From contig JADJYW010000029.1 in assembly GCA_016719605.1 (NCBI GenBank), forward strand, positions 260,612 to 324,611: a stretch of 64,000 nt of DNA, read 5' to 3'. The DNA comes from Lewinellaceae bacterium (GTDB lineage Bacteria; Bacteroidota; Bacteroidia; Chitinophagales; Saprospiraceae). Shown here piece after piece: positions 1 through 64,000 of this stretch (positions are counted from its first letter, which is position 1; the number at the start of each line of letters is the position of its first letter). The notes beneath the pieces are model-generated. The model was not told the DNA's origin, made no database searches, and saw only the letters and a list, made by a program, of their open reading frames with translations. Both the position numbers and the translations under genes were made by a program.

Positions 1-286
1 GTCCGTGCAAGGTCTGCAGGTCTCGCGCTGTTTTTATCAGGGTTTCGGCGGAAATGATTCGAATGGCCGTAGAGTCCTCGCCCGAGCTCAGCAACAATGC
101 ACCGTGTTGGTCAAAAATCAACTCCAACGCATACAAAAAGCGGCGGGGCATGCTATCGGCATCGGCGGTATTCAGCCAAAAATAGTACTGGACGTCCGTC
201 AATACCTCAGCCTCAAAGCCCTGAAAAGCCTGGAGTTCCTCCAGGCTAAAGCAGTCGGGCGGTATGGCATAACTTGTTTTTTGCAT
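1..286 (-). CDS. hypothetical protein, N-terminal part (gene runs off the left edge of the window)
   Basis: Reading the reverse complement from ATG at 286-284 gives 95 uninterrupted protein-like codons (MQKTSYAIPPDCFSLEELQAFQGFEAEVLTDVQYYFWLNTADADSMPRRFLYALELIFDQHG...) down to position 1. It is absent from the ORF track because it has no stop in the window. No family recognised. Confidence 0.4.
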   Translation of the reverse strand, partial: MQKTSYAIPPDCFSLEELQAFQGFEAEVLTDVQYYFWLNTADADSMPRRFLYALELIFDQHGALLLSSGEDSTAIRIISAETLIKTARDLQTLHG

Positions 287-304
287 CGTAATCAAAACAC
301 GCGC

Positions 305-344
305 AACTCAAAACTCAAAACCCAAAACTCAAAACTCAAAACCC
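305..344. repeat. heptamer microsatellite (ACTCAAA/ACCCAAA)n, copy 1 of a dispersed family
   Basis: The sequence aactcaaaactcaaaacccaaaactcaaaactcaaaaccc is read directly. The same heptamer recurs at 20990-21058 and 52223-52253. Confidence 0.85.
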
Positions 345-3300
345 TTACTGTCCTACCCCTTTGATGTACTCCTCAACCAGTTGTTTGTAGTATGGTTTGA
401 GGGCGGGCGAGACGGTGCGGAAGAGGTCTACTTCGGCGCGGCGCTTTTTGAGGTAGTCCTCCAGTGCGGGCGGCAATTTGGTCGGTTGTTGTTTGGCGCT
501 TTGAGCCTGGCGCTGTTCGTCCTGTTCCTGTTCGCGTTCGGCGCGTTCTTCTTCCAGCAGACGGGTCAGAATTTGTTGTTGGCGCTTGAGCATTTCGTTG
601 GTCAGGCGCTTGTTGACGAGGTCCGTTTCCGTCTTGTCCATTTCCTCCATGAGTTCGTCCAGCGCTTTACTTCCCTTTCCTTGTTCCTGTTTCCCTTTTT
701 GCATTTCGCGGAGGGCTTTGCGGAGGGCAGCCTGTTGGGCAGCCATCTGAGCAAATTCCTTGCTCATACCACCTTCGCCCTTGCCCTGGCCTTTCCCCTT
801 TTCCATACGCTCCTTCATCTCCTTCATTTGCTCATTCAAATTGCCTTGGCCTTTGGTGATTTTGTCCATGGGCACCTTGCCTTTCTTTCCTTTTTTTCCT
901 TCTCCCTCGCCGCCGGGTTTGGAGCAGCTGCCGCTGCCGGGTTGGCCGCTGGCCATTTGCTGTTGCATTTGGTCCATCACCTCGGAGAGCATCAGGGCCA
1001 GGTCGTTGAAACCCTTCATGGTGCGTTGCTGGTACTCGCCGGCGGAAGTTACCTGGCGTTCTTCGAGATCATCTATGCTGTACTTGAGTCCCTCATTAAT
1101 GTCGGATACTTTTTCGGTGATAAGACCCTCAATCTGGAAATTACGGCTTGCCAGCGCTTGCAAACTGTCTTCCACAATTTCAAAATCATCTTTGATTTTG
1201 AACTGCTGCTGGGTTAGTTCCACATAGCGCGGGGTGTTGACGGAAGTGGCGGCAAAGTTTTTCAGGTTGGTTTCCTGCGCAAAAGACAGCCCGATAAGGT
1301 TTTCGAGCAGCTGGCGCAGCATAGCAATATCCTCCTCCATTTGCTCCTGTTCACCGGACTGGCGGTTCTGGCGCATCTTGTTGGCGAGGTTTTTCATTTT
1401 GTTGGCGGCCTTTTTCTGCTGTTTGCTGGCGGCTGGTTTTTGGTTTTGCTCCATTTGCTCTTTGGAGTCCTGCATGTCCTTTTTAATGTCCTGCATGTCC
1501 TGCTTGCTATCCTCAATCTTTTCCGGCCGTTTCAGTTCTTCGTTTTTCTGAAGCATCTCCTCGTGCTGCTGCTTCAGGTCTTCCATTTTTTTATTTAGGT
1601 CGTCTTGTTCCTTTTTAAGGTCTTCGTCGGACTTGGAGTTTTTTTCCGTTTCCTCTGCGAGTTTTTCCTGCTCCTTGGCCAGTTCTTCAAGTTGCTCGAT
1701 TTGCTGTTGGAGCATATTCTCCACTTCGAGTTGTTTGAAAAGTTCCTGCAGGCGATCGAGCTGTTTTTCCATGTCCTCGCTCTTCATCTGCATTTGCTCC
1801 ATTTGTTCGAGCATCTCGTCCTTGTTCATCTCCTGGAGCAGTTTTTCGATATCCTCCATGAGTTTTTTCATTTCCTCGGATACTGTTTCCTCGAACATCT
1901 TCTCCAACTCTTCCTGCTTTTCTACCAGTTCCTCATTTTTTTGCTGGTCGAAGTCTTGCTGCATTTTTTGGCTTTCCTCAAAGTTCTCCTTGGCCTGCTG
2001 GATTTGGTTTTGCATCTGCTTTTGACGATCAAGCAGTTTCTCCATTTCCTTGCGCGACTTCCAGTCGAGTTCCTTTTGCTGGAGGACTTTGTTGCGCAAT
2101 TTTTTCATTTCCTCCTGGATTTTGGCGCTCTCCTTGAGGGCTTTTTCCAGCTCACGCTGGATTTCATCGGCTGTCTGAGCCTGTTCCTTGCGGTACTCAT
2201 CAAGGGTAGGCATGCGCCACTGCATGATGTTGGTGCGCGCGCTTTTGCTGCCGTTGACGCCATCGTTGTCGAACGCCTCAAAGTAGTAGGATATCTCGTC
2301 ACCTGGTTCGATATCAAGGTCGCGTATGTTCCAGGTGTGGTCGTACTGGATTTGTTTGCCGGCAGGTTTAGGCACTTTCACGGTAGCAACCGGCAGTTGG
2401 CCGCCCTTGGCTTTTTTGATTTGGTAGTTGAATGTGAGGTTGAGCAAGCCATAGTCGTCGGAGGCATCGCCGGCGAAGAAGAGCCGACGGGTATTGGTGG
2501 TGTCTTTGAATTCTTCGACACTGATCTGGGGGTGCAAGTCGGGGATAACGGTGACGGTGTAGGCCACGGAATCAGCGTTGGGCAATTGGTCGTTGCCGAG
2601 ATAGACATGGTAAATTTCGTCCCGGAGAGCACGGCGGTTGAAGGAAAATAGTTCGTCGCCAAAACGTTTGGAAGCCGTCGCCGGCTCGTTGCCGAAACGC
2701 ATGTCGAGATGATCGGTATGCTGGGCGTTGAACACCCAGTTGATGTTGGCGCCCTGAGGCAACACGAGATCGCCCACATTGGCAAGTTCCTCTTCGGGGC
2801 GGCCGATGTATTCCGGGAATTTTATTTTTACCGAAAACGACAGGATGTTGGGACGACGCACCACGCGCAGGGTGTAGTCGTCACTTTCTACCCCGCCACC
2901 GAAGAGCCGAAACTCCACGTCTTTCTGGACATTGGAAAAAGTGTACGAAAAACGGTTGGCGGCTTCTTTACCCAGGCGGTACTGCACATTGCCGACCTCA
3001 ACAAACAATTCGCTGGGCAATGCCTGGCCTTCCACATCCACGTTGAGCACGAAATCGGAGAACTGCACGGCCTTCAGGTCGTTGGTGTTGACCAGAAAAC
3101 GGAACGGCGCCGGTTTTTCAAATTTTTTGCTGCTGTTCAGCAGGCGCATGGTGCCTTCGCGCAGGATATTGGGCGCCCCCAAAAACAGGAACAGCAGCAG
3201 CAGCACGGGCGGCAAGGCATAGCGCAAGTACTTGCGGTTTTTCTGCAAGTCAATGGCAGCCTTGAACGGCACGATCTTGATTTCTTCGCTTTTTTGGTTG

Positions 3301-3698
3301 ATAGACGCGTGAATAAGGTCGGCGTAAAGGGCATTTGATGCCTGCTGCTTCAGTTGCAGAATGTTGAGCAGTTTGTCTTGCACACCGGAGAAGTGATCGC
3401 CGATAATCTGGGCGGCTTGCTCATGGCTGATAACCTTGCCGAGGTGGAAGTAGTGCATCAGCGGCAACGCCACCCAACGGTAGAGGGAGGCGCCGGACAA
3501 CAGTACAAACCCCCAGAGCATACCCGTGCGCACCCCTGTGCCGAAGTAAAAATAGTACTCCAGTACATTGAGCAGGATGAACAGACCCAGCACGGCGCCC
3601 ACCGTGTAGAGCGCCCCGCGCAGGAGCTGGTTGACGTAAAATTTGCGAATGAAACCATCGAGTTTCTCGATGAGCAGGCTATAGTTGTCGCGTTGCAT
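345..3698 (-). CDS. large membrane-anchored coiled-coil protein, DUF4175-like
   Basis: Long ORF (track 345..3914). It has N-terminal hydrophobic segments (LLRGALYTVGAVLGLFILLNVLEYYFYFG, MLWGFVLLSGASLY), a beta-rich middle, then several hundred residues of E/K/Q-rich coiled-coil-like sequence. This architecture recalls the Bacteroidota DUF4175 family (from memory, not searched). ATG 3698 (MQRDNYSLLIEKLDGF) is preferred as the start because TTG 3914 would overlap the upstream gene by 32 nt. Confidence 0.7.
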   Translation of the reverse strand: MQRDNYSLLIEKLDGFIRKFYVNQLLRGALYTVGAVLGLFILLNVLEYYFYFGTGVRTGMLWGFVLLSGASLYRWVALPLMHYFHLGKVISHEQAAQIIGDHFSGVQDKLLNILQLKQQASNALYADLIHASINQKSEEIKIVPFKAAIDLQKNRKYLRYALPPVLLLLFLFLGAPNILREGTMRLLNSSKKFEKPAPFRFLVNTNDLKAVQFSDFVLNVDVEGQALPSELFVEVGNVQYRLGKEAANRFSYTFSNVQKDVEFRLFGGGVESDDYTLRVVRRPNILSFSVKIKFPEYIGRPEEELANVGDLVLPQGANINWVFNAQHTDHLDMRFGNEPATASKRFGDELFSFNRRALRDEIYHVYLGNDQLPNADSVAYTVTVIPDLHPQISVEEFKDTTNTRRLFFAGDASDDYGLLNLTFNYQIKKAKGGQLPVATVKVPKPAGKQIQYDHTWNIRDLDIEPGDEISYYFEAFDNDGVNGSKSARTNIMQWRMPTLDEYRKEQAQTADEIQRELEKALKESAKIQEEMKKLRNKVLQQKELDWKSRKEMEKLLDRQKQMQNQIQQAKENFEESQKMQQDFDQQKNEELVEKQEELEKMFEETVSEEMKKLMEDIEKLLQEMNKDEMLEQMEQMQMKSEDMEKQLDRLQELFKQLEVENMLQQQIEQLEELAKEQEKLAEETEKNSKSDEDLKKEQDDLNKKMEDLKQQHEEMLQKNEELKRPEKIEDSKQDMQDIKKDMQDSKEQMEQNQKPAASKQQKKAANKMKNLANKMRQNRQSGEQEQMEEDIAMLRQLLENLIGLSFAQETNLKNFAATSVNTPRYVELTQQQFKIKDDFEIVEDSLQALASRNFQIEGLITEKVSDINEGLKYSIDDLEERQVTSAGEYQQRTMKGFNDLALMLSEVMDQMQQQMASGQPGSGSCSKPGGEGEGKKGKKGKVPMDKITKGQGNLNEQMKEMKERMEKGKGQGKGEGGMSKEFAQMAAQQAALRKALREMQKGKQEQGKGSKALDELMEEMDKTETDLVNKRLTNEMLKRQQQILTRLLEEERAEREQEQDEQRQAQSAKQQPTKLPPALEDYLKKRRAEVDLFRTVSPALKPYYKQLVEEYIKGVGQ

Positions 3699-3882
3699 AA
3701 GACGTACGAGTGATGAGCGATGAATGACAAATCTTTCCCCGCGCAGGTTGCGGGAAATGGTTGTTCCGGCAATTTCTTGTCGGAACAGGCCGACAAAAGT
3801 GCGGACAAAATTACGCTTACAACGGATGAATTGCGGAAAGGGTTGGCAAATCGCGTTTTTTAATACGCCTGCGCTGAACCAA

Positions 3883-5202
3883 TCAATCCTTGTCGCCTTT
3901 GTACTTCTCCTCAAACCGCCGTTGCAGCACCTTTTGTTTATTGTCCAAATTGACCTCGCGGCCCTGGATAAAAGCCGCAGTCACGCGGTTGGTGCGCATA
4001 TCAAGGGCGTCGCCCTCGCTGACAAACAGGGTAGCATCCTTGCCCGTTTCGAGCGAGCCGGTGGTGTTGCCGATGCCCATGATGGCGGCTGGGCTAAGCG
4101 TGAGTGCCTGCACGGCAGCCTCGTAGGGTAGTCCGAAACCGATGGCCTGCCCGGCCTGAAAGGGCAGATTCCGCTGCTGCCATGCGCCCTCGCCCGCGAT
4201 GACAAACGGGATGCCGGCGGCGTGCAGGGCGGCAGGAGTTTTGAAAGGCTGGTCCACATCTTCGTCGTCGCGGGCGGGCAAGCGTTGGGTCTGATCGAGC
4301 ACGACCGGTACGCGGTGTTCGCGCAGGAAGTCGGTGATCAGCCACGCGTCGGTAGCCCCGACGAGCACGGCACGCGCACCGAATTGCTCGGCAAACAGAA
4401 CGGCTTCTTGCATGGTACGGGCATTGCCGGTGTGGATATACAGATTTTGTTTGCCGTCAAAAATGCCGCGCATGGCTTCGAAGCGGGGGTTTTTCGGCTC
4501 GGGTGTGGTGTTTTGGCAGTAGGCTGCTGCTTCGGCGAAAAAGCGGCGAACGTCCACCACATTTTTATCGTACGCGTTTTCCGGCTCCTCGCCGGGGGTG
4601 CGCCCGGGCGGGCCAAAACGGCGACGAGGTTGCGGCGATGGCCAGTTGAGGTGTATGCCGTCGTCGGTGCGCAAGGTGGCATCCTCCCAGTTCCAGGCAT
4701 CGAGTTGCACCACGGAGGACGTACCGGAAACCGTACCGCCGGTGGGCACGACCTGCGCCAGCAGCACACCGTTGGAGCGCACCGTGGGCTGGATATCAGA
4801 GTCGGTGTTGTAGGCAACGATGGCCCGGGCATTGGGGTTGTAGGAGCCAATTTCGGCGAAATCCTGTGTTGCACGCACCGCCTCCACCTCCACAAGGCCG
4901 AGGTGGGAATTGGTGGCGATGAACCCGGGATAGACGTGTTTCCCCGTGACATCGAATATCTTCGAAAATTTGGCGCGGTCCAGCCGAACAGTCGCTGCGT
5001 CGGCCACAAGCGTCAGTTTTCCTGCATCGAAAGCGATGGCGCTATTGGGCAACACCTGGCCGTTGCCGAGGTGGGCCGTGGCGCCGAGGAGCAGCACGGC
5101 TCCGCTTTGCGGAGGCGCCGGAACAGGCGACTGGGCGGGCAAGGCAGCAGCAAACAGGAGGGCGGCGAGCGTGATTCGTATTGTATTCATGGCCTTGTAC
5201 AA
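3883..5202 (-). CDS. amidohydrolase-superfamily protein (secreted/periplasmic)
   Basis: 439-aa ORF with a signal-peptide-like N-terminus (TLAALLFAAALPAQSP). Motifs PGFIATNSHLGL and C-terminal TGSLETGKDATLFVSEGDALD resemble imidazolonepropionase-like amidohydrolases. Confidence 0.7.
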   Translation of the reverse strand: MYKAMNTIRITLAALLFAAALPAQSPVPAPPQSGAVLLLGATAHLGNGQVLPNSAIAFDAGKLTLVADAATVRLDRAKFSKIFDVTGKHVYPGFIATNSHLGLVEVEAVRATQDFAEIGSYNPNARAIVAYNTDSDIQPTVRSNGVLLAQVVPTGGTVSGTSSVVQLDAWNWEDATLRTDDGIHLNWPSPQPRRRFGPPGRTPGEEPENAYDKNVVDVRRFFAEAAAYCQNTTPEPKNPRFEAMRGIFDGKQNLYIHTGNARTMQEAVLFAEQFGARAVLVGATDAWLITDFLREHRVPVVLDQTQRLPARDDEDVDQPFKTPAALHAAGIPFVIAGEGAWQQRNLPFQAGQAIGFGLPYEAAVQALTLSPAAIMGIGNTTGSLETGKDATLFVSEGDALDMRTNRVTAAFIQGREVNLDNKQKVLQRRFEEKYKGDKD

Positions 5203-5497
5203 AAATAATTTTTACAGGTTAAGGATCGTCTCGTTCCAATTTTGCGGCCCGTTGTTTGGCCCGGCGTTGGTATCACAAAGGTAAACTCAATAAGCCTCCG
5301 CACGGCTCTTATACCCAAGTATTACTCGGTTTAGTTTTTTGAGCTGCCTTCCCGATACCTGACCGGCGCACTGTTCGGTACGAAACCTGCGCAACCAGTA
5401 TGCGGCCGATCGGTTGTAGTGCTACAAAACAAGCAGGCAACGGGTACGAACAACCTCGCTCCGACGTTTCCTCTCAAATTTTAACATTTCCTGCTCT

Positions 5498-8400
5498 ATG
5501 CTACGCCCGCTATTACCCCTCCTGATTACCGCCGCCGCACTCCCGCTAACCGCGCAACAGCAGCAACCCGAAAAACTAAAAGGCCTGCTCTGGGAAGTCT
5601 CCGGAAACGGCATTGCCAAAAACGGGTACCTGTACGGCACCATGCATGTACCCGAAAAAATGGCTTTCAACCTGAGCGACTCCTTTTTCGTGGCACTCCA
5701 TGCGGTGGATGTGGTGGCACTCGAAACCGACCACGACCGCTGGCAGGCATTTAGTGAAATACTCGACGGACAGGCCAATGAAATTTTTGGCGGCGGCTAT
5801 GGCGGCTACCATTCGGGGCAGCCCAACCTCTACCACACACAATTCGACTTTTCCCCGCCGGACAACCAACTGCTCGGCGCCGTGCTCTCGGCAAAACCCC
5901 GCATGACCAACGAGTTCCTGTACCGCACCAACCAGTACCGCCAGGACCACGAGGAAGATACCTATCTGGACCTGTTCATTTTTCAGGCAGGACGCAAACT
6001 TGGCAAAACCGTCATCGGCCTCGAAACCCTGGAGGGCAGTTTTGAAGCCCTGATTCGATCTCAATTGCCGGAAGACGAGGATGAAGCGGAGGAAAACCCG
6101 TACCTGGCCGCTTTTTCCCAAACGACCATCGAAGATGCCTATCGCGACCAGGACCTTTCCCTGCTCGATTCGCTCAACATGGCAGCCCAGCCGGGCAAAA
6201 ATTTTCGCCGCTGGATGCTCGATGAACGCAACTTCATCATGGCCAATGGCATTGACTCCATCCTGCAAAGCGGATCGGCCGTGTTTGCAGCAGTAGGCGC
6301 CGCGCACCTGCCCGGCGAAACCGGCCTTATCCCGCTCTTGCGCGAAAAAGGCTACGCCTTGCGGCCGGTTCAGTTTAGCGCCAACACCAGCAAACAAACT
6401 AAAGAGGCCATCGAAAACATGCGCTACCCGGTACTGCTTTCGCGCCAATGGGCCACCGACTCTGTCTGGTCGGCAGTGGCGCCGGGAATGTTTTTTGAAA
6501 CCATGAACGGCTCGGGCGTGGCACAACACCTGTGCACCGACATGAACAACGGCGCCTACTATACCGTCTCGCGCCTGCGCACAAACGGCCTCTGGAACGG
6601 GCAATCACCGGCCTACATCGCCCAACGAATTGACAGCCTCATCTATGAAAAAATACCGGGAAAAATTCAGGAGCGCCGGCAGTTGACCGCGCCGTTTCCG
6701 GGCCATGAGATCACCACGCGTACACGCCGGGGCGATATCATGCGCTTCAAAATACTCGTCCTGCCCATGGAGATTCTGGTGTTTTCCATCGGCGGCAACG
6801 GCGACTACGCGGCGGGCGATGAGGCCGACCGATTCCTGCGCAGCATCCAGCTCCGCCAAACCGATTTTGCCGGCAAGCCCACTGCCGTACAACCCGAACA
6901 GGGTGGTTTTCGGGTCGTTTTCCCCGCCGAGCCGGTGTTTAATACCACGTCGGACAACAAGTCCGACCGGCAGATGGTAGCCGCTCTGGACCCCGCCGAC
7001 AGTGCTTTTTACCTCGTTTACCGGGCGGTTTATCACGACTGGAGCTACATTGAAGAGGATACCTTCGAGTTGAACATCATTGGCGAAAAAATCGCCGGGA
7101 TGTTTACCAAAGCAACCCCGACAAGCAACCTCCTGTCCCCCGCACCCTACCCGACTCAGGACATCGTGTTCCAGTCCGACCGCGACAGCGCGTGGTATTT
7201 TTTGCGCCTGGTGATCAACGGGCCGCACTATTACCTGCTTGGTTGCCGGAAAAAAACACCCGGGGCGCCCACAGCATTTTTTGAATCCTTTGCGCTGGAG
7301 CCGTACCGTTATCCGCAGGGTTGGGAATTACTGCGCGATTCGACGCTGTTATTCGAGGCAATGGCTCCGCCAATACCCGAACCGCCCGGCAAGGCATTTA
7401 TCGAAAAACTGAAAACCATTGTGCAGGAAGGCATGAAAAAACAGCGCCAGGAGGAGTACGACCAGTATGAGCAAACAGCGGACACGCGTACGGTACGGGT
7501 GTCGCTGCAAGGCGACAATATCTTTGTGCATGCACTGAAATTACCCGTCGGCGGCTTTGCCCCCACACTTGATTCCTTTCAGGCGTTTGTTCAAAAACGC
7601 CTGACCAATGCCGGCAAACTGACCGTTCGGGAGCAACACTGGGGTATGCCCGGCGAGCGCCTGTTGGTCGGCGACCTCTTGTTGGAGGACACCAACAGCA
7701 CCCGGGGTATCCGCAACCGGGTGTTCCTGACGCCCGGCCGGATGTACACCATATCGGCCACCGTGCATCTGGATGCTCAGCCGGACGCGTTTGTCAACAA
7801 ATTTTTTGACACGTTCGTCCCGACCGACACGACGGCCGGCATTCTGCCTTTTGGGCGCCCCAACCTGGATTTTTTGCAAAACCTGTACGCCGAGGACAGT
7901 CTCGTGCAGGAAAAAGCGTGCGGTCAATTGCTGGCGGGCTGGAGTCATGCTCTGGAACCTACGGATTTTGCCGCCATCCAGGAATCTATTGTGCACCCGA
8001 AGTTTGGTCAGATGCGCTACAAGTACCGGCAGGCGTTGCTTGCGGCGCTGGGCGAATTCCAGACTCCGGAGGCTTTGCGTTTTGCGCTGCATCTGTGGCT
8101 GCAGCATCCGGATTCCGCACGCTACCGCCAGGAACTGCTGGTTTCTATAACCAATATGGAAACCCGTCCGGCGTACGAAACCCTGATCTGGATGTTGAAG
8201 CAGCGGTCGGTCTTTGCCTCTGAAAATTCGATTACAGAAATTTTTAGTGTCCTGAACGATAGCCTCGAACTATCCGTGCAGTTTTTGCCGGATTTGCTGG
8301 CACTGGCCGAGGTACACACGCTCTTTCAGGATTACACCTATCGGTTGGCGGCGACTGCATTGGAGCGCGGCTTGCTGAAAGCCCGGGTGTATGTCCGGTT

Positions 8401-9172
8401 AAAGCCGAAGCTGGTGGCGGAGTCGTACCGCCAGATCGGCAACAAACAGCTGAGCAAGGAATCCCGGCAAGATGCATCCGACACGCACGCGATGTTCGGG
8501 TATGAGGACGATACAGACCTGGAGCGGAACCTGAAGTTGCTGGCTCCATTCCTGCCCAAAGACAAATCGGTGCGGGCGCTCTTCGAGCAGGCTGCCCGTT
8601 GCCCCGACCAGCAGGTGCAGGTTTTGTCCCGCTGTCTGATGCTTCAGCAAGGGATGCCTGTGGAACGGGAAACGCTGCGGGAATATGCTGCGGATGATAA
8701 AACCCGATTTATGCTGTACGCCAATTTAGCACAAACCGACCAGCTGGCGCTATATGCTTCCTGGTTTACCGACACCCTCGCGCTGGTTCGCTCCATTTTG
8801 CATCAGGAATTCGTAAACAGCGAAAACGGATTGGACTCTGTGCATTTCCTCCGCCAGTACCGCACGCCGGGGGGCAGCCACCCGGCAGTTACCTACTTTT
8901 TTGATGTAAAAAAGAAAAAGGACAAGGACTGCCGCCTGGCTTATGTCACGGTTCCTTTGGCATCGGCTACGTTTGCCGCGCCCTCAAGACTGGAAAAACA
9001 GGGCGACTACGGGCAACAAAACCCGGAGGTGCGTATCCTGTCGGAACTCTCGTCGGAAAAGGAAAAAGCCGAGTACATCGAGAAATATATCGGTGCCGTA
9101 CGTTTTGAAGGGCGGGAGCGCTACGAGACCTGGGCGGGCGACCAGGATGATTCGTATTTTATGGAGGAGTAG
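5498..9172 (+). CDS. TraB/GumN-family domain protein with a C-terminal extension of about 900 aa
   Basis: The N-terminal ~300 aa carry TraB/GumN hallmarks (GLLWEVSGNGIAKNGYLYGTMHV ... AVGAAHLPGETGLIPLLREKGYALRPV) after a signal peptide. The remaining ~900 aa match no family I recognise. Confidence 0.75.
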   Translation: MLRPLLPLLITAAALPLTAQQQQPEKLKGLLWEVSGNGIAKNGYLYGTMHVPEKMAFNLSDSFFVALHAVDVVALETDHDRWQAFSEILDGQANEIFGGGYGGYHSGQPNLYHTQFDFSPPDNQLLGAVLSAKPRMTNEFLYRTNQYRQDHEEDTYLDLFIFQAGRKLGKTVIGLETLEGSFEALIRSQLPEDEDEAEENPYLAAFSQTTIEDAYRDQDLSLLDSLNMAAQPGKNFRRWMLDERNFIMANGIDSILQSGSAVFAAVGAAHLPGETGLIPLLREKGYALRPVQFSANTSKQTKEAIENMRYPVLLSRQWATDSVWSAVAPGMFFETMNGSGVAQHLCTDMNNGAYYTVSRLRTNGLWNGQSPAYIAQRIDSLIYEKIPGKIQERRQLTAPFPGHEITTRTRRGDIMRFKILVLPMEILVFSIGGNGDYAAGDEADRFLRSIQLRQTDFAGKPTAVQPEQGGFRVVFPAEPVFNTTSDNKSDRQMVAALDPADSAFYLVYRAVYHDWSYIEEDTFELNIIGEKIAGMFTKATPTSNLLSPAPYPTQDIVFQSDRDSAWYFLRLVINGPHYYLLGCRKKTPGAPTAFFESFALEPYRYPQGWELLRDSTLLFEAMAPPIPEPPGKAFIEKLKTIVQEGMKKQRQEEYDQYEQTADTRTVRVSLQGDNIFVHALKLPVGGFAPTLDSFQAFVQKRLTNAGKLTVREQHWGMPGERLLVGDLLLEDTNSTRGIRNRVFLTPGRMYTISATVHLDAQPDAFVNKFFDTFVPTDTTAGILPFGRPNLDFLQNLYAEDSLVQEKACGQLLAGWSHALEPTDFAAIQESIVHPKFGQMRYKYRQALLAALGEFQTPEALRFALHLWLQHPDSARYRQELLVSITNMETRPAYETLIWMLKQRSVFASENSITEIFSVLNDSLELSVQFLPDLLALAEVHTLFQDYTYRLAATALERGLLKARVYVRLKPKLVAESYRQIGNKQLSKESRQDASDTHAMFGYEDDTDLERNLKLLAPFLPKDKSVRALFEQAARCPDQQVQVLSRCLMLQQGMPVERETLREYAADDKTRFMLYANLAQTDQLALYASWFTDTLALVRSILHQEFVNSENGLDSVHFLRQYRTPGGSHPAVTYFFDVKKKKDKDCRLAYVTVPLASATFAAPSRLEKQGDYGQQNPEVRILSELSSEKEKAEYIEKYIGAVRFEGRERYETWAGDQDDSYFMEE

Positions 9173-9264
9173 GTTTTTAACCTGTTCGACTATTTTTTTG
9201 GGGTGCCAATTTGTAAAAATTAAATTTTATCAACTCCGACACCGGCGTGTCCGTCGGAAACTTT

Positions 9265-9312
9265 GCGTCGGCGTGCGACATTTGGTTGCGCGCCGACGTC
9301 TTTTTATTTTGT
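9265..9312 (+). terminator. rho-independent terminator candidate after the TraB/GumN gene
   Basis: Stem gcgtcggcg (9265-9273) pairs with cgccgacg (9291-9298) and is followed by tctttttatttt. Confidence 0.5.
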
Positions 9313-9423
9313 TCAAAGCCAAAAGAACCCCGCTCGTTGAAACTTTGTTTGTGTTCGTCGAGAAAACGAATAAACACAGGAAACGTTTATTGCAAAAAAT
9401 GTTTCCAATGTTACCTTTGCGCC

Positions 9424-10029
9424 ATGTTTACAGAACAACAGGAAAAGTGGCTGAAACGCGCGGAAGAACTGTTCATGCGGTATGGAATCAAAAGTATCAC
9501 CATGGACGACGTGGCCCGCGAAATTGGTATTTCCAAAAAGACGCTGTACCTGTTCGTGGACAACAAGGACGATTTGGTGAACAAGGTGTTGGAGCGGCAC
9601 ATCGGTATGGAAAAGGCCGTATGCGGTCAGATGTTTGCCGAGGCGGCCAACGCTATCGAGGAGATGTTTTTCGTGATGGAAGCCAACTCGCAGCAGATGC
9701 AGCAAATGAAAGCCAACATCGTCCATGATTTGCAGAAATACCACCGGGATGCCTGGGAGAAAATACGGGATTTTCAGCGTGGATTTCTGTACAGCGTGGT
9801 GCATGCCAACCTCGAACGCGGCGTACGCGAAGGTTTGTACCGCAGCAATTTTGACGTAGACATTGTTGCCAAATTGCACATTGCCACTACTTTTCAATTG
9901 TTCGATGAAGACCTTTTTCCCCAACTAACTTATGCCAAGGAAACTGTTTTCCGCGAGCACTTGCTGCACTACCTGTACGGCATCGTCTCCGAAAAAGGTA
10001 TTCAATTATTGAAAGCAAAACTATCCTGA
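9424..10029 (+). CDS. TetR/AcrR-family transcriptional regulator
   Basis: N-terminal HTH (LFMRYGIKSITMDDVAREIGISKKTLYLFV) typical of TetR. It lies immediately upstream of TolC-MFP-RND genes. ATG 9424 was chosen inside track ORF 9247..10029. Confidence 0.85.
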   Translation: MFTEQQEKWLKRAEELFMRYGIKSITMDDVAREIGISKKTLYLFVDNKDDLVNKVLERHIGMEKAVCGQMFAEAANAIEEMFFVMEANSQQMQQMKANIVHDLQKYHRDAWEKIRDFQRGFLYSVVHANLERGVREGLYRSNFDVDIVAKLHIATTFQLFDEDLFPQLTYAKETVFREHLLHYLYGIVSEKGIQLLKAKLS

Positions 10030-10030
10030 T

Positions 10031-11356
10031 ATGCACCGTATTTTACTAAAAACGCTCTTGCTGGCCGGCATAAGCGTTTGGGGACAAACGACCCCGCTCA
10101 CCGCGCAAGCCCCTGTTCGCCTGGCCGAATGTGTCCAGTACGCACTGGACAACAACCCGCAAATGAAGATCGCCAACCTTCAGATCGCCGACGCCGACTG
10201 GCAGATCAAGGAGAACACCGCCACCGGGCTGCCGCAACTTTCCGCCAGCATCGGCTACCAGTACTTCATCCAGCGGCCCGGCATTCCGGCCAGCGCACTG
10301 GGTTTCGGTACCAGCGATGAAAAAATTGCTTTCAGTGCCCTGCACAACCTCACGCCGAGCATTTCCCTCAACCAGCTGCTGTTTAGCAACTCTTACCTGA
10401 CTGCCCTGAAGGCCGCCCGGTACTACCGTCAGTATGTACAACAACAATTAACCGTTGCCCAAAAAACACTCCGCGATCAAGTGACCGATGCCTACCTCCC
10501 GGCCTTGCTCATCGCCGAAAACCTGAAGGTGCTGGACAAAAACATCGGCAACCTCGAACAACTGCTCCGCGAAACCACAGCCACTACGGCTGCCGGTTTT
10601 GCGGAGCAACTCGATGTAGACCGCCTCCAACTGGCACTTTCCAGCCTGCGTACCGAACGCGACAACCTGGCCCGACAGCGCGATGTCGTGGTCAATGCCC
10701 TCAAAATGACGATGGGTATGCCGGTGAAACAGGAACTCAACCTGGCTGATGACCTGCCCACCCTGCTCGCCGGATATACCGATACCGACATTGCTGCCGA
10801 ACTGAACTACACGAACCGCCCGGAGTACGTCGCGCTGCTCAAAGGCCGCGAACTGAGCATGCTCCAAATGGACCTCTATCGCAAGCCCTGGATGCCCACC
10901 GTTGCCGCTTTTGTGCAGTACCAGCCGGGCTGGCAAGGTGCATTCGCCAACGATACCAAGTGGTATTTTATCCCCTCGGCGGTAGCAGGCTTGTCGGTCA
11001 GTATCCCGATCTGGGACGGTGGCGGCACCAGAGCCAAACGCGAACGGGCTATTATCGCCGTGCAAACGGTAGATGCCCAAAAAGAAATGCTGGAAAATGC
11101 ATTCGCCCTCGAACACGAGAACGCCCGCAAACAATTTATCAACGCCACCGAGCGGACGAAAAGCCGGCAACAAAACCTCGACCTCGCGCAGCGTATTTAC
11201 AATACTACCCAAACGAAATACAAAGCGGGCGTAGGCTCCAGCTTCGAATTGGTCAGCGCCGAACAACAACTTTTCAGCGCCCAGCAAGCCCTCATGCAAG
11301 CCCAATACGACCTGCTGGCGGCCAAGGTGGCTTTGAAAAAAGCCCTCGGAAACTAA
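10031..11356 (+). CDS. TolC-family outer-membrane efflux protein
   Basis: 441 aa with a signal peptide and two repeated coiled-coil/beta modules (LAECVQYALDNNPQMKIANLQI ... AQYDLLAAKVALKKALG) characteristic of the TolC/OprM family. Efflux operon context. Confidence 0.85.
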   Translation: MHRILLKTLLLAGISVWGQTTPLTAQAPVRLAECVQYALDNNPQMKIANLQIADADWQIKENTATGLPQLSASIGYQYFIQRPGIPASALGFGTSDEKIAFSALHNLTPSISLNQLLFSNSYLTALKAARYYRQYVQQQLTVAQKTLRDQVTDAYLPALLIAENLKVLDKNIGNLEQLLRETTATTAAGFAEQLDVDRLQLALSSLRTERDNLARQRDVVVNALKMTMGMPVKQELNLADDLPTLLAGYTDTDIAAELNYTNRPEYVALLKGRELSMLQMDLYRKPWMPTVAAFVQYQPGWQGAFANDTKWYFIPSAVAGLSVSIPIWDGGGTRAKRERAIIAVQTVDAQKEMLENAFALEHENARKQFINATERTKSRQQNLDLAQRIYNTTQTKYKAGVGSSFELVSAEQQLFSAQQALMQAQYDLLAAKVALKKALGN

Positions 11357-11440
11357 GCCGCAACTTGCCATCCAGAAAAAACGTCCGCTCTGCGAAGGGG
11401 TAACCCAGGCCCCTGCGAAATGACAAAAACCAAACTCATC

Positions 11441-11505
11441 CAACCAGAAACCTTCCAACCAGAAACCCGCCAACCAGAAACCCGCCAACCAGCAACTTTT
11501 CAACC
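11441..11505. repeat. C/A-rich ~15-bp tandem repeat (CCAACCAGAAACCYK)n abutting the MFP start codon
   Basis: The sequence ccaaccagaaaccttccaaccagaaacccgccaaccagaaacccgccaaccagcaacttttcaaccaactc is read directly and ends 9 nt before ATG 11515. Confidence 0.8.
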
Positions 11506-11514
11506 AACTCAATT

Positions 11515-12639
11515 ATGAAACATACCACCCTCGTCACTGTATCCCTCCTGTTGCTGCTGTTTGCCGCTTGCGGCGGGCCTGCCCAGGACAAGGCCAAACA
11601 ATTGGCCACGCTAAAAGAACAAAAATCAGAACTGGAGGCACAAATTGCCCAACTTGAAAAAGAAGTCGGCCCTGCTACCGGCGGCCAGCAGCGCATCCGC
11701 ACCGTAGGCCTGACGGAACTGGCAGCACAGCCATTCCGCCATTTCATCGACCTGCAAGGTCGGGTGGATGCCGAGGACAATGTACCCGTCACGTCGAGGA
11801 TGCCCGGTACATTGGTGCGGGTATTGGTGAAAAACGGCGATTTCGTAAAAAAAGGCCAGTTGCTCGCTCAACTTGATGACGACGTCATGCTCAAAGGTTT
11901 GTCCGAACTCGAACTACAACTCAAGACCGCCGAGGATATTTACAACCGGCAAAAAGGCTTGTGGGATCAGAAGATCGGTACGGAAATCCAGTTTATACAG
12001 GCAAAAACCAACAAAGAAGCCGTGGAGCAACGTATCGCCACCACGAAGGAACAAATGCAGCAAAGCAAAATCTACGCGCCAATTGGCGGCACGGTGGATA
12101 TGGTGATGCTGAAAACCGGCCAGGCGATTGCTCCCGGTGTTCCGCTTTGCAACATTGTGAATCTGAGCCAGCTCAAAATCACGGGCGACGTACCGGAGGC
12201 GTATGCCGCCAAAGTGAAACAGGGTTTGCCGGTGCAGATTTTCTTCCCCGATCTCGACAAGGAAGTTGCTTCGCGGGTAACGTATGTGAGCAAGAGCATC
12301 AACCCGACGAACCGCACGTTTACGGTAGAGTGTGCATTGCCTGCCAGTGGATCGGACTACCGCGCCAACATGATCGCGGTGATGAAAATTATAGACTACC
12401 AAAACCCCAAAGCCATTGTGGTGCCGGTCAACCTGATCCAGACGGCGGAGGGCGGCGAGTTTGTACTGGCTGCGGATGCAAGTGGCGAAGGCAACAAAGC
12501 CACCGTGCGCAAAGTCGCAATTACGCAAGGACGCAACTACAACGGCATGGTCGAAATCAGCAGTGGCCTCAAAGCGGGCGACCGGGTGATTTCCACAGGG
12601 TTTCAGGATGTGAACGGGGGGGAGACGGTGCTGTTTTAG
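11515..12639 (+). CDS. efflux RND transporter periplasmic adaptor subunit (MFP/HlyD family)
   Basis: Lipoprotein-like N-terminus (LLLLFAACGG), a coiled-coil hairpin, and barrel-sandwich motifs (IYAPIGGTVDMVMLKTGQAIAPG). It sits between the TolC and RND genes. Confidence 0.85.
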   Translation: MKHTTLVTVSLLLLLFAACGGPAQDKAKQLATLKEQKSELEAQIAQLEKEVGPATGGQQRIRTVGLTELAAQPFRHFIDLQGRVDAEDNVPVTSRMPGTLVRVLVKNGDFVKKGQLLAQLDDDVMLKGLSELELQLKTAEDIYNRQKGLWDQKIGTEIQFIQAKTNKEAVEQRIATTKEQMQQSKIYAPIGGTVDMVMLKTGQAIAPGVPLCNIVNLSQLKITGDVPEAYAAKVKQGLPVQIFFPDLDKEVASRVTYVSKSINPTNRTFTVECALPASGSDYRANMIAVMKIIDYQNPKAIVVPVNLIQTAEGGEFVLAADASGEGNKATVRKVAITQGRNYNGMVEISSGLKAGDRVISTGFQDVNGGETVLF

Positions 12640-12687
12640 GCAGCGGCAGATTTGATTTTAAGAACTTTCGGGTTGGCAAAACACGCT

Positions 12688-12999
12688 CTATGTGGCAGCC
12701 ACAACTTTTCTTTGTTGGGCGCGGAGAGATTCTCCTGCAGACACCAGCCCTTGAAGTTGCGGCTCAAGTTTTTCAAAGGACTCATCAGACATCGCAGGAA
12801 CGTGCGATGCGATTCGCGAAAGATTGTCAACCTGACGTTTCCAGAGTTTTTCAAATGCCAATGTTTTGGCGGACTCTGATGGCAGGCTTTCGATAAAAGG
12901 TTTCCATTCGTCAAGAAAAAATGCTTCAACATTATCCGGAGACAGGGCCATTAACCGATCCAGCAGTTGCTCAATTTGTTCACTAATTGCTTTTTTCAT
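12688..12999 (-). CDS. hypothetical small helical protein (downstream gene of a 2-gene cassette)
   Basis: Track ORF 12688..13056, trimmed to ATG 12999 (MKKAISEQIEQLLDRL...). It overlaps the stop of the upstream small ORF by 17 nt and lies in a visibly A+T-richer stretch antisense to the efflux operon. No family recognised. Confidence 0.4.
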   Translation of the reverse strand: MKKAISEQIEQLLDRLMALSPDNVEAFFLDEWKPFIESLPSESAKTLAFEKLWKRQVDNLSRIASHVPAMSDESFEKLEPQLQGLVSAGESLRAQQRKVVAAT

Positions 13000-13186
13000 G
13001 CTTACGGCGTTCGATTTCTTTTTGAATGAGTAAAATTTTGTCCAAGGCTTCGTCAATCATAGATCGGATCGTTTGGCTGGAATACTTTTCAAAGCCGTAT
13101 TGAGATTGGCCCAGCAAAAAAAGCACCCGCTTCTGGTGGGCATACAAGTTCTCTAAATCTCGATCGGACAGGTTTTTTAAGTCCAT
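12983..13186 (-). CDS. hypothetical small helical protein (upstream gene of a 2-gene cassette)
   Basis: 67-aa ORF (MDLKNLSDRDLENLYAHQKRVLFLLGQSQYGFEKY...). Its stop overlaps the start of the next ORF, consistent with translational coupling. No family recognised. Confidence 0.4.
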   Translation of the reverse strand: MDLKNLSDRDLENLYAHQKRVLFLLGQSQYGFEKYSSQTIRSMIDEALDKILLIQKEIERRKHEKSN

Positions 13187-13281
13187 ACTCCTCGTTTTGC
13201 TTTTGCAAATGTATCATTTTCCGACAAAAATAAAACCCCCTGAGTCCTGCCATTGACCAATTCACATAAGCACTTCCTAAA

Positions 13282-16200
13282 ATGAAAGAATTCAAACCAA
13301 CTTCCTGGTCTATTGATAACCGGACGAGCATTTTTATCATCACGGTGCTCATCACGCTCGCCGGCATCATGTCATACAATTCCCTGCCCAAAGAGCAGTT
13401 CCCTGATGTGGTTGTGCCCACCATTTTCGTCTCTACGGTCTATCCCGGCGCATCGCCGACCGACATGGAGCAACTCGTCACCAAGCCCATCGAGAAACAA
13501 CTCAAGGGCATTGCCGGGGTGAAAAAAGTGACCTCCTCGTCGGTGCAGGATTTTTCCAGCATCATCGTCGAGTTCAATACCAACCTGAACGTGGTGTTGT
13601 GTAAAGACAAGGTAAAGGACGCTGTGGATAAAGCCAAACGCGATCTGCCCAACGACCTGCTTGACGACCCGCAAATCACGGAATTCGATATCTCCGAAGT
13701 TCCGATTATGAACGTCAATATCTCGGGCGATTTCAGTTTGGACAAACTTAAGGACTACGCCGAAAAACTCAAGGGATCGCATTGAGGAAATGCGGGAAAT
13801 CACCCGCGTAGATTTGGTGGGCGCCCTGGACAAGGAAGTGCAAATCAACGTGGACAAGTATAAAATGTCTGCTGCGCAACTGACTTTCCGCGACATCGAG
13901 AACGCGGTCGCTTTCGAGAACATGACCATTTCTGCCGGCAACGTGGACATTGGCGGCATGACCCGCTCGATCTCCATTCGTGGCGATTTCAAGGATGTAG
14001 AGCAAATCAAAAACATCATTGTAGCCTCCCAGTCCGGCGCTCAAATGTTTCTCAAAGATGTAGCCGAGGTGAAAATGGGCTACGAAGAACAGGAAAGTTT
14101 CAGCCGCCTGAACGGCAAAAACGTCATCGCACTCAACGTCATCAAGCGCTCCGGCGAAAACCTCATCAACGCTTCCGACAAGATCAAGGAACTCGTGGAC
14201 GAGATGAAAACCTCCGAGTTCCCGCCGAATCTCGATGTGGTCATCACCGGCGACCAAAGTAACGCCACGCGCGTCACGCTGCACGACCTCATCAACACCA
14301 TCATCATCGGTTTTATCCTCGTCACCATCATCCTCATGTTTTTCATGGGAGGCACCAATGCTATTTTCGTAGCCATGTCGGTGCCCCTGTCCATGTGCAT
14401 TGCGTTCATGCTGTTGCCGGCATTCGGTTTCACCCTGAACATGATCGTGCTTTTTGCTTTTTTGCTCGGACTGGGTATTGTGGTGGATGATGCCATTGTG
14501 GTGATAGAAAACACGCACCGGGTGTACAATGACGAAAAATTAGACATCGTCACGGCTGCCAAAAAGGCCACATCGGAGGTTTTCCTGCCCGTGCTCTCCG
14601 GTACCGCCACTACCCTGGCGCCGTTTTTTCCGCTTGTATTTTGGGGGGGTATTTTCGGCAAGTTCATGCACTTCTTGCCGGTTACGATTATCATCACGCT
14701 CACGGCCTCGCTGTTGGTAGCCTACATCATCAATCCGGTGTTTGCCGTGTGGTTTATGCGCCGTGATGGCGACGATTCGATAAAAACCGACCCGAAAAAA
14801 GCCCGCCGCCGCACCATAGCCGGCTATGTGCTCTACGGGTTGGCACTTGTTTATTTTTATGCCAATAGTAACTGGTTTGCAGGTAACCTTCTGGTTGTTT
14901 TGGCGCTGCTCATCGTGCTGTACCGGTTTGTATTGCAGGGCTTGGTGGAGCGTTTTCAAACCAAAGCCTGGCCCGCTGTTCAGAACATTTATGCGCGTTT
15001 CCTCGATTTCGCCCTTGGGCGTCCATGGACAATGCTGGTGGGTATGTTTGTTTTGCTCATCGGTTCCTGCGGTATCACCGCTTCGCGGGAAGCCAACATC
15101 GTGCTCTTTCCCAAGGCCGACCCAAACTTTATCTACGTCTATCTGAATATGCCTGTCGGCACCGATGTAAACGTCACCGATTCGCTCACCAAAGTCATGG
15201 AGCGCAAAGTGGTGGAAGTGCTCGGGGCGAACAATCCCATCGTGGAATCCGTCATTTCCAATGTGGCACTGAATGCTTCGGAGGATCAATTCGACCGTTC
15301 GGCTACTTCCAACAAGGGCAAGGTCGGTGTGGCGTTTGTTGAGTACGGCAAACGCAACGGCGTGAGCACCAAGGCATACATGGACGAAATTCGGGAGGCC
15401 ACCCACGGTATTATTCCAGGCGCCGAAATCACGGTGGATCAGGAATCGGGGGGGCCGCCGACACCGAAACCAATTTCTGTGGAAATCCGCGGCGACGACT
15501 TCGCCCAGCTCAGCAAGGTATCTATGGCGGTGAAACGCTACTTAGATTCCCTGGCGATCCCCGGTGTGGAAGAATTGCGCAGCGACCTCATTGTGTCCAA
15601 GCCCGAAATCAACATACAGATTGACCGCGAGCGCGCCAACCGCGAAGGCATCAGCACGGCCCAGATCGGCACCGAGTTCCGCACGGCTATCCTCGGCAAA
15701 GAAGCCAGCAAATTCCGCGACGGCGAGGATGAACTGCCCATCAACATCCGCCTGCAAAAGACCAGCGCGAGAATATCAATTCCGTGGAAAACCTCAACAT
15801 TACGTTCCGCGATATGAACATGGGCGGTGTGTTGCGCTCTGTCCCCATGTCCGCTCTGGCAGATGTGGCCTACCGGAATACGTTTGCCGGCATCCGCCGC
15901 ATGGATCAGCAGCGAATGGTGACGCTTTCGTCCAACATTACCGCCGAGTACCAACCCAAACAAACTCAGGTGGTGAATGCCGTGAAAGCTGCCCTGCTTG
16001 CCTTGCCCAGTACGATGGGGTCACGGTCAGTTTTGCCGGCGAAGACGCCGAAATGATGGATGCCATGAGTTTTCTGGGCAACTCGCTCATTATCTCGCTG
16101 TTCATTATCCTGCTCATTCTCGTCACGCAGTTCAACTCGTTTGGCAAAGCCCTCATCATCATGACCGAGGTAGCCTTTTCCATCATTGGTGTGCTGCTCG

Positions 16201-16634
16201 GCATGGCCATTTTTAATATGGATTTTTCCGTGATCATGATGGGCGTGGGTATCGTTGCTCTCGCTGGTATTGTGGTGCGAAACGGTATTCTGATGGTCGA
16301 GTTTACCGACCATTTGCGCGCCGGAGGAACACCCGTGCGCGAGGCCATCATCGAAGCGGGTCGTATCCGGATGACCCCGGTGCTGCTCACCGCCACGGCT
16401 ACTATCCTCGGCCTTGTTCCGCTGGCGGTAGGTTTCAATATTGACTTCGAGAGCCTGCTGACGCATGGTGATCCCAAGATATTCTTCGGCGGTGACTCCG
16501 TTTCGTTCTGGGGGCCGTTGTCCTGGACAATTGTGTTCGGCCTGAGTTTCGCCACGTTTATCACACTGGTCATCCTGCCGGTCATGTACCTCAAGGGTTG
16601 GCAGATGAAGCAGTGGTGGGACAAGAAGATGTAA
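13282..16634 (+). pseudogene. RND efflux permease (AcrB/CzcA family), reading frame broken three times as assembled
   Basis: Four collinear ORF pieces (13282-13785, 13790-15817, 15784-16056, and the C-terminal part of 15564-16634) join into one RND permease. The first junction reads ...DYAEKLK|DRIEEMREITRVDLVGA.... Single-base indels lie in the G-run 13773-13775 (+1), at 15756-15760 (-1) and in the C-run 16006-16008 (-1). Confidence 0.85.
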
Positions 16635-16649
16635 GGATACGTTTGCCGA

Positions 16650-16759
16650 GGAAAGGAAGGGGGCAAAAGGGTAATGTGAGATTTTTGTTCAAATTCACTG
16701 CAGAAGCGGAGACACCGAGAGCATTGCTCCGCGTCTCCTTACCCTTTTGCCCCCCTTCC
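16650..16759. repeat. inverted-repeat element between convergent genes (probable bidirectional terminator / REP-like)
   Basis: Arm ggaagggggcaaaagggtaa (about 16655-16674) pairs with ttacccttttgccccccttcc (16739-16759). An inner hairpin contains ctccgcgtctcc, and a related gacgcggag core recurs at 33503-33606. Confidence 0.6.
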
Positions 16760-16761
16760 GC

Positions 16762-17508
16762 CTACTCCTCAAAAAACCGGATGGCACGCTCCTGCAGCGG
16801 CCGCAGCGGACGGGAGTTTTCGTGCATGACCGTCTCGAAATGATGGATTTGTTCCGAGGACGCTTCCACTGGTTGTGCCAGTACATACCAAATGACGTTT
16901 TGGGTACAGGGCGGCGTGGTGAGTGAGCCCGGATAGGTGTAATAACTCCGGTTGGTCGGCAGCACGTCTGCGGGATTGTATTGTTCAGATGACTCGTAGT
17001 GTGGACTGCTGCTCGTAGGCAGATGATCCATGAATGCACTCAGGAACGCATTTTCTGCCCCTTCTTCAAACAATACCCCCACAACCACCCGATTTCCCGT
17101 AGCAACATGCTGATGCACCAAATGTAATTCCAGGGGGGCATGGACGCCCTCTATGGCGTGCTCGCTGTGCGTGTGGAAATGGAACTGGAGCAACTTGTAC
17201 GACGCTCCGTTCAGGTTGAGTGTGCTGTTGCCTTTTTCCGTATCAAACTCGATCGTGTGCCCGTTGAACACGATATCGGTTTCAAGGTCGGTGTATTGGA
17301 GGGCAAGGGCCTTCAGCGACGCGTCGAACAACGCGCCCGTAAGATTCACAGGAGACTGGAAAATACCATTGCAATCAGCATAGTCGTCGCAGAGCGACAT
17401 CCAGTGGTCAGGGCCGGTCACGCCTTCGTACTCCCATTTTTCGCACACGTCGTCCACCGGTTCGTCGTCTTTGCAGGAAAATACAAACAGGAGGAGGAAG
17501 GCCAGCAT
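16762..17508 (-). CDS. alpha-class carbonic anhydrase (lipoprotein-like signal)
   Basis: Motifs SPVNL, LLQFHFHTHSEHAIEG, LELHLVH and YYTYPGSLTTPPCTQNVIWYVL are classic alpha-CA. ATG 17508 (MLAFLLLFVFSC) is preferred within track ORF 16762..17601. Confidence 0.8.
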   Translation of the reverse strand: MLAFLLLFVFSCKDDEPVDDVCEKWEYEGVTGPDHWMSLCDDYADCNGIFQSPVNLTGALFDASLKALALQYTDLETDIVFNGHTIEFDTEKGNSTLNLNGASYKLLQFHFHTHSEHAIEGVHAPLELHLVHQHVATGNRVVVGVLFEEGAENAFLSAFMDHLPTSSSPHYESSEQYNPADVLPTNRSYYTYPGSLTTPPCTQNVIWYVLAQPVEASSEQIHHFETVMHENSRPLRPLQERAIRFFEE

Positions 17509-17666
17509 GGCCAGGCGCCAGATGGCGGCGGGTTGGGTATTTTGAATGTTGTCATAGAGATGATAAGTTGATAGGTGAGAACAGAGCAAAAGTGCGCTCA
17601 CCCCAAGTGACCATTTCCGTCAACTTTGTAGCATTTTCCATCAAAGTGCGTGAGCAAGGAACACCA

Positions 17667-20662
17667 TCACTTCCCCACTACCTCCGACGGCAGCTTCCCG
17701 AACCGCTGCCGGAAAGCTCGCGAAAAGGAACGGGCATCGTCGTAGCCTACCCGGGAGGCTACTTGCGCGACGGAATCGAAGACGCGGTTTTCCAGCAGGC
17801 GACGGGCTTCGATCAGGCGCACTTCCAACAGGTATTGTATCGGCGGCAAGCCCGTGAGGCGCTTCAACTGCCGCAGCAGCGTGGACTCGCTCATAGCGAA
17901 TACGCGGGCCAAATCGGCAATGCTCAGAATATCGCTGGAAAGATGCTGCCGGACGTACTCCTCAAAAGTTTCGAGCCATTGCTGGTCGGGCTGCGGCAAG
18001 GATGGGTTGGCGGCCGATGGCTCGACGGCAATAGCAGCTGCGGCTTGTCTGTTCGCGGCGTTGCGCAGCAGGTTTTCGATGCGGGCAAGCAGTTCCTCCT
18101 CGTCGAAAGGCTTGAGCAGGTAGTCGTCCACGCCGATGCGCAGCGCTTTCAGTTTGTCCTGCGCTTCCGCCCGCGCGGTGAGCATGACGACCGGAATATG
18201 CCGGGTAGCCTCGTTGGATTTGAGTTGTTCGAGCAGCCGGTAGCCATCCATAACCGGCATCATGAGGTCGGAGAGGATCAACCCCACCCCCGGCCCCGAC
18301 CCTAATGGGAGGGGAGCCGTAGAGGATACCGTGGTGTTTGCCGCGTCTCCCTTTCTGGTTTGGGAGGGCCAGGGAGGAGCCGAGCGCGGAGGGTACTGCA
18401 CCGGATCAACTTCCGGTTTTCCCGGTTTCCCCCTAAAACGTCCAAAGCCGCCTGCCCGTGGTCGGCGGTGACGACGTGGTATTTTTCCTGCAAAATGGTC
18501 CGGATAGAATCCTGGAGGTCGAGATTATCCTCCACGACAAGAATGGTAGGTTTGGCTCCGGTGGAGATTTCCGACGGGACAGGTGTGGTGTGGCCGGCGC
18601 CGGCGGTTGGAAGAACGTAATGATTCGCGTGATCGGGTTCCGCAAGCGCTTCGGTTTCCGACCGGGCAACCGGGAATGCCACCCGGAGAACAGAACCTTT
18701 GCCAAGTATACTTTCCACCTCGATGGTTCCGCCAAACAGTTGCGCGTAGTCGTGGCAAAGCGCCAGCCCGATGCCGGTGCCGCCCTCGGCGGGCTTATCG
18801 GGGCGAGTGGTCTGAAAGTAGCGATCGAACAAGTGCGGCAGGTCGTCGGGGTGGATGCCCGGGCCGGTATCGGCTACGCGCAGGTGCAGCATACCGGCTT
18901 CGACCGATACGGCTGTCTCGATACGGCCACCGTTCGGGGTGAATTTGAAGGCATTGGCGAGCAGGTTGAACAGGATTTGGCGGAATTTTTCCTGATCGAG
19001 CAACACTGCAGGTGTGTTTTGCGGCGGCAATTCAACGGAGAAGTCAATTTGCTTGCGTTCGGCCAACGACTCAAATTGGGCGCAATAGGTGCGGACGAAA
19101 GCCGACAACCCGGTAGGTTTAGGGTGCAACACCAGATGCCCTTGCTCCAGTTTGCGCAGGTCGAGGATGTCGTTGACGAGTTGTTCCAGTTGCTTACCAC
19201 TTTGCCCGGCCATTTGCAGCAGGCGCACTTGTTTGTCGGTCAGTTGGCCATCTTTCAGCAGGGTATGGATGGGGCCGAGCAGCAGGGTGAGCGGGGTGCG
19301 CAGTTCGTGGGAGACGTTGGCAAAGAAGCGGGATTTGGCGGTGTCGAGGGATTTCAGTTGTTCGGCTTGTTGCTGGATGAGGGTGTTTTGGACGGCTAAT
19401 GCCCGTTTGTCCTGCCGTTGTTTTTGATACCCGAAGAAAAGGCCTATAGCCAAAAGCAAGATCAATATAAAGATGACCAGCGTGTAGCGGAGTTGGGTGT
19501 TTTTCAGGCTCAATTTCAGGTTCTGCTCTCTCTTATCGGCTTCCAGTTGATCTTTTTCCTGTTGGAGGTAATAGTTTTTTAAATTAAAACCGGCACTTCT
19601 TTCTTCGAATGCTTCTTTATGGAAATACTGTTTTTTAGTGTACGCCAGCGCCTCTTCAAAGCGCCCTTCCTGCTCAGCGATGTAGGCCTTCCATTCAAAT
19701 GTACCGACTAATAAGTCGTCTATTTTTTGTTGTATCGCCCTGTTATGTGCCCGTTCCAGATAGGATTTTGCCAGTTTCCTGTTGCCCCTATCCCACTCCA
19801 ATTCGGTCAAGGCGTCCAGAATGTGGACTTCGATCCACGGTTGGGTGCCGTCTTCAGTTAATTTCAAGGCTTTTTGATAATTGATCTCCGCCTCAACAAT
19901 GTCTTTTTTAATCATGGCCAGCTTGGCTCGCCCTCGTGCAGCCGTTATCAATTTACCTAAAACAGCAGGCCGGATTGGATGGGCCACCGGCATTTTTCGA
20001 TCACAGCGATGTGTTTGTAAGCCTCTTCGTAGCGCCCGGCATCTATTTTCAAACGCAGCATTCGGGCATTCAGGTGGTAAATAGCCAAGGAATCACCCTT
20101 CCCTTCCGCTTCTGCCAGAAGCACGTCCATATCGGCCAGCACATCGCCCAATTTCCGGTCTTTTACACTTAGCTCCAGTTTGCTCATCCGCGCCTCCACT
20201 TGGGGGAAATAATGGCCTGATTGGTCAAACAGGGCGAGCGCCTTGTCAATATACACGGTGGCCAACCGGTTCATCCCCAGGGCACTGTAGTATCGGCTCA
20301 GATTCATATTCGATCCGCCCTCTTCTTTCAGGTCTTTTTGCATTCGGGCCACCTGCACCATTTCCTTGCATACGTCAATCGCTGCTGGAAGATTGAACTG
20401 CTGCTCCAAGCGGATCATGATGTTGTAGTAGTTCCGGCGAAGGCAGTCGAGGTCCTGACCGCAGTGGCCGCGAACCAATGTAAGTATAAATTGAACGGCT
20501 ATCGGGCGGTTGGCGTTCCAATTGGGCTTCGATACGAGACCAAAGCGTATCCCCGGCATCACCAGAGCGGGAATTCTGGGCGCCAAGGCCGCCCGCACCT
20601 GGAAGCGTGCATAAAATGGTTGTAGCAAACGCCACAATGCCCTGATAAATAATTCTTGTCAC
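17667..20662 (-). pseudogene. hybrid TPR sensor histidine kinase / receiver / AraC-type HTH regulator, frame broken as assembled
   Basis: Collinear pieces 19957-20637 (TPR-like) and 18302-19993 (TPR, TM, HisKA SHELRTPL, HATPase, start of the receiver TILVVEDN...ALDVL). Piece 17667-18401 completes the receiver (LILSDLMMPVMDGYRLL...DYLLKPF) and carries the AraC HTH. There is a one-base deletion in the T-run 19993-19997 and a 152-nt insertion at 18290-18441. The N-terminal boundary is uncertain. Confidence 0.7.
18290..18441. repeat. G/C-rich repeat-like insertion inside the receiver domain of the hybrid kinase
   Basis: 152 nt lie between the codons for ALDVL and LILSDLMMP, where receiver domains normally have only a few residues. 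The block contains cacccccggcccc (compare caccccccggccccc in the ileS inverted repeat). Confidence 0.5.
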
Positions 20663-20802
20663 GGTGGGTCCGATGCTGCTTCAAAAAATGGCAAACCGCT
20701 GCGAAATTGTGGAGACAAAGAACCGAAAAATTTATCGGCGGGCATCTAAAAGGAATCCCGGGATACTCGCACCCGGTTTTTAAAAAAAACACCTGTTCAA
20801 GT

Positions 20803-20835
20803 TTTGTTATTTCTCCAAGTGGACGCCTATCTTTG
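20803..20835 (+). promoter_or_regulatory. Bacteroidota-type promoter candidate (-33 TTTG / -7 TAnnTTTG) upstream of the tRNA pair
   Basis: TTTG at 20803-20806 and TATCTTTG at 20828-20835 are separated by 21 nt, about 75 nt upstream of tRNA-Thr. The motif is taken from the published Bacteroides sigma-AB consensus. Confidence 0.35.
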
Positions 20836-20910
20836 CCGCCGCTTTTAACGAAAAGCCGCTCGGAGAGAAGTTCTGGTACAAAAATTGCCTTCTTCCGTGC
20901 AAGTACAACA

Positions 20911-20982
20911 GCCGGATTAGACCAGCGGTAGAGCAGCCGATTCGTAATCAGCAGGTCGAGGGTTCAAATCCCTTGTCCGGCT
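20911..20982 (+). tRNA. tRNA-Thr (anticodon CGU) with three stem mismatches
   Basis: Hand-folded cloverleaf. The acceptor stem gccggat/gtccggc and T arm gaggg-ttcaaat-ccctt are intact. The anticodon loop is ttCGTaa. The D stem gacc/gagc has two mismatches and the anticodon stem gccga/tcagc has one C-A mismatch. Confidence 0.65.
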
Positions 20983-20989
20983 CAGGCAG

Positions 20990-21058
20990 GTTTGAGTTTA
21001 GAGTTTGGGTTTTGAGTTGCACAGGTCAACTCCAAACTCTAAACCCAAAACTCAAAAC
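20990..21058. repeat. heptamer microsatellite in inverted orientation (imperfect hairpin) in the tRNA-Thr/tRNA-Pro spacer
   Basis: The sequence gtttgagtttagagtttgggttttgagttg cacaggt caactccaaactctaaacccaaaactcaaaac is read directly. Confidence 0.8.
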
Positions 21059-21067
21059 TGTCAAGTG

Positions 21068-21144
21068 CGGGATGTAGCGCAGCCCGATAGCGCGCGTCGT
21101 TCGGGACGACGAGGTCCCAGGTTCGAATCCTGGTATCCCGACCA
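21068..21144 (+). tRNA. tRNA-Pro (anticodon CGG), CCA encoded
   Basis: Hand-folded with all stems intact: acceptor cgggatg/tatcccg, D stem gcgc/gcgc, anticodon stem cgtcg/cgacg with loop ttCGGga, T arm ccagg-ttcgaat-cctgg, and 3-prime acca. Confidence 0.88.
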
Positions 21145-21145
21145 A

Positions 21146-21182
21146 AAGCAACCATTCGATTTTCGGGTGGTTGCTTTTTTTT
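21146..21182 (+). terminator. rho-independent terminator after tRNA-Pro
   Basis: Stem aagcaacca / tggttgctt is followed by a T-run (21175-21182). Confidence 0.7.
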
Positions 21183-21188
21183 GGCAGA

Positions 21189-21713
21189 TTAGCCATTTTT
21201 AAACCCGATCCGCGGGCGGTTCTGCCATGCGTTTGGCTCTTCGTCCTGCGGCGCCAATTGAGTAAGCGCCTCGTGGATGTCGGCTATTTCCAGATCATAT
21301 TTGGCTTCCAGTTCGGCTATTTTTTGTGACAATTCGGCATAGGTACGGGCGTAGTTCCGCAAGGCGACGAAGGCTCGCATGATAGCAATGTTCGTATAGA
21401 CAGCCTTGGGGCTACGCAGTACCCCCGACAACATGGCTACACCTTGTTCGGTAAAACAATACGGTAAATAGATTTTGCTGCGGAATTTTTTGGAGGGGGT
21501 CACAAATTGTGACCCCCTTCCATCTCGTATTGAAAACCACTCCTCCGTGGTCAATTGAAACATAAAATCATCCGGAAACCGTTCGTGGTTGCGTTTGACA
21601 GTCTGGTTTAGCACTTTTGTTTCCACACCATACAGTTCCGCCAAATCAACATCCAGCAGCACCCGAACGCCGCGGATTTCGTGAATTTTCTGTTGAATGA
21701 TTTGCAACTCCAT
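21189..21713 (-). CDS. ORF6N-domain protein (KilA-N/antirepressor-related)
   Basis: The N-terminus IHEIRGVRVLLDVDLAELYGVETKVLNQTVKRNHERFPDDFMFQLT matches the ORF6N-family pattern as I remember it. Confidence 0.7.
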   Translation of the reverse strand: MELQIIQQKIHEIRGVRVLLDVDLAELYGVETKVLNQTVKRNHERFPDDFMFQLTTEEWFSIRDGRGSQFVTPSKKFRSKIYLPYCFTEQGVAMLSGVLRSPKAVYTNIAIMRAFVALRNYARTYAELSQKIAELEAKYDLEIADIHEALTQLAPQDEEPNAWQNRPRIGFKNG

Positions 21714-21815
21714 GAAGCCCGATTCAGTTGTACCTTGAGTACAAGCACAAGGTCCAACTACCGGCCTGTTCAGTAGTCAAATTCAACCCGACAACAACAC
21801 ATTTTTATAAATCAG

Positions 21816-22211
21816 ATGGAAATCAATATCCAGACTCCCGCCCTGCTTTTCCCGGCTATCTCCCTGCTGATGCTGGCCTACACCAACAAGTTTTTGGCCA
21901 TAGCCAACCTGATCCGAAAACTCTATTCCGACTACGAGAAGAACCAGCACATCAGCCTCATTGCACAAATTTCCAACCTGCGCCGCCGGCTCATGCTCAT
22001 CCGCTGGATGCAGGTAGGCGGTGTGGCAAGTATCCTCTGTTGCGTGGTCACGATGTTCCTCATTTACGAGGGCTTCCAGATGTGGGCCAAAATACTTTTT
22101 GCCCTGAGCCTGCTGCTCATGATCGCTTCGCTGGTCGTCAGCCTGGTCGAACTGTTCCTCTCCGCCGGCGCGCTACGCCTCCTCCTGCGCGATCTGGAGG
22201 AAAAAATGTGA
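21816..22211 (+). CDS. DUF2721-like small membrane protein
   Basis: 131 aa with three hydrophobic helices and the motif ISNLRRRLMLIRWMQ between them. It resembles DUF2721 (from memory). Confidence 0.55.
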   Translation: MEINIQTPALLFPAISLLMLAYTNKFLAIANLIRKLYSDYEKNQHISLIAQISNLRRRLMLIRWMQVGGVASILCCVVTMFLIYEGFQMWAKILFALSLLLMIASLVVSLVELFLSAGALRLLLRDLEEKM

Positions 22212-22397
22212 CCCCACTCCCTGTTTTCCCCCACTCAGAGGCTATTTGAATTTTAGTTGCTGGGCTACGGCCGGCCAATTCTGCTGCTGTTTTCGTTAAA
22301 ATTTTTGCCGTAGGCGCCTGGCTATGGCTGCAAATTTTGCCTCAACAACAACAAAATTGGCTCGCCCTCGCCTCAGCACTAAAACTCAAATAGCCAC

Positions 22398-23804
22398 TCA
22401 GGGCAGCAGGAGCAATTGCTCCACCCACACCCGCGCAGCGGTTTGCACCCGCACGGCATACCAGCCCGGCTGGAGCCTGTCGGTATCGAGCCGTATCTGC
22501 TGCTCCACCTGGATTGATCCGCCAGCCGGCTCAATCCTTTGCACGATACGCCCGTCGGCGCCGATCAAATCAATGACACCGGACTGCCACTGACCGGGCA
22601 ACACTAAGCGAGCAAGACCCGCGCGGGCAGGATTGGGATACAGCCGAGGCATCTCCGCCCCGATAACCGTCAGCGGTGCGGCACTGGTTTGCACTAAACT
22701 TTTGCGCGGACCAGCCAACACGCTCTGGATATGCGCCGCCTGCCCCTGAGAAAACATATTCATGCAGTCCTCACTGGAATAGTCCATGTAGTTTTCCACC
22801 AGATCGGGCATATCCATGCCGTAGTGCGGCTCCATCTTGTTGCAGGAATTGCGGGTTTTGTCGCAATCAAACGCCGACTGGGCACCGGCAAACGGAGTAT
22901 CGTCTATGCCGTCGCTTTGGTTGCAGTCGTTGGGCAGGCCGAGGACGCCGCCGTCGCCCCAGATGTGGCGCAGGCCGAGGTAGTGGCCTATTTCATGGGT
23001 GGCGGTACGTCCGCGAATGGTGAGATTGCCGCCGCTGCCGTCGGGGTTTTCTACGAGGTTGGGGTTGTTGCGCCCAATGGTGCGGAAATCGAGCACCACA
23101 CCGTCTTGTTCGAGGGTCGGCGCGCCGCTGTCGGCGGGCCAGTTGCCGAGGTTGTTGGGCGGGAAAGCGAAGCCGAGTACCTGACCGAGCGTAAGGCCGC
23201 CGAACGTGAGAGGCTGGATTTTGCACACCCAGAGGTTCAGGTACTGAGCGGGGTCCCGGGCATCGCTGCCGCCCTGGCTGCCGGTTTTCAGGTTGAGCAA
23301 CAGATCGCTACCCAGCAGGCTGAGTTCAAAATTAGCCGTCGTTTGTACCCGCACGATTTCGGCAAGTTCAAACGTGACTTGCGGGTTGCCGGCGGCCGGT
23401 TTGAATATATCCCGAAGGTTGGCGGTGTCGGCATTTTGGCGGTTGTAGTCCTCGTTCAGGCCGGCGATCTGGTCGAGGATAATGCTGTCGGCCAGATTTT
23501 CCTCCGGGTTTTTCCAGACGACATGGACCACGACACGGATAGTCACCGGGGAGCGGTCGGCTGCCGCTACCGGCCGGTTTTGACTTTCCTCAAACGTGGC
23601 CCGGAAGGCCCGGTGCAAATCAGGGTACCGGTTTTTTACGATGTGGTCGAATACCTCGTTGCCGCAGAGGATCGGCAGTGATTCGGTTTTTTGGCCGGAA
23701 ATAGCATTTATCCCAAAAAGCAGTACCGGCAGCACCAGGGCATACCGGGCAAAATTCGAGGAACAGCAACACTGGAGACGGGAGAACAGGCGCATTTTGG
23801 ACAT
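22398..23804 (-). CDS. M43-family zinc metalloprotease with T9SS C-terminal sorting domain
   Basis: HEIGHYLGLRHIWGDG zinc site with downstream DCNQSDGIDDTP and MDYS. The C-terminal ~80 aa (LYPNPA...GWYAVRV...) are typical of a Por/T9SS tail. ATG 23804 (MSKMRLF) was chosen inside track ORF 22398..24056. Confidence 0.75.
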   Translation of the reverse strand: MSKMRLFSRLQCCCSSNFARYALVLPVLLFGINAISGQKTESLPILCGNEVFDHIVKNRYPDLHRAFRATFEESQNRPVAAADRSPVTIRVVVHVVWKNPEENLADSIILDQIAGLNEDYNRQNADTANLRDIFKPAAGNPQVTFELAEIVRVQTTANFELSLLGSDLLLNLKTGSQGGSDARDPAQYLNLWVCKIQPLTFGGLTLGQVLGFAFPPNNLGNWPADSGAPTLEQDGVVLDFRTIGRNNPNLVENPDGSGGNLTIRGRTATHEIGHYLGLRHIWGDGGVLGLPNDCNQSDGIDDTPFAGAQSAFDCDKTRNSCNKMEPHYGMDMPDLVENYMDYSSEDCMNMFSQGQAAHIQSVLAGPRKSLVQTSAAPLTVIGAEMPRLYPNPARAGLARLVLPGQWQSGVIDLIGADGRIVQRIEPAGGSIQVEQQIRLDTDRLQPGWYAVRVQTAARVWVEQLLLLP

Positions 23805-23934
23805 GGTCAGAGCGTTTTTTCGTTGTTTTTTGAAAATAAGTACCGGAAGAGCAGGGCAAAATACGGAAAGTTGGAATTTGACCAATAGGCCGTCGTTCCG
23901 GTGCCTACTTTTGCCCGCCACACAAATTGATTCT

Positions 23935-25593
23935 ATGAAAAAAACGATTCTTGCCCAAGGCCTGCTTTGCCTCCTGGTGGTGCTGACAACCCCGCCCACC
24001 GGTTTTGCACAACAACAAACTTTCACCCTTGACGACACCCTGCGCGGCAGTATCACCGCCGAACGCGCCTGGTGGGACCTCGGGTATTACGACCTGCGGG
24101 TCAATGTGGATGCCGAAAATAAAAGCATTTCCGGCAGCAATGCCGTGCACTATCGCGTGTTGAAACCCGGCCAAACCCTGCAAATTGACCTGCAGCCGCC
24201 TCTGCGCATCGAGCGGGCGGAGCAGGACGGACAAGCGCTCGACGTGCGCCGGATGGGCGCCAATGCGTATTTTATTGATTTGAAAAAAGAACAAAAAACC
24301 GGCGCCCGCGAGGCGCTCACGGTGTGGTATTCCGGCAAACCCCGCAAGGCGCGCAATGCACCGTGGGATGGCGGGTTCAGCTGGTCGAAGGACGCCCAGG
24401 GCCGCCCCTTCGTGGCCACATCCTGCCAGGGCCTCGGCGCCAGTGTATGGTGGCCTTGCAAAGACCACGCCTACGACGAACCGGACTCCCAGACTGTGTC
24501 CATCACCGTGCGGGAGCCGCTCATGGACGTGTCCAACGGCCGCCTGCGCCGGGTGACAGACAACGGCGACGGCACACGCACCTTCGAGTGGCATGTGTCC
24601 AACCCGATCAACAACTACGGCGTGAACATCAATATGGCCGTTTACGAACATTTTGCCGACACATTTATGGGCGAAAAGGGCCTGCTCACGCTGGACTACT
24701 ACGTCCTGCCCGAAAACCTCGACAAAGCCAAAGAGCAGTTCCAGCAGGTAAAAGGTATGCTGCGGGCATTCGAGTACTGGTTCGGGCCGTACCCGTTTTA
24801 CGAAGACGGCTACAAACTCGTAGAGGTACCCTATCTCGGCATGGAGCACCAGAGTTCGGTAACCTACGGCAATAAATACATGAACGGCTACCTTGGCCGC
24901 GACCTGTCGGGCACCGGCTGGGGCAAAAAATGGGACTTCATTATCATCCACGAGTCAGGGCACGAGTGGTTTGCCAACAACATCACCTACCGCGACATCG
25001 CGGATATGTGGGTACACGAGAGTTTTACCAATTACAGCGAGGGACTGTACACGGAATACCATTTCGGCAAGGATGCCGGCGCCGCATACATCCGGGGGCT
25101 GCGTTCGGGCATTCGCAACCGGCAGCCCATCGTAGGCGTGTACGATGTGAACTCGGAAGGCTCCGGCGATATGTACAACAAAGGCGGCAACATGCTGCAC
25201 ACCATTCGCCAGATCGTGGACGACGATGAAAAATGGCTCGCTATCCTGCGCGGCCTGAACCGCGACTTTTACCACCAAACCGTAGACGGCGCACAAGTGG
25301 AGGCGTACATCAGCCGGCACTCGGGCAAGAACCTGCAAAAAACCTTTGACCAGTACTTGCGCCAAATCAATATCCCCGTACTGGAGTACCGCCTGAAAAA
25401 AGGAAAACTGGAGTACCGCTGGAACGACTGCGTACCGGGTTTCGACATGCCGGTAAAGGTGACGCTGGCGCCCGACCGGTTCGAGTTTATTTACCCGACA
25501 CCGGAGTGGAAAACCACCCCCGCCAAACGCCTGAAGAAAAAGAATTTTCGGGTGGATGAGAATTTTTATGTACTGGTGCAGGAGGTGCGGTAA
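23935..25593 (+). CDS. M1-family metallopeptidase (secreted)
   Basis: Signal peptide MKKTILAQGLLCLLVVL, motifs GMEHQS and HESGHEWFANNIT ... WVHESFTNYSE (HExxH-18-E). ATG 23935 lies inside track ORF 23596..25593. Confidence 0.8.
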   Translation: MKKTILAQGLLCLLVVLTTPPTGFAQQQTFTLDDTLRGSITAERAWWDLGYYDLRVNVDAENKSISGSNAVHYRVLKPGQTLQIDLQPPLRIERAEQDGQALDVRRMGANAYFIDLKKEQKTGAREALTVWYSGKPRKARNAPWDGGFSWSKDAQGRPFVATSCQGLGASVWWPCKDHAYDEPDSQTVSITVREPLMDVSNGRLRRVTDNGDGTRTFEWHVSNPINNYGVNINMAVYEHFADTFMGEKGLLTLDYYVLPENLDKAKEQFQQVKGMLRAFEYWFGPYPFYEDGYKLVEVPYLGMEHQSSVTYGNKYMNGYLGRDLSGTGWGKKWDFIIIHESGHEWFANNITYRDIADMWVHESFTNYSEGLYTEYHFGKDAGAAYIRGLRSGIRNRQPIVGVYDVNSEGSGDMYNKGGNMLHTIRQIVDDDEKWLAILRGLNRDFYHQTVDGAQVEAYISRHSGKNLQKTFDQYLRQINIPVLEYRLKKGKLEYRWNDCVPGFDMPVKVTLAPDRFEFIYPTPEWKTTPAKRLKKKNFRVDENFYVLVQEVR

Positions 25594-25647
25594 CTACACC
25601 AAAATGTGGCCGGCTCATAAGTCACCCACCCGAAAAACGGCTCGCTT

Positions 25648-26319
25648 TTAGTTTAACTTGTCCAAATCCCGGATCAGAATCGAGTTCCGGTTGAAGTGGA
25701 TGAGGTTTGACTTGCGCAGTTCGTTCAGAATCGCCGTTACCGTTTGGCGGCTGGCGCCTACGAGGTTGGCGATGTCCTGCTGGGTGAGACCGTGTTTGAC
25801 CAGCGTTTCATAACCGACCTGACGACCACGGGCACCGGCACTTTCTTTCAAAAACTCCACGATACGGGTGCGCACATCTTTCAGAATGAGCGACTCCCAT
25901 TGGCGCTCCGCTTTGCGCAGGCGCTCGCCAATGGACAACATGATTGCCTGAGACAGATCGAAGTTGCGTTCGAGAAACGGTTTGAAATCGGCGACCCGGA
26001 TCACACAAAACTTGACATCCTGGTTCATGGCACTGGCAAATTCGGCGCGGCTCTTCTCCCCGGTCAGGCCCATTTCCCCAAACAAGGTGTGCGGGTGCTG
26101 GATACTCTTGATGATCTCGCGGCCATCCGGTGAATAAATGCCGATCTTGATCGTGCCCTGTACCAGCAGACAGAAGTAGTCGCTCGGCTCATCGGCTAAA
26201 TAAATGTAGCCGTGCTTGTACGCGGTGCGCAGCTCGGTTACACGAGCCAGCGCTTGTAGTTCGTCCGGTGAAAGGGCGGAAAGGATTGGGAATCGCTGTA
26301 GTACAGACAATACATCCAT
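25648..26319 (-). CDS. Crp/Fnr-family transcriptional regulator
   Basis: An N-terminal cNMP-binding-like domain (FGEMGLTGEKSRAEFASA) and a C-terminal HTH (LTQQDIANLVGASRQTVTAILNEL). Confidence 0.85.
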   Translation of the reverse strand: MDVLSVLQRFPILSALSPDELQALARVTELRTAYKHGYIYLADEPSDYFCLLVQGTIKIGIYSPDGREIIKSIQHPHTLFGEMGLTGEKSRAEFASAMNQDVKFCVIRVADFKPFLERNFDLSQAIMLSIGERLRKAERQWESLILKDVRTRIVEFLKESAGARGRQVGYETLVKHGLTQQDIANLVGASRQTVTAILNELRKSNLIHFNRNSILIRDLDKLN

Positions 26320-26506
26320 AGTAAAAAAGATTGTTGCGGATTAGAATGAAGATTGGTTTGCAAAGCGGGTAAACCAAGAATTATGCCAAGGGTGTGTTAA
26401 CACCGGTATTCCACTCTGAATTGAACATCAGGGTGTTACTTTTACCCGCCGGAAAAAACAAGCGTACCTTGCTGCGCTGTTTTTGAACTACCCAACTCGT
26501 GTTACT

Positions 26507-28633
26507 ATGCAGACAGTCAAAGCATTCTCGCTCCTCACCGATTTCGATATTGCCCTGTTCCAAAGCGGCAAGCACTTTCGGATGTATCAAAAATTGGGCA
26601 GCCACCCCGTCGAATGCGACGGAGAGCGGGGCGTCTACTTTGCGGTTTGGGCGCCTCATGCCCGGCAGGTATCGGTTACAGGCACGTTCAACGCCTGGAA
26701 CCCCAAGAGCCATGTACTCCTGCCCCGCTGGGACAAGAGCGGCATCTGGGAGGGGTTTATCCCCAACATCGGCAAAGGCACAGTTTACAAATACCACATC
26801 ACCATGCAAAACGGCAAGGGGCTCGACAAAGGCGACCCCTACGCCATCCGCTGGGAAACACCACCCGGTACAGCATCCATTGTGTGGGAACTCGGCGAAG
26901 ACTATACCTGGCAGGACGGCGCCTGGCTCGACAAGCGCCTCCGGCAAGCTGGCAAACCCCAACCCTGGTCCGTCTATGAAGTCCACCCCGGCTCCTGGAA
27001 AAAAATACCGGAAGACGGCAATCGTTCCCTCAACTTTCGGGAACTGGCCGACGATCTGGTGCCCTACGTCAAGGAAATGGGCTTTTCCCACATCGAGCTT
27101 ATGCCGGTCATGGAACACCCTTACTTCCCCTCTTGGGGCTACCAAATCACCGGTTTTTTCGCCCCGTCCGGCCGCTTTGGGCCACCTGAAGATTTTATGC
27201 ACTTCATAGACGCGTGCCACCAGGCCGAACTCGGTGTCATACTCGACTGGGTGCCGTCCCACTTTCCCGGCGACATCCACGGCCTGTACCTGTTCGACGG
27301 CTCCCACCTGTACGAGTACGCTGATATGCGCCGCGGGTACCACCCCGACTGGAATAGTTATGTATTCGACTACGGCCGCAACGAGGTACGCTCCTTCCTC
27401 ATTTCCAACGCCCTGTTTTGGCTCGACAAATACCATATTGACGGTTTGCGCGTGGATGCCGTAGCGTCCATGTTGTACCACGACTATTCCCGTAAGGAGG
27501 GCGAATGGATTCCCAACATCCACGGTGGCCGCGAAAACCTGGAGGCCATCTCTTTTCTGCGCGACTTCAACGAGGCCGCTTACAAAAACTACCCCGGCAT
27601 CGAGACTATAGCCGAGGAAAGCACCGCCTTTCCCGGTGTGAGCAAACCCATTTGGGAAGGCGGGCTGGGTTTTGGCCAAAAATGGATGATGGGCTGGATG
27701 CACGACGCGCTGAACTACTTCAAACGCCCGCCTGTGTTCCGCCGCTGGCACCAGAGCGAGATTACTTTTTCTATGGTCTATGCCTTCTCCGAACGCTTCA
27801 TGCTGCCGCTCAGCCACGACGAGGTGGTGCACATGAAGGCATCGCTGCTCTACAAAATGCCGGGCAACGAGTGGGAAAAATTTGCCAACCTGCGCGCGCT
27901 TTTCGGTCACCAATGGACTCATCCCGGCTCCCACATCCTGTTCATGGGCGGCGAATTGGGGCAAACGACCGAGTGGAGCCACGACCGCGGCGTGGTTTGG
28001 GAACTCCTCCAGTACGACTACCACAAGGGCTGCCAGGAATGGGTCAGGGCACTCAACCAACTCTACCAAAAACACCCCGCACTCTGGTGGAATGCCTTCA
28101 CGCCCGAGGGCTACGAATGGATCAGCGGCGACGATACCGAAAACTGTGTGCTGGCCTACCTGCGCAAAGGCCGCTCCACCGATAAGGTGCTGCTGGTGGT
28201 TTGTCATTTCAAGCCGGGCGTGCTGGAAAACTACACCGTTGGTGTGCCCTACGGCGGCACCTGGCGCGAAGTCCTCAACAGCGACGACCCGCGCTTCGGG
28301 GGCAGTGGCACCGTCAACGGCGATCTGAAAGCAGAAAAAATAGCCTCGCACGGACACGAGCAGTCCATAACCCTGCAACTGGCATCATTGGCCGTGCAAA
28401 TTTTTGAAGGCGTGCATTTGCCAAAATCGAAGCCGCCGGCAACCAAAAAACAAGCCGGCAAATTACCTGCCGGCAAATTGCCAAAGGGGAAAAACAACCC
28501 GCCAAACGGGCAACGCCCGAATCGGTCAAATCCTGATGTGTATGCCGAACACCTGCTTGGGACATATTGCGTACATTTGCCGCCGATTTGCAATATCCCG
28601 TTTTTCTCATCATTCGCCCAGTTCTATCCCGGC
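26507..28633 (+). CDS. glgB: 1,4-alpha-glucan branching enzyme GlgB (no in-frame stop before lpxD as assembled)
   Basis: GH13 branching-enzyme motifs (GVILDWVPSHF, HIDGLRVDAVASMLY, IAEESTAFPGV, LPLSHDEVVH). Homology appears to end near 28410 (SITLQLASLAVQIFE), but the frame stays open through the intergenic hairpin into lpxD. ATG 26507 is preferred over TTG 26483. Confidence 0.85.
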
Positions 28634-29676
28634 ATGGACATCACGGCCGCACAACTTGCCCATTTGCTCAAAGGCACCCTGGAGGGTAACCCTGATGCTA
28701 CCGTCCGTCAGCCGGCACGCATCGAGGAAGCCCGGGAAGGGGACTTCGCATTTCTGGATAATCCGAAATACGAATCCTACGCCTATTCCACCAAGGCTTC
28801 TATCTTGCTGGTAAACAAAAACTTTCAGCCCACGCAGCCTGTTTCAGCTACCCTGATTCGCGTGGACGACGTGCGTACCAGTCTGGCATTTTTGCTGGAA
28901 AGGTTCAACGACATCGTATCGCCCAACGGCGCTCCCGCTCAGGTAGACGAAAAAGCCAGCGTACACCCCGATGTACAAATCGGTAACCAAAGTGCCATTG
29001 GCGCCTTCACGGTGGTTGAAGCGGGCGCCGTCATCGGCGACAACTGCAACATCTACCCGCAGGTGTTTATCGGCCGCAACGTGCACATTGGGAACAACTG
29101 CAAACTGTACCCGGGGTGCGCATACACCACAACTGCATCATCGGCGACAACTGCGTGCTGCATGCCAACGCCGTGATCGGCGCCGACGGCTTCGGCTTCG
29201 CGCCCCAGGAGGACAAATCCTGGAAAAAGGTACCCCACGTCGGCAATGTTGTTTTGGAAAACAATGTCGAAATTGGCGCCAACGCCTGTATTGACCGCGC
29301 TGCCCTCGGCAGCACTATCCTGCGCACCGGCGTCAAAATTGACAACCTCGTACACATCGCGCACAATGTGGAAGTGGGCAAAAACTCCGTAATGGCCGCT
29401 CAGGTCGGTGTAGCCGGCAGCACCAAAATCGGGGAAAACGTGCAACTCGGCGGCCAAACCGGTATTGCCGGCCACCTGACGATAGCCGACGGTACCCGCG
29501 TACAAGCCCAAAGCGGCATCGCCTCTTCTGTGCGCGAACCAAACCAGGCCTTGTTTGGTGCACCGGCAATTGACTACAACGACTATGTCCGCGCCTATGT
29601 CGTGTTCAAAAACTTGCCGGAACTTCAGAAAAAAGTGCGGACGCTGGAGCGGATTCTGAAAGAATTACAAGGTTAA
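28634..29676 (+). pseudogene. lpxD: UDP-3-O-acylglucosamine N-acyltransferase LpxD, one frameshift as assembled
   Basis: The N-terminal part (MDITAAQLAHLLKGTLEGNPDA...) and left-handed beta-helix hexapeptide repeats continue in ORF 29116..29676. The junction KLYPG|[11 protein letters not shown] needs one extra G in the G-run 29113-29116. Confidence 0.85.
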
Positions 29677-29718
29677 ACACAAGAGGCAAATTTGCAAGGA
29701 GCAACCTGACAGGTAAAA

Positions 29719-31989
29719 TTACAGCACCTGCAATTTTGCAAACCGCAGCACGATGCGCCGCTCCGGCAGATCGTCATTTTTGAATTGAATCGTGGCCACC
29801 TTGTTTGCTGCCGGCCCTTCCACGCTCATGACCTGGCCTTCCCCAAACTTGAGATGCAGCACCGTAGCCCCGGGCACGACGGCTTCGGTGGGCGAAGCAG
29901 CAAAATTGGCGGGTACCGCCGTGCCGGCCGGCGCCGGTTGGCGCGGTTTGGCAAAATAACCCGAAACGCTCGCACGCGGGCTGCCGCCGCTGCCGGCCAT
30001 GGCGCTTTGCCGTGCCGTACCAAACCCGCCGAGTAATTCAAAGTGCTCGCTGCTGATTTCTTCCAGAAAACGGGATGGTTCACATTCGCGCACCTGCCCG
30101 TAGCGGTAGCGGGTTTTGGCGTAGGAAATGGTGAGCAATTCCTTGGCCCGCGTGACGGCAACATAGAACAGGCGACGCTCCTCGTCCAGGCCATTCGGAT
30201 CCTCGAACGACATGAACGACGGGAACAGATTTTCTTCCAAACCGGTCACGAACACACTGCGGTACTCCAGTCCCTTGGCCGAGTGGGTACTCATCAGGGT
30301 GATGAAGTCCGAATCGTCGGCGGCCTGATCCGCATCGGTGAGCAGGCTGATCGTTTGGAGGTAGGCGGCAAGCGAGCGTTCGGTAGTGTCGCTTTCCGGG
30401 GTGCTGAGTTGGTTATCGGTGAACTCGCTGATGGCATCCAGCACGGCGTTGGCGTTTTCGAGGCGGCTGATACCCTCGGGTGTTGGGTCGCTCTTGAGCG
30501 CATCGAGCAGTCCCGACTGGCGGAGGATGTCGGAAGCGAGTTTAGAGGCCGGATCGGTGGCGGATCGGCGCTGCCAGTTTTCCACCATACTCCGAAACGC
30601 GGCGAGCGCCTTGCGGGCGCGGTCGGGCACATCCACAAAAAGCATGGAATCCCAGGCAGTCATGTTGTGCGCACCGGCATATTGGCTGATCTTGTCCACC
30701 GTAGCAGTACTGATGCCCCGGGTCGGGTAATTGATAACCCGGCGCAGGGCTTCTTCATCGCCGGCGTTGACGGCAAGACGCAGGTAGGCCACGAGGTCTT
30801 TCACTTCTTTTCTTTGATAAAACGACAGTCCGCCGAACACGCGATAGGGCAGGTTCAGGCGGCGCAGGTGTTCCTCAAATTTGCGGCTCTGGGCATTGGT
30901 GCGGTACAGAATAGCAATTTCGGCGTTGGCCAGGTGGTACCGGTGCTTCTGTTCCAGAATCAGGTCGGCCACCCGGCGCCCCTCCTCGTCGTCGCTTATG
31001 CATTTGAGCAGTTTGATCTTGTGTCGGTCTTCTCGATCGGTCCAGATCGTTTTCTGGAGTTGGCGGCGGTTGTAGGAAATAACCTCGTTGGCTGCCGACA
31101 CGATGTGGTGGGTGCTGCGGTAGTTCTGTTCGAGTTTGAAGGTTTGCAGGGTCGGGTAATCTTTTTCGAAGTCGAGGATATTGTCAATCGTGGCGCCGCG
31201 GAAGGCATAGATGCTCTGGGCATCGTCGCCCACAATGAACACGTTTTCGGGGCTGCCGTCATACTTCACCAGGCGCCGCACAATGGCATACTGGAGGAAG
31301 TTGGTATCCTGAAATTCGTCCACATGGATGTAGCGAAATTTTTGCTGATACTTTTCGGCTACATCGGCATGGTCGCGCAGGAGTCGGTAGAGTTGGAGCA
31401 ACAGGTCGTCGAAGTCCATCGCGCCGGAGCGCTGGCAGCGCGCGGTGTATTTTTCGTAGATATCCGCGATGTAGGGGCGCTTGGCCTGGCGGTCTTGCTG
31501 CATCATATCGGCATTAGCGCGGTAGGCCTTGGGGGTAATCAGGTTGCTCTTGGCTAAGGAAATACGCGAGCGGATAGCGCCCGCATTGTAGGCCTGCGGG
31601 TCGAGGTTCATTTCCTTGATGATCGTGCGCAGGAGGCTCGTCGTATCATCGGTGTCATACACGGAAAAATTGGACGGGAAGCCGATTTTTTGTGCTTCAG
31701 CCCGAAGGATGCGCGCAAAAACCGAGTGAAATGTGCCGGCCCACACCTGCTGGGCCTTGGGGCCAACAACCCGCTCAATACGTTCCTTCATCTCGCGTGC
31801 GGCTTTGTTGGTGAACGTCAACGCCAGAATTTGCCAGGGCGACACACCCTGCTCCAGCAGGTGCGCAATGCGGTAGGTCAGTACCCGCGTTTTGCCGGAA
31901 CCCGGGCCGGCAATGACCAGCACCGGGCCTTCCGTGGCGGTTACGGCCGCGCGTTGAATTGGGTTGAGCTCGTCGAGATAATGTGCCAT
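29719..31989 (-). CDS. ATP-dependent DNA helicase, UvrD/PcrA/Rep family
   Basis: LNPIQRAAVTATEGPVLVIAGPGSGKTRVLTYRIAHLL (motifs Q/I), FTNKAAREM, HVDEFQDTN, and a TISYAKTRYRYGQ C-terminal region. Confidence 0.9.
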   Translation of the reverse strand: MAHYLDELNPIQRAAVTATEGPVLVIAGPGSGKTRVLTYRIAHLLEQGVSPWQILALTFTNKAAREMKERIERVVGPKAQQVWAGTFHSVFARILRAEAQKIGFPSNFSVYDTDDTTSLLRTIIKEMNLDPQAYNAGAIRSRISLAKSNLITPKAYRANADMMQQDRQAKRPYIADIYEKYTARCQRSGAMDFDDLLLQLYRLLRDHADVAEKYQQKFRYIHVDEFQDTNFLQYAIVRRLVKYDGSPENVFIVGDDAQSIYAFRGATIDNILDFEKDYPTLQTFKLEQNYRSTHHIVSAANEVISYNRRQLQKTIWTDREDRHKIKLLKCISDDEEGRRVADLILEQKHRYHLANAEIAILYRTNAQSRKFEEHLRRLNLPYRVFGGLSFYQRKEVKDLVAYLRLAVNAGDEEALRRVINYPTRGISTATVDKISQYAGAHNMTAWDSMLFVDVPDRARKALAAFRSMVENWQRRSATDPASKLASDILRQSGLLDALKSDPTPEGISRLENANAVLDAISEFTDNQLSTPESDTTERSLAAYLQTISLLTDADQAADDSDFITLMSTHSAKGLEYRSVFVTGLEENLFPSFMSFEDPNGLDEERRLFYVAVTRAKELLTISYAKTRYRYGQVRECEPSRFLEEISSEHFELLGGFGTARQSAMAGSGGSPRASVSGYFAKPRQPAPAGTAVPANFAASPTEAVVPGATVLHLKFGEGQVMSVEGPAANKVATIQFKNDDLPERRIVLRFAKLQVL

Positions 31990-31997
31990 ATCGGATA

Positions 31998-32359
31998 GGT
32001 TGAGAAAGGGTTAAGAAGGTTGAGAGGGTACTGATTTTGAGCGTGTTCAGAAAACTGTGTCAACGGTGTTTTTCCAACCTTGGAACGCCGCGCGCGGGTC
32101 TTTTGACCTACGGTATGCACACAACTGGAGTTTGTTTTAAATAGATTGCAGTGTTTTGAAATTCAAATGTTTAGAAAAAGCCCCTCCCAAGGGGGGGGGG
32201 GGGGGTTGACACGCGCGACGAGAACGCACTAAATCATTGAAAACCATAGTATTTTGAACACTCCCCTGATTTTTGAGCACTCTCCCCACTCCCCGGCAAA
32301 GTTAGAAAGTAAATACCCCCTCTTCACCTGCCCAACCTTCTCCACCATTTTTCTCAACC
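31998..32359. repeat. intergenic element bracketed by imperfect ~35-45-bp inverted repeats (MITE-like), containing a G15 tract
   Basis: The left end ggttgagaaagggttaagaaggttgagagggta matches the reverse complement of the right end, ggttgagaaaaatggtggagaaggttgggcaggtgaagagggggta. Internal direct repeats ctgattttgagc / ctgatttttgagc are also present. Confidence 0.35.
32191..32205. repeat. poly-G homopolymer (15 G) preceded by cccctccc
   Basis: Read directly: cccctcccaaggggggggggggggg. Confidence 0.9.
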
Positions 32360-32395
32360 GCCACAAACCGTACTTTCGCGCCAAAAGCATTACAG

Positions 32396-33496
32396 ATGAC
32401 TTCTATCCTGCAAAAATACGCCGCGCTGCTTACCCACTACTGCCTGCGCGTGCAGCCGGGCGACAAGGTTTTTATCAGCACGACCACCCTGGCCGAGCCG
32501 CTCCTGCGGGAGGTCTATCGCGAGGCGCTGGCCGCCGGGGCCGCACTGGTCGAATGCGATCTGGCATTCCGCGAGCGCGAGCGCATCCTGCTGGAGCACG
32601 GCTCCAACGACGCCCTGCGCACGCCGCCGACACTGACAAAACTAGGCATGGAAACATTCGATTGCTACCTCAACATCCGGGCCCCGTTCAACCTGCGCGA
32701 AATGCAAAACGCCCCCGCCGACCGCACCGCCATCCGCCAGGAAACACTCAAGCCGATCAACAAAGCCTACTTCGAGCGCATCGCCGACAAAAGCCTGCGC
32801 CGCAACTTGTGCCAGTACCCCACCGATGCGTCCGCGCAGGAAGCGGGCATGAGCCTGAGCGAGTACGAGCAGTTTGTGTTCGGCGCTTGCAAACTTTTTG
32901 AAGACGATCCCATGCAGGCCTGGCTTCAGGTGCGTGCCGTCCAACAGCGTATCGTGGACCACCTGAACGGCTGCTCCGCCATGCGGTATGTCACCGAAGG
33001 CACCGATATTTCCTTTTCCACCAACGGCCGCACCTGGATCAATTCCGACGGCCAAAACAACATGCCTTCCGGCGAAGTATTCACCAGCCCGGTGGAGGAC
33101 AGCGCAAACGGAACCGTCCGGTTCTCGTATCCGGGCATTTACCAGGGCCACGAGGTGGAAGAGGTTATGCTCTGGGTGAAAGACGGGTTTATCGAAAAAT
33201 GGGAGGCCCGACGAGGACAGGATTTTCTCGACCGACTTTTCCAGACGCCCGGCACGCGCCGTTTCGGCGAAGCCGCCATCGGAACCAACTACGGCATCAC
33301 GCAAATGACCAAAAATATCCTCTTCGACGAAAAAATCGGAGGCACCATGCACATGGCTATCGGCCAAAGCTACCTGCAGTGCGGCGGCAAAAATGAATCC
33401 ACCGTGCACTGGGACATGATCACCGATATGACCCAAGGGGGAGAAGTATGGGCCGATGGGGAGTTGATCTACAAAGACGGGAAGTTTTTGATTTGA
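32396..33496 (+). CDS. M29-family aminopeptidase (AmpS/PepS-like)
   Basis: 366 aa. The sequence YAALLTHYCLRVQPGDKVFISTTTLAEPLLREVYREALAAGA ... NMPSGEVFTSPVEDSANG ... HMAIGQSY fits the aminopeptidase T/S family pattern. Confidence 0.75.
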   Translation: MTSILQKYAALLTHYCLRVQPGDKVFISTTTLAEPLLREVYREALAAGAALVECDLAFRERERILLEHGSNDALRTPPTLTKLGMETFDCYLNIRAPFNLREMQNAPADRTAIRQETLKPINKAYFERIADKSLRRNLCQYPTDASAQEAGMSLSEYEQFVFGACKLFEDDPMQAWLQVRAVQQRIVDHLNGCSAMRYVTEGTDISFSTNGRTWINSDGQNNMPSGEVFTSPVEDSANGTVRFSYPGIYQGHEVEEVMLWVKDGFIEKWEARRGQDFLDRLFQTPGTRRFGEAAIGTNYGITQMTKNILFDEKIGGTMHMAIGQSYLQCGGKNESTVHWDMITDMTQGGEVWADGELIYKDGKFLI

Positions 33497-33502
33497 TTTT
33501 TT

Positions 33503-33606
33503 TACCGCAGAGACGCAGAGACGCGGAGGGGGGGGGTACCGCAGAGACGCGGAGTTTTTTAATAACTTGACTATCAAAACCTCCGCGCCTCTGCGTCTCT
33601 GCGGTG
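33503..33606. repeat. GAGACGCGGAG-type hairpin element (two direct copies plus one inverted copy, G9 tract) between convergent genes
   Basis: Copies taccgcagagacgcagagacgcggagg, then G9, then taccgcagagacgcggag, then ..., then cctccgcgcctctgcgtctctgcggtg. It probably also acts as a bidirectional terminator. Confidence 0.65.
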
Positions 33607-33612
33607 CATTGA

Positions 33613-34353
33613 TCACCGTTTTTCAAACAACCACCAGGACGGTTTGCGCCGCACAATGCGGTAGTTTTCAAACAGGTACTTACGGATGTGCGTAACGGCC
33701 TCCTCGGGGTCGTCGGTGAACAGCAGCAAGTCGAGGTCTTCCGGGGAAATGGTACCTTCCTTGACCATGATGTCCAGAAACTCGCGCAGCTCCCGGTAAA
33801 ACTCCGTACCCATGACCACTATGGGAAAATCACCGATTTTGCGGGTCTGGATCAGGGTCAGGGTTTCAAAAAATTCATCCATCGTACCGAAGCCGCCGGG
33901 CAAGATGACGAAGGCGTAGGAGTACTTGACCAGCAGAACCTTGCGGATAAAAAAATAACGGAAGAGGACAAATTTGTCCAGGTACGGGTTTTCTGTTTGC
34001 TCGTGCGGCAGGATGATGTTGCACCCGATCGAGTGCCCACCGGCCTCGCGGGCGCCGCGGTTAGCGGCCTCCATGATGCCCGGCCCGCCGCCGGTCATGA
34101 TCGCCAAACCCAGGTCGCTGGAAATATGGGCGCTCACCTGTCGGGCCAGTTCGTAGTAGCGGTGCCCTTCTTTGAACCGCGCAGAACCGAAAACCGTGAT
34201 TGCCGGCCCTACAAAATGCAGGGCGCGAATGCCTTTTACAAATTCCCAAAAAACCCGAAAAATAAACCCGAGTTCGTAGGTGCGGCTCTTCGGACCTTCG
34301 AGCCATACCGATTCGTTTCGATTGATGAGGGGGCGACGACGCGATGTAGCCAT
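33613..34353 (-). CDS. LOG-family protein (TIGR00730-type, cytokinin riboside 5-prime-monophosphate phosphoribohydrolase-like)
   Basis: Motifs GGGPGIMEAANRGA and ILPGGFGTMDEFFE (PGGxGTxxE) are diagnostic of the LOG/lysine-decarboxylase-like family. Confidence 0.8.
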   Translation of the reverse strand: MATSRRRPLINRNESVWLEGPKSRTYELGFIFRVFWEFVKGIRALHFVGPAITVFGSARFKEGHRYYELARQVSAHISSDLGLAIMTGGGPGIMEAANRGAREAGGHSIGCNIILPHEQTENPYLDKFVLFRYFFIRKVLLVKYSYAFVILPGGFGTMDEFFETLTLIQTRKIGDFPIVVMGTEFYRELREFLDIMVKEGTISPEDLDLLLFTDDPEEAVTHIRKYLFENYRIVRRKPSWWLFEKR

Positions 34354-34412
34354 TTCGTATTTTTGTTGTTTGAGCCAATTTCAAAATAAAGCGGTCAACA
34401 GGCAGAATCGGG

Positions 34413-37400
34413 TTAGTTGACCTCCACATGGATTCCTACCAGCACCTCGTCTTCCAGTTCCACTTTTTCGCCGCCGTCCAGGGTGTCGGCCAAAACCAGA
34501 TCCGTAGCCAGCACCTCGGACTTGATGTAGTCGTGGAATTTTTCGACCGCATCCAACAAGGCAGGGTGACGCTCCAGCGTGACGATGACGCGGTCGGTCA
34601 CGTTGAAATTTTTGTCCTTGCGGATGTTCTGGATGCGGTTGACGAGGTCGCGCGCGGTGCCTTCGGCGAGCAGTTCGGGTGTCAACGTCACGTCCAGCGC
34701 CACCGTCAGTTCGCCAGCCGTAGCCGTTTTCCAGCCGGGCAAATCTTCTGTGCTCACGATCATGTCGTCCGGCGTGAGCGTGTAGGTATTGCCGTTGAGG
34801 ACGACTTCCAGTACGCCGGATTTTTCCAATGCACTGATTTCTTCGTTGGAGAAATTGGCGATCAGTGTTGCCGCATCTTTCATGTCCTTGCCGAGTTTGC
34901 CGCCGAGCGTTTTGAAATTTGCCTTGGCGCCTTTTTTCAGCAGGCCCGACGCATCGGTGATGTACTCGATTTGCTTCACGTTGATTTCCGACAGGATCAG
35001 GTCTTTCACGCCGTCCACTTCGGCGATGAACGCCTCGTCGAGCACCGGCAGCAGGATTTTTTGCAGGGGCAGGCGTACGCGCAGTTTTTCCTTTTTGCGG
35101 ATACTCAGCGCCAGCGAGCAAATGCGCTGGGCGTAGTCCATGCGTTTTTCCAGCGCCGCATCCACCTTGGCGGAATCGGGGAGGGTCAGGTCGGTGAGGT
35201 GTACGGAGTCGTGGCGCAGCGGGGTGTTGTGGGCTTTGGCCGCGTCTTTTATCGGTGCAGTCAGGTTGCGGTACAGCCAATCGGCGAAGTGCGGCGCGAC
35301 GGAAGCCATGAGTTGACCGGTCACCAGGAGACACTCGAATAAGGTCTGGTACGCGGCTAATTTGTCTTCCCCCATTTCGCCTTTCCAGAAACGCCGGCGC
35401 GAGAGGCGGACGAACCAGTTGGACAGGTGTTCGTCCACAAAATCCTCGATGGCGCGGCAGGCGCGGGTCACGTCGTAGTCGTCCATGGCCGCGTGGTAAT
35501 CGGCCACGAGCGAGTACAGTTTGGAGATGACCCAGCGGTCGAGCTCGGTGCGCTGGTGATAGGGCAGCACGTTTTGCTCATCCATTTTGAAGCCGTCGAG
35601 GTTGGCGTACAGGGCAAAGAAGTTGTAGGTGTTGTACAGGGTGCCGAACAGTTTGTTGCGCACCTCGGTGATGCCTTCTTCGTTGAATTTCAGGTTGTCC
35701 CACGGGTTGGCGTTGGCCATCATGTACCAGCGGGTAGCATCGGCGCCGTACTCTTCGATGGTCACGAAAGGGTCCACGACATTGCCCTTGGACTTGGACA
35801 TTTTGTTGCCTTCTTTGTCCAGTACGAGGCCGTTGGAGACCACGTTTTTGAAGGCCACCGAGTCGAATACCATCGTAGCGATGGCGTGCAGAGTGTAAAA
35901 CCAGCCGCGGGTTTGGTCCACGCCTTCGGCGATGAAGTCGGCCGGAAAGTTGTTTTTGAAAATTTCCTGATTTTCAAACGGGTAGTGCCACTGCGCGTAC
36001 GGCATGGAGCCGGAGTCAAACCAGACGTCAATCAAATCCAGTTCGCGGCGCATGGGTTTGCCGGAGGGAGAGACGAGGATGATATCGTCAATGTAGGGGC
36101 GGTGGAGATCAGCCTCACCCCCCGGCCCCCTCTCCAAAGGAGAGGGGGAGACGAAGAGTGAATCAGCCCTACTCTCCCCCTCTCCTTTGGAGAGGGGGCC
36201 GGGGGGTGAGGCAAGGACGCGGCGCAAATCGGTCAAAACATCATTTAACGCGTTCATTACTTGCTGATTCGCAAACCGAATTACCCGGAATCCGGCGCTA
36301 TTCAGATATGCTGTCCTCGCTTCATCAAATTCTTTTTGTTCGTCTCTATTGTGGTACTCGCCGTCCACTTCAACAACTAATTTTGCAGAAATGCATGCAA
36401 AGTCAGCGATAAAAGAACCAATCTGGTGTTGTCTGCGGAACTTGAAGCCATCCAGTTTTCGATTGCGAAGTGCTTGCCAAAGCACCTCTTCGGCTTCGGT
36501 CGGCGATTTTCGATTATCTCTGCCGTGTGTTTTTAAAATATGCCAGATTGTTTTATCGCCGGTAAATACGAATTGGGAAAGTGCATCTGCATGATCATCA
36601 TCCGATGAAACCCGAGTTTTGTACGGATTCTCCTGCATCAACCCTGCCGCCACTGCCTTCTCCACCTCTGCCCGCAACTGCTCCACCGACCCGATGCACA
36701 ACTCCTCTTCCGCATCCTCGGTGCGCCAGATGGGCAGCGGTACGCCCCAATACCGCGAGCGACTGAGGTTCCAGTCTTGCAGGTTTTCGAGCCATTGGCC
36801 GAAACGCCCGGTACCGGTGCTGGCGGGTTTCCAGTTGATGGTCTTGTTCAGTTCTGCCATGCGCTCTTTGGCCGCCGAGGCGCGTACAAACCAGGAATCG
36901 AGCGGGTAGTACAGCACAGGCTTGTCGGTGCGCCAGCAGTGGGGATAGGTGTGTTTGTATTTTTCGATTTTGAACGCCTTGTTATCCTCCTTCAGGCGCA
37001 GCGCGATGAGCAGGTCGGTGGGTTTGAAATCCTTGTCTTTTTGCACCTCGGCGGGGTAGTACTCGGACTTGACGAAGCGGCCGCCGAATTCCGGCACCTC
37101 GTCCACAAACTTGCCCTGCCGGTCCACGAGCGGAAAGGGTAGATCGGGCGCTTTTGGATTGGACAAGCCGATGAACGGCACGCCCGCAGCCTTGCTGGCC
37201 CGGAAGTCGTCGGCGCCAAAGTAGGGCGCCGTGTGCACCACGCCGGTACCATCCTCGGTGGTTACCCAGTCGCCGGGAATGACGCGGAAGGCATTGGCTT
37301 CCAGTTCGGGTGTGCTCGCGGCGGGTGTGGGCAGGAGTTGTTCGTACCGGATACCGACGAGGGCGCTGCCTGTGCGGTACGGCAGTTTTTTGTCGCCGAC

Positions 37401-38306
37401 CTTGAAACCGTCAAGCGGCTGCCCTTCATCTTCGGGATTAAAATAGGCTGCCATGCGCGACTTGGCCAGCACCACGCTCACCGGTTGGCCGGTGTAGGGG
37501 CTGACGGTTTGCACCTTGTGGTACTCAATGTTTGGCCCGACGGTGAGGGCTACATTGCTGGGGAGTGTCCAGGGTGTGGTTGTCCAGGCGAGGATGCGCA
37601 CGTCTTCGTCCTTGGCGTCGAACAGGTGCTCGGAAGCGGAATTCCGGACGACTTTGAACATGGCAACTGCCGAGAAGTCGGTGACCTCCTTGTAGGTGCC
37701 GGGCATGTTCAGTTCGTGGCTCGACAGGCCCGTACCCGCCGCCGGACTGAACGGCTGGATGGTGAAACCCTTGTACAGGTACGACTCGCCGGAGGGCGTT
37801 TTTTTATTGTACAATTGCTGGAGCAGCCACCAGACGGACTCGATGTAGTCGTTTTCAAAGGTGATGTACGGGTTGTCCAGATCCACCCAGTAGCCCATGC
37901 GGCGGGTCACGTCGTCCCAGAGGTCTTTGTAGCGCATGACCGTGGTGCGGCAGGCCTGGTTGTAGGCGTCCACGGAGATTTTTTTACCGATATCCTCTTT
38001 GGTGATTCCAAGTTCTTTTTCCACCTGAAGTTCGATGGGCAGGCCGTGGGTATCCCAGCCGCCCTTGCGCTCCACGCGGTAGCCCTGGAGGGTACGGTAC
38101 CGGCAGAAGAGGTCCTTTACCGTGCGGGCCATGACGTGGTGGATGCCGGGTTTGCCGTTGGCAGAGGGCGGACCTTCGTAAAACACGAAAGAGCGGTCGA
38201 CCGGTCGCTGGCTGATGGACTTTTCAAAAATCTTTTCGTCCTCCCAGAACTGGCGGATTTCGGCGTCTATGGAGGGGAGGTGGAGGTGTTTGAATTCGCG
38301 GTACAT
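34413..38306 (-). CDS. ileS: isoleucine-tRNA ligase (type 2) carrying an in-frame ~167-aa foreign insertion
   Basis: FYEGPPSANGKPGIHHVMARTVKD (HIGH region), a CP1 editing region, DLHRPYIDDIIL...VWFDSGSMPY, and NKMSKSKGN (KMSKS). A single 1297-codon ORF. Confidence 0.92.
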   Translation of the reverse strand: MYREFKHLHLPSIDAEIRQFWEDEKIFEKSISQRPVDRSFVFYEGPPSANGKPGIHHVMARTVKDLFCRYRTLQGYRVERKGGWDTHGLPIELQVEKELGITKEDIGKKISVDAYNQACRTTVMRYKDLWDDVTRRMGYWVDLDNPYITFENDYIESVWWLLQQLYNKKTPSGESYLYKGFTIQPFSPAAGTGLSSHELNMPGTYKEVTDFSAVAMFKVVRNSASEHLFDAKDEDVRILAWTTTPWTLPSNVALTVGPNIEYHKVQTVSPYTGQPVSVVLAKSRMAAYFNPEDEGQPLDGFKVGDKKLPYRTGSALVGIRYEQLLPTPAASTPELEANAFRVIPGDWVTTEDGTGVVHTAPYFGADDFRASKAAGVPFIGLSNPKAPDLPFPLVDRQGKFVDEVPEFGGRFVKSEYYPAEVQKDKDFKPTDLLIALRLKEDNKAFKIEKYKHTYPHCWRTDKPVLYYPLDSWFVRASAAKERMAELNKTINWKPASTGTGRFGQWLENLQDWNLSRSRYWGVPLPIWRTEDAEEELCIGSVEQLRAEVEKAVAAGLMQENPYKTRVSSDDDHADALSQFVFTGDKTIWHILKTHGRDNRKSPTEAEEVLWQALRNRKLDGFKFRRQHQIGSFIADFACISAKLVVEVDGEYHNRDEQKEFDEARTAYLNSAGFRVIRFANQQVMNALNDVLTDLRRVLASPPGPLSKGEGESRADSLFVSPSPLERGPGGEADLHRPYIDDIILVSPSGKPMRRELDLIDVWFDSGSMPYAQWHYPFENQEIFKNNFPADFIAEGVDQTRGWFYTLHAIATMVFDSVAFKNVVSNGLVLDKEGNKMSKSKGNVVDPFVTIEEYGADATRWYMMANANPWDNLKFNEEGITEVRNKLFGTLYNTYNFFALYANLDGFKMDEQNVLPYHQRTELDRWVISKLYSLVADYHAAMDDYDVTRACRAIEDFVDEHLSNWFVRLSRRRFWKGEMGEDKLAAYQTLFECLLVTGQLMASVAPHFADWLYRNLTAPIKDAAKAHNTPLRHDSVHLTDLTLPDSAKVDAALEKRMDYAQRICSLALSIRKKEKLRVRLPLQKILLPVLDEAFIAEVDGVKDLILSEINVKQIEYITDASGLLKKGAKANFKTLGGKLGKDMKDAATLIANFSNEEISALEKSGVLEVVLNGNTYTLTPDDMIVSTEDLPGWKTATAGELTVALDVTLTPELLAEGTARDLVNRIQNIRKDKNFNVTDRVIVTLERHPALLDAVEKFHDYIKSEVLATDLVLADTLDGGEKVELEDEVLVGIHVEVN
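36111..36612 (-). mobile_element. in-frame insertion in ileS: DUF559/Vsr-like endonuclease domain plus translated inverted-repeat pair
   Basis: The peptide PTEAEEVLWQALRNRKLDGFKFRRQHQIGSFIADFACISAKLVVEVDGEYHNRDEQKEFDEARTAYLNSAGFRVIRFANQQV matches the DUF559 family pattern. By hand count, G+C is 157/360 for 36241-36600 versus 111/180 for three flanking 60-nt lines. A perfect 37-bp inverted repeat lies at 36114-36150 / 36174-36210. Boundaries are approximate. Confidence 0.6.
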
Positions 38307-39177
38307 GTGGTTCGATTGATTCGATTAGTTCGATTGTTCCGATTGGTTCGATTGGTTTGCGGAATCAGGCCTAATTCAACCTTTTCAAACATTTCGACAA
38401 GCCTGATGCCATCAATCAGTTCAATTTTAGGCGCTCCATCTCGAGTCGCTTCCTTGATTGCTTCCTGAGAAAAAGTACCCGTGGTCATAATAATGCCCTT
38501 CTCGGCACGTCCAATCATGGCATTTCGAAAATCTCCGACTTCTGACCGAGACACCGAGCCTTTGTACCGTTTGCATTGAAACAGCACCTTGAAGGATACG
38601 AACGGGTTGATTTCCAAAGTCCCGTAACCATCAATGCCTCCGTCGTGAGACTTCCCGGTGACTGCAACGTTTTCGAAACCATGCTCCCGCAACAACTCCT
38701 TGCATACTTTTTCAAAGCCCGACGGGCTTAGACGTCGAAGTACCTCAAGTAAATTGGTTGAAAACTCGCGCTCAAAGGCTTCCGGTGTTACCTCTTCCTG
38801 TTCTTTGGATAATTCTTCAACAGATTCGCCTTTTCGGTTGGCTTGGAAAATGGCTACCCATTTCAAAAATATCTTGTGGGCTTCGTCCTCGGTCAAATTT
38901 GTGCTCTTGCCCTTTTCCGTTAATTTCCAAGTGCCACGTTTCGACGAGTCCAGATACCCATCCCAAACCAGATACTGCCTGGCCCACTGAACTTGGTTGT
39001 GAAATCTATTGCCTCCCGACTTAAGGTTTCATCCAGAGTGCTGTCCGGGATTTGCAGTTTTTCCGCAATTCGCTGCGAGACTTCATTAGGCTTGCCGGAA
39101 TCTCCGAGGTCACGGAGCGCATCTAAAACAGGTCCCATCCATTTGACAAATTCTGTCCGTCTGATCTTCTTTGACAT
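38267..39177 (-). pseudogene. mrr: Mrr-like restriction endonuclease (Mrr_N winged helix plus Mrr catalytic domain), one frameshift as assembled
   Basis: ORF 38920-39177 (MSKKIRRTEFVKWMGPVLDALRDLG...) continues in another frame as GNRFHNQVQWARQYLVWDGYLDSSKRGTWKLTEKG, then into ORF 38267-38896. The catalytic core is GKSHDGGIDGYGTL...FQCKRYKGSV...IIMTTGTFSQEA. One base is missing at GG 39025-39026. The region is A+T-richer than its neighbours by eye. Confidence 0.75.
38307..38360. repeat. 9-bp tandem repeat (GTTCGATTG)n, C/A-rich on the ileS coding strand, abutting the ileS start codon
   Basis: The sequence ttcgattgattcgattagttcgattgttccgattggttcgattggtt is read directly, starting 4 nt from the ileS ATG (38306). 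It is translated as NRTNRNNRTNRINRT in the tail of the mrr ORF. Confidence 0.8.
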
Positions 39178-39224
39178 GACTTACCAGTATTGAGTTCTTA
39201 AGGGTCGCAAAGATATAAAACTGA

Positions 39225-39268
39225 AAGACCCCGCTCGGTTGCACACCGGGCGGGGTCTTGTGTTTTTT
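39225..39268. terminator. hairpin terminator candidate downstream of rfbC (bidirectional)
   Basis: Stem aagaccccgc (39225-39234) pairs with gcggggtctt (39250-39259). It is flanked by a T-run on the plus strand and by tcagttttat on the minus strand. Confidence 0.5.
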
Positions 39269-39397
39269 CCAAACAGCCAACCGCGTCAGGTGCGCACACC
39301 GGGACGAATAATAATGCTGCTGGAAATTATAGTCTGGATCATGATGCGGCAAAGATAAAAACTCACATGAAGTTTCCAGCGGTTTGATTTTTTTCCT

Positions 39398-39940
39398 TCA
39401 CCGCCGGTGCTTCCCCAAAAACGGCAACGCCACATCTTTCTCCGACACAACCACCCTCCCAAGATCAAACGCCCAATCAATAGCCAGCGACGGATCATCG
39501 TACCGAAGGCCGCCCTCGTGGGCTTTGGAATAATAATTATCGCACTGGTACAGGAACTCAGCCGTCTCGCTGAGCACCACATAGCCGTGGGCAAATCCGC
39601 GCGGTACAAACATCTGGCGTTTGTTCTCCGCGCTCAGCCGAACGCCAAACCATTGGCCGTAGGTGGAAGAACCTTCGCGGAGGTCTACTGCCACGTCCAG
39701 TACCTCGCCTTCCACTACGCGCACGAGTTTGGCCTGGGCCATTTCACCCACCTGGTAGTGCAGCCCGCGCAGGATGCCCCGGGTACTGCGCGCTTGATTC
39801 ATCTGGACAAAATCGGCGGCAATACCCACTTCCGCCCACACGCGGCGGTTGTAACTTTCAAAAAAATAACCGCGCTCATCATGAAACACGGACGGTTCAA
39901 AAATTAAAAGCCCGGGAATCGGGGTCTCAAAAAAGGCCAT
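39398..39940 (-). CDS. rfbC: dTDP-4-dehydrorhamnose 3,5-epimerase
   Basis: FETPIPGLLIFEPSVFHDERGYFFESY ... RGLHYQ ... AKLVRVVEGEVLDVAVDLR ... VPRGFAHGY are classic RmlC motifs. ATG 39940 lies within track ORF 39398..40009. Confidence 0.88.
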   Translation of the reverse strand: MAFFETPIPGLLIFEPSVFHDERGYFFESYNRRVWAEVGIAADFVQMNQARSTRGILRGLHYQVGEMAQAKLVRVVEGEVLDVAVDLREGSSTYGQWFGVRLSAENKRQMFVPRGFAHGYVVLSETAEFLYQCDNYYSKAHEGGLRYDDPSLAIDWAFDLGRVVVSEKDVALPFLGKHRR

Positions 39941-40042
39941 ATCAATTTTGTTTTGCCGGCAAGGATGCGGCGCGTCCAACAAAAAGTCGCCCTGCAGCAC
40001 AAGAGCCACAGGACGACTTTACATCTCAACGGTGCGACGGGA

Positions 40043-41509
40043 TCAGAATTTGAACCCTATAGTCAGCAGGATATCCGATACGCGGTTTTTGGTTGCCACC
40101 GTCGGGCCGCCGGCGTATGGGAGGACGGAACCGGTACCGGTACCAAACCGAAAACCGAGGTCGAGGTAAAACGCTTCGCCGCGCACCCCGGCGCCGGCCG
40201 TGTAGGCGGTATTGAAGCCGCTTTCCGTGGCGTAAGGTTTGCCCAGCAGGTTCAACCCGGCTCGCAGACGGAAATCAGAAAGTACTGCCTCGCCGCCCAC
40301 ACGGATGTTCATGGCGGGATCGAAGAGGCGTTGAATTTCATTGTTTATCTCGCGCTCCGCCTGCTTGTTGGCGTTATTGGACACATCGGAAGTGAAATTG
40401 TACTGGTTCGCGCTGTAGTCCACCCATTCAATCTCGGCACTTAGAAAACCGTGCTTTTGAATCAGCATGGCGCCACTAAGTCCGGCGCGCCAGGGGGTAG
40501 CCAGCCGGTAGTCGAAATTGCCGTTGGGCGAGTTCTCGCTGTTACTGTTTTGCCCGGTGCCATCGGTGTACGCGTACGAGAAGGAGTTGCTGTAGTCATC
40601 CGTTAGGCGAAGCCAGGTCGGCGAATGGACGTGGGCGCCCAACCGGAGGGCCTGGCTTGCCCGGTAAATCACCCCAAATTTCACATTCACACCGACACCA
40701 TCCGTAGCCAAATACTCCGAGTAAGACAGGTCGTCAAAAAAAGCAACCACGCCGGCGTCGTCCACTTCCTGGTATTCGCCATTGAGCCGGTAGCGCACAA
40801 AAGGCACGCCGACGGTAGCGCCGATCAGTAGTTTTTCATCGTAGTTTCCGGCAAGAGAAAGCACCATTTCATTCATTGTACCCGATTGGGTGAGTGTCTG
40901 GGTGCGTCCTACGGTAGCATTTTCATTGCCCTCAAAATCGTATGTGGGGATATCATTTTGAAAGTAAATAGCCCCCGTCTGGTATGCCAGGCCGGAAGCA
41001 AACGGATCCAGGTCGTCCTCGGTGCCATTTTGAAGAATCGGTTTAGCAGCGGCAAACCAGTTGTTCAGGATGGTACCTTCGGCATTCCCGGAGTAATAAA
41101 TGGCGCGGTTGTAATTGGTCAACTGGTTGTAGCCAATGCCGACGTTGAACGTTTTCCATTTGCTCGTCCGGGGTGTCGTGTTGAACACGATGCCGAGGTT
41201 ATCAAAGCGAAAATGGCTCTTGCTCTCCTCAAAGTTTTGGTTATTACCGCCAGACATGGTGGCATCGGTATTGGCAAAACGCAGGGCGGGCGTCAGCATG
41301 AGTTCATTGGTGCGGTACATGGCCAAACCCGCAGGGTTTTGGCTCAGTGTACCAAATTCTGCACCCAGTGCGCCGAAGGCGCCACCAACCCCAAGATAAC
41401 GCGCCGTGCCACCGGGGGTCAGGTAGGAAAACTTGAGTACATCCGGCGCTGTTTGGCTGGAAGCCGCTGTAGCAAGCATCATGAAAAGCGGCAAGAGGTA
41501 TTGTTTCAT
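40043..41509 (-). CDS. outer-membrane beta-barrel protein, FadL/OmpP1-like (tentative)
   Basis: Signal peptide, GTARYLGVGGAFGALGAEFGTLSQNPAGLA near the N-terminus, alternating beta-strand pattern, and a C-terminal ...LLTIGFKF aromatic end typical of OM barrels. The family call is from memory only. Confidence 0.5.
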   Translation of the reverse strand: MKQYLLPLFMMLATAASSQTAPDVLKFSYLTPGGTARYLGVGGAFGALGAEFGTLSQNPAGLAMYRTNELMLTPALRFANTDATMSGGNNQNFEESKSHFRFDNLGIVFNTTPRTSKWKTFNVGIGYNQLTNYNRAIYYSGNAEGTILNNWFAAAKPILQNGTEDDLDPFASGLAYQTGAIYFQNDIPTYDFEGNENATVGRTQTLTQSGTMNEMVLSLAGNYDEKLLIGATVGVPFVRYRLNGEYQEVDDAGVVAFFDDLSYSEYLATDGVGVNVKFGVIYRASQALRLGAHVHSPTWLRLTDDYSNSFSYAYTDGTGQNSNSENSPNGNFDYRLATPWRAGLSGAMLIQKHGFLSAEIEWVDYSANQYNFTSDVSNNANKQAEREINNEIQRLFDPAMNIRVGGEAVLSDFRLRAGLNLLGKPYATESGFNTAYTAGAGVRGEAFYLDLGFRFGTGTGSVLPYAGGPTVATKNRVSDILLTIGFKF

Positions 41510-41647
41510 AGTTGCAAGATGTTAACGTTGAAGATTTTGCAGAAGAGTAGTCTCTGGCTGGGGCCAATAAAAAATGGGTGGAAAGAGGTGACAGGACCGG
41601 TTTCCACCCACTATATTATTGCTACCTATTGGCTAACGGGAGTGCGG

Positions 41648-43147
41648 TCAATTGCCGCGGCCGCTCCGGCCGCCGCCCGACGACGGAGCCGAACTACGGC
41701 CACTGCCACCACCACTATCGCCACCACTTCGCATGCTGCCACCACTTGACGACCGCTCACTACCGCTGCTGCGGCTGGGGCTATCGTATGAGCGCGTCGG
41801 GCGTTCGTAGGAAGGCTCCGAGCGCCGGCTTGGGCGATCATCCGTGCTGCCACTCGAACGAGGTGACTCCCGACGCGACGGGCTTGGCTCCCGGCTGGAC
41901 GCCTCATCGCGACGAGCCGGACGCTCGGCAGGTGCAGTTTCGCGCGCCGGACGCGTTTCCCGGTTCGGCGTTACTTCACGCGCCGGAGTTGTTTCACGAA
42001 TCGGACGTTCTTCCCGGTTCGGAGTTACCTCGCGCGCTGGGGTTGTTTCACGAACCGGACGTTCTTCCCGGTTCGGAGTTACCTCGCGCGACGGGGTTGT
42101 TTCACGAATCGGACGTTCTTCCCGGTTCGGCGTTATCTCGCGGACAGGACGGCTGTCCGGAGATACTTCCCGGCCCGGATTTGTTTCCCGGCCCGGAGTC
42201 ACGCTACGCTCGGAGCGTGTTGTTTCAGGTGTTGTGGAACGGCGTCCGTCAGGTGCTGTCGTCGGACGAGTTTCGCTGCCGGTCCCGGATCGGTCGCTTA
42301 CGCCGCCTGCCGGGGCGTTTTCCCCGGAAGTGCTCTCAAAGCGTCCGTTCGGGCGGGTGTTTTTTATCTCAATGACCGGCGTGGAAGTTGCTCGGGAGGA
42401 GGCTAAGCGATCTCCACTCGTAGCAGTAGTATTGCTGGCCATGCGTGCATACCCGGGGTTTACTGTTGTGCCCGTACGCCGGACACCCGTGTACGTCTTC
42501 GGGTTATATCCGCCGCCGCCGTTGTTGCCACCGCCATTGTTGTTGTTGTTGTCGTAGTAATAGTTGTTATTCACCCAAACGTTGTTGGGGCAGTGATACG
42601 GATTGTAGCCATTCCACACCCAGTATGGGTCATAGAAATAATTATTCCATACATACGGATTGTTCCAGGTATTCCAGCCCCATGGACGGTTCCAGCCAAA
42701 ACCCCATGTATTGTAACCGGCGCCCCAGTACGGATCATACCCGCCCCAGGTATTCCAGCGGTTAAACCGGTTCCAACGGCGCCAGCGCCAGTAATCGTTG
42801 TAGCCGCCAACGTAGATGGACACGCCCGGCTGGAAGAACGGATCGTACATCCACATATCCACGAACATCGGATCGTAGTAGTCCACCGTCCTGGTTGGGC
42901 GGTGGAAACGACGGATGCGGGAAGAGTACTCATACGCGTAATCGTCCTCCTCGTAGTAGCCGTCGTCGCCCTGATACCGCTGGGTTATTTTACTGTCTTC
43001 GCGGTATGTATTTTCACTATTCGGGGCACTGTATGTGCCATCCGTAGCAGGATCGTAGTACAAGTCGTCCTGCGCCTGAGCAGGTACGCTACAGAACATC
43101 CCTGCTACCAGCAGGAACATTCCCATTAATGACTTCAAGTTTTTCAT
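41648..43147 (-). CDS. secreted low-complexity protein (W/Y/N/G-rich region, RETTPxREVTPNREERP repeats, S/G/R tail)
   Basis: Signal peptide MKNLKSLMGMFLLVAGMFCSVPAQA from ATG 43147 within track ORF 41648..43183. The composition and repeats are read directly from the translation. Confidence 0.6.
   Translation of the reverse strand: MKNLKSLMGMFLLVAGMFCSVPAQAQDDLYYDPATDGTYSAPNSENTYREDSKITQRYQGDDGYYEEDDYAYEYSSRIRRFHRPTRTVDYYDPMFVDMWMYDPFFQPGVSIYVGGYNDYWRWRRWNRFNRWNTWGGYDPYWGAGYNTWGFGWNRPWGWNTWNNPYVWNNYFYDPYWVWNGYNPYHCPNNVWVNNNYYYDNNNNNGGGNNGGGGYNPKTYTGVRRTGTTVNPGYARMASNTTATSGDRLASSRATSTPVIEIKNTRPNGRFESTSGENAPAGGVSDRSGTGSETRPTTAPDGRRSTTPETTRSERSVTPGRETNPGREVSPDSRPVREITPNREERPIRETTPSREVTPNREERPVRETTPAREVTPNREERPIRETTPAREVTPNRETRPARETAPAERPARRDEASSREPSPSRRESPRSSGSTDDRPSRRSEPSYERPTRSYDSPSRSSGSERSSSGGSMRSGGDSGGGSGRSSAPSSGGGRSGRGN
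41935..42150. repeat. 54-bp (18-codon) tandem repeat inside the low-complexity protein gene
   Basis: About four units encode RETTP(A/S)REVTPNREERP(I/V). The DNA units ...cacgaatcggacgttcttcccggttcggagttacctcgcgcg... repeat nearly identically. Confidence 0.8.
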
Positions 43148-43463
43148 AGCCGAAAAGTTAGATTTTACAAGATTGCAGATCAAATGTTTGCAGGCTCAAA
43201 AGTATTACCTTTGCCCGCCTTTTTTGGTTAAACGCCCTTTAATTCAACATCTTCGAGCCGTTAAAGTTGGCTTAAACCAGCAAACCAGCCACCTCAAATG
43301 TTAAATTCTTTCACGGTTAGACCAAAGTGCCCGGCCAAGGTAACACCGGCGCCGGGGATTAACCCGAACTTAACGACTATGTGGCTACCGAATCCTTGAT
43401 CTCAAAATTTTCGCCCGACCTCAATCGGGTTTATCCTTTGCAACAAATACGCAACAAAAAAAC

Positions 43464-44930
43464 ATGGCAAAAGAAATAACGCCCCGCTCGGAAGACTACT
43501 CACAGTGGTACCTCGACATCGTTCGCAAAGCCCGCCTGGCCGACAACTCGCCCGTGCGCGGCTGCATGGTTATCCGCCCGCATGGGTTCGCTATTTGGGA
43601 AAAAATGCGCGATGCGCTGGACGCCATGTTCAAGGAAACAGGCCATGTCAACGCCTACTTCCCGCTTTTTATCCCTAAAAGTTTTCTCAGCAAAGAAGCG
43701 GCTCACGTCGAAGGTTTTGCCAAGGAATGCGCCGTGGTGACTCACTACCGCCTCAAAAACGACCCCGACGGCAACGGCGTGATCGTGGATCCGGAAGCCA
43801 AACTCGAAGAAGAACTGATCGTGCGCCCCACCTCGGAAACCATCATCTGGAATACCTACCGCGACTGGATTCAGAGCTACCGCGACCTGCCCCTGCTCAT
43901 CAACCAGTGGGCCAATGTGGTGCGCTGGGAAATGCGCACCCGGCCGTTCCTCCGCACAGCAGAATTTCTCTGGCAAGAGGGCCACACCGCCCACGCCAGC
44001 AAAGACGAGGCGATGGAGGAAACCTTGAAAATCCTGGATATCTACGCCCGCTTTGCCGAAGAATACATGGCCATGCCGGTGATCAAAGGCATCAAAACCC
44101 CAAATGAACGCTTCGCCGGCGCCGACGAAACTTTCTGCATCGAGGCGCTCATGCAAGACGGCAAGGCGCTGCAAGCCGGCACTTCGCACTTTCTCGGCCA
44201 GAACTTTGCCCGGGCATTCGATGTGCTTTTCCTCAACAAGGATAACCAGCAGGAACACGTTTGGGCTACCTCCTGGGGCGTTTCCACCCGACTCGTCGGC
44301 GGCCTCATCATGACACACTCCGACGACGACGGCCTTGTGCTGCCGCCCAAACTGGCGCCCATCCAGGTCGTGATCGTGCCCATCCCGAAGCCCGTACCGG
44401 AGATTCTGGAGGCTGCCGGCAAAATCGCTGCCCAACTGCGCGCCAAAGGCATTTCGGTCAAAGTGGACGACGACGACCAAAACCGCCCGGGCTTCAAATT
44501 TGCCGAATACGAAATGATCGGCGTGCCGGTACGCCTCGGCCTCGGCCAACGCGACCTCGATGCCGGACAGGTGGAAGTAGCCCGCCGCGATACCAAGGAA
44601 AAATCCAGTGTGTCACTCGATACCGTGGCCGACTATGTCGCCCAATTACTCGAAGACATCCAGGCCAACCTGTTCAACCGTGCCAAGGCGTACCGCGACG
44701 AACACATCACGCCGGCAAACACCTGGGCGGAATTTGAAGAAGCCCTGGAGAAAAAAGGCGGATTCGTAGCCGCACACTGGGACGGCACCACCGAAACGGA
44801 ACTGGAAATCAAAGAGCGCAGCAAAGCCACCATCCGCTGTATCCCGGTTGGGAATCCGGAGGAAACCGGTGCATGCATTTTGACCGGAAAGCCGAGCACA
44901 CAGCGGGTGTTGTTCGCCAAAGCGTATTGA
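43464..44930 (+). CDS. proS: proline-tRNA ligase (archaeal/eukaryote-like class II)
   Basis: [63 protein letters not shown], and a C-terminal zinc-binding-type domain. Confidence 0.9.
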
Positions 44931-45101
44931 GGGCGTGCTGTGTTCCCGGAACAGGCATCCGAGCGCAGCGTATCACCGACGGAGAAAAACCCGTGTACCT
45001 TTTGGCGTATTTGTTCGGAATACGGCACCGTAAATGAACATCTTCCAGCCTGGCAGGTTTCGCTGAAATTGCTACACGCTACTTTCCAACTCAGATAGAA
45101 C

Positions 45102-46366
45102 ATGACCGCCCACCTCCTCATCATCGGCGACGAAATACTCATTGGCCAAATCATGGACACCAACTCGGCCTGGATGAGCCAGCAGCTCAACCTGCGCGGC
45201 TTTCGGGTAACGGGGAAAAGTACGGTGGCCGACACGCCCGACGCCATTTTGGACGGCCTGCTGCAAGCGACCGCCATGCCGACGTGGTGCTGATGACCGG
45301 CGGCCTTGGCCCCACCAAGGACGATGTGACTAAAAAAACGCTGGCGGATTATTTTGACTCACCCATGTCGTTTCACCAGGAAACGTATGACCGCATGGCG
45401 GCATATTTCGCCCGAATCGGACGCAAAATGCCCGATGCTGCCGTGATCCAGGCGACATTGCCGGACAAGGCCGTGCTGCTGCCCAACAAAGTCGGCAGCG
45501 CCCCGGGCATGTGGTTCGAACGCGACGGCAAAGTATTCATCTCCCTGCCGGGCGTCCCGTTTGAAATGCAGTACCTGATGCAGGAAGAAGCGCTGCCGCG
45601 CCTGAGCGCTCGTTTTCCCGGCAGCCCCATCGAACACCGCACCCTGCGCACGGCCGGCGAGGGCGAAAGTGCAATTGCCAAACGTATCGAAACTTTCGAG
45701 GACAACCTCCCCGCAAACATCAAACTGGCGTACTTGCCCAGCCTCGGACAAGTACGCCTGCGCCTCACCGGCACCTGGAACGACGCCATTATTCCGCCGA
45801 ACGCGCAGGCTGTGCTCCGCGAACAACTCAACGCCAAGGCGGCCGAACTGCATGCCCTGCTGCCCGACCTCGTGTACGGTACCGGCGAAGACACCCTGGA
45901 GCAGGTGGTTGGGGATTTGCTGCGCAAACAAAACCTGCAATTTGGCACAGCGGAGAGCTGCACCGGCGGGTATGTCGCCCACCTGATTACCTCGGTGCCG
46001 GGCGCGTCCGATTATTTTCCGGGCAGTATCGTCAGCTATTCCAACGACATGAAAATGAACCTGCTTGGCGTGCAGGCCGATACCCTGGCGCAGTTTGGCG
46101 CAGTGAGCGCGGAAACCGTGCGCGAAATGGTTGCCGGCGCACTGAACACCTTGCAGGCAGACATTGCCCTGGCCATATCCGGCATTGCAGGCCCTGATGG
46201 CGGCACGCCCGAAAAACCTGTGGGAACCGTCTGGATAGCCGTTGGAAATCGCGACCGGATTGTTACGATCAAGCAGGTATTTGCCCGCGACCGGGCCAAA
46301 AACATCCAACTTTCCGGCGTTTACGGCTTGAATGCCGTACGCAAATTTTTGCTGGGACAATTGTAG
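45102..46366 (+). pseudogene. cinA: competence/damage-inducible protein CinA (MoCF-binding plus nicotinamide-nucleotide amidase domains), one frameshift as assembled
   Basis: ORF 45102-45293 (MTAHLLIIGDEILIGQIMDTNSAWMSQQL...) continues as SDRHADVVLMTGGLGPTKDDVTK in the frame of ORF 45284-46366. The shift lies somewhere within 45255-45275. Confidence 0.8.
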
Positions 46367-46462
46367 CAAGCAGGGAGCATCAGGCTGTTTTTCAACGCAA
46401 GCGACATCCCGCATCTCAGAAATTTTTCCCATTTTTGGGAAAAATTAACCCGACTCACAGAT

Positions 46463-47923
46463 ATGGACAAAAGACGGCTTGCCCTGTTTCCCGTGCTTAC
46501 GGGGGCTTTTTTTGCACTTTTTTTGATACTGTCGGCCGGCACGCCGGTTTTTGCACAAGGCGGAAGGGTACTGATGTCGGAGCCTATCGCCCTGCGCAAC
46601 GACTACGGCTACGAACTCATCGGCCGCATGAAGGATCGCATTTTGCTTTTCCGCGACAAATACGATGAGTTCGAGGTACAGGCATTCGACAATTCGATGC
46701 GCATGTCGTGGAGCCGAAAACTGGAAGATATTGACAAAAACGGCACACAAATACTGGCGGTCATTGGCGGCAAAAACGATTTTTCCGTTGTGTTCAAACA
46801 ACGCCGACGCGGCATTACGACCCTCCACCTGCACAAGTATGATGCCGGCGCCAACCGCATTGACAGCACAACGATCAAACACTACGGCGAGCGGATGTTC
46901 TCACCCCCGGCCATTGACGTGATCCAGAGTGAAGACCGAACCTGCATCGTAGCCACCAACACCGCCGAACGCGCACGTATGGAGACGGTTTGTTTTCGTC
47001 TGGACAAGATGGCGGTGCTCTGGGACAAGGTGGTTCAACTGGACGATGTTTACCATGACTCCAACATACGCGCCATGACCGTGAGCAATGCCGGCGATTT
47101 TTTCATGGTAACTGAATTGAACAATCGGCGGAACCGCCTTGATGCGCACGAGTACCAAATCCTGCACCTACAAGCCGTTGCAGACCGGGCGGTGCGGGTG
47201 CCTATGCCCGAGTTTATGACAAACGATGCCCGGTTTGTGTACGACAACCTCAACCGCAGCCTCGTGGGAGCAGGATTTTATGCCGACAAAAACCGCGAAC
47301 GTTCCAACGGCGTCTTCTATGTGCGCGTACCGCAAACCGGCCAACCGACACTGCGCTACGAGACGTTTTCCGACAAGGTCATCTCTATCCTCCGGGGCAA
47401 AGACGTGGAGGAAGACAACAAGGGCGTCAACTACGCCAATGTCCAGCAAATCATACTCCGACAAGATGGCGGCGCCCTGCTTGTGGCCGAACGCTACCAT
47501 GAGATACAGCGTGGCACCTCGGCTGCCCGGGGGTTTTGGCGTGACGGGATGCGGCTTGTGATGGACTATTACTACGACGACCTCCTGCTCGTAGCCATCG
47601 GGCCTGACGGCACACCGCACTGGACCACCATTTTGCACAAAAAACAGTACTCACAGGATGACGACGCCACCTTTTCATCCTTTTTCCTGATGCGTTCCCC
47701 GGACCGGCTGCACCTCCTGTTCAATGACGAGATCAAGTACGAAAACACCTGCAGCGAGTATATTGTGAATGCCGTGGGCGATTTTGACCGCAACAGCCTG
47801 ACGAATACCTTCGGCCAAAACCTGCGCTTGCGCTTCCGAGATGCGCTCCAGCTGAACGCCAACGAATGCCTTGTACCCTCGGAGTTCCGAAATAAACTGC
47901 GCCTGGTTCTGTTAAAATTTTGA
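46463..47923 (+). CDS. hypothetical secreted protein
   Basis: 486-aa ORF with a signal-like N-terminus (LALFPVLTGAFFALFLILSAGTPVFAQ) and good coding appearance. No family recognised. Confidence 0.55.
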   Translation: MDKRRLALFPVLTGAFFALFLILSAGTPVFAQGGRVLMSEPIALRNDYGYELIGRMKDRILLFRDKYDEFEVQAFDNSMRMSWSRKLEDIDKNGTQILAVIGGKNDFSVVFKQRRRGITTLHLHKYDAGANRIDSTTIKHYGERMFSPPAIDVIQSEDRTCIVATNTAERARMETVCFRLDKMAVLWDKVVQLDDVYHDSNIRAMTVSNAGDFFMVTELNNRRNRLDAHEYQILHLQAVADRAVRVPMPEFMTNDARFVYDNLNRSLVGAGFYADKNRERSNGVFYVRVPQTGQPTLRYETFSDKVISILRGKDVEEDNKGVNYANVQQIILRQDGGALLVAERYHEIQRGTSAARGFWRDGMRLVMDYYYDDLLLVAIGPDGTPHWTTILHKKQYSQDDDATFSSFFLMRSPDRLHLLFNDEIKYENTCSEYIVNAVGDFDRNSLTNTFGQNLRLRFRDALQLNANECLVPSEFRNKLRLVLLKF

Positions 47924-47935
47924 AGATTTGCGGCT

Positions 47936-48952
47936 ATGACTGATGTAAACACCCTCGGCGAGTTCGGCCTGATCGAACACCTCACCCAAGCATTTCCCAT
48001 CACCCAACCATCCACGATCAGAGGTATAGGCGACGACGCCGCCGTCATAGACAACGGCCCTTTTTGTACCGTGGTCAGCACCGACATGCTCGTCGAAGGC
48101 ATCCACTTCGACCTCGCCTACACGCCCCTCCGGCATCTCGGCTACAAGGCCGTGGTGGTCAACCTCTCCGACATTTACGCCATGAACGCCACGCCCCGGC
48201 AAATCACGGTCTCCTTTGCCATTTCCAGTAAATACACGGTGGAAGCCCTGGACGAACTGTACGCCGGTATCCATGCGGCTTGCGAAACTTACGGCGTGGA
48301 TCTCGTGGGTGGCGACACCACCTCCGCGCCCAAGGGCATGGTCATCAGCATTACCGCCATCGGGCAGGGTGAAAAAGAGCGCCTGGCATACCGCAGCGGC
48401 GCCCGGCCCGGCGACCTCATTTGTATCACCGGCGACCTCGGCGCGGCTTACCTCGGCCTGCAGCTTCTGGAACGCGAGAGACGCATCTGGATCGAACACC
48501 CCGAGGTACAGCGCAACCTGGAGGAGCAGAAATACATCGTGGGTCGCCACCTGAAACCCGAAGCCCGGCGCGACATGATCGAAGCGTTCCGAAAAGCCGA
48601 CCTCATACCCACCTCCATGATTGATATTTCCGACGGGCTGGCTTCCGAACTCTTTCATATTTGCAAACAAAGCCGTGTGGGCGCCCTGCTGGAAGAAAGC
48701 GGCGTACCCATCCACCCGGATGCCCAGATGATGGCCCTCCAGTTCAAACTTGACCCTATCACCTGCGCCCTCAACGGCGGCGAAGACTACGAACTGTTGT
48801 TCACGATTGACCCCAAAGACACCGACAAGGTGCGCTTTCTGCCCGATATCTACATCGCCGGTGAAATCCTCGATGCCGCAGACGGGATCAAGTTGAATAC
48901 AAAGGGCGGGAACCTGCACACCCTCCAGGCGCAAGGGTGGCGGCATTTTTAA
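47936..48952 (+). CDS. thiL: thiamine-monophosphate kinase
   Basis: LGEFGLIEHL, IGDDAAVI, STDMLVEGIHF, VNLSDIYAMNA and LVGGDTTS are AIR-synthase-related ThiL motifs. Confidence 0.85.
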   Translation: MTDVNTLGEFGLIEHLTQAFPITQPSTIRGIGDDAAVIDNGPFCTVVSTDMLVEGIHFDLAYTPLRHLGYKAVVVNLSDIYAMNATPRQITVSFAISSKYTVEALDELYAGIHAACETYGVDLVGGDTTSAPKGMVISITAIGQGEKERLAYRSGARPGDLICITGDLGAAYLGLQLLERERRIWIEHPEVQRNLEEQKYIVGRHLKPEARRDMIEAFRKADLIPTSMIDISDGLASELFHICKQSRVGALLEESGVPIHPDAQMMALQFKLDPITCALNGGEDYELLFTIDPKDTDKVRFLPDIYIAGEILDAADGIKLNTKGGNLHTLQAQGWRHF

Positions 48953-48990
48953 CGAATCGTCCTACCTTTGGAACCACAATCCACTTTGGC

Positions 48991-51612
48991 ATGAAAAAGT
49001 ATCTACTCCGCTCCCTCCTTCTGCCGGCCCTGCTGGCCGCACTCCATACGGCCACACATGCGCAGCAATGCCTGTTTACCATCGAAATGCTCGACAACTT
49101 CGGCGACGGCTGGAACGGCGGCGTGCTCACCGTTGTAAACGCGGGTACGACCAACCAGTTTTCGCTGGTCAATACCATCGGAAACGGCGCGGACAGCACC
49201 GTGACCTTCAGTGTCACCCCGGGCCTGCCACTCGTACTCAACTGGGCGCCGGGCGGCTTCAACAACGAAGTATCCTTTGCGCTGTACAACAATGACGGCG
49301 ATTTGCTCTTCCAGATCGCCAACCCGACACCGGGCGTCGTCTTTCTTCTGCCCGCAGCTGCCTGCGTGGATTGTTTGAAACCGCTGAACCCCGTCATCGA
49401 AAACATCTGGGATACCCGGGTCCGAGTTGCCTGGACGCCCGCGTTTGGGAGCGGGACGCCCATTGGCTGGCGGGTTACCTATGGCCCGGCCGGATTTGAT
49501 CCCGGCGCCGGCAATACGCTCTATGTGGGCGTCCCGCGAGCCAATATCACGGGCTTACAGCCCAAAACCTGGTACGACTATTATGTGGAGCAGGACTGCG
49601 GTGGCGACACCAGCAAACGCGCAGGGCCGTTCACCTTCGAAACCTACCGCACCAATGATGTGGGTGTCAGCGCCGTGCTAAGCCCGCAAAACAGCTGCGA
49701 CCTCGGTGTGGAAACGATCACCCTTGCCCTGCGCAACTACGGCGCCAACCCCCAATCCCTCGTCCCGTTCAACTACAGCGTAAACGACGTCCCCGTCAGT
49801 GTACCACAGCCACAGGACGGTTTTTACACCGGCGTGCTGGGTAAAGACAGCGCCGCGATCATCGAATTCGAAACGCTCTACGATTTTTCTGCCCCGGGCG
49901 AATACCGCATTGCTGTGTGGACCGAAATGAACGGCGACGAAGACCCCGCCAACGATACCTTTTTTTACCGCGTAGTCAACCGCCTGGCAACACCATACTC
50001 CCAAAATTTTGAGGACTGTAACGGCGCCTGGTATGTGGACACAGCTAACAGTATCGCCCCTTCGTGGCAATTTGGCACACCTGCCGGGTCGGTTATTTCG
50101 GCAGCAGCCGACGGGAAAAACGCCTGGGTAACCAACCTGACCGGCCCCTACAATCCAGGTGAAATTTCCTACCTGAACTCCCCCTGCTTCGATTTTTCCG
50201 ATCTGGCCACCGATCCTGTGATTGAGTTTTCCCTGATCTATGCCACCGAATCCGGCTACGACGGTTGCTGGCTGGAAATGTCGCTCGACGACGGCGACAG
50301 CTGGGCCAAGGTCGGGATGCTGGATGAAAACATCAATTGGTACAACCAGGATATCACGTTCACCGACATCGGCCACGCCTGGTCGGGCAACAGCAATGGC
50401 TGGATCACGGCCCGCCATTTGCTCGACGGCGCCGCCGGACTGGCCAACGTGCGCCTGCGTTTCGCCTTCGAGTCCGACCCGTTCATCCTGTCCGAGGGTA
50501 CGGGCGTGGACGATATACGAATCTATGCCCCGCTCACCGACGATTTGGCGGCCCTCTCCGTGCGTACCGATGCCGACGGGCAGGACTGTGGGGACACGAC
50601 TGATGTGGTGACGTTTCGTTTGGCCAACTTCGGCGCACAACCCGCCACCATTTTCGGTCTTGCCTACTCGCTCAATGGCACCGCGCCGGTCGTCGAAAAT
50701 GTGGGGACTGTCACGATTGCACCCAACGACGTGTACACCTACGTTTTTAATCAAACTTTCGACAGCCGCGACGGCTTGTTCGCCGTCCGTTGCTGGACCG
50801 TGCTGCCCAACGAACAAAACCGCAGCAACGACACCAGCGCCGTGTACATGGTGGACCACTTGCCGGACCCGCTACCCCTTAGCGCGGATTTTGAAACCGG
50901 CTTGCCGGCAGGCTGGACCAGCACAGGATTCACCACCACCGGGCACAACAACATCTCCACCGTTCTGGCTTCCAACCTCTACGATTTCAACGCAACCTCC
51001 ACGACCGACCTGTCGCGCGTCGGGTTTGTCGGCCCGAATGACTCCCTGAGTTTTGACTACCGCATCACGGACTTCGACACCGATGGCGAGACGCCGACCA
51101 TACTGGCCAACGGAACCCGTTTCGAGGTGCTTGTATCTTCCGACTGCGGCAGTTCCTTCCAAACGGTGTACACCATTGACCAAAGCAACCACACCCCGAG
51201 CGTGGACCTGCAAAACGTGCGTATCGGGCTGGGCGCTTATGCCGGGCTGGCGATTCAGATTCGCTTTGCCGGTGTCTGGGGGGCCGGCGATTTCTACTTT
51301 GACCTGGACAACATCAACCTGCCGCAACTCCCGATCACGCCGACCCGCGACGGCATTGAGGGCCTCAGCAAATTAGACCTGTGGCCCAACCCGACTACCG
51401 GCCGGACGCAGGTGTTGGTTGAGCTGGACAAAAGCGCCGACCTGCAGGTACAAATGCTGGACCTCATGGGCCGGACGGTGTGGCAAACCAATACCCTGCG
51501 CAGCGATCGGCTTTCGGAAAACCTCGACCTGACGCCGCTGCCAAGCGGGTTGTACCTCCTGCGCCTCACGGTGAACGGCCAGAGTGTGACGCGAAAAGTA
51601 GTGAAGCAGTAA
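48991..51612 (+). CDS. large secreted protein with T9SS C-terminal sorting domain
   Basis: Signal peptide MKKYLLRSLLLPALLAALHTATHA. The C-terminal ~80 aa (LDLWPNPTTGRTQVLVEL...LPSGLYLLRLTVNGQSVTRKVVKQ) are typical of a Por/T9SS CTD. The middle domains are unassigned. ATG 48991 lies within track ORF 48937..51612. Confidence 0.7.
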   Translation: MKKYLLRSLLLPALLAALHTATHAQQCLFTIEMLDNFGDGWNGGVLTVVNAGTTNQFSLVNTIGNGADSTVTFSVTPGLPLVLNWAPGGFNNEVSFALYNNDGDLLFQIANPTPGVVFLLPAAACVDCLKPLNPVIENIWDTRVRVAWTPAFGSGTPIGWRVTYGPAGFDPGAGNTLYVGVPRANITGLQPKTWYDYYVEQDCGGDTSKRAGPFTFETYRTNDVGVSAVLSPQNSCDLGVETITLALRNYGANPQSLVPFNYSVNDVPVSVPQPQDGFYTGVLGKDSAAIIEFETLYDFSAPGEYRIAVWTEMNGDEDPANDTFFYRVVNRLATPYSQNFEDCNGAWYVDTANSIAPSWQFGTPAGSVISAAADGKNAWVTNLTGPYNPGEISYLNSPCFDFSDLATDPVIEFSLIYATESGYDGCWLEMSLDDGDSWAKVGMLDENINWYNQDITFTDIGHAWSGNSNGWITARHLLDGAAGLANVRLRFAFESDPFILSEGTGVDDIRIYAPLTDDLAALSVRTDADGQDCGDTTDVVTFRLANFGAQPATIFGLAYSLNGTAPVVENVGTVTIAPNDVYTYVFNQTFDSRDGLFAVRCWTVLPNEQNRSNDTSAVYMVDHLPDPLPLSADFETGLPAGWTSTGFTTTGHNNISTVLASNLYDFNATSTTDLSRVGFVGPNDSLSFDYRITDFDTDGETPTILANGTRFEVLVSSDCGSSFQTVYTIDQSNHTPSVDLQNVRIGLGAYAGLAIQIRFAGVWGAGDFYFDLDNINLPQLPITPTRDGIEGLSKLDLWPNPTTGRTQVLVELDKSADLQVQMLDLMGRTVWQTNTLRSDRLSENLDLTPLPSGLYLLRLTVNGQSVTRKVVKQ

Positions 51613-52218
51613 TTATCGTGTAAAAAGCGCCAACTGTTCTCCTTGTGGCAATTGTTGAAACGACCGCCGGTGGTGCTCCGTCAGCCCGTGCAGGCGGATT
51701 GCGTCCCGGTGCGCGGCAGTCGGGTAGCCCTTGTTGTCTTCCCAGTGGTATGGTGGAAAAAGCCCGGCCAGGCGGTACATTTCGGCGTCGCGGTGGGTTT
51801 TGGCCAAAATAGAAGCAGCCGCAATAGCGGCGTATTTCCCGTCGCCTTTCACCACGCAGAGGTGCGGTACATCGGTGTATTGGCGGAAGCGGTTGCCATC
51901 CACGAGAATAAATTCGGGGCATATACCGAGGCCGTCGAGGGCGCGGTGCATCGCCAAAAAAGATGCTTGCAAAATGTTGATCCGGTCTATTTCTCCGGGT
52001 TCGGCCCGGGCAACCGACCAGGCAACAGCCTCTTGTTCGATGATGCGGCGCAGTTCGTCCCGCTGTTTTTCCGTCACCTGCTTGGAGTCATTGAGCCAGG
52101 GATGAAAAAAATCGGGTGGCAAAATAACTGCGGCTGCATACACCGGCCCCGCCAGACAGCCGCGCCCGGCTTCATCGCATCCGGCCTCAAGCCGGTCGGG
52201 TTGGTGAAAGGGAAGCAT
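51613..52218 (-). CDS. rnhB: ribonuclease HII
   Basis: [24 protein letters not shown] ... [10 protein letters not shown] ... [16 protein letters not shown] are RNase HII motifs. ATG 52218 is preferred because the track extension to 52269 only translates the heptamer repeat. Confidence 0.85.
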
Positions 52219-52222
52219 GACA

Positions 52223-52253
52223 GTTTTGAGTTTTGAGTTTTGAGTTTTGAGTT
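52223..52253. repeat. heptamer microsatellite (GTTTTGA)4, copy 3, abutting the rnhB start codon
   Basis: The sequence gttttgagttttgagttttgagttttgagtt is read directly, 4 nt from ATG 52218. Confidence 0.85.
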
Positions 52254-52360
52254 GGCAAAAGTAGAGCAAGGAGAAGTGGGTCGGATGGCCTTCGCCAACG
52301 GGTGAATTCCGTTACCTTAGCTCGTCAAACATTTTATGGCTAATCGCCAACTGCAAAACT

Positions 52361-52918
52361 ATGAAAACCTACACCAGCGCGAGCGACCACGTCCAGCTAC
52401 ACGACCTGTTATTTGTCACGCTCCTGAGCGAAGATCAGGTGCAGGAACGGGTGCGGGAGATCGGCGCCGAAATAACGCAGGCTTACCGGAACAAAAAGCC
52501 GCTTTTTATCAGCATCCTGAGTGGCGCTTTCGTGTTTGCGGCCGACCTGATTCGCGCCTTTGGCGGCGATTGTGAAATCGGGTTTGTGAAACTGGCATCC
52601 TATTCCGGCACCCGTTCGTCCGGCGATGTGCAAACCGTCATGGGTTTGGAAAAAGACTTACAGGGCCGGCACCTCATCGTTGTGGAAGATATTGTGGACA
52701 CCGGGCGCACCCTGCATTTTTTCCTCGATCACCTGCGCAGCCGGCAGCCGGCCTCCATTTGCACCGTCACCTTTCTGCGCAAACCCGATGCTGCCGAGTT
52801 TCCGGTACCCATAGACTATGTCGGGTTTGATATCGAAGACCGTTTTGTGGTGGGATACGGGTTGGACTACGATGGCCTGGGCCGCAATCTGCCGGGAATT
52901 TACCAGCGCAGCAAATAA
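52361..52918 (+). CDS. hpt: hypoxanthine phosphoribosyltransferase
   Basis: PRPP-binding motif LIVVEDIVDTGRTL, plus length and context typical of Hpt. Confidence 0.85.
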   Translation: MKTYTSASDHVQLHDLLFVTLLSEDQVQERVREIGAEITQAYRNKKPLFISILSGAFVFAADLIRAFGGDCEIGFVKLASYSGTRSSGDVQTVMGLEKDLQGRHLIVVEDIVDTGRTLHFFLDHLRSRQPASICTVTFLRKPDAAEFPVPIDYVGFDIEDRFVVGYGLDYDGLGRNLPGIYQRSK

Positions 52919-52920
52919 AA

Positions 52921-53733
52921 CTATGCCGGCAGGAGGGTGAGTTGCTCCACGGCGTTTTCAATAAAATTCGGGATGATGGTATCGAATGTGCGCAAGATTT
53001 TCAGCGGGTTGGCCAAATCGCGAATCATCCGATTGTAGCGCGCCTCGCCGTGCTCGTCCACGATAGACTGCTTGCGCTCCGGTTCCATAAAATACTGCAA
53101 CAACCCGGTGGGGTTGGCTTCCGGGTGAAACTGGGTGCCAAACATTTCCGGGCCGAAGCGTACAGCCATCACCGCACGCTCGTAGTGGACGTGCGGGCGC
53201 AGTTTTTCCATACAAAGAATCCGGGCGCCCATTTCCTCGAAACGTTTGTGATCGAGATTGACCACCTGGTAGCGCCGAAAATCGGCGATATAAAACGGGT
53301 CCGGCAGCCCCTCAAAAAACGGTTCGTCCTTGCCCGCATGGGTTTTGTGCACCGGATAGGTGCCAAATGACATTTTGTATCGGTGGTTCACCTCGCCGAG
53401 GCGAAAATGGTGGCAGGCCATTTGGAAGGAATGGCAAATGAAAAAGCAATGCTTTTTGTTTTCGGGATCATCCGTACGACGGTTCCACTGCCAGAGCTGC
53501 TCGATGAGATCAAAATAGCGCTCAAACCACGGCCCGTCATTCAGGAGCGGATCGCCCGGCCCGCCGGAAAACAGATAGATATCGTACGACAAGTCCGGCA
53601 CCTCGTTTTTGGCACGCACATCGAAATGATCGAATCGCAAGACATTGGCGTACCGGGCCAGCATGGTCTGGAGCATGGGGATGCCCCGGTTGGATTCCCC
53701 ATTGTACATATCTAAAAGTGCAGCACGGAGCAT
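52921..53733 (-). CDS. class-I glutamine amidotransferase-like protein
   Basis: FFICHSFQMACHHF (nucleophile-elbow Cys) and FGTQFHPE (His/Glu) motifs. ATG 53733 lies inside track ORF 52921..53820. Confidence 0.65.
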   Translation of the reverse strand: MLRAALLDMYNGESNRGIPMLQTMLARYANVLRFDHFDVRAKNEVPDLSYDIYLFSGGPGDPLLNDGPWFERYFDLIEQLWQWNRRTDDPENKKHCFFICHSFQMACHHFRLGEVNHRYKMSFGTYPVHKTHAGKDEPFFEGLPDPFYIADFRRYQVVNLDHKRFEEMGARILCMEKLRPHVHYERAVMAVRFGPEMFGTQFHPEANPTGLLQYFMEPERKQSIVDEHGEARYNRMIRDLANPLKILRTFDTIIPNFIENAVEQLTLLPA

Positions 53734-53961
53734 AAAAAAGCGTGTTTTGAAAAAGCCGAAAAAGAAGACAGAAACAACCTCTCGGGAGTGCAGCCGCACA
53801 CACCAACAGGAATTTACCAAAACTGATTAGGGGGGATTGGTCGCAAGCAACTTCTAAAATCGGGACGGGTTGGCAAAGGTCGGGCGCAAGAATCGTTATT
53901 TCGCTGCCAAGTCTATATTTTTGCCCGCTAAAGTTTCACCCACCACCACCGATCTCTTGCC

Positions 53962-54450
53962 ATGAAATTTGTTTCCGAAGATATTATTGATGCCATCATT
54001 GACGCGCTGGAAGATATGAGCGACGAGCAGTATGAGCAGGAAATGGAAAAATTTGCGGAAGCGCAGCCTGTTCTGGTTGCGTACCTCTTTGACGACGAAA
54101 ATTTTCACCTGCTCACCGAGGACGAACGCGGCTACATGCAGTATTTGTCCCTGATAGCCTGGCTATCGAACACCAAAGTCAACGGCCAAACCGAGCCGGT
54201 AAGCGAGGAAATGATCGGTCAGGCCGAGGAGCGGAACTACGAAATTCTGGAAGCCAATACGGCCAAGCGGTTTCGCGACCGCCTGGATGTCTTTTTTGAA
54301 AATACGCCTCAGGAGGACTTGCTGGCCTTCGCCGAGGAGGCTGTACTGGAAGACGAGGAAGGAACTCCCGAGGTATTGGTCACCAAAGAAGGCCGGGAAC
54401 CGGTTTTTATAGCCGTGAAAACGGTGATTGATGTGCTGACGGGAGCCTGA
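53962..54450 (+). CDS. hypothetical acidic protein
   Basis: 162-aa ORF with protein-like composition. No family recognised. Confidence 0.5.
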   Translation: MKFVSEDIIDAIIDALEDMSDEQYEQEMEKFAEAQPVLVAYLFDDENFHLLTEDERGYMQYLSLIAWLSNTKVNGQTEPVSEEMIGQAEERNYEILEANTAKRFRDRLDVFFENTPQEDLLAFAEEAVLEDEEGTPEVLVTKEGREPVFIAVKTVIDVLTGA

Positions 54451-54469
54451 TTGGTTCGGCAAGCGAACG

Positions 54470-55276
54470 CTATGCCAGCGCATCGCGCCGCCGCTCCTTG
54501 GCCAACCGGATGCTGCGGGTTTCAAACTCGTCCCGTAGCGCTTCGTGGATAAAATCCAGGGTTCCGATGTAGTGTTCACCGAGCGTCCACCAGCCAATAT
54601 CCACTTTCATATCATCCCGGCTGATACCCGTGATGACCACTTCCGGTGGCCGGTTAGCCACCAGCAGGGTGCAGCGCGCCGCCGCCGCATCCACCGCCTC
54701 ACGCAATGCGGGCGCCGATGTGGCGCTGTCGAGCAACACCGTGATCTCGGCAAGCACCTCCGAACCTTTGGCTATATTCGTGATGGCGCCTTCCGTGATT
54801 TTGGAATTTGGAATGATGATTTTTTTGGCGTGGTCGGTAATCAGAACCGTATTGAAAATCTGAATTTCCGACACACAACCTATGTGCCCCTCCACCTCCA
54901 GCAGGTCGCCAACGCGGTAAGGCCGGAACAACAAGATCAGTACGCCGCTGGCAAAATTGCCCAGACTGCCCTGCAAGGCCAGACCCACGGCAAACGCTAC
55001 GGCCGAAAAGACGGCAATAAACGACGTAGTTTCAATGCCGACCTGCCCGGCCACTACCAGCAGCAGGGCCACCTTGAGGGCCACGTCCACCAGCGATATA
55101 AAAAAAGGCCGCAGACTGTCGTCAATCTGTCGCTTGCGTACCAGCGCATCCACCGAACCGGATATGCGGCGAATGACCCAAAGGCCGACAAACAGGATGA
55201 GCAGGGCGGATACCACCTTGGGGCCATACTGGAATAACAGGCCGTTGATTTGTTCGAGGTACGTTTTTTGTTCCAT
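54470..55276 (-). CDS. mechanosensitive ion channel (MscS family)
   Basis: Three N-terminal TM helices, then GNFASGVLILLFRPYRVGDLLEVEGHIGCVSEIQIFNTVLITDHAKKIIIPNSKI, the MscS beta-domain signature. Confidence 0.8.
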   Translation of the reverse strand: MEQKTYLEQINGLLFQYGPKVVSALLILFVGLWVIRRISGSVDALVRKRQIDDSLRPFFISLVDVALKVALLLVVAGQVGIETTSFIAVFSAVAFAVGLALQGSLGNFASGVLILLFRPYRVGDLLEVEGHIGCVSEIQIFNTVLITDHAKKIIIPNSKITEGAITNIAKGSEVLAEITVLLDSATSAPALREAVDAAAARCTLLVANRPPEVVITGISRDDMKVDIGWWTLGEHYIGTLDFIHEALRDEFETRSIRLAKERRRDALA

Positions 55277-55405
55277 GAGCGTTTGTTTGCGTCAATGACT
55301 GCACCAAACCGCCCGTTTGGGCGAAAGGCGGCGCAAAGTCGGCAAAAAGCAAATATCCTTGCACCCCTTTCTAACATTATTCCTGTATCTAATTTTTTGA
55401 ACAAC

Positions 55406-58100
55406 ATGAGAAACCTGTTGTCGTCGCCGATACTGATCGCGGCACTACTCCTGACCTATGCCTGCAACCCCAAAGTCGCAGATAAAACAAGCGCAACACC
55501 CTCCAAACCAACTCCTGAAGCCACCTGGGATACCCTTGGAAAACCCCTGATGGGCAACGAGGCAGCCGACTCCGAATATGCGGATGAAGAAGAACCCGAA
55601 GACTATTTCGTTCTGGATGAGGCCGTCGTCAGCCCCGGCAATGACGCCCTCGAACGCCCCGACACCCTCCCCCGATACAATACCTCCCACACGTTCGAGC
55701 ATGATCTGATCCACACCAAACTGGAACTCTCCTTCGACTGGGATAAAAAACACGCCAACGGCAAGGCCACGCTTACCCTCCGACCGTGGTTTTACCCCAC
55801 CGAAAAACTGACGCTGGATGCCAAAAACTTTGATATCCACTCCGTGAATTTTGAGGGTAAAAAAGACACGCTGCGGTACGACTACAACAACGAACAACTC
55901 GTCATTCAACTCGGCAAAACCTACACCCGTACCGAGGAGTACAAAGTCGTCATCGCCTATACCGCCAAACCCGATGAGCGCGAATCCTTCGGGGGCAGCG
56001 CGGCTATTACCAGCGACAAGGGCCTGTACTTCATCAATGCCGATGGTGCCGACCCCGAAAAGCCCCGGCAAATCTGGACCCAGGGCGAGACCGAAAGTAA
56101 CTCGTTCTGGTTTCCCACCGTGGACAAACCCAACGAACGCTGCACCCAGGAAATGTACCTGACCGTAGCCGACAAGTACAAAACCCTTTCCAACGGCCTG
56201 CTCATTTCCTCCAAAAAGAATGCCGACGGCACGCGTACCGACTACTGGAAAATGGACAAACCCCACGCGCCGTACCTGTTTATGATGGCCATAGGCGAGT
56301 ACGCCGTAGTGAAAGACAAATGGCGCAACATCCCGCTGGAATACTATGTGGAGCCGAAGTACGAGCAATATGCCCGCGACATTTTCCCGTACACCCCCGA
56401 AATGCTCGAGTTTTTCTCCAAAAAACTCGGCTACGATTACCCGTGGCAGAAATACTCCCAGGTTGTTGTGCGCGATTACGTCAGCGGCGCCATGGAAAAT
56501 ACCACAGCGGTGATCTTCGGCGAATTCATGCAACACGACCAAACGCGGCCTGCTCGACAACCACCTGACCAACGAAAAAGTAGTGGCGCACGAGATGTTC
56601 CACCACTGGTTCGGCGACCTCGTGACCACCGAAAGCTGGGCCAACCTGACCCTCAACGAGGGTTTTGCCAACTACTCCGAATACCTCTGGCTGGAGCACA
56701 AGTACGGCCGCGACGAAGCCGACTACCATGAGCTGGTCGAACGCCAGGGCTACATCTATTCCGCACTCGATGGCGGCCACCCGCTCATCCATTTTGGCTA
56801 CGAAAGCCGCGAAAGCATGTTCGACGCCCACTCCTACAACAAGGGCGGCGCTATCCTGCACATGTTGCGCGCTTATTTGGGCGACGACGCTTTCTTCGCC
56901 TCGCTGAACTACTACCTGAAAAAACACGCCAATACCGATGTGGAGGCCCACGAATTGCGCATGGCCTTCGAAGACGTTACGGGTCAAGACCTCAACTGGT
57001 TCTTCAACCAGTGGTTCTTTTCCTCCGGCCACCCCAATCTGGATATTTCCTGCGACTGGGATGCCGATGCCAAAAAAGCCGTGGTCACCATCGCCCAAAC
57101 ACAGGAACCAAACAAAGAAACGCCTTACATCTACGAGCTGCCCCTGCAAGTAGACCTCTACGATGCCTCGGGCAAGGCTCGCCGGGAATCCATCCGCATG
57201 GTCAACCGCACCCAAACCTTCACCTTCGACGCGCCTGTCAAACCGGCTTTCATCAACGTGGATGCCCAAAAAGCCCTTTTAGCCGTCAAAAACGACCAGC
57301 ACCCGCCGGAAGAGTGGGCGTTTTTGTACCGCAACGCCCCCCTCTGGCAAGACCGCTGGGAGGCCGTGCAAAACCTGAAAGAGAACCCCGACCAGTTGGC
57401 CCGACAGGTCCTGACCGAGGCACTGCGCGACAAACACTGGTCTATTCGCCAGGAGGCGCTTTCGGTGGTTGACCCGGAAGATGCCGACGCGATGGTACTG
57501 GTGGCCCAAATCGCAGAAACGGATACCAAACCGGACGTGCGTGCAACGGCCATTGCCGTACTGAGCCAACTCGAAGATCCCCGATACTCGCCCGTTTTCG
57601 AAAAAGGACTGGGCGACGACCAGCCGTACAGCGTTTTGATAGCCTCCCTCGTTGCGCTCAGCCGGGCCAATCCCGAGGCTGCTTTGGCTGCTGCCAAAAA
57701 GTTGGAAAACAATGAAAACCAGGGTGTCGTTCTGGCCGTAGCCGAGTTGTACGCCGGCAGCCCGGAGGCTGGCGCGTTTCCGTGGTTTGTCAAACAAGCC
57801 GGCAAAATGGACAACATGGCGGCCTTCAGGTACTATGAACTGTTTGCCGGGTATCTCCTGGACCTGAACGATCCGGCTATCGTGGACGAGGCCGTCAAAG
57901 GTTTTCAGGCGGTGGCGCTGAACAGCAAAAACAGCCTCTGGAGGCGTTTTTCCAATACCCGGGCTATCGCTGAATTGCGCAATTTTTATCGCGAAGCGGC
58001 CGACAAATCCAGGGCGGATGCCCTGAACCTGATCCTGACCGACATCCGGGAAAAGGAAACTGACCAGACCCTGAAAACGTACTACGCGATGTTTGAATAA
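55406..58100 (+). pseudogene. M1-family aminopeptidase N-like lipoprotein, one frameshift as assembled
   Basis: Lipoprotein signal MRNLLSSPILIAALLLTYAC, then GAMENTTAVIFGEFMQHD, then KRGLLDNHLTNEKVVAHEMFHHWFGDLVT...NEGFANYSEYLW (HExxH-18-E) in the next frame. There is an extra C at 56539-56540. C-terminal HEAT-like repeats. Confidence 0.8.
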
Positions 58101-58127
58101 TTGCCCTATTCTTGTGGCAAAAAAACG

Positions 58128-59753
58128 ATGGCTACCCGCTCGACTTTGCCCTCCGAACGTTGGTTTTTTTTCGCCTTGTTGCTCATCGCCCTGTTGCCCG
58201 TGTGGGCATCAGGGCGATTTTTCGTCACCGGCGACGGCCCCTGCCATTTGTACAATGCGCATGTGCTGCTGGACTACCTGCTCGGGCGAAACCTGGATTT
58301 TTACGACCCGTTCTACAACCTGAACCTGAACCTGAACCCGAACTGGCTGAGCCACATAGTTTTGGCGGGTTTGCAACTGATTTTCGCGCCGGAAACTGCC
58401 GAGAAAATTTTCCTGTCGAGCTATCTCCTGCTTTTTGGCTTTGGCCTGCGCTACCTGCTCCGGCAAATCAACCCGGACAGTATTTTTATGAGCAGCGTGG
58501 GGCTGCTGTTTGTTTGGCACCACCTGCTCGTGTCGGGTTTTTACAACTTCTCGTTGAGCATCACCGGCTTTTTCTGGATCGGCGGGTACTGGCTGAAGTA
58601 CCGAAAACAGCTGACACCGGGTCGGATCGCGATTCTTGCCACGGGCTGGGTCTTTTTGTACTTCACGCACGCTTTGGGCACGATGTTCAGCCTCGTTTTT
58701 GTCGGCAGCGCCATCCTCGTGGAAGCACTGCGCGCCTTTCGATCGGTTGGGCTTCGGCAGGCCTGGCAACAACACGCCACCAGCACCCTGCGTACGGCTC
58801 TTGCGGCACTGCCCATGCTGGTTTTGCTGGTCTGGTATCTTTTGCGAACACCCCCGAATACCGGCACGGATTCCCGAACTATTGCCGACCTGCTGGAGGA
58901 CTTGTTGCAGCTCAGGAACCTGATCCTTTTGAACTCGACCGAACGCGACACGGTGAAAGCTGTAGCCATTTTTGCCGGGCTGCTCTTCGCGGTCGCGGCA
59001 TGGCTGCGGTGGCGGGAGCGCCGGGCCGCAGCAGGCGATTTTCTGCTCCTGTTCGTAGCCGTGGCATTGTGGCAGTATTTTTCTCCCGAAAATTCCAGGG
59101 CAGCGGGTTTGCAAATCCCCTTGCGCATCCAGACGTTCGCGTGGCTGGGGATGCTGTGCTGGGCGGCTACTGCCAATTTTCCCGAATGGGTGCGGAAAAA
59201 CGCGCCCGCCGCGGCCACCGTACTGCTGGTCGTGCTGACATTTCTGCGCTTTCCGGCACACCGAAAAGCCTCCGAATTGGTGGAAGACTATTTATGGTGT
59301 ATCCCGAAAGTAGCCGACCGCTCGGTTGTGCTGGTGCTCAACTACGATTTCAACGGCCTGGACAAGGCGGGTAAAGCAATTGCCAACAGCAACTGGTTGT
59401 TTGTGCATGCGGCCGACTACCTCGGCGCATACCAGCCGGTCATTTTGTCGGACAACTACGAAGCCACCAAACCATACTTTCCAATCAACTGGCAATGGCA
59501 GCGCGATATGTTTGCCCAAACAGACAAGGACGGGGTCAATTTTGAAAACCGCCCGCCGCGCGCCGACATCCTGAACTACAAGCGTCGCAGCGAAGGCTAC
59601 GACATTGACTATGTGCTTTTTTTGAGCTACGACCCCCGGTTTTATGACCATGACTATGCGCGGGAGATTATGGGGCAGGTTAAGCAGGCCTACGAGTTTG
59701 TCGGTTTTTCTCCAGGGGGCAAAGCGGAACTTTGGCAACGAAAGCGGGAGTAG
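58128..59753 (+). CDS. hypothetical polytopic membrane protein
   Basis: Many hydrophobic helices over the first ~380 aa, then a soluble C-terminal domain. No family recognised. ATG 58128 lies within track ORF 58101..59753. Confidence 0.55.
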   Translation: MATRSTLPSERWFFFALLLIALLPVWASGRFFVTGDGPCHLYNAHVLLDYLLGRNLDFYDPFYNLNLNLNPNWLSHIVLAGLQLIFAPETAEKIFLSSYLLLFGFGLRYLLRQINPDSIFMSSVGLLFVWHHLLVSGFYNFSLSITGFFWIGGYWLKYRKQLTPGRIAILATGWVFLYFTHALGTMFSLVFVGSAILVEALRAFRSVGLRQAWQQHATSTLRTALAALPMLVLLVWYLLRTPPNTGTDSRTIADLLEDLLQLRNLILLNSTERDTVKAVAIFAGLLFAVAAWLRWRERRAAAGDFLLLFVAVALWQYFSPENSRAAGLQIPLRIQTFAWLGMLCWAATANFPEWVRKNAPAAATVLLVVLTFLRFPAHRKASELVEDYLWCIPKVADRSVVLVLNYDFNGLDKAGKAIANSNWLFVHAADYLGAYQPVILSDNYEATKPYFPINWQWQRDMFAQTDKDGVNFENRPPRADILNYKRRSEGYDIDYVLFLSYDPRFYDHDYAREIMGQVKQAYEFVGFSPGGKAELWQRKRE

Positions 59754-59924
59754 GGTTCTGCTGTCGGACACCTTTCAATTTGGTGAAAATCAATTTTTTG
59801 AGAACAGTTTAAGTTTAAAAAAATATACGAAACAGGTGTTGGAACCGCCCTTGGCGAGCATGAGAGTATCTACTTTCAAGCGGAATAAATACCGTTTGGC
59901 TTTCAAAACGATACCCGTCCTTTT

Positions 59925-61488
59925 ATGCTCGTCAAGACTTTTGCCGCCGCCGTGCGCGGTGTGGATGCCCAGACCATTACCATTGAAGTGAATACAGGCG
60001 GGTCTCTGGGTACCACCGCCGACAAGCCCGGCTATTTTATCGTGGGCCTGCCCGACAGCGCCGTACGCGAAGGCCAGCAGCGCACCGAGGCCGCGCTGAA
60101 AAACTCCGGCCTGCGCCTGCCCCGTTTCAAAACCATCATCAACCTCGCGCCCGCCGATGTGCGCAAAGAAAGGCTCGGCATTCGACCTACCCATCACCAT
60201 CGGCATGCTGGCCGGTACGGGGGTGATTCCGGTGGATAACCTCGACCAGTTTTTTATCATGGGCGAGCTCTCGCTCGATGGTTCCCTGCGCCCCATCAAA
60301 GGAGCCTTGCCGATTGCCATTCAGGCACGCAAGGAAAAATTTCGGGGTTTTATTCTGCCTAAGGCCAATGCCCGGGAGGCCGCCATTGTCAGCGATTTGG
60401 ACGTGTATGGTGTGGAAACCCTCAACGAGGCCATTGATGTGCTCGCCGGAGCCGATACCATCAAACCCGTGCAGGTGAACGCCCGGGAGGAATTTGCCGC
60501 CAACCTCGACAACTACGACGTGGATTTCTCCGATGTACGAGGCCAGGAAAATATCAAACGCGCACTCGAACTGGCGGCAGCCGGCGGGCACAACGTGATT
60601 CTCATCGGCCCGCCGGGCGCCGGCAAAACCATGCTGGCCCGGCGGCTACCCACTATCCTGCCCCCGCTCAGTCTGCATGAAGCCCTTGAAACCACCAAAA
60701 TACACTCCGTAGCGGGTATCCTCGACGGAAATTCGGCTCTCGTCACCACCCGCCCCTTTCGCTCCCCGCACCATACCATCAGCGACGTGGCGCTCGTGGG
60801 CGGCGGCTCCGACCCCATGCCCGGCGAAATCAGTGTAGCCCACAACGGCGTACTTTTTCTGGACGAGTTGCCGGAGTTCAAACGCACCGTGCTGGAGGTC
60901 ATGCGCCAGCCCATGGAAGAGCGCCGCGTCACCATCAGTCGCGCCAAGGTATCGGTGGACTATCCGGCCAGTTTTATGCTCGTAGCCAGCATGAACCCCT
61001 GCCCGTGCGGCTACTACAACCACCCCGACAAGGAGTGCGTGTGCGGCCCCGGTGTGGTAAAACGGTATGTATCCAAAATTTCAGGCCCCCTGCTCGACCG
61101 CATTGACCTGCATGTGGAGGTGACGCCCGTTTCCTACGACGAACTCACGGGCACCGAACGGCCAAAAATTACCAGTGCCGAAATTAGGCAGCGCGTCCTC
61201 CGTGCCCGCGACGTGCAGGCCGAGCGCTTCAAAGACCTGCCCGATGTGTATTGCAATGCCCAGATGCCCAGTCGCATGGTACGCGAAGTATGCGCTCTCG
61301 ACAGCGCCGGTATCCTCTTGCTCAAAACAGCCATGGAGCGCCTCCAACTCAGCGCCCGCGCCTACGACCGCATCCTCAAAGTGGCCCGCACTGCCGCCGA
61401 TCTGGCCGGCAGCGCAGATATCCGGATCGAGGATTTGTCGGAGGCGATTCACTACCGGAGCCTGGATCGGGAAGGATGGGCGGGGTAA
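59925..61488 (+). pseudogene. comM: YifB/ComM-family Mg-chelatase-like AAA ATPase, one frameshift as assembled
   Basis: MLVKTFAAAVRGVDAQTITIEV...INLAPADVRKE|GSAFDLPITIGMLAG..., Walker A GPPGAGKTMLARRL and FLDELPEF. There is an extra A in the A-run 60169-60171. Confidence 0.85.
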
Positions 61489-61566
61489 GAATTCATCGTT
61501 CTTCACTACTAAAAACCGTTACTTTGCAGGAAATTGCCAATCATATTGCTGAAACAAAAAAAGAGC

Positions 61567-62205
61567 ATGACCGACCTGCCCAACTATTCCGTAGGCACAG
61601 CTGCCGAACGCTCCGTGCGGGCATTGCTCGACCACGCCCCTTTGGTATTCAGGAGCAGAATGACGCACGAAGAGTTTCACGAATTTGTACTAAGCCATGG
61701 CGATCTGAGAATCGAACGCGACAAACACGGGATCATTACCATCCATCCGCCTATGTCCTTTGATTCCGGCTATTACGAAGGTGAAGGCTTTTTTGCTTTG
61801 AAACAGTGGTCTAAGGCCAACAAACTCGGCATGGCATTCAGCCCATCCACGTCCTTTGATTTGCCTGATGGGGCTGAGTTAAAGGCAGATGGAGCATGGA
61901 TATCCATGGACAGAGTGCGACATCTTCGCCCGGAGGAGCGCAAACACATAGCCCAAATCGTTCCGGACTTCATCATCGAAATGCGCTCGGAGACAGACCG
62001 CATTGCCCAACTGAAAAGAAAAATTAGCGAGGGCTGGATCGCCAATGGCGTGCGTTTGGCCTGGCTCATAGACCCGATAAAAGAACGCGCCTGGATATAC
62101 CGCGCCGATGGCAGCGTGGAAGACGTACATGGGTTTCACCGGGTATTGTCTGGGGAGGACGTGTTGCCAGGATTTGAATTAAGTTTGGCCAGCCTTAAAG
62201 AGTGA
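61567..62205 (+). CDS. Uma2-family (DUF820) restriction-endonuclease-fold protein
   Basis: PDFIIEMRSETDRIAQLKRKISEGWIANGVRLAWLIDPIKERAWIY fits the PD-(D/E)XK Uma2 pattern (PDxxxEhxS...yW.hDP). ATG 61567 lies within track ORF 61534..62205. Confidence 0.65.
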   Translation: MTDLPNYSVGTAAERSVRALLDHAPLVFRSRMTHEEFHEFVLSHGDLRIERDKHGIITIHPPMSFDSGYYEGEGFFALKQWSKANKLGMAFSPSTSFDLPDGAELKADGAWISMDRVRHLRPEERKHIAQIVPDFIIEMRSETDRIAQLKRKISEGWIANGVRLAWLIDPIKERAWIYRADGSVEDVHGFHRVLSGEDVLPGFELSLASLKE

Positions 62206-62239
62206 CTGGGCTTGTCTGCCGGCTAAATATTGGTTTCCT

Positions 62240-64000
62240 TTGCACGTTGTTTCCCAAACCGGTTTTTTCGATTCGTGCAACCTATCCACCACTGTGACCG
62301 GGAATTTGAATTGGTGCCTGACATCCACGTTATCGGCCTGGCTGATAACGGTGGCCGGTTGTTTGGACCTGAAGGCACAAACCTTTTCCAGTGGATACGA
62401 GCGATTTGATACCGAAAACGGATTGCCGCACCGAGAGGTAAATGCAATTCATGAAGACAAGCGGGGATTCATCTGGTTGGGTACGCCGCAGGGTTTGTGC
62501 CGCTTCGACGGCCGGCGGTTTCAGACATTCAACGCGCGCACCGATGGTTTTCAGCACGACAATATTTGGAACATACTGGAAGATGCCGATGGCTGGTTCT
62601 GGTTATTGCCATTGCCGCCTTATGACGATTTTGATATCTGGCATCCCGTCCGGCGCGAACGAACCACCTTTCGGAAAAAATTTGGCATAAACCCGCCAAA
62701 CATCGGTGGTTCGGAAGAATTTTTCGGTTCCTATTCCGATTCGTGGGTAAGGTCGAAATCTGACGGAGCCATTTTCACTTTTTTGAACGACTCGACGCTG
62801 ATGTCCTGCCATCCGGACCATGGATTGAAAACTGTGGCGACGGAAAAACTGACCAATCCTTTTATCATCGCGGCCGAGACGCTTGTTTGGGTGCTGAGCG
62901 GAATCAATCGCTTGGTGTGCCTGACGCCTTCCGGCAAAACCGTGCGGTCAATTTCGTCGGCCAAGCCGATTGCTTTCGGCGCCCAGGATGCCCCTAAACC
63001 ACCGTTTTATTTCTTTGATCGCGACCTTTACGGCACCAAAAAACCCTACCGGATGGATGCTTCAGGACAATCGCACCAACTGGGGCAAGCCTACCGGCAT
63101 CCGGTTTTGCTCCACGGGGCCGACAAACCCCATTTGGGGGAAGACCTGATTCTGGACCGTACGGCGATTTTCCGTACAGACGGCAGGCAGGTACTCGATC
63201 TGGCGGCTATATGGAAAACACACGGCCAAACCCTGGAGAACAAAGAGCGAAAAATAGTACGCAGCCTGTACTTCGATCGGAGCGGCAAACTGTGGATGGG
63301 CGGCAGTTTCGGCCTGGAGGTGTTTTCCATTCAAAAAATAATTTTGAACGCTACCTCTGGAAACCCAAGGATTGGGAGTCCACACGCGGCATTTGGGCCA
63401 ATGACAAACGGATATTAGTGAACCGGGAAGCCTACGGGACGTGCATGATCAACCGGAAGACGGGATCGGTGCGGGATGTTTTTTCCTTTTCCGCGAAATT
63501 TGGCTTCTATGCGATCAGCCCATTGCGAGCAGGCGGTTTTGTTGTCGGGCACGACAACCGCTTGTTTTTTATTCATGACGACGGCAACCTGATCCGGGAC
63601 TTGCACACCGAATTCCCCAGCTGGTCGCTTCTGCAACGCCCCGATGGGTCGTTTTGGATTGGATCGGCTACTGGTATCAAGGTGCTGGACGCCCAAACCG
63701 GCGTAATTCAGCCGCTCCACCTTCCGCCTGCTTTTCGGGACCTGGCGGAGGCAGCCGTCATGCATATAGGCGCCGACAGGGCCGGCCGGGTGTGGGTCTG
63801 CTCGAACCGAGGGCTGTTTCGGGCGAATGCTTCCGGCGTAATAGAAGCGCAATATTCCACCTCCGGCAAGGGGCGGTTTTACCTGCCGCACAACACGATC
63901 CATCATTTTTACGACGACGGGAAAAGCCATCTCTGGCTCGCCAGTGGCGGCGGCGGGCTGATCCGGCTTGCGCCGGATCCGGCCGACCACAAAGAAGGGG
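62240..64000 (+). pseudogene. two-component-regulator propeller (Reg_prop repeat) sensor protein, N-terminal part, one frameshift as assembled; runs off the right edge
   Basis: Repeats such as FDTENGLPHREVNAIHEDKRGFIWLGTPQGLCRFDG. After SIQK the sequence continues as NNFERYLWKPKDWESTRGIWANDKRILVNREAY...GRVWVCSNRGLFRA...HLWLASGGGGLIRL in another frame to the window end. One A is missing in the A-run 63333-63338. The start codon is uncertain. Confidence 0.6.

Follow-up and report, generated by a model that had tools for sequence, protein, structure and literature searches.

A hybrid sensor kinase from free-living Saprospiraceae with a putative decayed palindromic repeat, probably read in frame, in its receiver domain

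The kinase gene and its interrupted receiver domain

The window, i.e. the entire stretch of 64,000 nt analysed from the genome of a Lewinellaceae bacterium, carries a hybrid sensor kinase gene on its minus strand (20637..17667). According to Pfam and the open reading frames, it encodes a TPR sensor, a TM segment, HisKA, HATPase_c, REC and an AraC-type HTH. As assembled, its reading frame is broken twice, near 19992 and within a block inside the receiver domain, leaving the gene in three pieces. The HisKA-HATPase_c-REC-AraC HTH domains are all present and in the right order (Pfam), but fall into separate frames, whereas orthologues encode them in a single ORF; the alignment with orthologues (920-1016 aa) is gap-free over 19992.

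The N-terminal half of the receiver (18434..18553, minus strand), identified by its translation, spans beta1 to alpha2 (KPTILVVEDN...GQAALDVL), and its match to the Response_reg profile runs up to about position 40, ending with ...GQAALDVL at 18434. Profile positions 43-111 resume at LILSDLMMP (18281 downward) in the C-terminal half (17667..18281, minus strand), which comprises beta3 onward and the AraC-type HTH (PF12833, PF00165). A read-through product scores 88 bits against the CheY-like receiver family PF00072 in these two stretches, 1 to ~40 and 43-111, with the DD, D, T and K positions included in the match. The DNA between both halves amounts to 152 nt as assembled, a length of 3n+2, and the ORFs on either side (18302..19993 and 17667..18401) lie in different frames. 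The original observation of an intervening block of 152 nt that leaves the gene halves out of frame is confirmed by both ORFs and Pfam. The receiver domain is interrupted between helix alpha2 and strand beta3 by ~150 nt of G/C-rich DNA without counterpart in close orthologues.

Extent and parts of the inserted block

The block had been proposed to be a repeat. This holds for ~110 of the 152 nt (18278-18392), but not for the first 24-30 nt (18411..18433, minus strand), which are likely native loop codons, GGNRE(N/K).., as indicated by comparison with the variant contig C13 and the orthologue L146; they include an A4 run (plus-strand T-run 18417-20). An 8-nt direct repeat, GGATCAAC, represents a candidate target-site duplication, with its upstream copy (in the sense of the gene) at 18403..18410 and its downstream copy at 18275..18282, overlapping the end of the element and the L-I codons of beta3. 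Both copies are 8/8 identical and bracket 120 nt, and comparable 8-mer recurrence is seen in ~5% of shuffles.

Three parts were distinguished in the element. The seemingly decayed 5' arm (18345..18392, minus strand), recognised by its likeness to other copies such as C14:37883 (GGGGAGGGGAGACGCGACAAACACC), contains an outer CCGCGC, a C-tract and a hairpin ctccc..gggag; its version in C13 is nearer to the family consensus and to the orthologue L147. The central spacer (18321..18344, minus strand) is inverted relative to the spacer of L146 and L147, with 76-79% identity when reverse-complemented versus 59-63% in the same orientation. The 3' arm (18278..18320, minus strand; CCCCTCCC-loop-GGGTCGGGG-CC-GGGGGTGGGG-TTGA) is the best-preserved part, detected by BLAST and nhmmer; it reads as APLPLGSGPGVG and adjoins the beta3 codons. 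Two small palindromes noticed in the initial reading can be confirmed, namely ccctaatggg (18300-18309) and ctccc...gggag (18348-18367).

Pairwise matches of the block arm to several copies show 85-89% identity over 41-48 nt, with C12:58268 as best BLAST match of the 3' arm (89% over 44 nt, E=4e-8). The nhmmer match to the 3' arm covers 18279-18317, and the block obtains E=0.027 genome-wide. The triplex arm of this copy is degenerate, with GGGTCGGGG in place of GGGGAGGGG of the family. Moreover, two arms are recognisable, yet the fold of the whole block is no better than that of shuffled sequence (z = +1.6), suggesting that this copy has decayed. A reading of the block as structured RNA was dropped, its stability as RNA not exceeding that of shuffles, and Rfam gave no match across 17500-19000 at E<=1.

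A repeat family with in-frame copies

An nhmmer profile built from arms of the same genome yielded 63 arm matches and ~20 paired elements in 5.6 Mb, so the block does have relatives elsewhere. The elements measure 95-165 nt with arms of ~43 nt in inverted orientation, and the block arm matches inverted pairs across the whole genome. Three congeners contain 32-116 matches to the arm pattern. A typical arm has the layout CCCCTCCCC-ATTT-GGGGAGGGG-TC-GGGGGTGGGG, i.e. C-tract, short loop, complementary G-tract, short loop, and second G-tract. The repeat-derived part of the block is a decayed member of this inverted-repeat family, which is spread across the genome and whose arms have the architecture of the BoxC/PIT “intrastrand triplex motif”.

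A motif common to the block and the ileS arms (36116-36130, 36194-36208) had been pointed out at the outset, and one nhmmer profile matches both, placing them in one family. The ileS element (36114..36210; nhmmer E=5e-6) is a complete palindrome adjoining an in-frame DUF559 domain. The notion of a repeat-type element inside coding regions extends beyond these two cases, as in-frame family copies occur in Pfam-confirmed genes for IleS, LigA (within the adenylation domain), methylmalonyl-CoA mutase, an nSTAND/FGE-sulfatase protein, an N6 methylase and a paralogous kinase. The latter is intact, located on contig C8, and carries its copy in the same alpha2-beta3 loop. Open-frame copies are thus found for the family, while the copy in the block is itself open only in C13.

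The receiver loop among orthologues

Roughly 115 orthologues were retrieved and loop lengths compared in 107 of them. The alpha2-beta3 loop comprises 9-14 aa in 43/107 and more than 14 residues in 64/107, with a maximum of 57 aa among the full set. Alignment with orthologues had been named beforehand as the test for an insertion, and the 9-14 residues of close orthologues identify the block as such. An A/T-rich palindrome occupies the loop of 37 orthologues and a clear G/C-rich palindrome like that of the block is present in at least five, all with open ORFs. Partial sequences aside, the site is intact in all of the roughly 115. The alpha2-beta3 loop is a recurrent insertion site in these orthologues.

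Homologous G-rich inserts were found in P0009, P0015 and P0059, all within open frames (860-1059 aa), in line with the earlier idea of a translatable insert: P0009 and P0015 have the junction GGGGTGGGGTTGATCCTCTCCGAC in common, and P0059 has GGGGTGGGGTTAGTCC there. Sister genes in the tree carry unrelated palindromes or no insert, which argues for insertion rather than an inherited linker. Compared with orthologues, the block has been inserted, and it belongs to a repeat family with copies in frame in other genes.

In the AlphaFold2 model of P0015, alpha2 (757-768) and beta3 (811-817) are confident, while the insert (769-807) has a pLDDT below 50 and no secondary structure. According to this model, the insert would be structurally tolerable in the receiver domain. 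Alpha-to-beta loops of receivers, such as alpha1-beta2, are distal to the active site (PMC8510515).

Frameshift in the assembly

One additional base had been expected to open the reading frame across the block. The variant contig C13, 98% identical at the locus, bears this out, as it has 156 nt between the halves, in frame, with a read-through insert of 52 codons. The missing base, originally sought in a G5 run, more likely belongs to the A4 run: compared to the contig of the window (C29), C13 has one more base in this A-run and three more inside the element. L147 agrees with the extra bases of C13 inside the element. The pre-element stretch counts 42 nt in L146 and C13 and 41 in C29, so the in-frame state looks ancestral. 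If read through, the insert is predicted to contain the peptide stretches ...DVLGGNREKPEVDPVQ... and ...APLPLGSGPGVGLILSD...; the block also contains a TAG stop codon.

C13 spans four other frame breaks of C29, three in an RND pump and one at 19992, and at each of them its length restores the frame; applying its three lengths to the pump results in a single ORF of 1121 aa. Since all five C29 breaks covered are repaired in C13, consensus errors are a better fit than a set of five real mutations within 11 kb. At the kinase locus the assembly is prone to errors, and the 3n+2 length most likely arose from consensus indel errors. C13 is itself rich in indels (34 in 5 kb, 81 in 6.4 kb), so that its in-frame state could be accidental with a chance of 1 in 3.

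An in-frame insert and its alternatives

We favour, with a probability of roughly 0.68, a nuclease-less, decayed triplex-arm repeat in the alpha2-beta3 loop that is read in frame in the real genome, the 3n+2 length being an assembly error. In-frame read-through would most likely produce a disordered loop of 44-52 residues rich in Pro, Gly and Ser. This loop is predicted to lie on the receiver face opposite the phospho-acceptor site, and the kinase has therefore probably remained functional. A role of the element in signalling is improbable, and it might be neutral; it may persist because the loop tolerates insertions and the repeat is almost stop-free in five of six frames.

Alternatively, the frameshift might be real, which we consider unlikely: a palindromic element of 3n+2 length (120 nt plus an 8-nt target duplication) would have inactivated the kinase, leaving a young pseudogene, and the frame in C13 may have been regained through a +1 slip in the adjacent A-run. 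If the 128 nt delimited by the 8-nt repeat are taken out of C29, the frame is restored and the canonical loop AALDVLGGNRENRKLILSD results, whose 11 residues equal the loop length of the nearest orthologues. The spacing between the 8-nt repeats is 3n+2 in both contigs (128 in C29, 131 in C13), and the gene has its second frame break at 19992. However, such an 8-mer also recurs in shuffles, and there are no consistent target-site duplications around 20 other family copies. The pre-element length that L146 and C13 have in common, the repairing lengths in C13 at every break covered, and the unbroken loop of the orthologues likewise speak against a real inactivation. As the metagenome-assembled genome has indel errors at several nearby frame breaks, a pseudogene call is unsafe, and labelling the kinase gene a pseudogene on the assembly alone is unjustified.

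It is far less probable that the block represents a lineage-specific, low-complexity receiver linker that resembles the repeat family by compositional coincidence. The modest genome-wide nhmmer E-value, the lack of significant self-folding and a P/G/S composition typical of linkers would fit such a linker, but the strong pairwise matches to several copies would not. Moreover, the second arm and the spacer are also like other copies, the C8 paralogue and three orthologues have clear family copies at the same place, and the inserts of sister genes are unrelated or absent. Programmed -1 ribosomal frameshifting joining both halves in the loop region is the least credible option. In its favour, the A-run (GGGAAAACC) lies where the frames must change and is followed by G-rich structured RNA; against it, the zero-frame codons CGG GAA AAC provide no X XXY YYZ slippery heptamer, the downstream sequence is no more structured than shuffles, and orthologues and C13 encode the region in one frame.

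DUF559 cassettes and possible origin of the element

Across the genus, arms of the family bracket intragenic DUF559 nuclease cassettes in the layout arm - DUF559 - inverted arm, with IleS, an SF1 helicase and MetH as hosts. One arm-flanked copy, carried by a helicase, is located at G000:C4:55622-55936. Arms are located within 3-185 nt at 13/25 DUF559 loci; they accompany 12/14 DUF559 copies in large open frames and are absent from 9 of ~10 in small ORFs. Arm matches number 32-116 in genomes that carry two or more DUF559 copies, but 0-9 in the others. The block arm is 87-88% identical to arms of DUF559 cassettes, and its 3' arm matches the arm flanking the cassette in the IleS of a congener (87% over 46 nt). 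Apart from the Vsr-like nuclease DUF559, no gene is bracketed by arms, and no transposase was found. The similarity between solo palindromes and DUF559 cassettes is limited to the ~45-nt arms, with no subterminal homology, and none of the receiver loops of roughly 115 orthologues, all too short, contains a DUF559 cassette.

The block is plausibly a nuclease-less derivative of a DUF559 cassette, as the likeness of the arms suggests. More tentatively, and at somewhat less than even odds, it could be a remnant or non-autonomous copy of a selfish cassette, consisting of BoxC/PIT-type arms around a DUF559 Vsr-like endonuclease, that invades coding DNA and persists there as a translated loop. In this case, the alpha2-beta3 loop would repeatedly have served as a landing site, with at least two unrelated palindrome families entering, flipping and replacing each other many times. 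If so, the long-unexplained BoxC/PIT repeats would gain a partner enzyme, and mobile DNA a new way to inhabit genes without splicing. A link between BoxC/PIT-type motifs and DUF559 would also suggest a function, open to testing, for a large domain that so far lacks one; the literature searched contained nothing relevant on DUF559 and either palindromes or the BoxC/PIT triplex motif.

Comparison with known repeats and loop insertions

To our knowledge, in-frame translated palindromic repeats are textbook material only for Rickettsia. Our observations indicate that in free-living Bacteroidota, too, palindromic repeats contribute to the shape of proteins, some of them essential. As the loop is extended in 60% of more than 100 orthologues and two palindrome families can be identified in it, nature provides a test of how well insertions are tolerated and possibly of site-specific targeting. 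The palindromic elements of Rickettsia (RPE; Ogata et al. 2000), according to the summary in PMC10969869, are dispersed and many lie in frame in unrelated, often essential genes. Like RPE, the family described here is dispersed, palindromic and roughly 100-150 nt long, and adds a surface peptide without destroying the protein. In contrast to the obligate intracellular alphaproteobacterium, the host is a free-living member of the Saprospiraceae. No sequence relation is expected, and the family differs further by its G/C-tract triplex-type arms and its association with DUF559 nuclease cassettes.

Intragenic MITEs are known, e.g. ERIC, QMITE1 of Coxiella and those of Anabaena (PMC10969869, PMC5896051). 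The elements of our family are similarly small, have inverted-repeat ends and no coding capacity of their own, and occasionally fuse in frame with host ORFs. Unlike MITEs, they have no transposase-encoding parent, their sole associated gene being the Vsr-like DUF559 nuclease, and a possible target-site duplication comes down to the one marginal 8-nt repeat at the block. There are also parallels to REP/REPIN sequences with RAYT, in that the copy number of short hairpin repeats follows the presence of a dedicated enzyme gene flanked by them. However, RAYT is a Y1 transposase while the enzyme here is a PD-(D/E)XK Vsr-like nuclease, and REPs are extragenic whereas copies of this family are frequently intragenic and apparently translated.

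Loop extensions in receivers have been described for fungal hybrid kinases, where the alpha2-beta3 or alpha3-beta4 loops contain inserts of at least 10 residues, those in alpha3-beta4 of Ssk1 being Pro/Ser-rich and disordered; such insertions are less prevalent in bacteria than in fungi (PMC8510515). Unlike the block, the fungal inserts are not known to derive from repeats.

With regard to the arms, the closest pattern is that of BoxC/PIT/TM in E. coli, with the TMECO consensus CCCTCNCCC N3-6 GGGNGAGGG N3 GGGNGAGGG (Holder et al. 2015, PMC4666352). In their sequence pattern, both have three-block arms and copies that often form palindromic pairs (PMC4666352). The E. coli triplex motif was reported as always intergenic and without link to mobile elements (PMC4666352), in contrast to the intragenic, in-frame copies bracketing DUF559 found here and the decayed arms of the block. 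The exact TMECO consensus has 0 matches in the genome; a relaxed three-block triplex pattern has 25, and the family consensus fits it. A fold-back origin, with copies duplicating their flanks in inverted form, was rejected, as extended palindromic flanks occur in only two copies. These two (C1:138839 and C1:605998) constitute a longer subfamily, the flank of which is also present at C19:130129.

A decayed palindromic repeat in a receiver domain

The G/C-rich block is genuine: it is a decayed copy from a family of palindromic repeats, inserted into the receiver domain of a hybrid sensor kinase at a permissive loop. The original prediction of 152 nt inside this domain is correct, with DVL of helix alpha2 ending at 18434, LILSD of strand beta3 starting at 18281, and 152 nt in between. 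The kinase gene, whose closest named relatives are Saprospiraceae and Lewinellaceae MAGs, really spans 20637..17667 on the minus strand. Its true N-terminus is encoded by the ORF 19957..20637, upstream of a one-base frame break near 19992. The N-terminal kinase piece (ORF 18302..19993, minus strand) comprises TPR, a transmembrane segment, HisKA, HATPase_c, and the first ~40 receiver profile positions, ending with ...KPTILVVEDNLDLQDSIRTILQEKYHVVTADHGQAALDVL, and the C-terminal piece (18401 down to 17667, open in a different frame of the same strand) resumes the receiver at profile position 43 with LILSDLMMPVMDG, followed by an AraC-type HTH.

The suspected kinship of the block with the repeat in ileS was borne out, as a single nhmmer arm profile matches both the ileS palindrome (36114-36210) and the block. 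This profile has 63 matches in the genome, mostly inverted pairs 95-165 nt apart. The gene-sense 3' end of the block (18278-18320) resembles these dispersed inverted-repeat arms (family consensus TCAACCCCACCCCCGaCCCCTCCCCCAAATGGGAGGGGAGC), with a top pairwise match of 89% over 44 nt (E=4e-8). A decayed second arm is located at 18345-18392 (outer CCGCGC, C-tract, hairpin ctccc..gggag), and the spacer is similar to that of other family copies. Given that the arms are degenerate and the block folds no better than shuffled sequence, it is read as an old copy. BoxC / PIT / "intrastrand triplex motif" repeats have a three-block layout (Holder et al. 2015, PMC4666352) that is shared by each family arm, although this genome has no exact match to the E. 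coli consensus; judged by layout, the arms of the block are probably of this triplex-motif kind. On the gene-sense strand, the preserved arm (18282-18302) doubles as a G-quadruplex-type motif (GGGTCGGGGCCGGGGGTGGGG), and the genome contains 99 tight G4 motifs (four runs of at least 4 G, loops 1-3).

The receiver loop as an insertion hot spot

In the established CheY-like topology, the alpha-to-beta loops and the phosphorylation site are on opposite sides of the domain. The alpha1-beta2 loop is distal to the active site, Ssk1 has Pro/Ser-rich disordered inserts in its alpha3-beta4 loop, and fungal hybrid-kinase receivers carry inserts of at least 10 residues in the alpha2-beta3 or alpha3-beta4 loop, while receiver-loop insertions of such size are less prevalent in bacteria (Bourret and colleagues, PMC8510515). 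An AlphaFold2 model of the orthologue P0015, based on an alignment of 60 sequences (mean pLDDT 78), was confident for beta1-alpha1-beta2-alpha2 (727-768) and beta3 (811-817), and its insert (769-807) had a pLDDT below 50 and no secondary structure. The block would work like a Rickettsia palindromic element, as selfish DNA maintained in the form of a translated loop.

The loop that links GxxAL to LILSD was compared in 107 full-length orthologues (58-75% identity). It was short (9-14 residues) in 43, held an A/T-rich palindrome read as MMNDE...IIHHSS(L/F)PD in 37, was G/C-rich by a loose motif rule in ten, and was of another or decayed type in 17. Five proteins possess clear G/C-rich copies like the block (P0009, P0015, P0059, P0084, P0110). 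Loop state changed at least 34 times on a tree made without the loop and without P0084, which was too short. The window's kinase falls in a well-supported clade of ten, eight of them with an A/T-type insert, and P0009 and P0003 form a sister pair, of G/C and A/T type respectively. At the DNA level, the 3' junction GGGGTGGGGTTGATCCTCTCCGAC is common to the block and the orthologue loci L146 and L147; L148 has TTAGTCC instead of TTGATCC, and insert-free orthologues read CAA CTG ATC at this site. The central spacer of the block is 76-79% identical to those of L146 and L147 as reverse complement vs 59-63% otherwise, indicating either a flip between arms or an independent insertion in opposite orientation. 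All loop inserts of orthologues are in open frames. This speaks for selection of the in-frame state and, in the case of the block, for either mis-assembly or a very recent break.

The A/T-rich palindromes (ATGATGAATGATGAA...TTCATCATTCATCAT, proteins P0003-P0113), read as MMNDE...IIHHSS, form a second family in the receiver loop. Few copies exist in the window's genome, with one full palindrome on contig C4 (G000:C4:449500-449566).

Probable assembly errors and the frame of the block

The source assembly is a MAG (29 contigs, 5.6 Mb, 93% complete), with the window on contig C29, and a 27-kb contig, C13, holds a strain-variant copy of this locus with 95-98% identity. Indels in C13 are frequent (34 in 5 kb, 81 in 6.4 kb), many at homopolymers. 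At all five broken-gene sites of C29 that it covers (RND pump 13773, 15755, and 16009; kinase 19992; the block), C13 has the frame-restoring length. Applying its three lengths to the RND pump (13270-16634) yields a single 1121-aa ORF, which points to consensus errors and not to decay of the gene. The second frame break of the kinase gene is one base in a T5 run (19985-19995) that is T6 in C13, and the orthologues P0011 and P0015 align gap-free across it. The block itself is 156 nt long in C13, with one more A in an A4 run (plus-strand T-run 18417-18420) as well as one and two more bases at 18383 and 18368, respectively, and translates straight through as GGNREKPEVDPVQYPPRVGSSPGSSQTRKGDAANTTVSSTAPLPLGSGPGVG. 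Five repairing lengths out of five would be unlikely if indels in C13 were random, and the breaks in C29 are therefore read as consensus errors. For the block, we put this at about 70-75%, its frame problem being most likely an assembly artefact.

A truly frame-breaking insertion, i.e. a real and recent inactivation of the kinase, possibly with a +1 slip of the A-run as compensation, is less likely. It draws mainly on an 8-nt direct repeat, GGATCAAC, at 18275-18282 and 18403-18410 that flanks 120 nt, together with the in-frame loop AALDVLGGNRENRKLILSD that remains when 128 nt are deleted from C29 and equals the closest insert-free orthologues in length. The repeat may represent a target-site duplication, and the originally predicted block would then begin with 24-30 nt of native loop codons; this is only suggestive, however, as comparable 8-mers recur in ~5% of shuffles, no consistent duplication flanks other family copies, and with the A5 of C13 the same deletion does not bring the halves into one frame.

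C13 also holds ~15.9 kb of DNA that C29 lacks (G000:C13:4907-20791, vs C29 at about 16636-16762). The junction is in the spacer that separates the RND pump from a carbonic anhydrase gene and that contains a nested inverted repeat in C29, and internal repeats (~85-88% identity, offsets about 230 and 460 nt) occur in C13 at 18143-18968.

Copies in other genes and DUF559 cassettes

Numerous family copies sit in long open frames, and their hosts are real genes with Pfam domains flanking the element on both sides. These include IleS within the window, an nSTAND NTPase / FGE-sulfatase protein (element at aa 243-295), an N6 DNA methylase (aa 202-214), and a NAD-dependent DNA ligase (G000:C15:294824-297202, 793 codons), where the arm SKPPSHLGEGQGVGL lies in a gap splitting the adenylation-domain match into two stretches. 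A methylmalonyl-CoA mutase (G000:C19:78476-80713) has a complete, in-frame palindrome of 135 nt that lies between mutase barrel and B12-binding domain, and an SF1 helicase (AAA_11/AAA_12; G000:C4:53364-57178) has an arm-DUF559-arm cassette at 55481-56027 and, at 56797-56940, a second palindrome that stands alone. A paralogous hybrid kinase on contig C8, with an intact 1442-codon open frame, has a receiver domain that is hit twice (L063, G000:C8:139521-139791), by a palindrome in the same alpha2-beta3 loop as the block (AVL-NPTPGPPGGRVGQLLNNQLATRDVSPLPIGGGAGVD-LIISD) and by one arm in the linker that immediately precedes beta1. Stop codons are absent from the arm in five of six frames, and therefore only length modulo three matters.

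Only two DUF559 domains exist in this genome, each adjoining family arms, one as an in-frame insert in ileS and one inside the helicase gene (C4:55622-55936) flanked by inverted arms. DUF559 has 25 matches in 41 genomes of this genus, 14 of them inside large open frames (IleS, SF1 helicase, and MetH where Pfam was run); arms lie within 3-185 nt in 12 of these 14, and nine of ~10 small-ORF copies have none. The usual cassette consists of an arm, 45-130 nt, DUF559, 60-130 nt, and an inverted arm. Arm counts reach 32-116 only in the four genomes with at least two DUF559 copies vs 0-9 elsewhere in the genus, these being related genomes and not an independent test. Of 16 other genera sampled in the order, 15 had zero matches, and the sixteenth (G028) had six vs eight for a reversed-pattern control. 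The arm of the block is 87-88% identical to arms flanking DUF559 cassettes, similarity between solo palindromes and cassettes is confined to the arms, and receiver loops yielded no DUF559 cassette. The block may plausibly be a nuclease-less derivative of such a cassette. A link of DUF559 with palindromic repeats was not found in the literature searched.

In a congener, MetH (B12-dependent methionine synthase) carries DUF559 in frame in its activation domain without recognisable arms (L161, G009:C55:35396-35722). Cassettes in the SF1 helicase family occur in four congeners; in the helicase gene on C4, the upstream 752-codon and downstream 533-codon frames overlap in different frames, perhaps owing to another assembly indel.

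Follow-up and report, generated by a model that had tools for sequence, protein, structure and literature searches.

A patchy distribution and the co-conversion of flanking sequences are typical of homing. Palindromes inserted into genes are a feature of the Rickettsia palindromic elements (RPEs), which were reportedly presented by Ogata and colleagues in 2000. RPEs are also mentioned in PMC1779305 and in a review on MITEs (PMC10969869). For the EDxHD (Vsr-like) homing endonucleases I-Bth0305I is the prototype (PMC3239194), and the endonucleases of "fractured genes" (PMC2677866) are considered together with them. The known members reside in group I introns or inteins or stand freely between the halves of split inteins, and splicing restores the host product. 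A further case is the ShiLan domain of actinophage DNA methylases, which leaves the host frame open, shows homing-like patterns without a detectable intron or intein and according to prediction loops out from its host protein (PMC11855218).

Here we describe a block of foreign appearance inside the isoleucyl-tRNA synthetase gene (ileS) of a Bacteroidota genome, which its nearest homologues place in the Saprospiraceae, located in a 64-kb stretch of DNA that was analysed as a whole (the window). We assign a probability of roughly 0.7 to the reading that we are dealing with one copy of a selfish cassette that resembles homing endonucleases but does not splice, a reading that is based on comparative sequence analysis.

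Results and Discussion

The Extra Block in ileS and Its Borders

Insert-free IleRS orthologues comprise 1133 aa versus 1297 aa here, and the NCBIfam model TIGR00392 matches the host in two stretches (E = 6e-280) that are broken at the insert. The earlier note had postulated one contiguous extra block of about 167 aa, and this is what the comparison revealed: 167 codons (aa 566-732, 36111-36611), which encode in this order a linker, a DUF559/Vsr-fold nuclease domain and a perfect 40-bp inverted repeat (Table 1). The junctions lie between KTR and VSS and between GEA and DLH.

Table 1. Positions of the ileS gene and of the parts of its insert in the window.
Feature	Residues	Position	Strand	Basis
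Host gene ileS, type-2 isoleucyl-tRNA synthetase, 1297 codons including the insert		34413..38306	minus	ORF and TIGR00392
Insert-associated left flank AVAAGLMQENPYKTR	551-565	36612..36656	minus	Segment comparison of 120 IleRS
Acidic linker VSSDDDHADALSQ	566-578	36573..36611	minus	Comparison of class-A alleles
DUF559/Vsr-fold (EDxHD-type) endonuclease domain (putative), without start or stop codon of its own	579-698	36213..36572	minus	PF04480 match
Catalytic core motif E646-V-D648-G-E-Y-H652 (putative)	646-652	36351..36371	minus	Invariant columns in DUF559 alignments
5' arm (gene orientation) of the perfect inverted repeat, GCCTCACCCCCCGGCCCCCTCTCCAAAGGAGAGGGGGAGA, encodes ASPPGPLSKGEGE		36173..36212	minus	
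Loop between the arms, 21 nt, encodes part of SRADSLFV		36152..36172	minus	
3' arm of the inverted repeat, ends in GGGGGGTGAGGC, encodes SPSPLERGPGGEA		36112..36151	minus	

Borders at 36111-36612 had been proposed. The contiguous block was found at 36111-36611, but the left edge has to be shifted by about 15 codons further upstream. The left flank stands where naive IleRS alleles have NAALGLSQSVPA, it occurs in every occupied, solo-palindrome or remnant allele among the 120 IleRS compared, and an alignment of the DNA revealed no similarity between its 15 codons and the naive 36 nt. It also falls within the exchanged tract of the allele pair P0011/P0042 described below. Because these upstream codons are non-homologous to the naive segment and travel with the insert, the foreign tract is, as judged from the alignments, somewhat longer than 36111-36611, and the left flank moves together with the insert. 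The right border is the last base of the 3' arm, directly after which homology to naive, remnant and solo alleles resumes.

The composition of the block had been described as foreign by means of hand counts, which proved to be exact (G+C 157/360 for 36241-36600 versus 111/180 in the flanks), and the GC3 content is 0.41 in the insert versus 0.77-0.78 in the host parts. A foreign-type GC3 gap is shared by four other class-A hosts (see below), so the insert has not been ameliorated to its host. Across the block only the ileS frame is open, with 2-14 stops in each of the five others. In line with the earlier suspicion that such a stop-free stretch is unlikely by chance, shuffling of the A+T-rich part leaves no stop in only 0.015% of cases.

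An alignment to solved IleRS structures places the insertion site in a loop of variable length. From the whole-protein AlphaFold model, which was too poor for this purpose (pLDDT 54.6, pTM 0.31), we took only the local pattern of confidence; where the insert lies with respect to the active site and the tRNA is deduced from the solved structures.

Allelic States at the IleRS Site

Five states are found at this site of the Saprospiraceae IleRS: naive, class A, class B, solo palindrome and in-frame remnant. In class A, to which the window copy belongs, both repeat arms directly follow the 3' end of the nuclease and form a perfect hairpin, whereas in class B the nuclease is located in the loop between the arms. 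As anticipated from the sequence, the segment is generally lacking in orthologues, with the naive 36-aa form in 58 of the 120 best IleRS matches. The five states are interleaved on the IleRS tree and presence and absence are patchy. Solo palindromes without DUF559 occur at the same site (P0007-9, P0112), and P0019 and P0053 have an insert with one arm only at a second IleRS site. At the junctions of either IleRS site we detected no target-site duplications; a few host codons are replaced instead. Among the matches listed in a metagenome scan for class-A loci, at least two bear the insert (L089, L092).

The occupied allele P0011 and the naive allele P0042 differ by a 650-nt tract, which consists of the insert and diverged flanks; for 385 nt upstream of it and ~2.2 kb downstream their identity is 100%. 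As the next relative, P0047, is naive, we read the state of P0011 as a gain. In-frame deletions separate the near-identical backbones P0034/P0063 and P0055/P0117. These allele comparisons demonstrate that the candidate cassette, together with ~50-75 nt of ileS flank on each side, moves between ileS alleles via homologous recombination and that copies are lost in relatives via in-frame deletion between the repeats, leaving solo palindromes and short remnants. Insert distances follow host distances only in part (rho 0.56-0.71), and there are strong outliers.

The 650-nt tract, with its co-converted flanks and the rest of the gene identical, is the genetic footprint that would be expected of homing-type copying at ileS. 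It could also result from ordinary recombination that follows DNA uptake and needs no endonuclease.

The Palindrome and Related Cassettes in Other Genes

The C-terminal peptide of the block had been recognized as the translation of a perfect inverted repeat, and the two arms of 40 nt each are indeed 100% complementary. The 5' arm includes a mini-hairpin (CCCCCTCTCC-AAA-GGAGAGGGGG), and folded as RNA the palindrome reaches -105 kcal/mol with a z-score of -12.5. For comparison we used the DNA of six class-A genes. In these six lineages the stems are perfect over 37-52 bp and contain neither G-U pairs nor mismatches, and the loops range from 18 to 48 nt with variable sequence. Seven of 37 stem pairs vary between the lineages, each by a double Watson-Crick change with 100% pairing, and dS is 0.27 in the palindrome versus ~1.6 elsewhere. 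To judge from these substitution patterns it is the nucleotide sequence of the palindrome that is conserved, and the lack of G-U pairs indicates that the constraint acts on DNA rather than on RNA. The hairpin may stay perfect because one arm serves as the DNA template of the other or because a DNA structure is under selection. As CCN and GGN codons are reverse complements of each other, the arms encode Pro-rich and Gly-rich flexible linkers.

Beyond what the earlier note had considered, the ileS case is not singular but a member of a large family of in-frame DUF559 cassettes. Among the best 80 genomic relatives, 75 sit in frame inside long ORFs of other genes with housekeeping or DNA-processing functions. 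The hosts include MetH and LeuRS (two sites each), IleRS (the second site), MetRS, ValRS, RecG, UvrA, an AddA-like helicase, adenine deaminase, chorismate synthase, MnmE, MurF-Alr, CinA, GH31 and DNA methyltransferases or restriction enzymes; altogether >20 unrelated enzymes carry a DUF559 cassette at unrelated surface sites. Host identities were taken from HMM searches and not from a first ORF clustering, which had merged MetH with LeuRS. The embedded copies were found by an exhaustive HMMER search, whereas a word-indexed protein search gave free-standing DUF559 only.

The outer (CCTCACCCC) and inner (CCCCTCTCC..GGAGAGGGG) arm motifs recur at the flanks of DUF559 in host genes that are unrelated to each other. 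In the correct orientation the terminal motif (CCTCACCCC / GGGGTGAGG) accompanies 28-29 of 81 copies versus 13 matches in 368 kb of background, and flanking inverted repeats of >=11 nt occur at 37 of 76 loci versus none of 66 host-gene controls. Host genes are the valid control here, as a cross-locus control is inflated by the repeat motif that the loci have in common. Class-B copies and most copies in other hosts have imperfect terminal inverted repeats (TIRs) of 20-48 nt with shared motifs, whereas both arms of the window copy lie 3'. With its arms on the same side, class A departs from the layout of a canonical TIR-flanked unit. Many free-standing DUF559 copies from Bacteroidota and other phyla bear palindrome-encoded peptides at their ends; free-standing DUF559 genes can abut such palindromes. 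According to the motif matches, the palindrome is a conserved terminal repeat of the family of in-frame DUF559 cassettes, and the similarity across hosts demonstrates that these putative mobile units have jumped into many other conserved genes. Cassettes of different genes are up to 76% identical (e.g., MetRS versus adenine deaminase). The nearest copies outside ileS share just ~50-60% identity with the window copy, so there is no sign of a very recent transposition of the latter. A role of phages or plasmids as vectors is unsupported, with only three distant phage matches and 39 distant free-standing plasmid matches.

It is conceivable that a palindromic MITE- or RPE-like element is the mobile unit proper, moved in trans by another enzyme and tolerated in frame, and that DUF559 is its cargo or a secondary invader which does not drive mobility. 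The solo palindromes at the IleRS site and the single-arm insert at the second site would fit, as would the free-standing DUF559 genes next to palindromes and the changing place of the nuclease, between the arms in class B and beside them in class A. However, the solo forms are equally explicable as deletion derivatives, and the one solo copy that could be read as DNA is imperfect whereas the six nuclease-linked hairpins are perfect. Furthermore, the nuclease is strongly selected (see below), no candidate transposase was seen and the 64-kb window contains no second copy of the palindrome. We consider a palindrome moved in trans improbable, albeit the least so of the alternatives.

The DUF559 Domain

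The DUF559/Vsr-like module suspected from the translation was recovered by an HMM search: Pfam DUF559 (PF04480) matches aa 592-698 with E = 5.4e-35 and 120-124 bits at a cut-off of 20.6, spanning profile positions 4-108 of 109. NCBIfam PRK09767 matches the insert with E = 3e-25, which is under its equivalog cut-off. A profile search against the PDB retrieved 3hrl (E = 6e-31) and I-Bth0305I (3r3p, E = 1.9e-6), and the alignment to 3r3p runs through the E-x-D-G-x-x-H...D region of the insert. A Vsr-like alpha/beta fold of the insert is predicted. A Foldseek search with this model gave TM scores of 0.88 to 3hrl and 0.77 to 3r3p, and Vsr (1cw0/1vsr) was also matched. In the predicted model the pLDDT is 80-98 for the nuclease domain (core >90) and below 35-50 in the linker and palindrome-encoded segments. 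The acidic linker differs in length and sequence among class-A alleles, its dN is elevated and its pLDDT is <50 in both models.

Apart from the core motif, the acidic residues of the family are represented by D635 (36399-36407 encodes ADF) and D661. D635, E646, D648, H652 and D661 are invariant or nearly so in 11 inserts from diverse hosts and 116 DUF559 proteins. We address the domain as a putative nuclease. With saturated dS, the dN/dS of the domain is 0.07, equal to the 0.06-0.07 of the host parts (compared with P0001). By this measure the embedded domain is under purifying selection. Purifying selection on DUF559 would be equally expected if the host benefits.

This leads to the question whether DUF559 is a domesticated accessory domain that is of use to the cell, be it in defence, in repair, in regulation or otherwise, and is kept by selection on the host rather than as a selfish element. 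A dN/dS as low as that of the essential host and invariant catalytic residues are in agreement with such a role, several hosts are restriction/modification enzymes in which a nuclease domain could function, and the distances of insert and host are positively correlated. On the other hand, near-identical strains differ in the presence of the insert, and remnants and solo palindromes indicate repeated loss with retention of the gene. The same cassette is found at unrelated surface sites of >20 unrelated enzymes, its GC3 is not ameliorated, and it is not obvious what purpose conserved terminal repeats would serve in a host domain. Domestication is in our view likewise improbable.

Search for Splicing Signatures

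The first inspection of the sequence had found no intein or intron signature, and the same result was obtained here. A Pfam scan of the ileS product gave no Hint/intein match and DUF559 as the sole encoded domain of the insert. The insert lacks intein junction residues (no N-terminal Cys/Ser, no C-terminal His-Asn followed by Cys/Ser/Thr). A scan of the whole window against Rfam at the gathering threshold yielded two tRNAs only and no group I/II intron, and a permissive scan of 35500-37300 gave no intron family and only sub-threshold miRNA-type matches on the hairpin.

It is very improbable that the block is removed at the RNA or protein level, be it by repeat pairing with cleavage and ligation or as an atypical intein. 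This had been raised as a possibility in the earlier note; the very stable RNA hairpin speaks for it, and the repeats of class B bracket the nuclease and could join the ends. But in addition to the missing intein and intron signatures, both arms of the window copy lie 3' of the nuclease, so that their pairing cannot loop it out, and the absence of G-U pairs speaks for a constraint on the DNA and not on the RNA. Among IleRS homologues the junctions and the lengths of the linkers are free to vary, the host frame is open in every allele including the remnants, which excision would not require, and the insert shows selection in the host frame and predicted disordered Pro/Gly linkers. An assembly chimera or an ileS pseudogene backed up by a second copy deserves next to no credence despite the sharp compositional break and the absence of the exact protein from a collection of 15 billion sequences, as >25 independent assemblies (NCBI, JGI, ENA, Logan) carry homologous inserts at the same IleRS codon position, the frame is intact with host parts under strong purifying selection, and ileS is syntenic and single in its neighbourhood in the P0011/P0042 pair.

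A Candidate Non-splicing Selfish Cassette

We therefore return to the homing-endonuclease-like selfish cassette as the preferred reading of the ileS block. It would combine a Vsr-fold nuclease frame (DUF559, EDxHD-type) devoid of start and stop codons with GC-rich, hairpin-containing terminal repeats, and would occupy a loop on the IleRS surface that is variable and precedes the KMSKS motif. The cassette is presumably transcribed and translated together with IleRS as a fusion. As the nuclease would fold as an independent domain tethered by disordered linkers, the synthetase is expected to stay functional. Movement may be triggered when the nuclease cuts an unoccupied allele or its palindrome-only form, and the element would pass through a cycle of invasion, maintenance and decay, like inteins and intron-borne homing endonuclease genes. 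The earlier idea of homing-like parasitism without splicing is strengthened by the patchy tree, the P0011/P0042 tract, the purifying selection and the homology to the catalytic domain of I-Bth0305I, a characterised homing endonuclease. Against the selfish-cassette reading it can be held that the 64-kb window has no further copy of the nuclease or of the palindrome and that a Vsr-fold nuclease alone is not known to transfer strands, as jumps into new genes would require.

Whether the cassettes form a distinct class of mobile elements is, in our estimate, evenly balanced. Such a class would comprise start- and stop-less Vsr-fold cassettes with GC-rich terminal repeats and Pro-/Gly-linkers, translated within conserved housekeeping proteins across Bacteroidota and a few other phyla, which spread by nuclease-triggered conversion between alleles and occasional jumps to new genes. 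With structural tolerance in place of splicing, they would be functional counterparts of the inteins that bear endonucleases. In the literature on DUF559, I-Bth0305I, in-frame palindromes and non-splicing endonucleases, with subscription-only papers outside the scope, we found no description of this arrangement, which is apparently a widespread and undescribed kind of selfish element.

If this holds true, homing-type selfish genes can colonise essential genes without splicing machinery, since a compact domain on flexible linkers in a permissive loop would suffice. This would be a third strategy alongside introns and inteins. It would explain dozens of oversized housekeeping enzymes in Bacteroidota (IleRS, LeuRS, MetRS, ValRS, MetH, RecG, UvrA and others) and also misannotation, as the NCBI label for such an IleRS is "class I tRNA ligase family protein" and JGI uses "methionine synthase" for free-standing DUF559 genes. 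The very large DUF559 family of unknown function would obtain a testable biological role, and protein engineering a natural catalogue of permissive insertion sites and linker designs. Moreover, a perfect 40-bp palindrome in an essential coding sequence is a handy system to study replication, repair and translation through such structures.

Comparison With Known Systems

With the EDxHD homing endonucleases the ileS insert shares the conserved catalytic residues and, by prediction, the fold of I-Bth0305I, and both kinds of element occupy conserved sites of housekeeping or DNA-metabolism genes. In contrast to the known members, the ileS cassette has no splicing element and its nuclease forms an internal domain in the reading frame of the host. 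By sequence the insert is closest to the uncharacterised DUF559 protein 3hrl and not to I-Bth0305I, and a long N-terminal DNA-recognition region like that of I-Bth0305I was not identified in the insert. The DUF559 proteins that stand alone (E. coli YcjD-type, PRK09767; N. gonorrhoeae NGO0050, PDB 3hrl) belong to the same Pfam family and are 45-58% identical to the insert, but they have their own start and stop, are of uncharacterised function and are not embedded in a host protein.

The perfect 40-bp palindrome inserted in frame within an ORF is an RPE-type feature, and the solo palindromes (P0007-9, P0112) and the single arm (P0019, P0053) look exactly like RPEs. RPEs encode no enzyme, whereas the ileS palindrome is coupled to a conserved nuclease ORF as terminal repeat or linker, and it is an unrelated GC-rich sequence in a Bacteroidota host. 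The HNH endonuclease of ShiLan lies in another reading frame with its own start and stop, whereas the ileS nuclease uses the host frame, the only one that is open; the two also differ in nuclease family, hosts and terminal repeats.

Inteins with homing endonucleases resemble the cassette in being inserted in frame at conserved sites of essential proteins and in bearing an endonuclease; like them, the cassette is presumably translated with the host and would pass through invasion, decay and loss. In contrast to inteins, the cassette has no Hint domain or splice-junction residues and nothing suggests its removal at the protein level. Instead, its tolerance appears to come from flexible linkers and surface-loop sites.

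An in-frame DUF559 cassette in ileS

The isoleucyl-tRNA synthetase (IleRS) encoded in the window has its nearest homologues in the Saprospiraceae (phylum Bacteroidota), and the TIGR00392 match to its ORF falls in two stretches, which are broken at an additional block. The earlier note had proposed a DUF559/Vsr-like module inserted in frame at this position. Alignment with 1133-aa orthologues confirmed a single contiguous extra segment, and the PF04480 profile identified its central domain as DUF559 (see table). The ileS frame is the only one open across the block, and 0.015% of the shuffles of its A+T-rich part were stop-free. The composition of the block is foreign, with a GC3 of 0.41 in the nuclease versus 0.78 in the host, and the G+C values counted by hand for block and flanks proved exact on recount. 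The module had also been described as lacking intein or intron signatures, and indeed the searches gave neither an intein domain or intein junction residues nor an Rfam intron for the block. Within the 64-kb window there is no second copy of either nuclease or palindrome.

Features of the ileS insert and of other parts of the window
Feature	Position	Strand	Description
tRNA genes	20911-20982, 21068-21141		only Rfam gathering-threshold matches in the window
Second inverted repeat	33504-33529 / 33580-33605		26-nt arms, 96% complementary, 50 nt between them (ACCGCAGAGACGCAGAGACGCGGAGG)
ileS	34413-38306	minus	ORF, type-2 isoleucyl-tRNA synthetase, 1297 aa; TIGR00392, E=6e-280
Insert in ileS	36111-36611		aa 566-732
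Insert part 1			acidic linker, 13 aa
Insert part 2			DUF559 domain, 120 aa; PF04480, E=5e-35
Insert part 3			translated perfect inverted repeat, 34 aa
Inverted repeat of the insert	36112-36151, 36173-36212		arms of 40 nt each, 100% complementary, 21-nt loop
Insert-associated flank	36612-36656		A[VI]xAGxMxxNP[YF]
Split Mrr-type endonuclease	38267-39177	minus	two ORFs
Mrr_cat	38267-38896	minus	209 aa, E=3e-31
9-nt tandem repeat	38308-38357		5.6 copies, read as TNRTNRNNRTNRINRT
Mrr_N	38920-39177	minus	85 aa
54-nt tandem repeat	41957-42142		3.4 copies, 91% matches, nested 18- and 36-nt periodicity

The sequence directly upstream of ileS, a region of low G+C content (0.43-0.50), codes for an Mrr-type restriction endonuclease, whose Mrr_cat ORF crosses the 9-nt tandem repeat and overlaps the ileS start codon. 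This split gene is probably of foreign origin and either frameshifted or in decay. The second inverted repeat of the window is located between convergent M29 peptidase and LOG-family genes. Its sequence is unrelated to that of the palindrome in ileS, and it may function as a terminator or represent a further repeat element.

The nuclease domain and its proposed accommodation in the host protein

A profile built from 11 inserts matches PDB entry 3hrl, an uncharacterised DUF559 protein (E=6e-31), and also 3r3p, the catalytic domain of I-Bth0305I (E=1.9e-6). The predicted model of the insert alone, with a core pLDDT >90, has a TM score of 0.88 to 3hrl and of 0.77 to 3r3p, and Vsr appears lower in the list. 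The columns of D635, E646, D648, H652 and D661 are invariant or almost so. I-Bth0305I is a group-I-intron homing endonuclease of the 'EDxHD' family, whose genes reside in introns, inteins or between split-intein halves (PMC3239194, PMC2677866). Judged by profile and model, the insert domain is a Vsr-fold nuclease, kin to a proven homing endonuclease, and its activity is predicted.

Low confidence marks the linker and the segments encoded by the palindrome in both models (pLDDT below 35-50), compared with 80-98 for the nuclease, a pattern that fits a folded domain on flexible tethers. As CCN and GGN codons are reverse complements, one arm of the GC-rich repeat encodes a Pro/Ser/Leu-rich and the other a Gly/Glu-rich peptide. 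The whole-protein model is poor (pLDDT 54.6) and the insert was therefore placed by alignment, between residues ~486 and 489 of T. thermophilus IleRS (1ILE), a stretch upstream of KMSKS that is variable in length among solved IleRS structures. At both IleRS insertion sites, a few residues of the loop give way to the insert.

Selection on the nuclease protein and constraint on the palindrome DNA

Selection was estimated in six class-A genes, which carry the insert type of the window, using the Nei-Gojobori method. The host parts gave a dN/dS of 0.06-0.07 (window versus the IleRS homologue P0001) and a mean pN/pS of 0.15-0.19, and DUF559 is likewise under purifying selection (dN/dS 0.07 with saturated dS; mean pN/pS 0.24). 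By these estimates the DUF559 protein sequence itself is maintained, beyond a mere absence of stops. For the palindrome, dS is 0.27 versus ~1.6 elsewhere and pN/pS is 1.15, values that place the constraint on the nucleotides and not on the peptide.

All six class-A hairpins have perfect stems of 37-52 bp. Seven of 37 pairs are variable, each change is a double Watson-Crick one, G-U pairs and mismatches are both at zero, and the mini-hairpin loops within the arms co-vary between the arms as well. The absence of wobble pairs points to complementarity kept at the DNA level and not as RNA structure; folded as RNA, the hairpin would even so be highly stable (computed -105 kcal/mol, z -12.5). Quasi-palindrome correction is an example of templating between closely spaced arms, and such templating could be the source of the complementarity, as could selection acting on a hairpin or cruciform in the DNA. 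The single solo palindrome that was read as DNA is imperfect, as are the widely spaced class-B repeats.

Allelic states, a probable gain and losses at the ileS site

A comparison of the segment between WNLSRSRYWGVPLPIW and DLHRPYID in 120 IleRS homologues revealed five states. Naive alleles have 36 aa (...EKANAALGLSQSVPA; ileS fragment ...EKANAALGLSQSVPADLHRPY...). In class A, AVAAGLMxxNPY is followed by linker, DUF559 and hairpin, and class B has a different DUF559 lineage between two repeat arms (NPTPNPSPxGEG ... SPSPAGEGLGVGF). The remaining states are nuclease-free solo palindromes (P0007-9, P0112) and short in-frame remnants such as NPYKEEGGEA in P0010. Their distribution is patchy: a neighbour-joining tree built from the host parts shows the states interleaved, many sister pairs are unlike, and the proteins most closely related to that of the window (92-93% identity) comprise solo, remnant and naive forms, none of them class A. 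The right boundary of the insert in DNA is the exact end of the 3' arm, of which P0010 keeps just the last ~20 nt, and an unrelated sequence encoding a segment of similar length stands in for the naive 36 nt. The insert-associated flank contains a Met that is invariant in all occupied, solo and remnant alleles and missing from naive ones; it could have a structural role or serve as an internal start codon.

One recombination tract, which we read as a recent transfer, could be delimited. The loci of P0011 (class A, L006) and P0042 (naive, L007) have the same gene neighbourhood and are identical in DNA over 385 nt upstream and ~2.2 kb downstream of a 650-nt tract, which consists of the insert and, on its two sides, diverged ileS sequence (~75 nt upstream, ~55 nt downstream). 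P0047, the next relative, is a naive allele whose flanks resemble those of P0042, and therefore parsimony favours gain of the cassette together with co-conversion of its flanks. The tract matches the footprint expected of homing, and ordinary recombination after DNA uptake would leave the same picture. Repeated in-frame loss was also found: in the pairs P0034/P0063 and P0055/P0117, the backbones are 99% identical and one member shows an in-frame deletion located between the repeats, which we read as a loss. Pairwise identities of insert and host gave Spearman coefficients of 0.56 for class A and 0.71 for class B (partial correlation), with outliers such as P0004/P0011, whose hosts are 90% and inserts 62% identical.

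Further variants were observed among the homologues. The class-A protein P0056 (1398 aa) has four tandem 5'-arm peptides (ASPPGLLSRGEGVAL...) and a full palindrome before the nuclease and a further palindrome downstream of it; in-frame amplification of the repeats can occur. Unrelated length variants exist as well: at the same IleRS site, P0019 carries a 151-aa non-DUF559 segment in place of the whole region, and P0058 a 77-aa insert. At the protein level, P0019 and P0053 have a second in-frame arm insertion site (RRRFWK[G]-SPLP[IV]GEG.G.G-..EDK versus RRRFWKGEMGEDK in the window), so GC-rich arms also insert alone, like Rickettsia palindromic elements. Of the unrelated variants elsewhere in the protein, P0013 has ~48 extra aa near residue 309, and P0069 (1751 aa) and P0104 (1439 aa) are extended at the C-terminus by segments with OLD/AAA_15-type and HATPase_c domains, possibly through fusion of separate gene calls.

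Related cassettes in other conserved genes

When 1.84 billion representatives were searched exhaustively with HMMER, 26,105 DUF559 matches were obtained, and among the best 150 of them are many long proteins with an embedded domain. The top match, P0241 (377 aa), has three DUF559 domains in tandem. A scan of species-representative genomes gave at least 590 DUF559 loci; of the 80 closest, 75 have a DUF559 frame that runs on for hundreds of codons on both sides. Throughout the family, the cassettes reside in conserved genes, with hosts assigned by HMM: the aminoacyl-tRNA synthetases LeuRS (at least two sites), IleRS (a second site, after MPYAQWHYPF), MetRS and ValRS; in metabolism and cell envelope MetH (two sites), adenine deaminase, chorismate synthase, MnmE, the PurL amidotransferase domain, MurF-Alr, CinA, SpoIID, GH31 and epimerases; the DNA repair proteins and helicases RecG, AddA/RecB-like helicase, UvrA and SF1 helicase; and DNA methyltransferases and restriction enzymes.

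The usual order is host, Pro-rich arm, linker, DUF559, linker, Gly-rich arm, host. As DNA, the arms are conserved terminal inverted repeats of 20-48 nt with a common design, the left one reading (G)ACCTCACCCC, a 2-3-nt spacer, CCCCTCTCC, a loop and GGAGAGGGG, and the right one being its mirror with the end GGGGTGAGGT(C). The outer motif is found in correct orientation beside 28-29 of 81 copies, compared with 13 matches in the remaining 368 kb of locus sequence, and 37 of 76 loci have exact flanking repeats with a length of 11 nt or more, versus 0 of 66 host-gene controls. Both outer and inner motif are present in the window arms. Similarity between cassettes from different genes can reach that of orthologous cassettes (MetRS versus adenine deaminase 72-76%, MetRS versus CinA 71%), and in one Saprospiraceae MAG the IleRS and helicase cassettes are reciprocal nearest neighbours with a common repeat variant. 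Therefore, cassettes move between genes as well as between alleles.

In a Chitinophagales MAG (locus L082), a free-standing DUF559 gene has a perfect 110-nt inverted repeat on its two sides, with CCCCTAAAGGGG-type mini-hairpins at the ends of the repeat; the arrangement reaches from ~260 nt before the DUF559 match to 144 nt behind it. This gene is possibly an autonomous form of the element that is not embedded in a host. Annotation pipelines are visibly misled by cassette-bearing and free-standing DUF559 genes. NCBI names the insert-bearing IleRS 'class I tRNA ligase family protein', and the JGI names of the small free-standing proteins P0129, P0130, P0210 and P0136, 'methionine synthase' or 'adenine-specific DNA-methyltransferase', were most likely transferred from MetH or methylase genes with embedded cassettes.

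Interpretation and comparison with known systems

Best supported, with a probability of roughly two thirds, is the reading that the block is a non-splicing, homing-endonuclease-like selfish cassette. IleRS and nuclease would then be made as one fusion protein, and the nuclease would be active on a target and drive the mobility of the cassette. Because neither a target duplication nor a transposase domain was found for the cassettes, the mechanism of their jumps to new genes is one that we can only infer. Among the alternatives, the palindrome as mobile unit with DUF559 as its passenger holds up best; nuclease-free palindromes at the site speak for it and the strong selection on the nuclease against it, and we consider this explanation unlikely. 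Just behind it ranks a domesticated host domain, a similarly unlikely reading, for which the purifying selection speaks and against which stands the patchy occurrence among close relatives. Excision of the block by some mechanism, set beside its maintained open frame, is very improbable, and an artefact or pseudogene can practically be dismissed.

In the full-text literature on DUF559, PF04480 and related concepts, subscription-only papers aside, we found no description of in-frame DUF559 cassettes. The selfish cassette proposed here shares the nuclease clade of the EDxHD homing endonucleases, but not their defining residence in a splicing element. Its in-frame lifestyle resembles that of inteins, whereas each intein feature tested is missing. 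Rickettsia palindromic elements are also in-frame palindromes, but the palindrome of the cassette is coupled to an enzyme. The ShiLan insertion of phage methylases is in frame and non-splicing like the cassette; its HNH, unlike the cassette nuclease, occupies another reading frame and has a start and stop of its own (PMC11855218). On the proposed reading, the cassette belongs to the homing-type selfish elements and to in-frame selfish DNA.

Follow-up and report, generated by a model that had tools for sequence, protein, structure and literature searches.

An inverted repeat within ileS of a Lewinellaceae bacterium is probably the terminal repeat of a homing-like DUF559 cassette translated as part of IleRS

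The analysis of a window of 64,000 nucleotides from a Lewinellaceae bacterium (Saprospiraceae) revealed a perfect inverted repeat inside the essential gene ileS. We conclude that this repeat is probably the REP/MITE-like terminal repeat of an unspliced, homing-like selfish DUF559 cassette that is translated through as a domain and linker of IleRS. Specifically, its two ~40-nt arms, arranged head to head, would make up a complete pair belonging to a GC-rich palindromic family of the REP/MITE-like kind, and DUF559 (Vsr-like nuclease) cassettes would have such arms as their terminal repeats. As a selfish DNA element, the cassette itself would occupy one indel-tolerant surface loop of IleRS and be translated straight through, with no intron or intein removal, so that the nuclease would become an extra IleRS domain and the repeat a disordered Pro/Gly/Ser linker leading back to the enzyme.

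The ileS ORF (34413..38306, minus strand, 1297 codons) matched the Pfam families tRNA-synt_1 (1.7e-115), Anticodon_1 and DUF5915, and it was the only IleRS gene found by a genome-wide protein search (genome 92.9% complete). The whole cassette (36111..36620, minus strand, coordinates checked by translation) comprises 170 codons, residues 563-732, which are missing from the empty ileS alleles of the same genus; these alleles have 3-4 residues between the same anchors. An N-terminal extension and junction (36534..36620, minus strand) reads KTRVSSDDDHADALSQFVFTGDKTIWHIL and has no left arm according to the type-A cassette alignment. It is followed by the DUF559 nuclease domain, of the Vsr-like PD-(D/E)XK type (36213..36533, minus strand), which has its conserved motifs intact (Pfam PF04480, 5.4e-35; PDB 3HRL, E = 8.7e-28). 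This domain has neither its own start codon nor its own stop codon and lies internally in IleRS. Apart from the tRNA-synthetase families and DUF559, Pfam gave only one match, to MTES_1575, a related nuclease family, and it was below the threshold. The upstream flank (36621..36662, minus strand), EKAVAAGLMQENPY, belongs to the allele class found with occupied sites, while the empty-site flank allele reads KANxxLGLxQxxPxD.

A repeat search located the arms of the inverted repeat at 36112-36151 and 36173-36212, each of 40 nt, with 100% complementarity and 21 nt between them. The perfect pair described in the first-pass annotation was correct, and its 37-mer with the flanking gc extends one base further inward. 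Translation showed that the proximal arm (36173..36212), which adjoins the nuclease, encodes ASPPGPLSKGEGE; the distal arm (36112..36151) encodes SPSPLERGPGGEA and joins DLHRPYID of IleRS without a gap. The spacer that forms the loop (36152..36172) is 21 nt long here, and orthologous copies have spacers of 21 to about 60 nt. The palindrome also reported within each arm was borne out as a 10+10 hairpin, CCCCCTCTCC AAA GGAGAGGGGG, at 36126..36148 of the distal arm, with pairs that are invariant across orthologues and a twin at 36176-36198 in the proximal arm. For the core 23-mer of the arm, the chance expectation was 0.00 in 100 dinucleotide shuffles of the window. The inverted repeat lies wholly within the ileS ORF, reads ASPPGPLSKGEGESRADSLFVSPSPLERGPGGEA without stops and begins exactly at the end of the Pfam DUF559 match (residues 592-698, corresponding to 36213-36533). 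The layout is not simply one repeat at the 3′ boundary of the DUF559 block: here the nuclease is directly adjoined by a full pair of inverted arms (a solo element), while relatives have either single arms on both sides of the nuclease or a full pair on each side. Being short, without coding capacity and delimited by terminal inverted repeats (the 40-nt arms) around the 21-nt spacer, the ileS element resembles a MITE in this respect.

The first-pass annotation had left open whether the mRNA would form a long hairpin or a double stem-loop. RNA folding in the mRNA sense predicted a single long hairpin (-107.3 kcal/mol, z = -10.6 vs shuffles). RNase III would be expected to act readily on a perfect RNA duplex of 40 bp within an essential mRNA, a point that speaks against the reading favoured here. 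An intrinsic terminator was considered as well and dropped, because the terminator and promoter scan gave nothing at the ileS repeat. In seven orthologous copies the two arms change together and are under constraint as nucleotide sequence: 8 of the 39 pairs were changed on both sides (17 cells), the long arm-to-arm pairing was 98.5% paired and none of 500 shuffles reached the observed covariation. Type-B arms, which are about 450-550 nt apart, likewise co-vary. Covariation thus favours the long arm-to-arm pairing, and the pairs of the two stem-loops never vary, leaving these without evidence either way. As third codon positions were ~90% conserved in the arms vs 43% in the adjacent nuclease (identities of about 0.90 and 0.43), the constraint acts on nucleotides. 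A hairpin this stable, placed exactly at a domain boundary and with its pairing kept by covariation, might be maintained by the host for ileS expression, either for ribosome pausing between domains or for mRNA stability. This explanation seems quite improbable, given that the same arms occur in unrelated genes and intergenic leaders, that the hairpin is missing from the majority of the ileS alleles in the genus and that G-U pairs, tolerable under RNA selection, were nearly absent (1 among 269 paired cells). Moreover, the element is palindromic, and in MCM only some species have it.

Comparisons across the genus showed that the same IleRS loop holds an arm-bearing DUF559 cassette in 22 genomes, a number that kinship inflates, as it does every cross-genome count given here. 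All 22 complete ileS cassettes carried arms, had lengths divisible by three and contained no stops although they came in 21 different lengths, which supports the earlier suggestion of selection for an open frame. Seven other genomes had the same arrangement as here at the same place in ileS, while the arms of type-B cassettes bracket the nuclease. A palindromic chimeric join produced during assembly has a negligible probability: other homopolymer-linked frame breaks hint at indel errors in this assembly, but the seven genomes have this architecture at the very same codon, and the compensated variants that accompany it are particular to each genome.

Cassette occupancy was scattered over the ileS tree, whose occupied genomes were chosen by the feature itself, and on the host ileS tree (with the insert removed) the state, whether type A, type B or empty, must have changed at least 11 times. 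The type-A nucleases formed one clade (98% support) that was incongruent with the host tree, as exemplified by genomes G045 and G088. A second ileS loop was occupied in Flavobacteriales, Bacteroidales and Chitinophagaceae. As regards a possible co-conversion of host sequence beside the insert, the flank allele class tracked occupancy in 5-6 of 6 independent contrasts, and DNA identity between sister genomes dropped from ~0.9 to 0.62 over the last 60-80 nt before the insert. Sliding identity identified no donor for this flank tract, which is short (about 60-80 nt). Site-specific nuclease lineages with a patchy distribution incongruent with the host correspond to the pattern of homing-type elements.

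AlphaFold, run with a 61-sequence alignment, modelled the IleRS body and the DUF559 core confidently, and the repeat residues 702-730, with pLDDT < 50, lay between these two confident domains. Residues 565-582 of the N-terminal extension also had pLDDT < 50. This run superseded a model of the insert alone without alignment (pLDDT 34.6). Tryptic peptides predicted from the repeat-containing IleRS would include ADSLFVSPSPLER, which spans the junction, and GPGGEADLHRPYIDDIILVSPSGK. Group I and group II introns were rejected, as an Rfam E-value scan of 35800-36900 gave no intron or ribozyme core and returned only sub-threshold miRNA-like hairpin matches, which any long hairpin gives. An intein was rejected as well, because Pfam gave no Hint domain and the boundaries (...NPY/KTRV and ...GGEA/DLHR) have no Cys/Ser/Thr or His-Asn. 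Translational bypass was considered and set aside. We regard removal of the insert on the way to the mature enzyme as very improbable, whether by arm-defined RNA excision (an RNase III-type cut followed by religation) or by an unrecognised form of protein splicing. Type-B arms, which bracket the nuclease, would indeed draw both ends close to each other in RNA, and the helicase copies in G000 and G094 are frame-broken just before the nuclease. Nevertheless, 22 out of 22 inserts keep the downstream frame open, which removal would not require, the arm pair of this ileS is on one side of the nuclease only, and the failed searches for intron, ribozyme, Hint domain and splicing residues argue in the same direction.

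Searching the genome for the exact 37-mer, as had been proposed in the first-pass annotation, matched only the two arms of the ileS element even when up to 6 mismatches were allowed, and hence a profile was needed. With nhmmer, the arm profile gave 67 arm matches, which at E < 0.1 resolved into 17 inverted pairs and 13 single arms. Thus, the Saprospiraceae genome contains ~30 arm loci, several of them in frame inside other genes. The repeat is therefore not unique to ileS. Uniqueness was what the first-pass annotation had named as an argument against a mobile or REP-like family, and the REP/MITE-like reading is upheld, with corrections, by a repeated arm family. Arms were internal to long ORFs encoding methylmalonyl-CoA mutase, HsdM, a receiver domain and T9SS proteins, and they were also present in intergenic leaders. 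They start with GCCTCACCCC or CCCCACCCC, and other copies of the element were 89-348 nt long. In MCM, 6 out of 6 arm-only inserts were divisible by 3 and stop-free; the insert occurred in only some species, empty MCM alleles exist in the same genus, and the insert replaces four codons that resemble the arm terminus in sequence. No target-site duplication was visible at the ileS or MCM junctions. Altogether, the repeat is part of a family, its frame is maintained, and species differ in whether they have it, in a pattern that disagrees with the tree of the host gene. This distribution suggests that the repeat, or the cassette, may be mobile.

The cassette nuclease is under purifying selection: the DUF559 motifs RRQ / DF / E-V-D-G..H were kept in 49 out of 49 copies compared, and dN was 0.12-0.31 with dS saturated. 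The genome has two DUF559 copies and both adjoin arms. The second one (C4:55622-55936) is located inside a helicase gene and bracketed by arms of a sister subfamily. Similarly, arm-type peptides flanked 12 out of 12 embedded DUF559 proteins sampled, whose hosts include LeuRS, MetRS, MetH, UvrD, Lhr, HsdR and MCM, from Bacteroidota, Nostoc and Aminicenantes. Arm-DUF559-arm units exist, and each nuclease clade has its corresponding arm subfamily, TCACCCCCC/CTCTCC in type A and CCACCCC/CTCCCC in type B. Further arm cores reached a median of 8 in type-A cassette genomes vs 0 in the others (9/10 vs 24/104 genomes; naive Fisher p = 5e-5, uncorrected for relatedness). To our knowledge, DUF559 is not a transposase; even so, these associations point to a putative link between the nuclease and the arms. 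Alternatively, an independent MITE or REP, mobilised by some other enzyme, could have landed beside the DUF559 insert with the nuclease uninvolved. We consider this unlikely. It would agree with the excess of arm-only copies, which far outnumber nuclease genes in the genome, with the existence of genomes that have many arm cores but no type-A nuclease (G035 and G054, for example), with the 9 out of 14 free-standing DUF559 genes of the genus without a match to the arm profile, and with the position of the nuclease in this ileS, outside the arm pair rather than between the arms. In contrast, it does not account for the arms seen beside each embedded DUF559 that was examined, whatever the gene or phylum, for the arm subfamily tracking the nuclease clade or for the higher arm-core copy number in genomes with a type-A ileS cassette. 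In addition, the RAYT search of the genome yielded nothing at the cut-off, the best PF01797 match scoring 18.3 bits (below the 23-bit cut-off) and not lying near any arm.

For the DUF559 cassette favoured here, the arms themselves suggest how insertions inside genes could be tolerated. The palindrome encodes the same peptide in either orientation and is open in 4/6 frames, and for this reason intragenic insertions would survive. The arms may act at the DNA level, as element ends or as a recognition structure, which would explain why they stay complementary and nearly invariant while neighbouring codons drift. DUF559 could cut empty alleles or the arms, and the cassette may have spread by homing-type gene conversion, with nuclease-dependent copying as the candidate route for arm-only derivatives. 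A broader proposal, possible though on balance doubtful, is that these cassettes represent an undescribed class of selfish element in which a Vsr-like nuclease is a translated domain of essential proteins and the arm pair is its cis-acting end. Such an element would need no intron or intein, as the linkers encoded by its palindromic ends would be disordered and would accommodate either orientation and most frames, and the nuclease, acting as a mismatch- or structure-specific nickase, would spread the cassette and arm-only derivatives and keep the arms complementary.

If this reading is true, selfish elements that carry a nuclease would have, next to self-splicing introns and inteins, a third means of residing within essential genes: the element would simply stay in the protein, cushioned by repeat-encoded linkers. 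It would also account for the so far unexplained DUF559 domains in hundreds of IleRS, LeuRS, MetRS, MetH, helicase and restriction-enzyme entries in databases, and the large DUF559 family would gain a role open to testing. The Rickettsia palindromic elements would then have a GC-rich bacterial counterpart, with a candidate enzyme. Furthermore, the cassette flags aminoacyl-tRNA synthetase loops that tolerate the insertion of a 170-residue domain.

We found no description of such a cassette in the published literature on DUF559 with palindromic, inserted or homing elements, and the closest parallels known to us are the Rickettsia palindromic elements (RPEs) and REP-RAYT units. Fungal mitochondrial GC-rich double-hairpin elements, or GC clusters, are mobile and can sit inside coding sequence. 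They are organellar, some of them are bypassed or removed rather than translated, and we know of no DUF559 partner for them. RPEs (Ogata et al. 2000) are summarised as short in-frame palindromes in unrelated, often essential genes (PMC10969869, PMC3733652). Both RPEs and the ileS-type repeats are translated as extra peptide loops and vary in presence or absence among related species, whereas RPEs are described from AT-rich Alphaproteobacteria, with unrelated sequence and no known associated nuclease gene. The ileS-type repeat comes from Bacteroidota, has a high GC content and makes up the termini of a nuclease cassette. As in RPEs and intragenic REPs, we observed a repeated family that is in frame and stop-free in intact genes and species-variable at the same site. 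REP/BIME sequences and REPtrons, in which inverted REPs flank a RAYT gene, share with the arms a build of ~35-40-nt GC-rich imperfect palindromes that appear as singles, inverted pairs and clusters. In both systems the copies far outnumber the enzyme gene and inverted copies bracket it, and in both there are intragenic copies, those in tRNA synthetase genes among them (PMC3733652). REPs carry a tag, the tetranucleotide GTAG or CGTC, at one repeat end (PMC3733652), and neither tag is present in the arms. REPtrons also differ in that their partner is an HUH tyrosine transposase, while here it is a PD-(D/E)XK Vsr-like nuclease, which is itself embedded in frame in host proteins. Vsr-fold EDxHD homing endonucleases are represented by I-Bth0305I (PMC3239194) and have been grouped with Vsr and DUF559 (PMC3424549); the similarity of the cassette nuclease to 3R3P was marginal (E = 0.36). 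Like the homing endonucleases of inteins and group I introns, the cassette has a Vsr-like-fold nuclease at fixed sites in conserved essential genes, a patchy distribution discordant with the host tree and lineages of the nuclease that keep to particular sites. Unlike them, it has no self-splicing carrier, the host protein keeps the insert and palindromic arms flank the nuclease. Finally, stand-alone DUF559 or Vsr-like endonucleases (PDB 3HRL; Caulobacter VsrA, PMC12907096) have the same domain with intact motifs, but they are separate small genes, whereas here the nuclease is an internal domain of IleRS.

The first-pass annotation had described a perfect 37-bp inverted repeat in ileS, with a palindrome in each arm, an open ileS frame and a position at the C-terminal boundary of the DUF559 (Vsr-like nuclease) block. 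Each of these points was confirmed. Within the ileS ORF (1297 codons, 34413..38306, minus strand), the distal arm (36112-36151, 40 nt) was 100% complementary to the proximal arm (36173-36212, 40 nt), with 21 nt between them, and both contained an inner 10+10 hairpin, CCCCCTCTCC-AAA-GGAGAGGGGG. The chance expectation of the core 23-mer of the arm was 0.00 in window shuffles. The sense-strand RNA was predicted to fold into a single long hairpin (-107.3 kcal/mol, z = -10.6), one of the two folds that had been proposed. In the ileS frame the repeat was stop-free and encoded the peptide ASPPGPLSKGEGESRADSLFVSPSPLERGPGGEA, and its first base was the next one past the end of the Pfam DUF559 match (residues 592-698 = 36213-36533, E = 5e-35).

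Judging from its sequence, the ileS insert is probably translated through and not removed. Splicing out would be disfavoured because the open downstream frame found in every copy would then be pointless. An intron was rejected, with no match to intron or ribozyme families at the insert, as was an intein, with neither a Hint domain nor intein boundary residues; a terminator scan found none at the repeat. Since the element is palindromic, it encodes the same arm peptides in either orientation, and four of the six frames are open. An AlphaFold model of residues 1-1100 (61-sequence alignment, mean pLDDT 80.3) was confident for the IleRS body and the DUF559 core, whose 10-residue blocks scored mostly 74-91 and once 68, and pLDDT fell below 50 at residues 565-582 and at the repeat-encoded residues 702-730. 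The insert matched PDB 3HRL (E = 8.7e-28) and, marginally, the mobile-intron nuclease 3R3P (E = 0.36). The RRQ, DF and E-V-D-G..H motifs were intact in 49/49 copies compared and nuclease dN was 0.12-0.31, with dS saturated. With its motifs kept and dN far from the saturated dS, the nuclease is predicted to be functional. The DUF559 family has been classed with Vsr and the homing endonuclease I-Bth0305I (PMC3424549; PMC3239194), and in Caulobacter a protein of this family damages DNA in vivo (PMC12907096).

Of the 114 genomes in the genus, 22 had a DUF559 cassette at the ileS site, whereas the empty site comprises 3-4 residues (...P-x-D|LHRP). The 22 inserts spanned 507-810 nt in 21 distinct lengths, all multiples of three and with 0 stops. 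In type A cassettes (8 genomes, including the source genome) a complete arm pair comes after the nuclease, with arm clusters flanking both sides in G088; type B cassettes (14 genomes) consist of arm-nuclease-arm or have a full pair per side, as in G009. In relatives, in-frame DUF559 with arms was also present in metH, the helicase and a type IIG restriction-modification gene, and the same architecture, with shorter arms (CCCC-AAA-GGGG), occupied a second ileS loop in Winogradskyella, Psychroflexus, Galbibacter, Paludibacteraceae and a Chitinophagaceae MAG. Among 5.8 billion proteins searched, DUF559 was embedded in IleRS, LeuRS, MetRS, MetH, UvrD, Lhr, HsdR, HsdM, MmeI-like enzymes and MCM, with arm-type peptides of the form LTPxPSPxxxG ... 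SPxPLxxGxGGE around it in 12/12 sequences inspected. One metagenomic LeuRS (P0010, 1330 aa) contained two separate cassettes, both bracketed by arm peptides, and in addition a lone arm peptide close to its C-terminal domain. Separately, the closest relative sampled (L015, G002:C108; 90-94% ileS identity) carried in the first loop an unrelated AT-rich segment that lacked both DUF559 and arms and measured 119 residues between the same anchors, its upstream flank being replaced too, and G023 (L040) carried a different 98-residue insert there. This ileS loop is a general insertion hot spot.

Constraint on the arms acted at the nucleic-acid level. Across seven orthologous type A hairpins, the 39-bp arm-to-arm pairing was 98.5% paired, with both sides changed in eight pairs (17 cells), a result matched by 0/500 shuffles, and sliding the partner by one column lowered pairing to 64%. 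The local 10-bp hairpins were invariant across these orthologues and hence count neither for nor against local folding; G063 had a mismatch in both of them that was compensated in the long pairing. Only one G-U occurred among 269 paired cells, a better fit to Watson-Crick complementarity of DNA than to selection on RNA only. Type B arms, lying ~450-550 nt apart across the nuclease, were 95.1% paired, with 12 pairs (45 cells) changed on both sides (0/500 shuffles). Third-codon-position identity among type A copies was 0.89-0.91 in the arms against 0.43 in the nuclease core.

The ileS repeat belongs to a family and is not a singleton. Copies elsewhere had been anticipated; the full arm proved unique in the 5.63-Mb genome even allowing 6 mismatches, but its inner core recurred at six more sites on four contigs and a profile built from 16 arms gave 67 matches, those at E < 0.1 forming 17 inverted pairs and 13 singles. 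Two subfamilies were distinguished, GCCTCACCCCC-nnn-CCCCTCTCC-AAA-GGAGAGGGG and CCCACCCCC-nnn-CCCCTCCCCC-AAAT-GGGAGGGGGG. On whether coding copies keep the frame, a question raised by the first-pass annotation, those inside long ORFs did so (methylmalonyl-CoA mutase (MCM), HsdM methylase, a hybrid-kinase receiver domain, two T9SS proteins and a SUMF1-domain protein), but others lay in 5' leaders. The MCM insert was present in 6/30 same-genus genomes examined, the other 24 having a short loop; it measured 138-252 nt between fixed anchors, always a multiple of three, and the arm-only inserts replaced four ancestral codons (xGEG) before NLLA (L157-L186). The resemblance of the arm terminus GGTGAGGCC to the replaced sequence GGAGAAGGC hints that insertion at this site may be microhomology-guided.

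Several arm copies were also noted individually. In the source genome, a 1442-codon hybrid sensor kinase carried in-frame copies within and just ahead of its receiver domain (G000:C8:139409-139795), one of them separating the conserved ...EALAVL segment from DLIISDIMMP, and a 1130-codon ORF carried two tandem (direct) arms (G000:C15:194445-194521; in-frame peptide SPLSPGSGAGGEASPLSPGRGAGGEA) just before a SUMF1/FGE-type domain. A 4-alpha-glucanotransferase-like ORF (L203, G041:C175:4000-7300) contained an arm-only pair whose peptide, PPGPLSKGEGE...SLSPLERGPGGEA, was near-identical to that of the window's ileS. The ileS of G045 had an extra arm-only pair (G045:C22:52747-52814) ~710 nt downstream of its cassette, and both this pair and the arms of the cassette had ATT/AAT as loop triplet.

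The association of arms with DUF559, about which the first-pass annotation had asked, extended beyond ileS: the second of the genome's two DUF559 copies, in a superfamily-1 helicase gene, was bracketed by subfamily-2 arms, with an additional arm pair 800 nt downstream. Nuclease clade corresponded to arm subfamily. The median number of further arm cores was 8 in genomes with a type A cassette and 0 elsewhere (9/10 versus 24/104 genomes; naive Fisher p = 5e-5, related genomes not being independent). Arm copies of one genome tended to share their loop triplet, which points to arm spread within the genome. A RAYT search of the genome gave none at or above the cut-off. In the source genome (L010, G000:C4:54122-57436) the helicase frame was interrupted directly before the nuclease, in a T run, and again in a G11 run within a second arm pair; in G094 (L202, G094:C54:99300-102700) it was likewise interrupted directly before the nuclease, and the same gene was a single intact ORF of ~1300 codons in G005 and G016; the breaks may be homopolymer assembly errors or a genuinely split gene.

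In an ileS host tree built without insert and flanks, with occupied genomes chosen by the feature itself, type A, type B and empty alleles were intermixed, requiring at least 11 state changes, several forced by well-supported branches alone. Type A nucleases formed one clade (98% support) whose branching conflicted, at G045 and G088, with that of the host gene. The upstream flank of the site (~12 residues) fell into two classes tracking occupancy rather than the tree: KAVAAGxMxxNP[FY] at occupied sites, also in other Bacteroidota orders, and KANxxLGLxQxxPxD at empty ones (5-6 of six independent contrasts agreed, 0 opposite). Between the sisters G045 and G006, DNA identity fell from ~0.9 to 0.62 over the last 60-80 nt upstream of the insert, and no donor of this tract was identifiable. 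The flank pattern may reflect either the exchange of a short tract along with the cassette or resistance of the empty alleles. G007 combined an occupied-type flank with an apparent deletion scar.

We found no description in the literature of palindromic-armed DUF559 cassettes read in frame within housekeeping genes. New here are the arm covariation and nucleotide-level constraint, the two classes of flank allele and the larger number of arm cores in genomes with the type A ileS cassette. By its defining tests, REP-RAYT membership was rejected. Altogether, the element resembles Rickettsia palindromic elements and intragenic REPs in repeat behaviour (PMC10969869, PMC3733652), REPtrons in coupling repeats to an enzyme gene, and homing endonucleases in its patchy, site-specific distribution.
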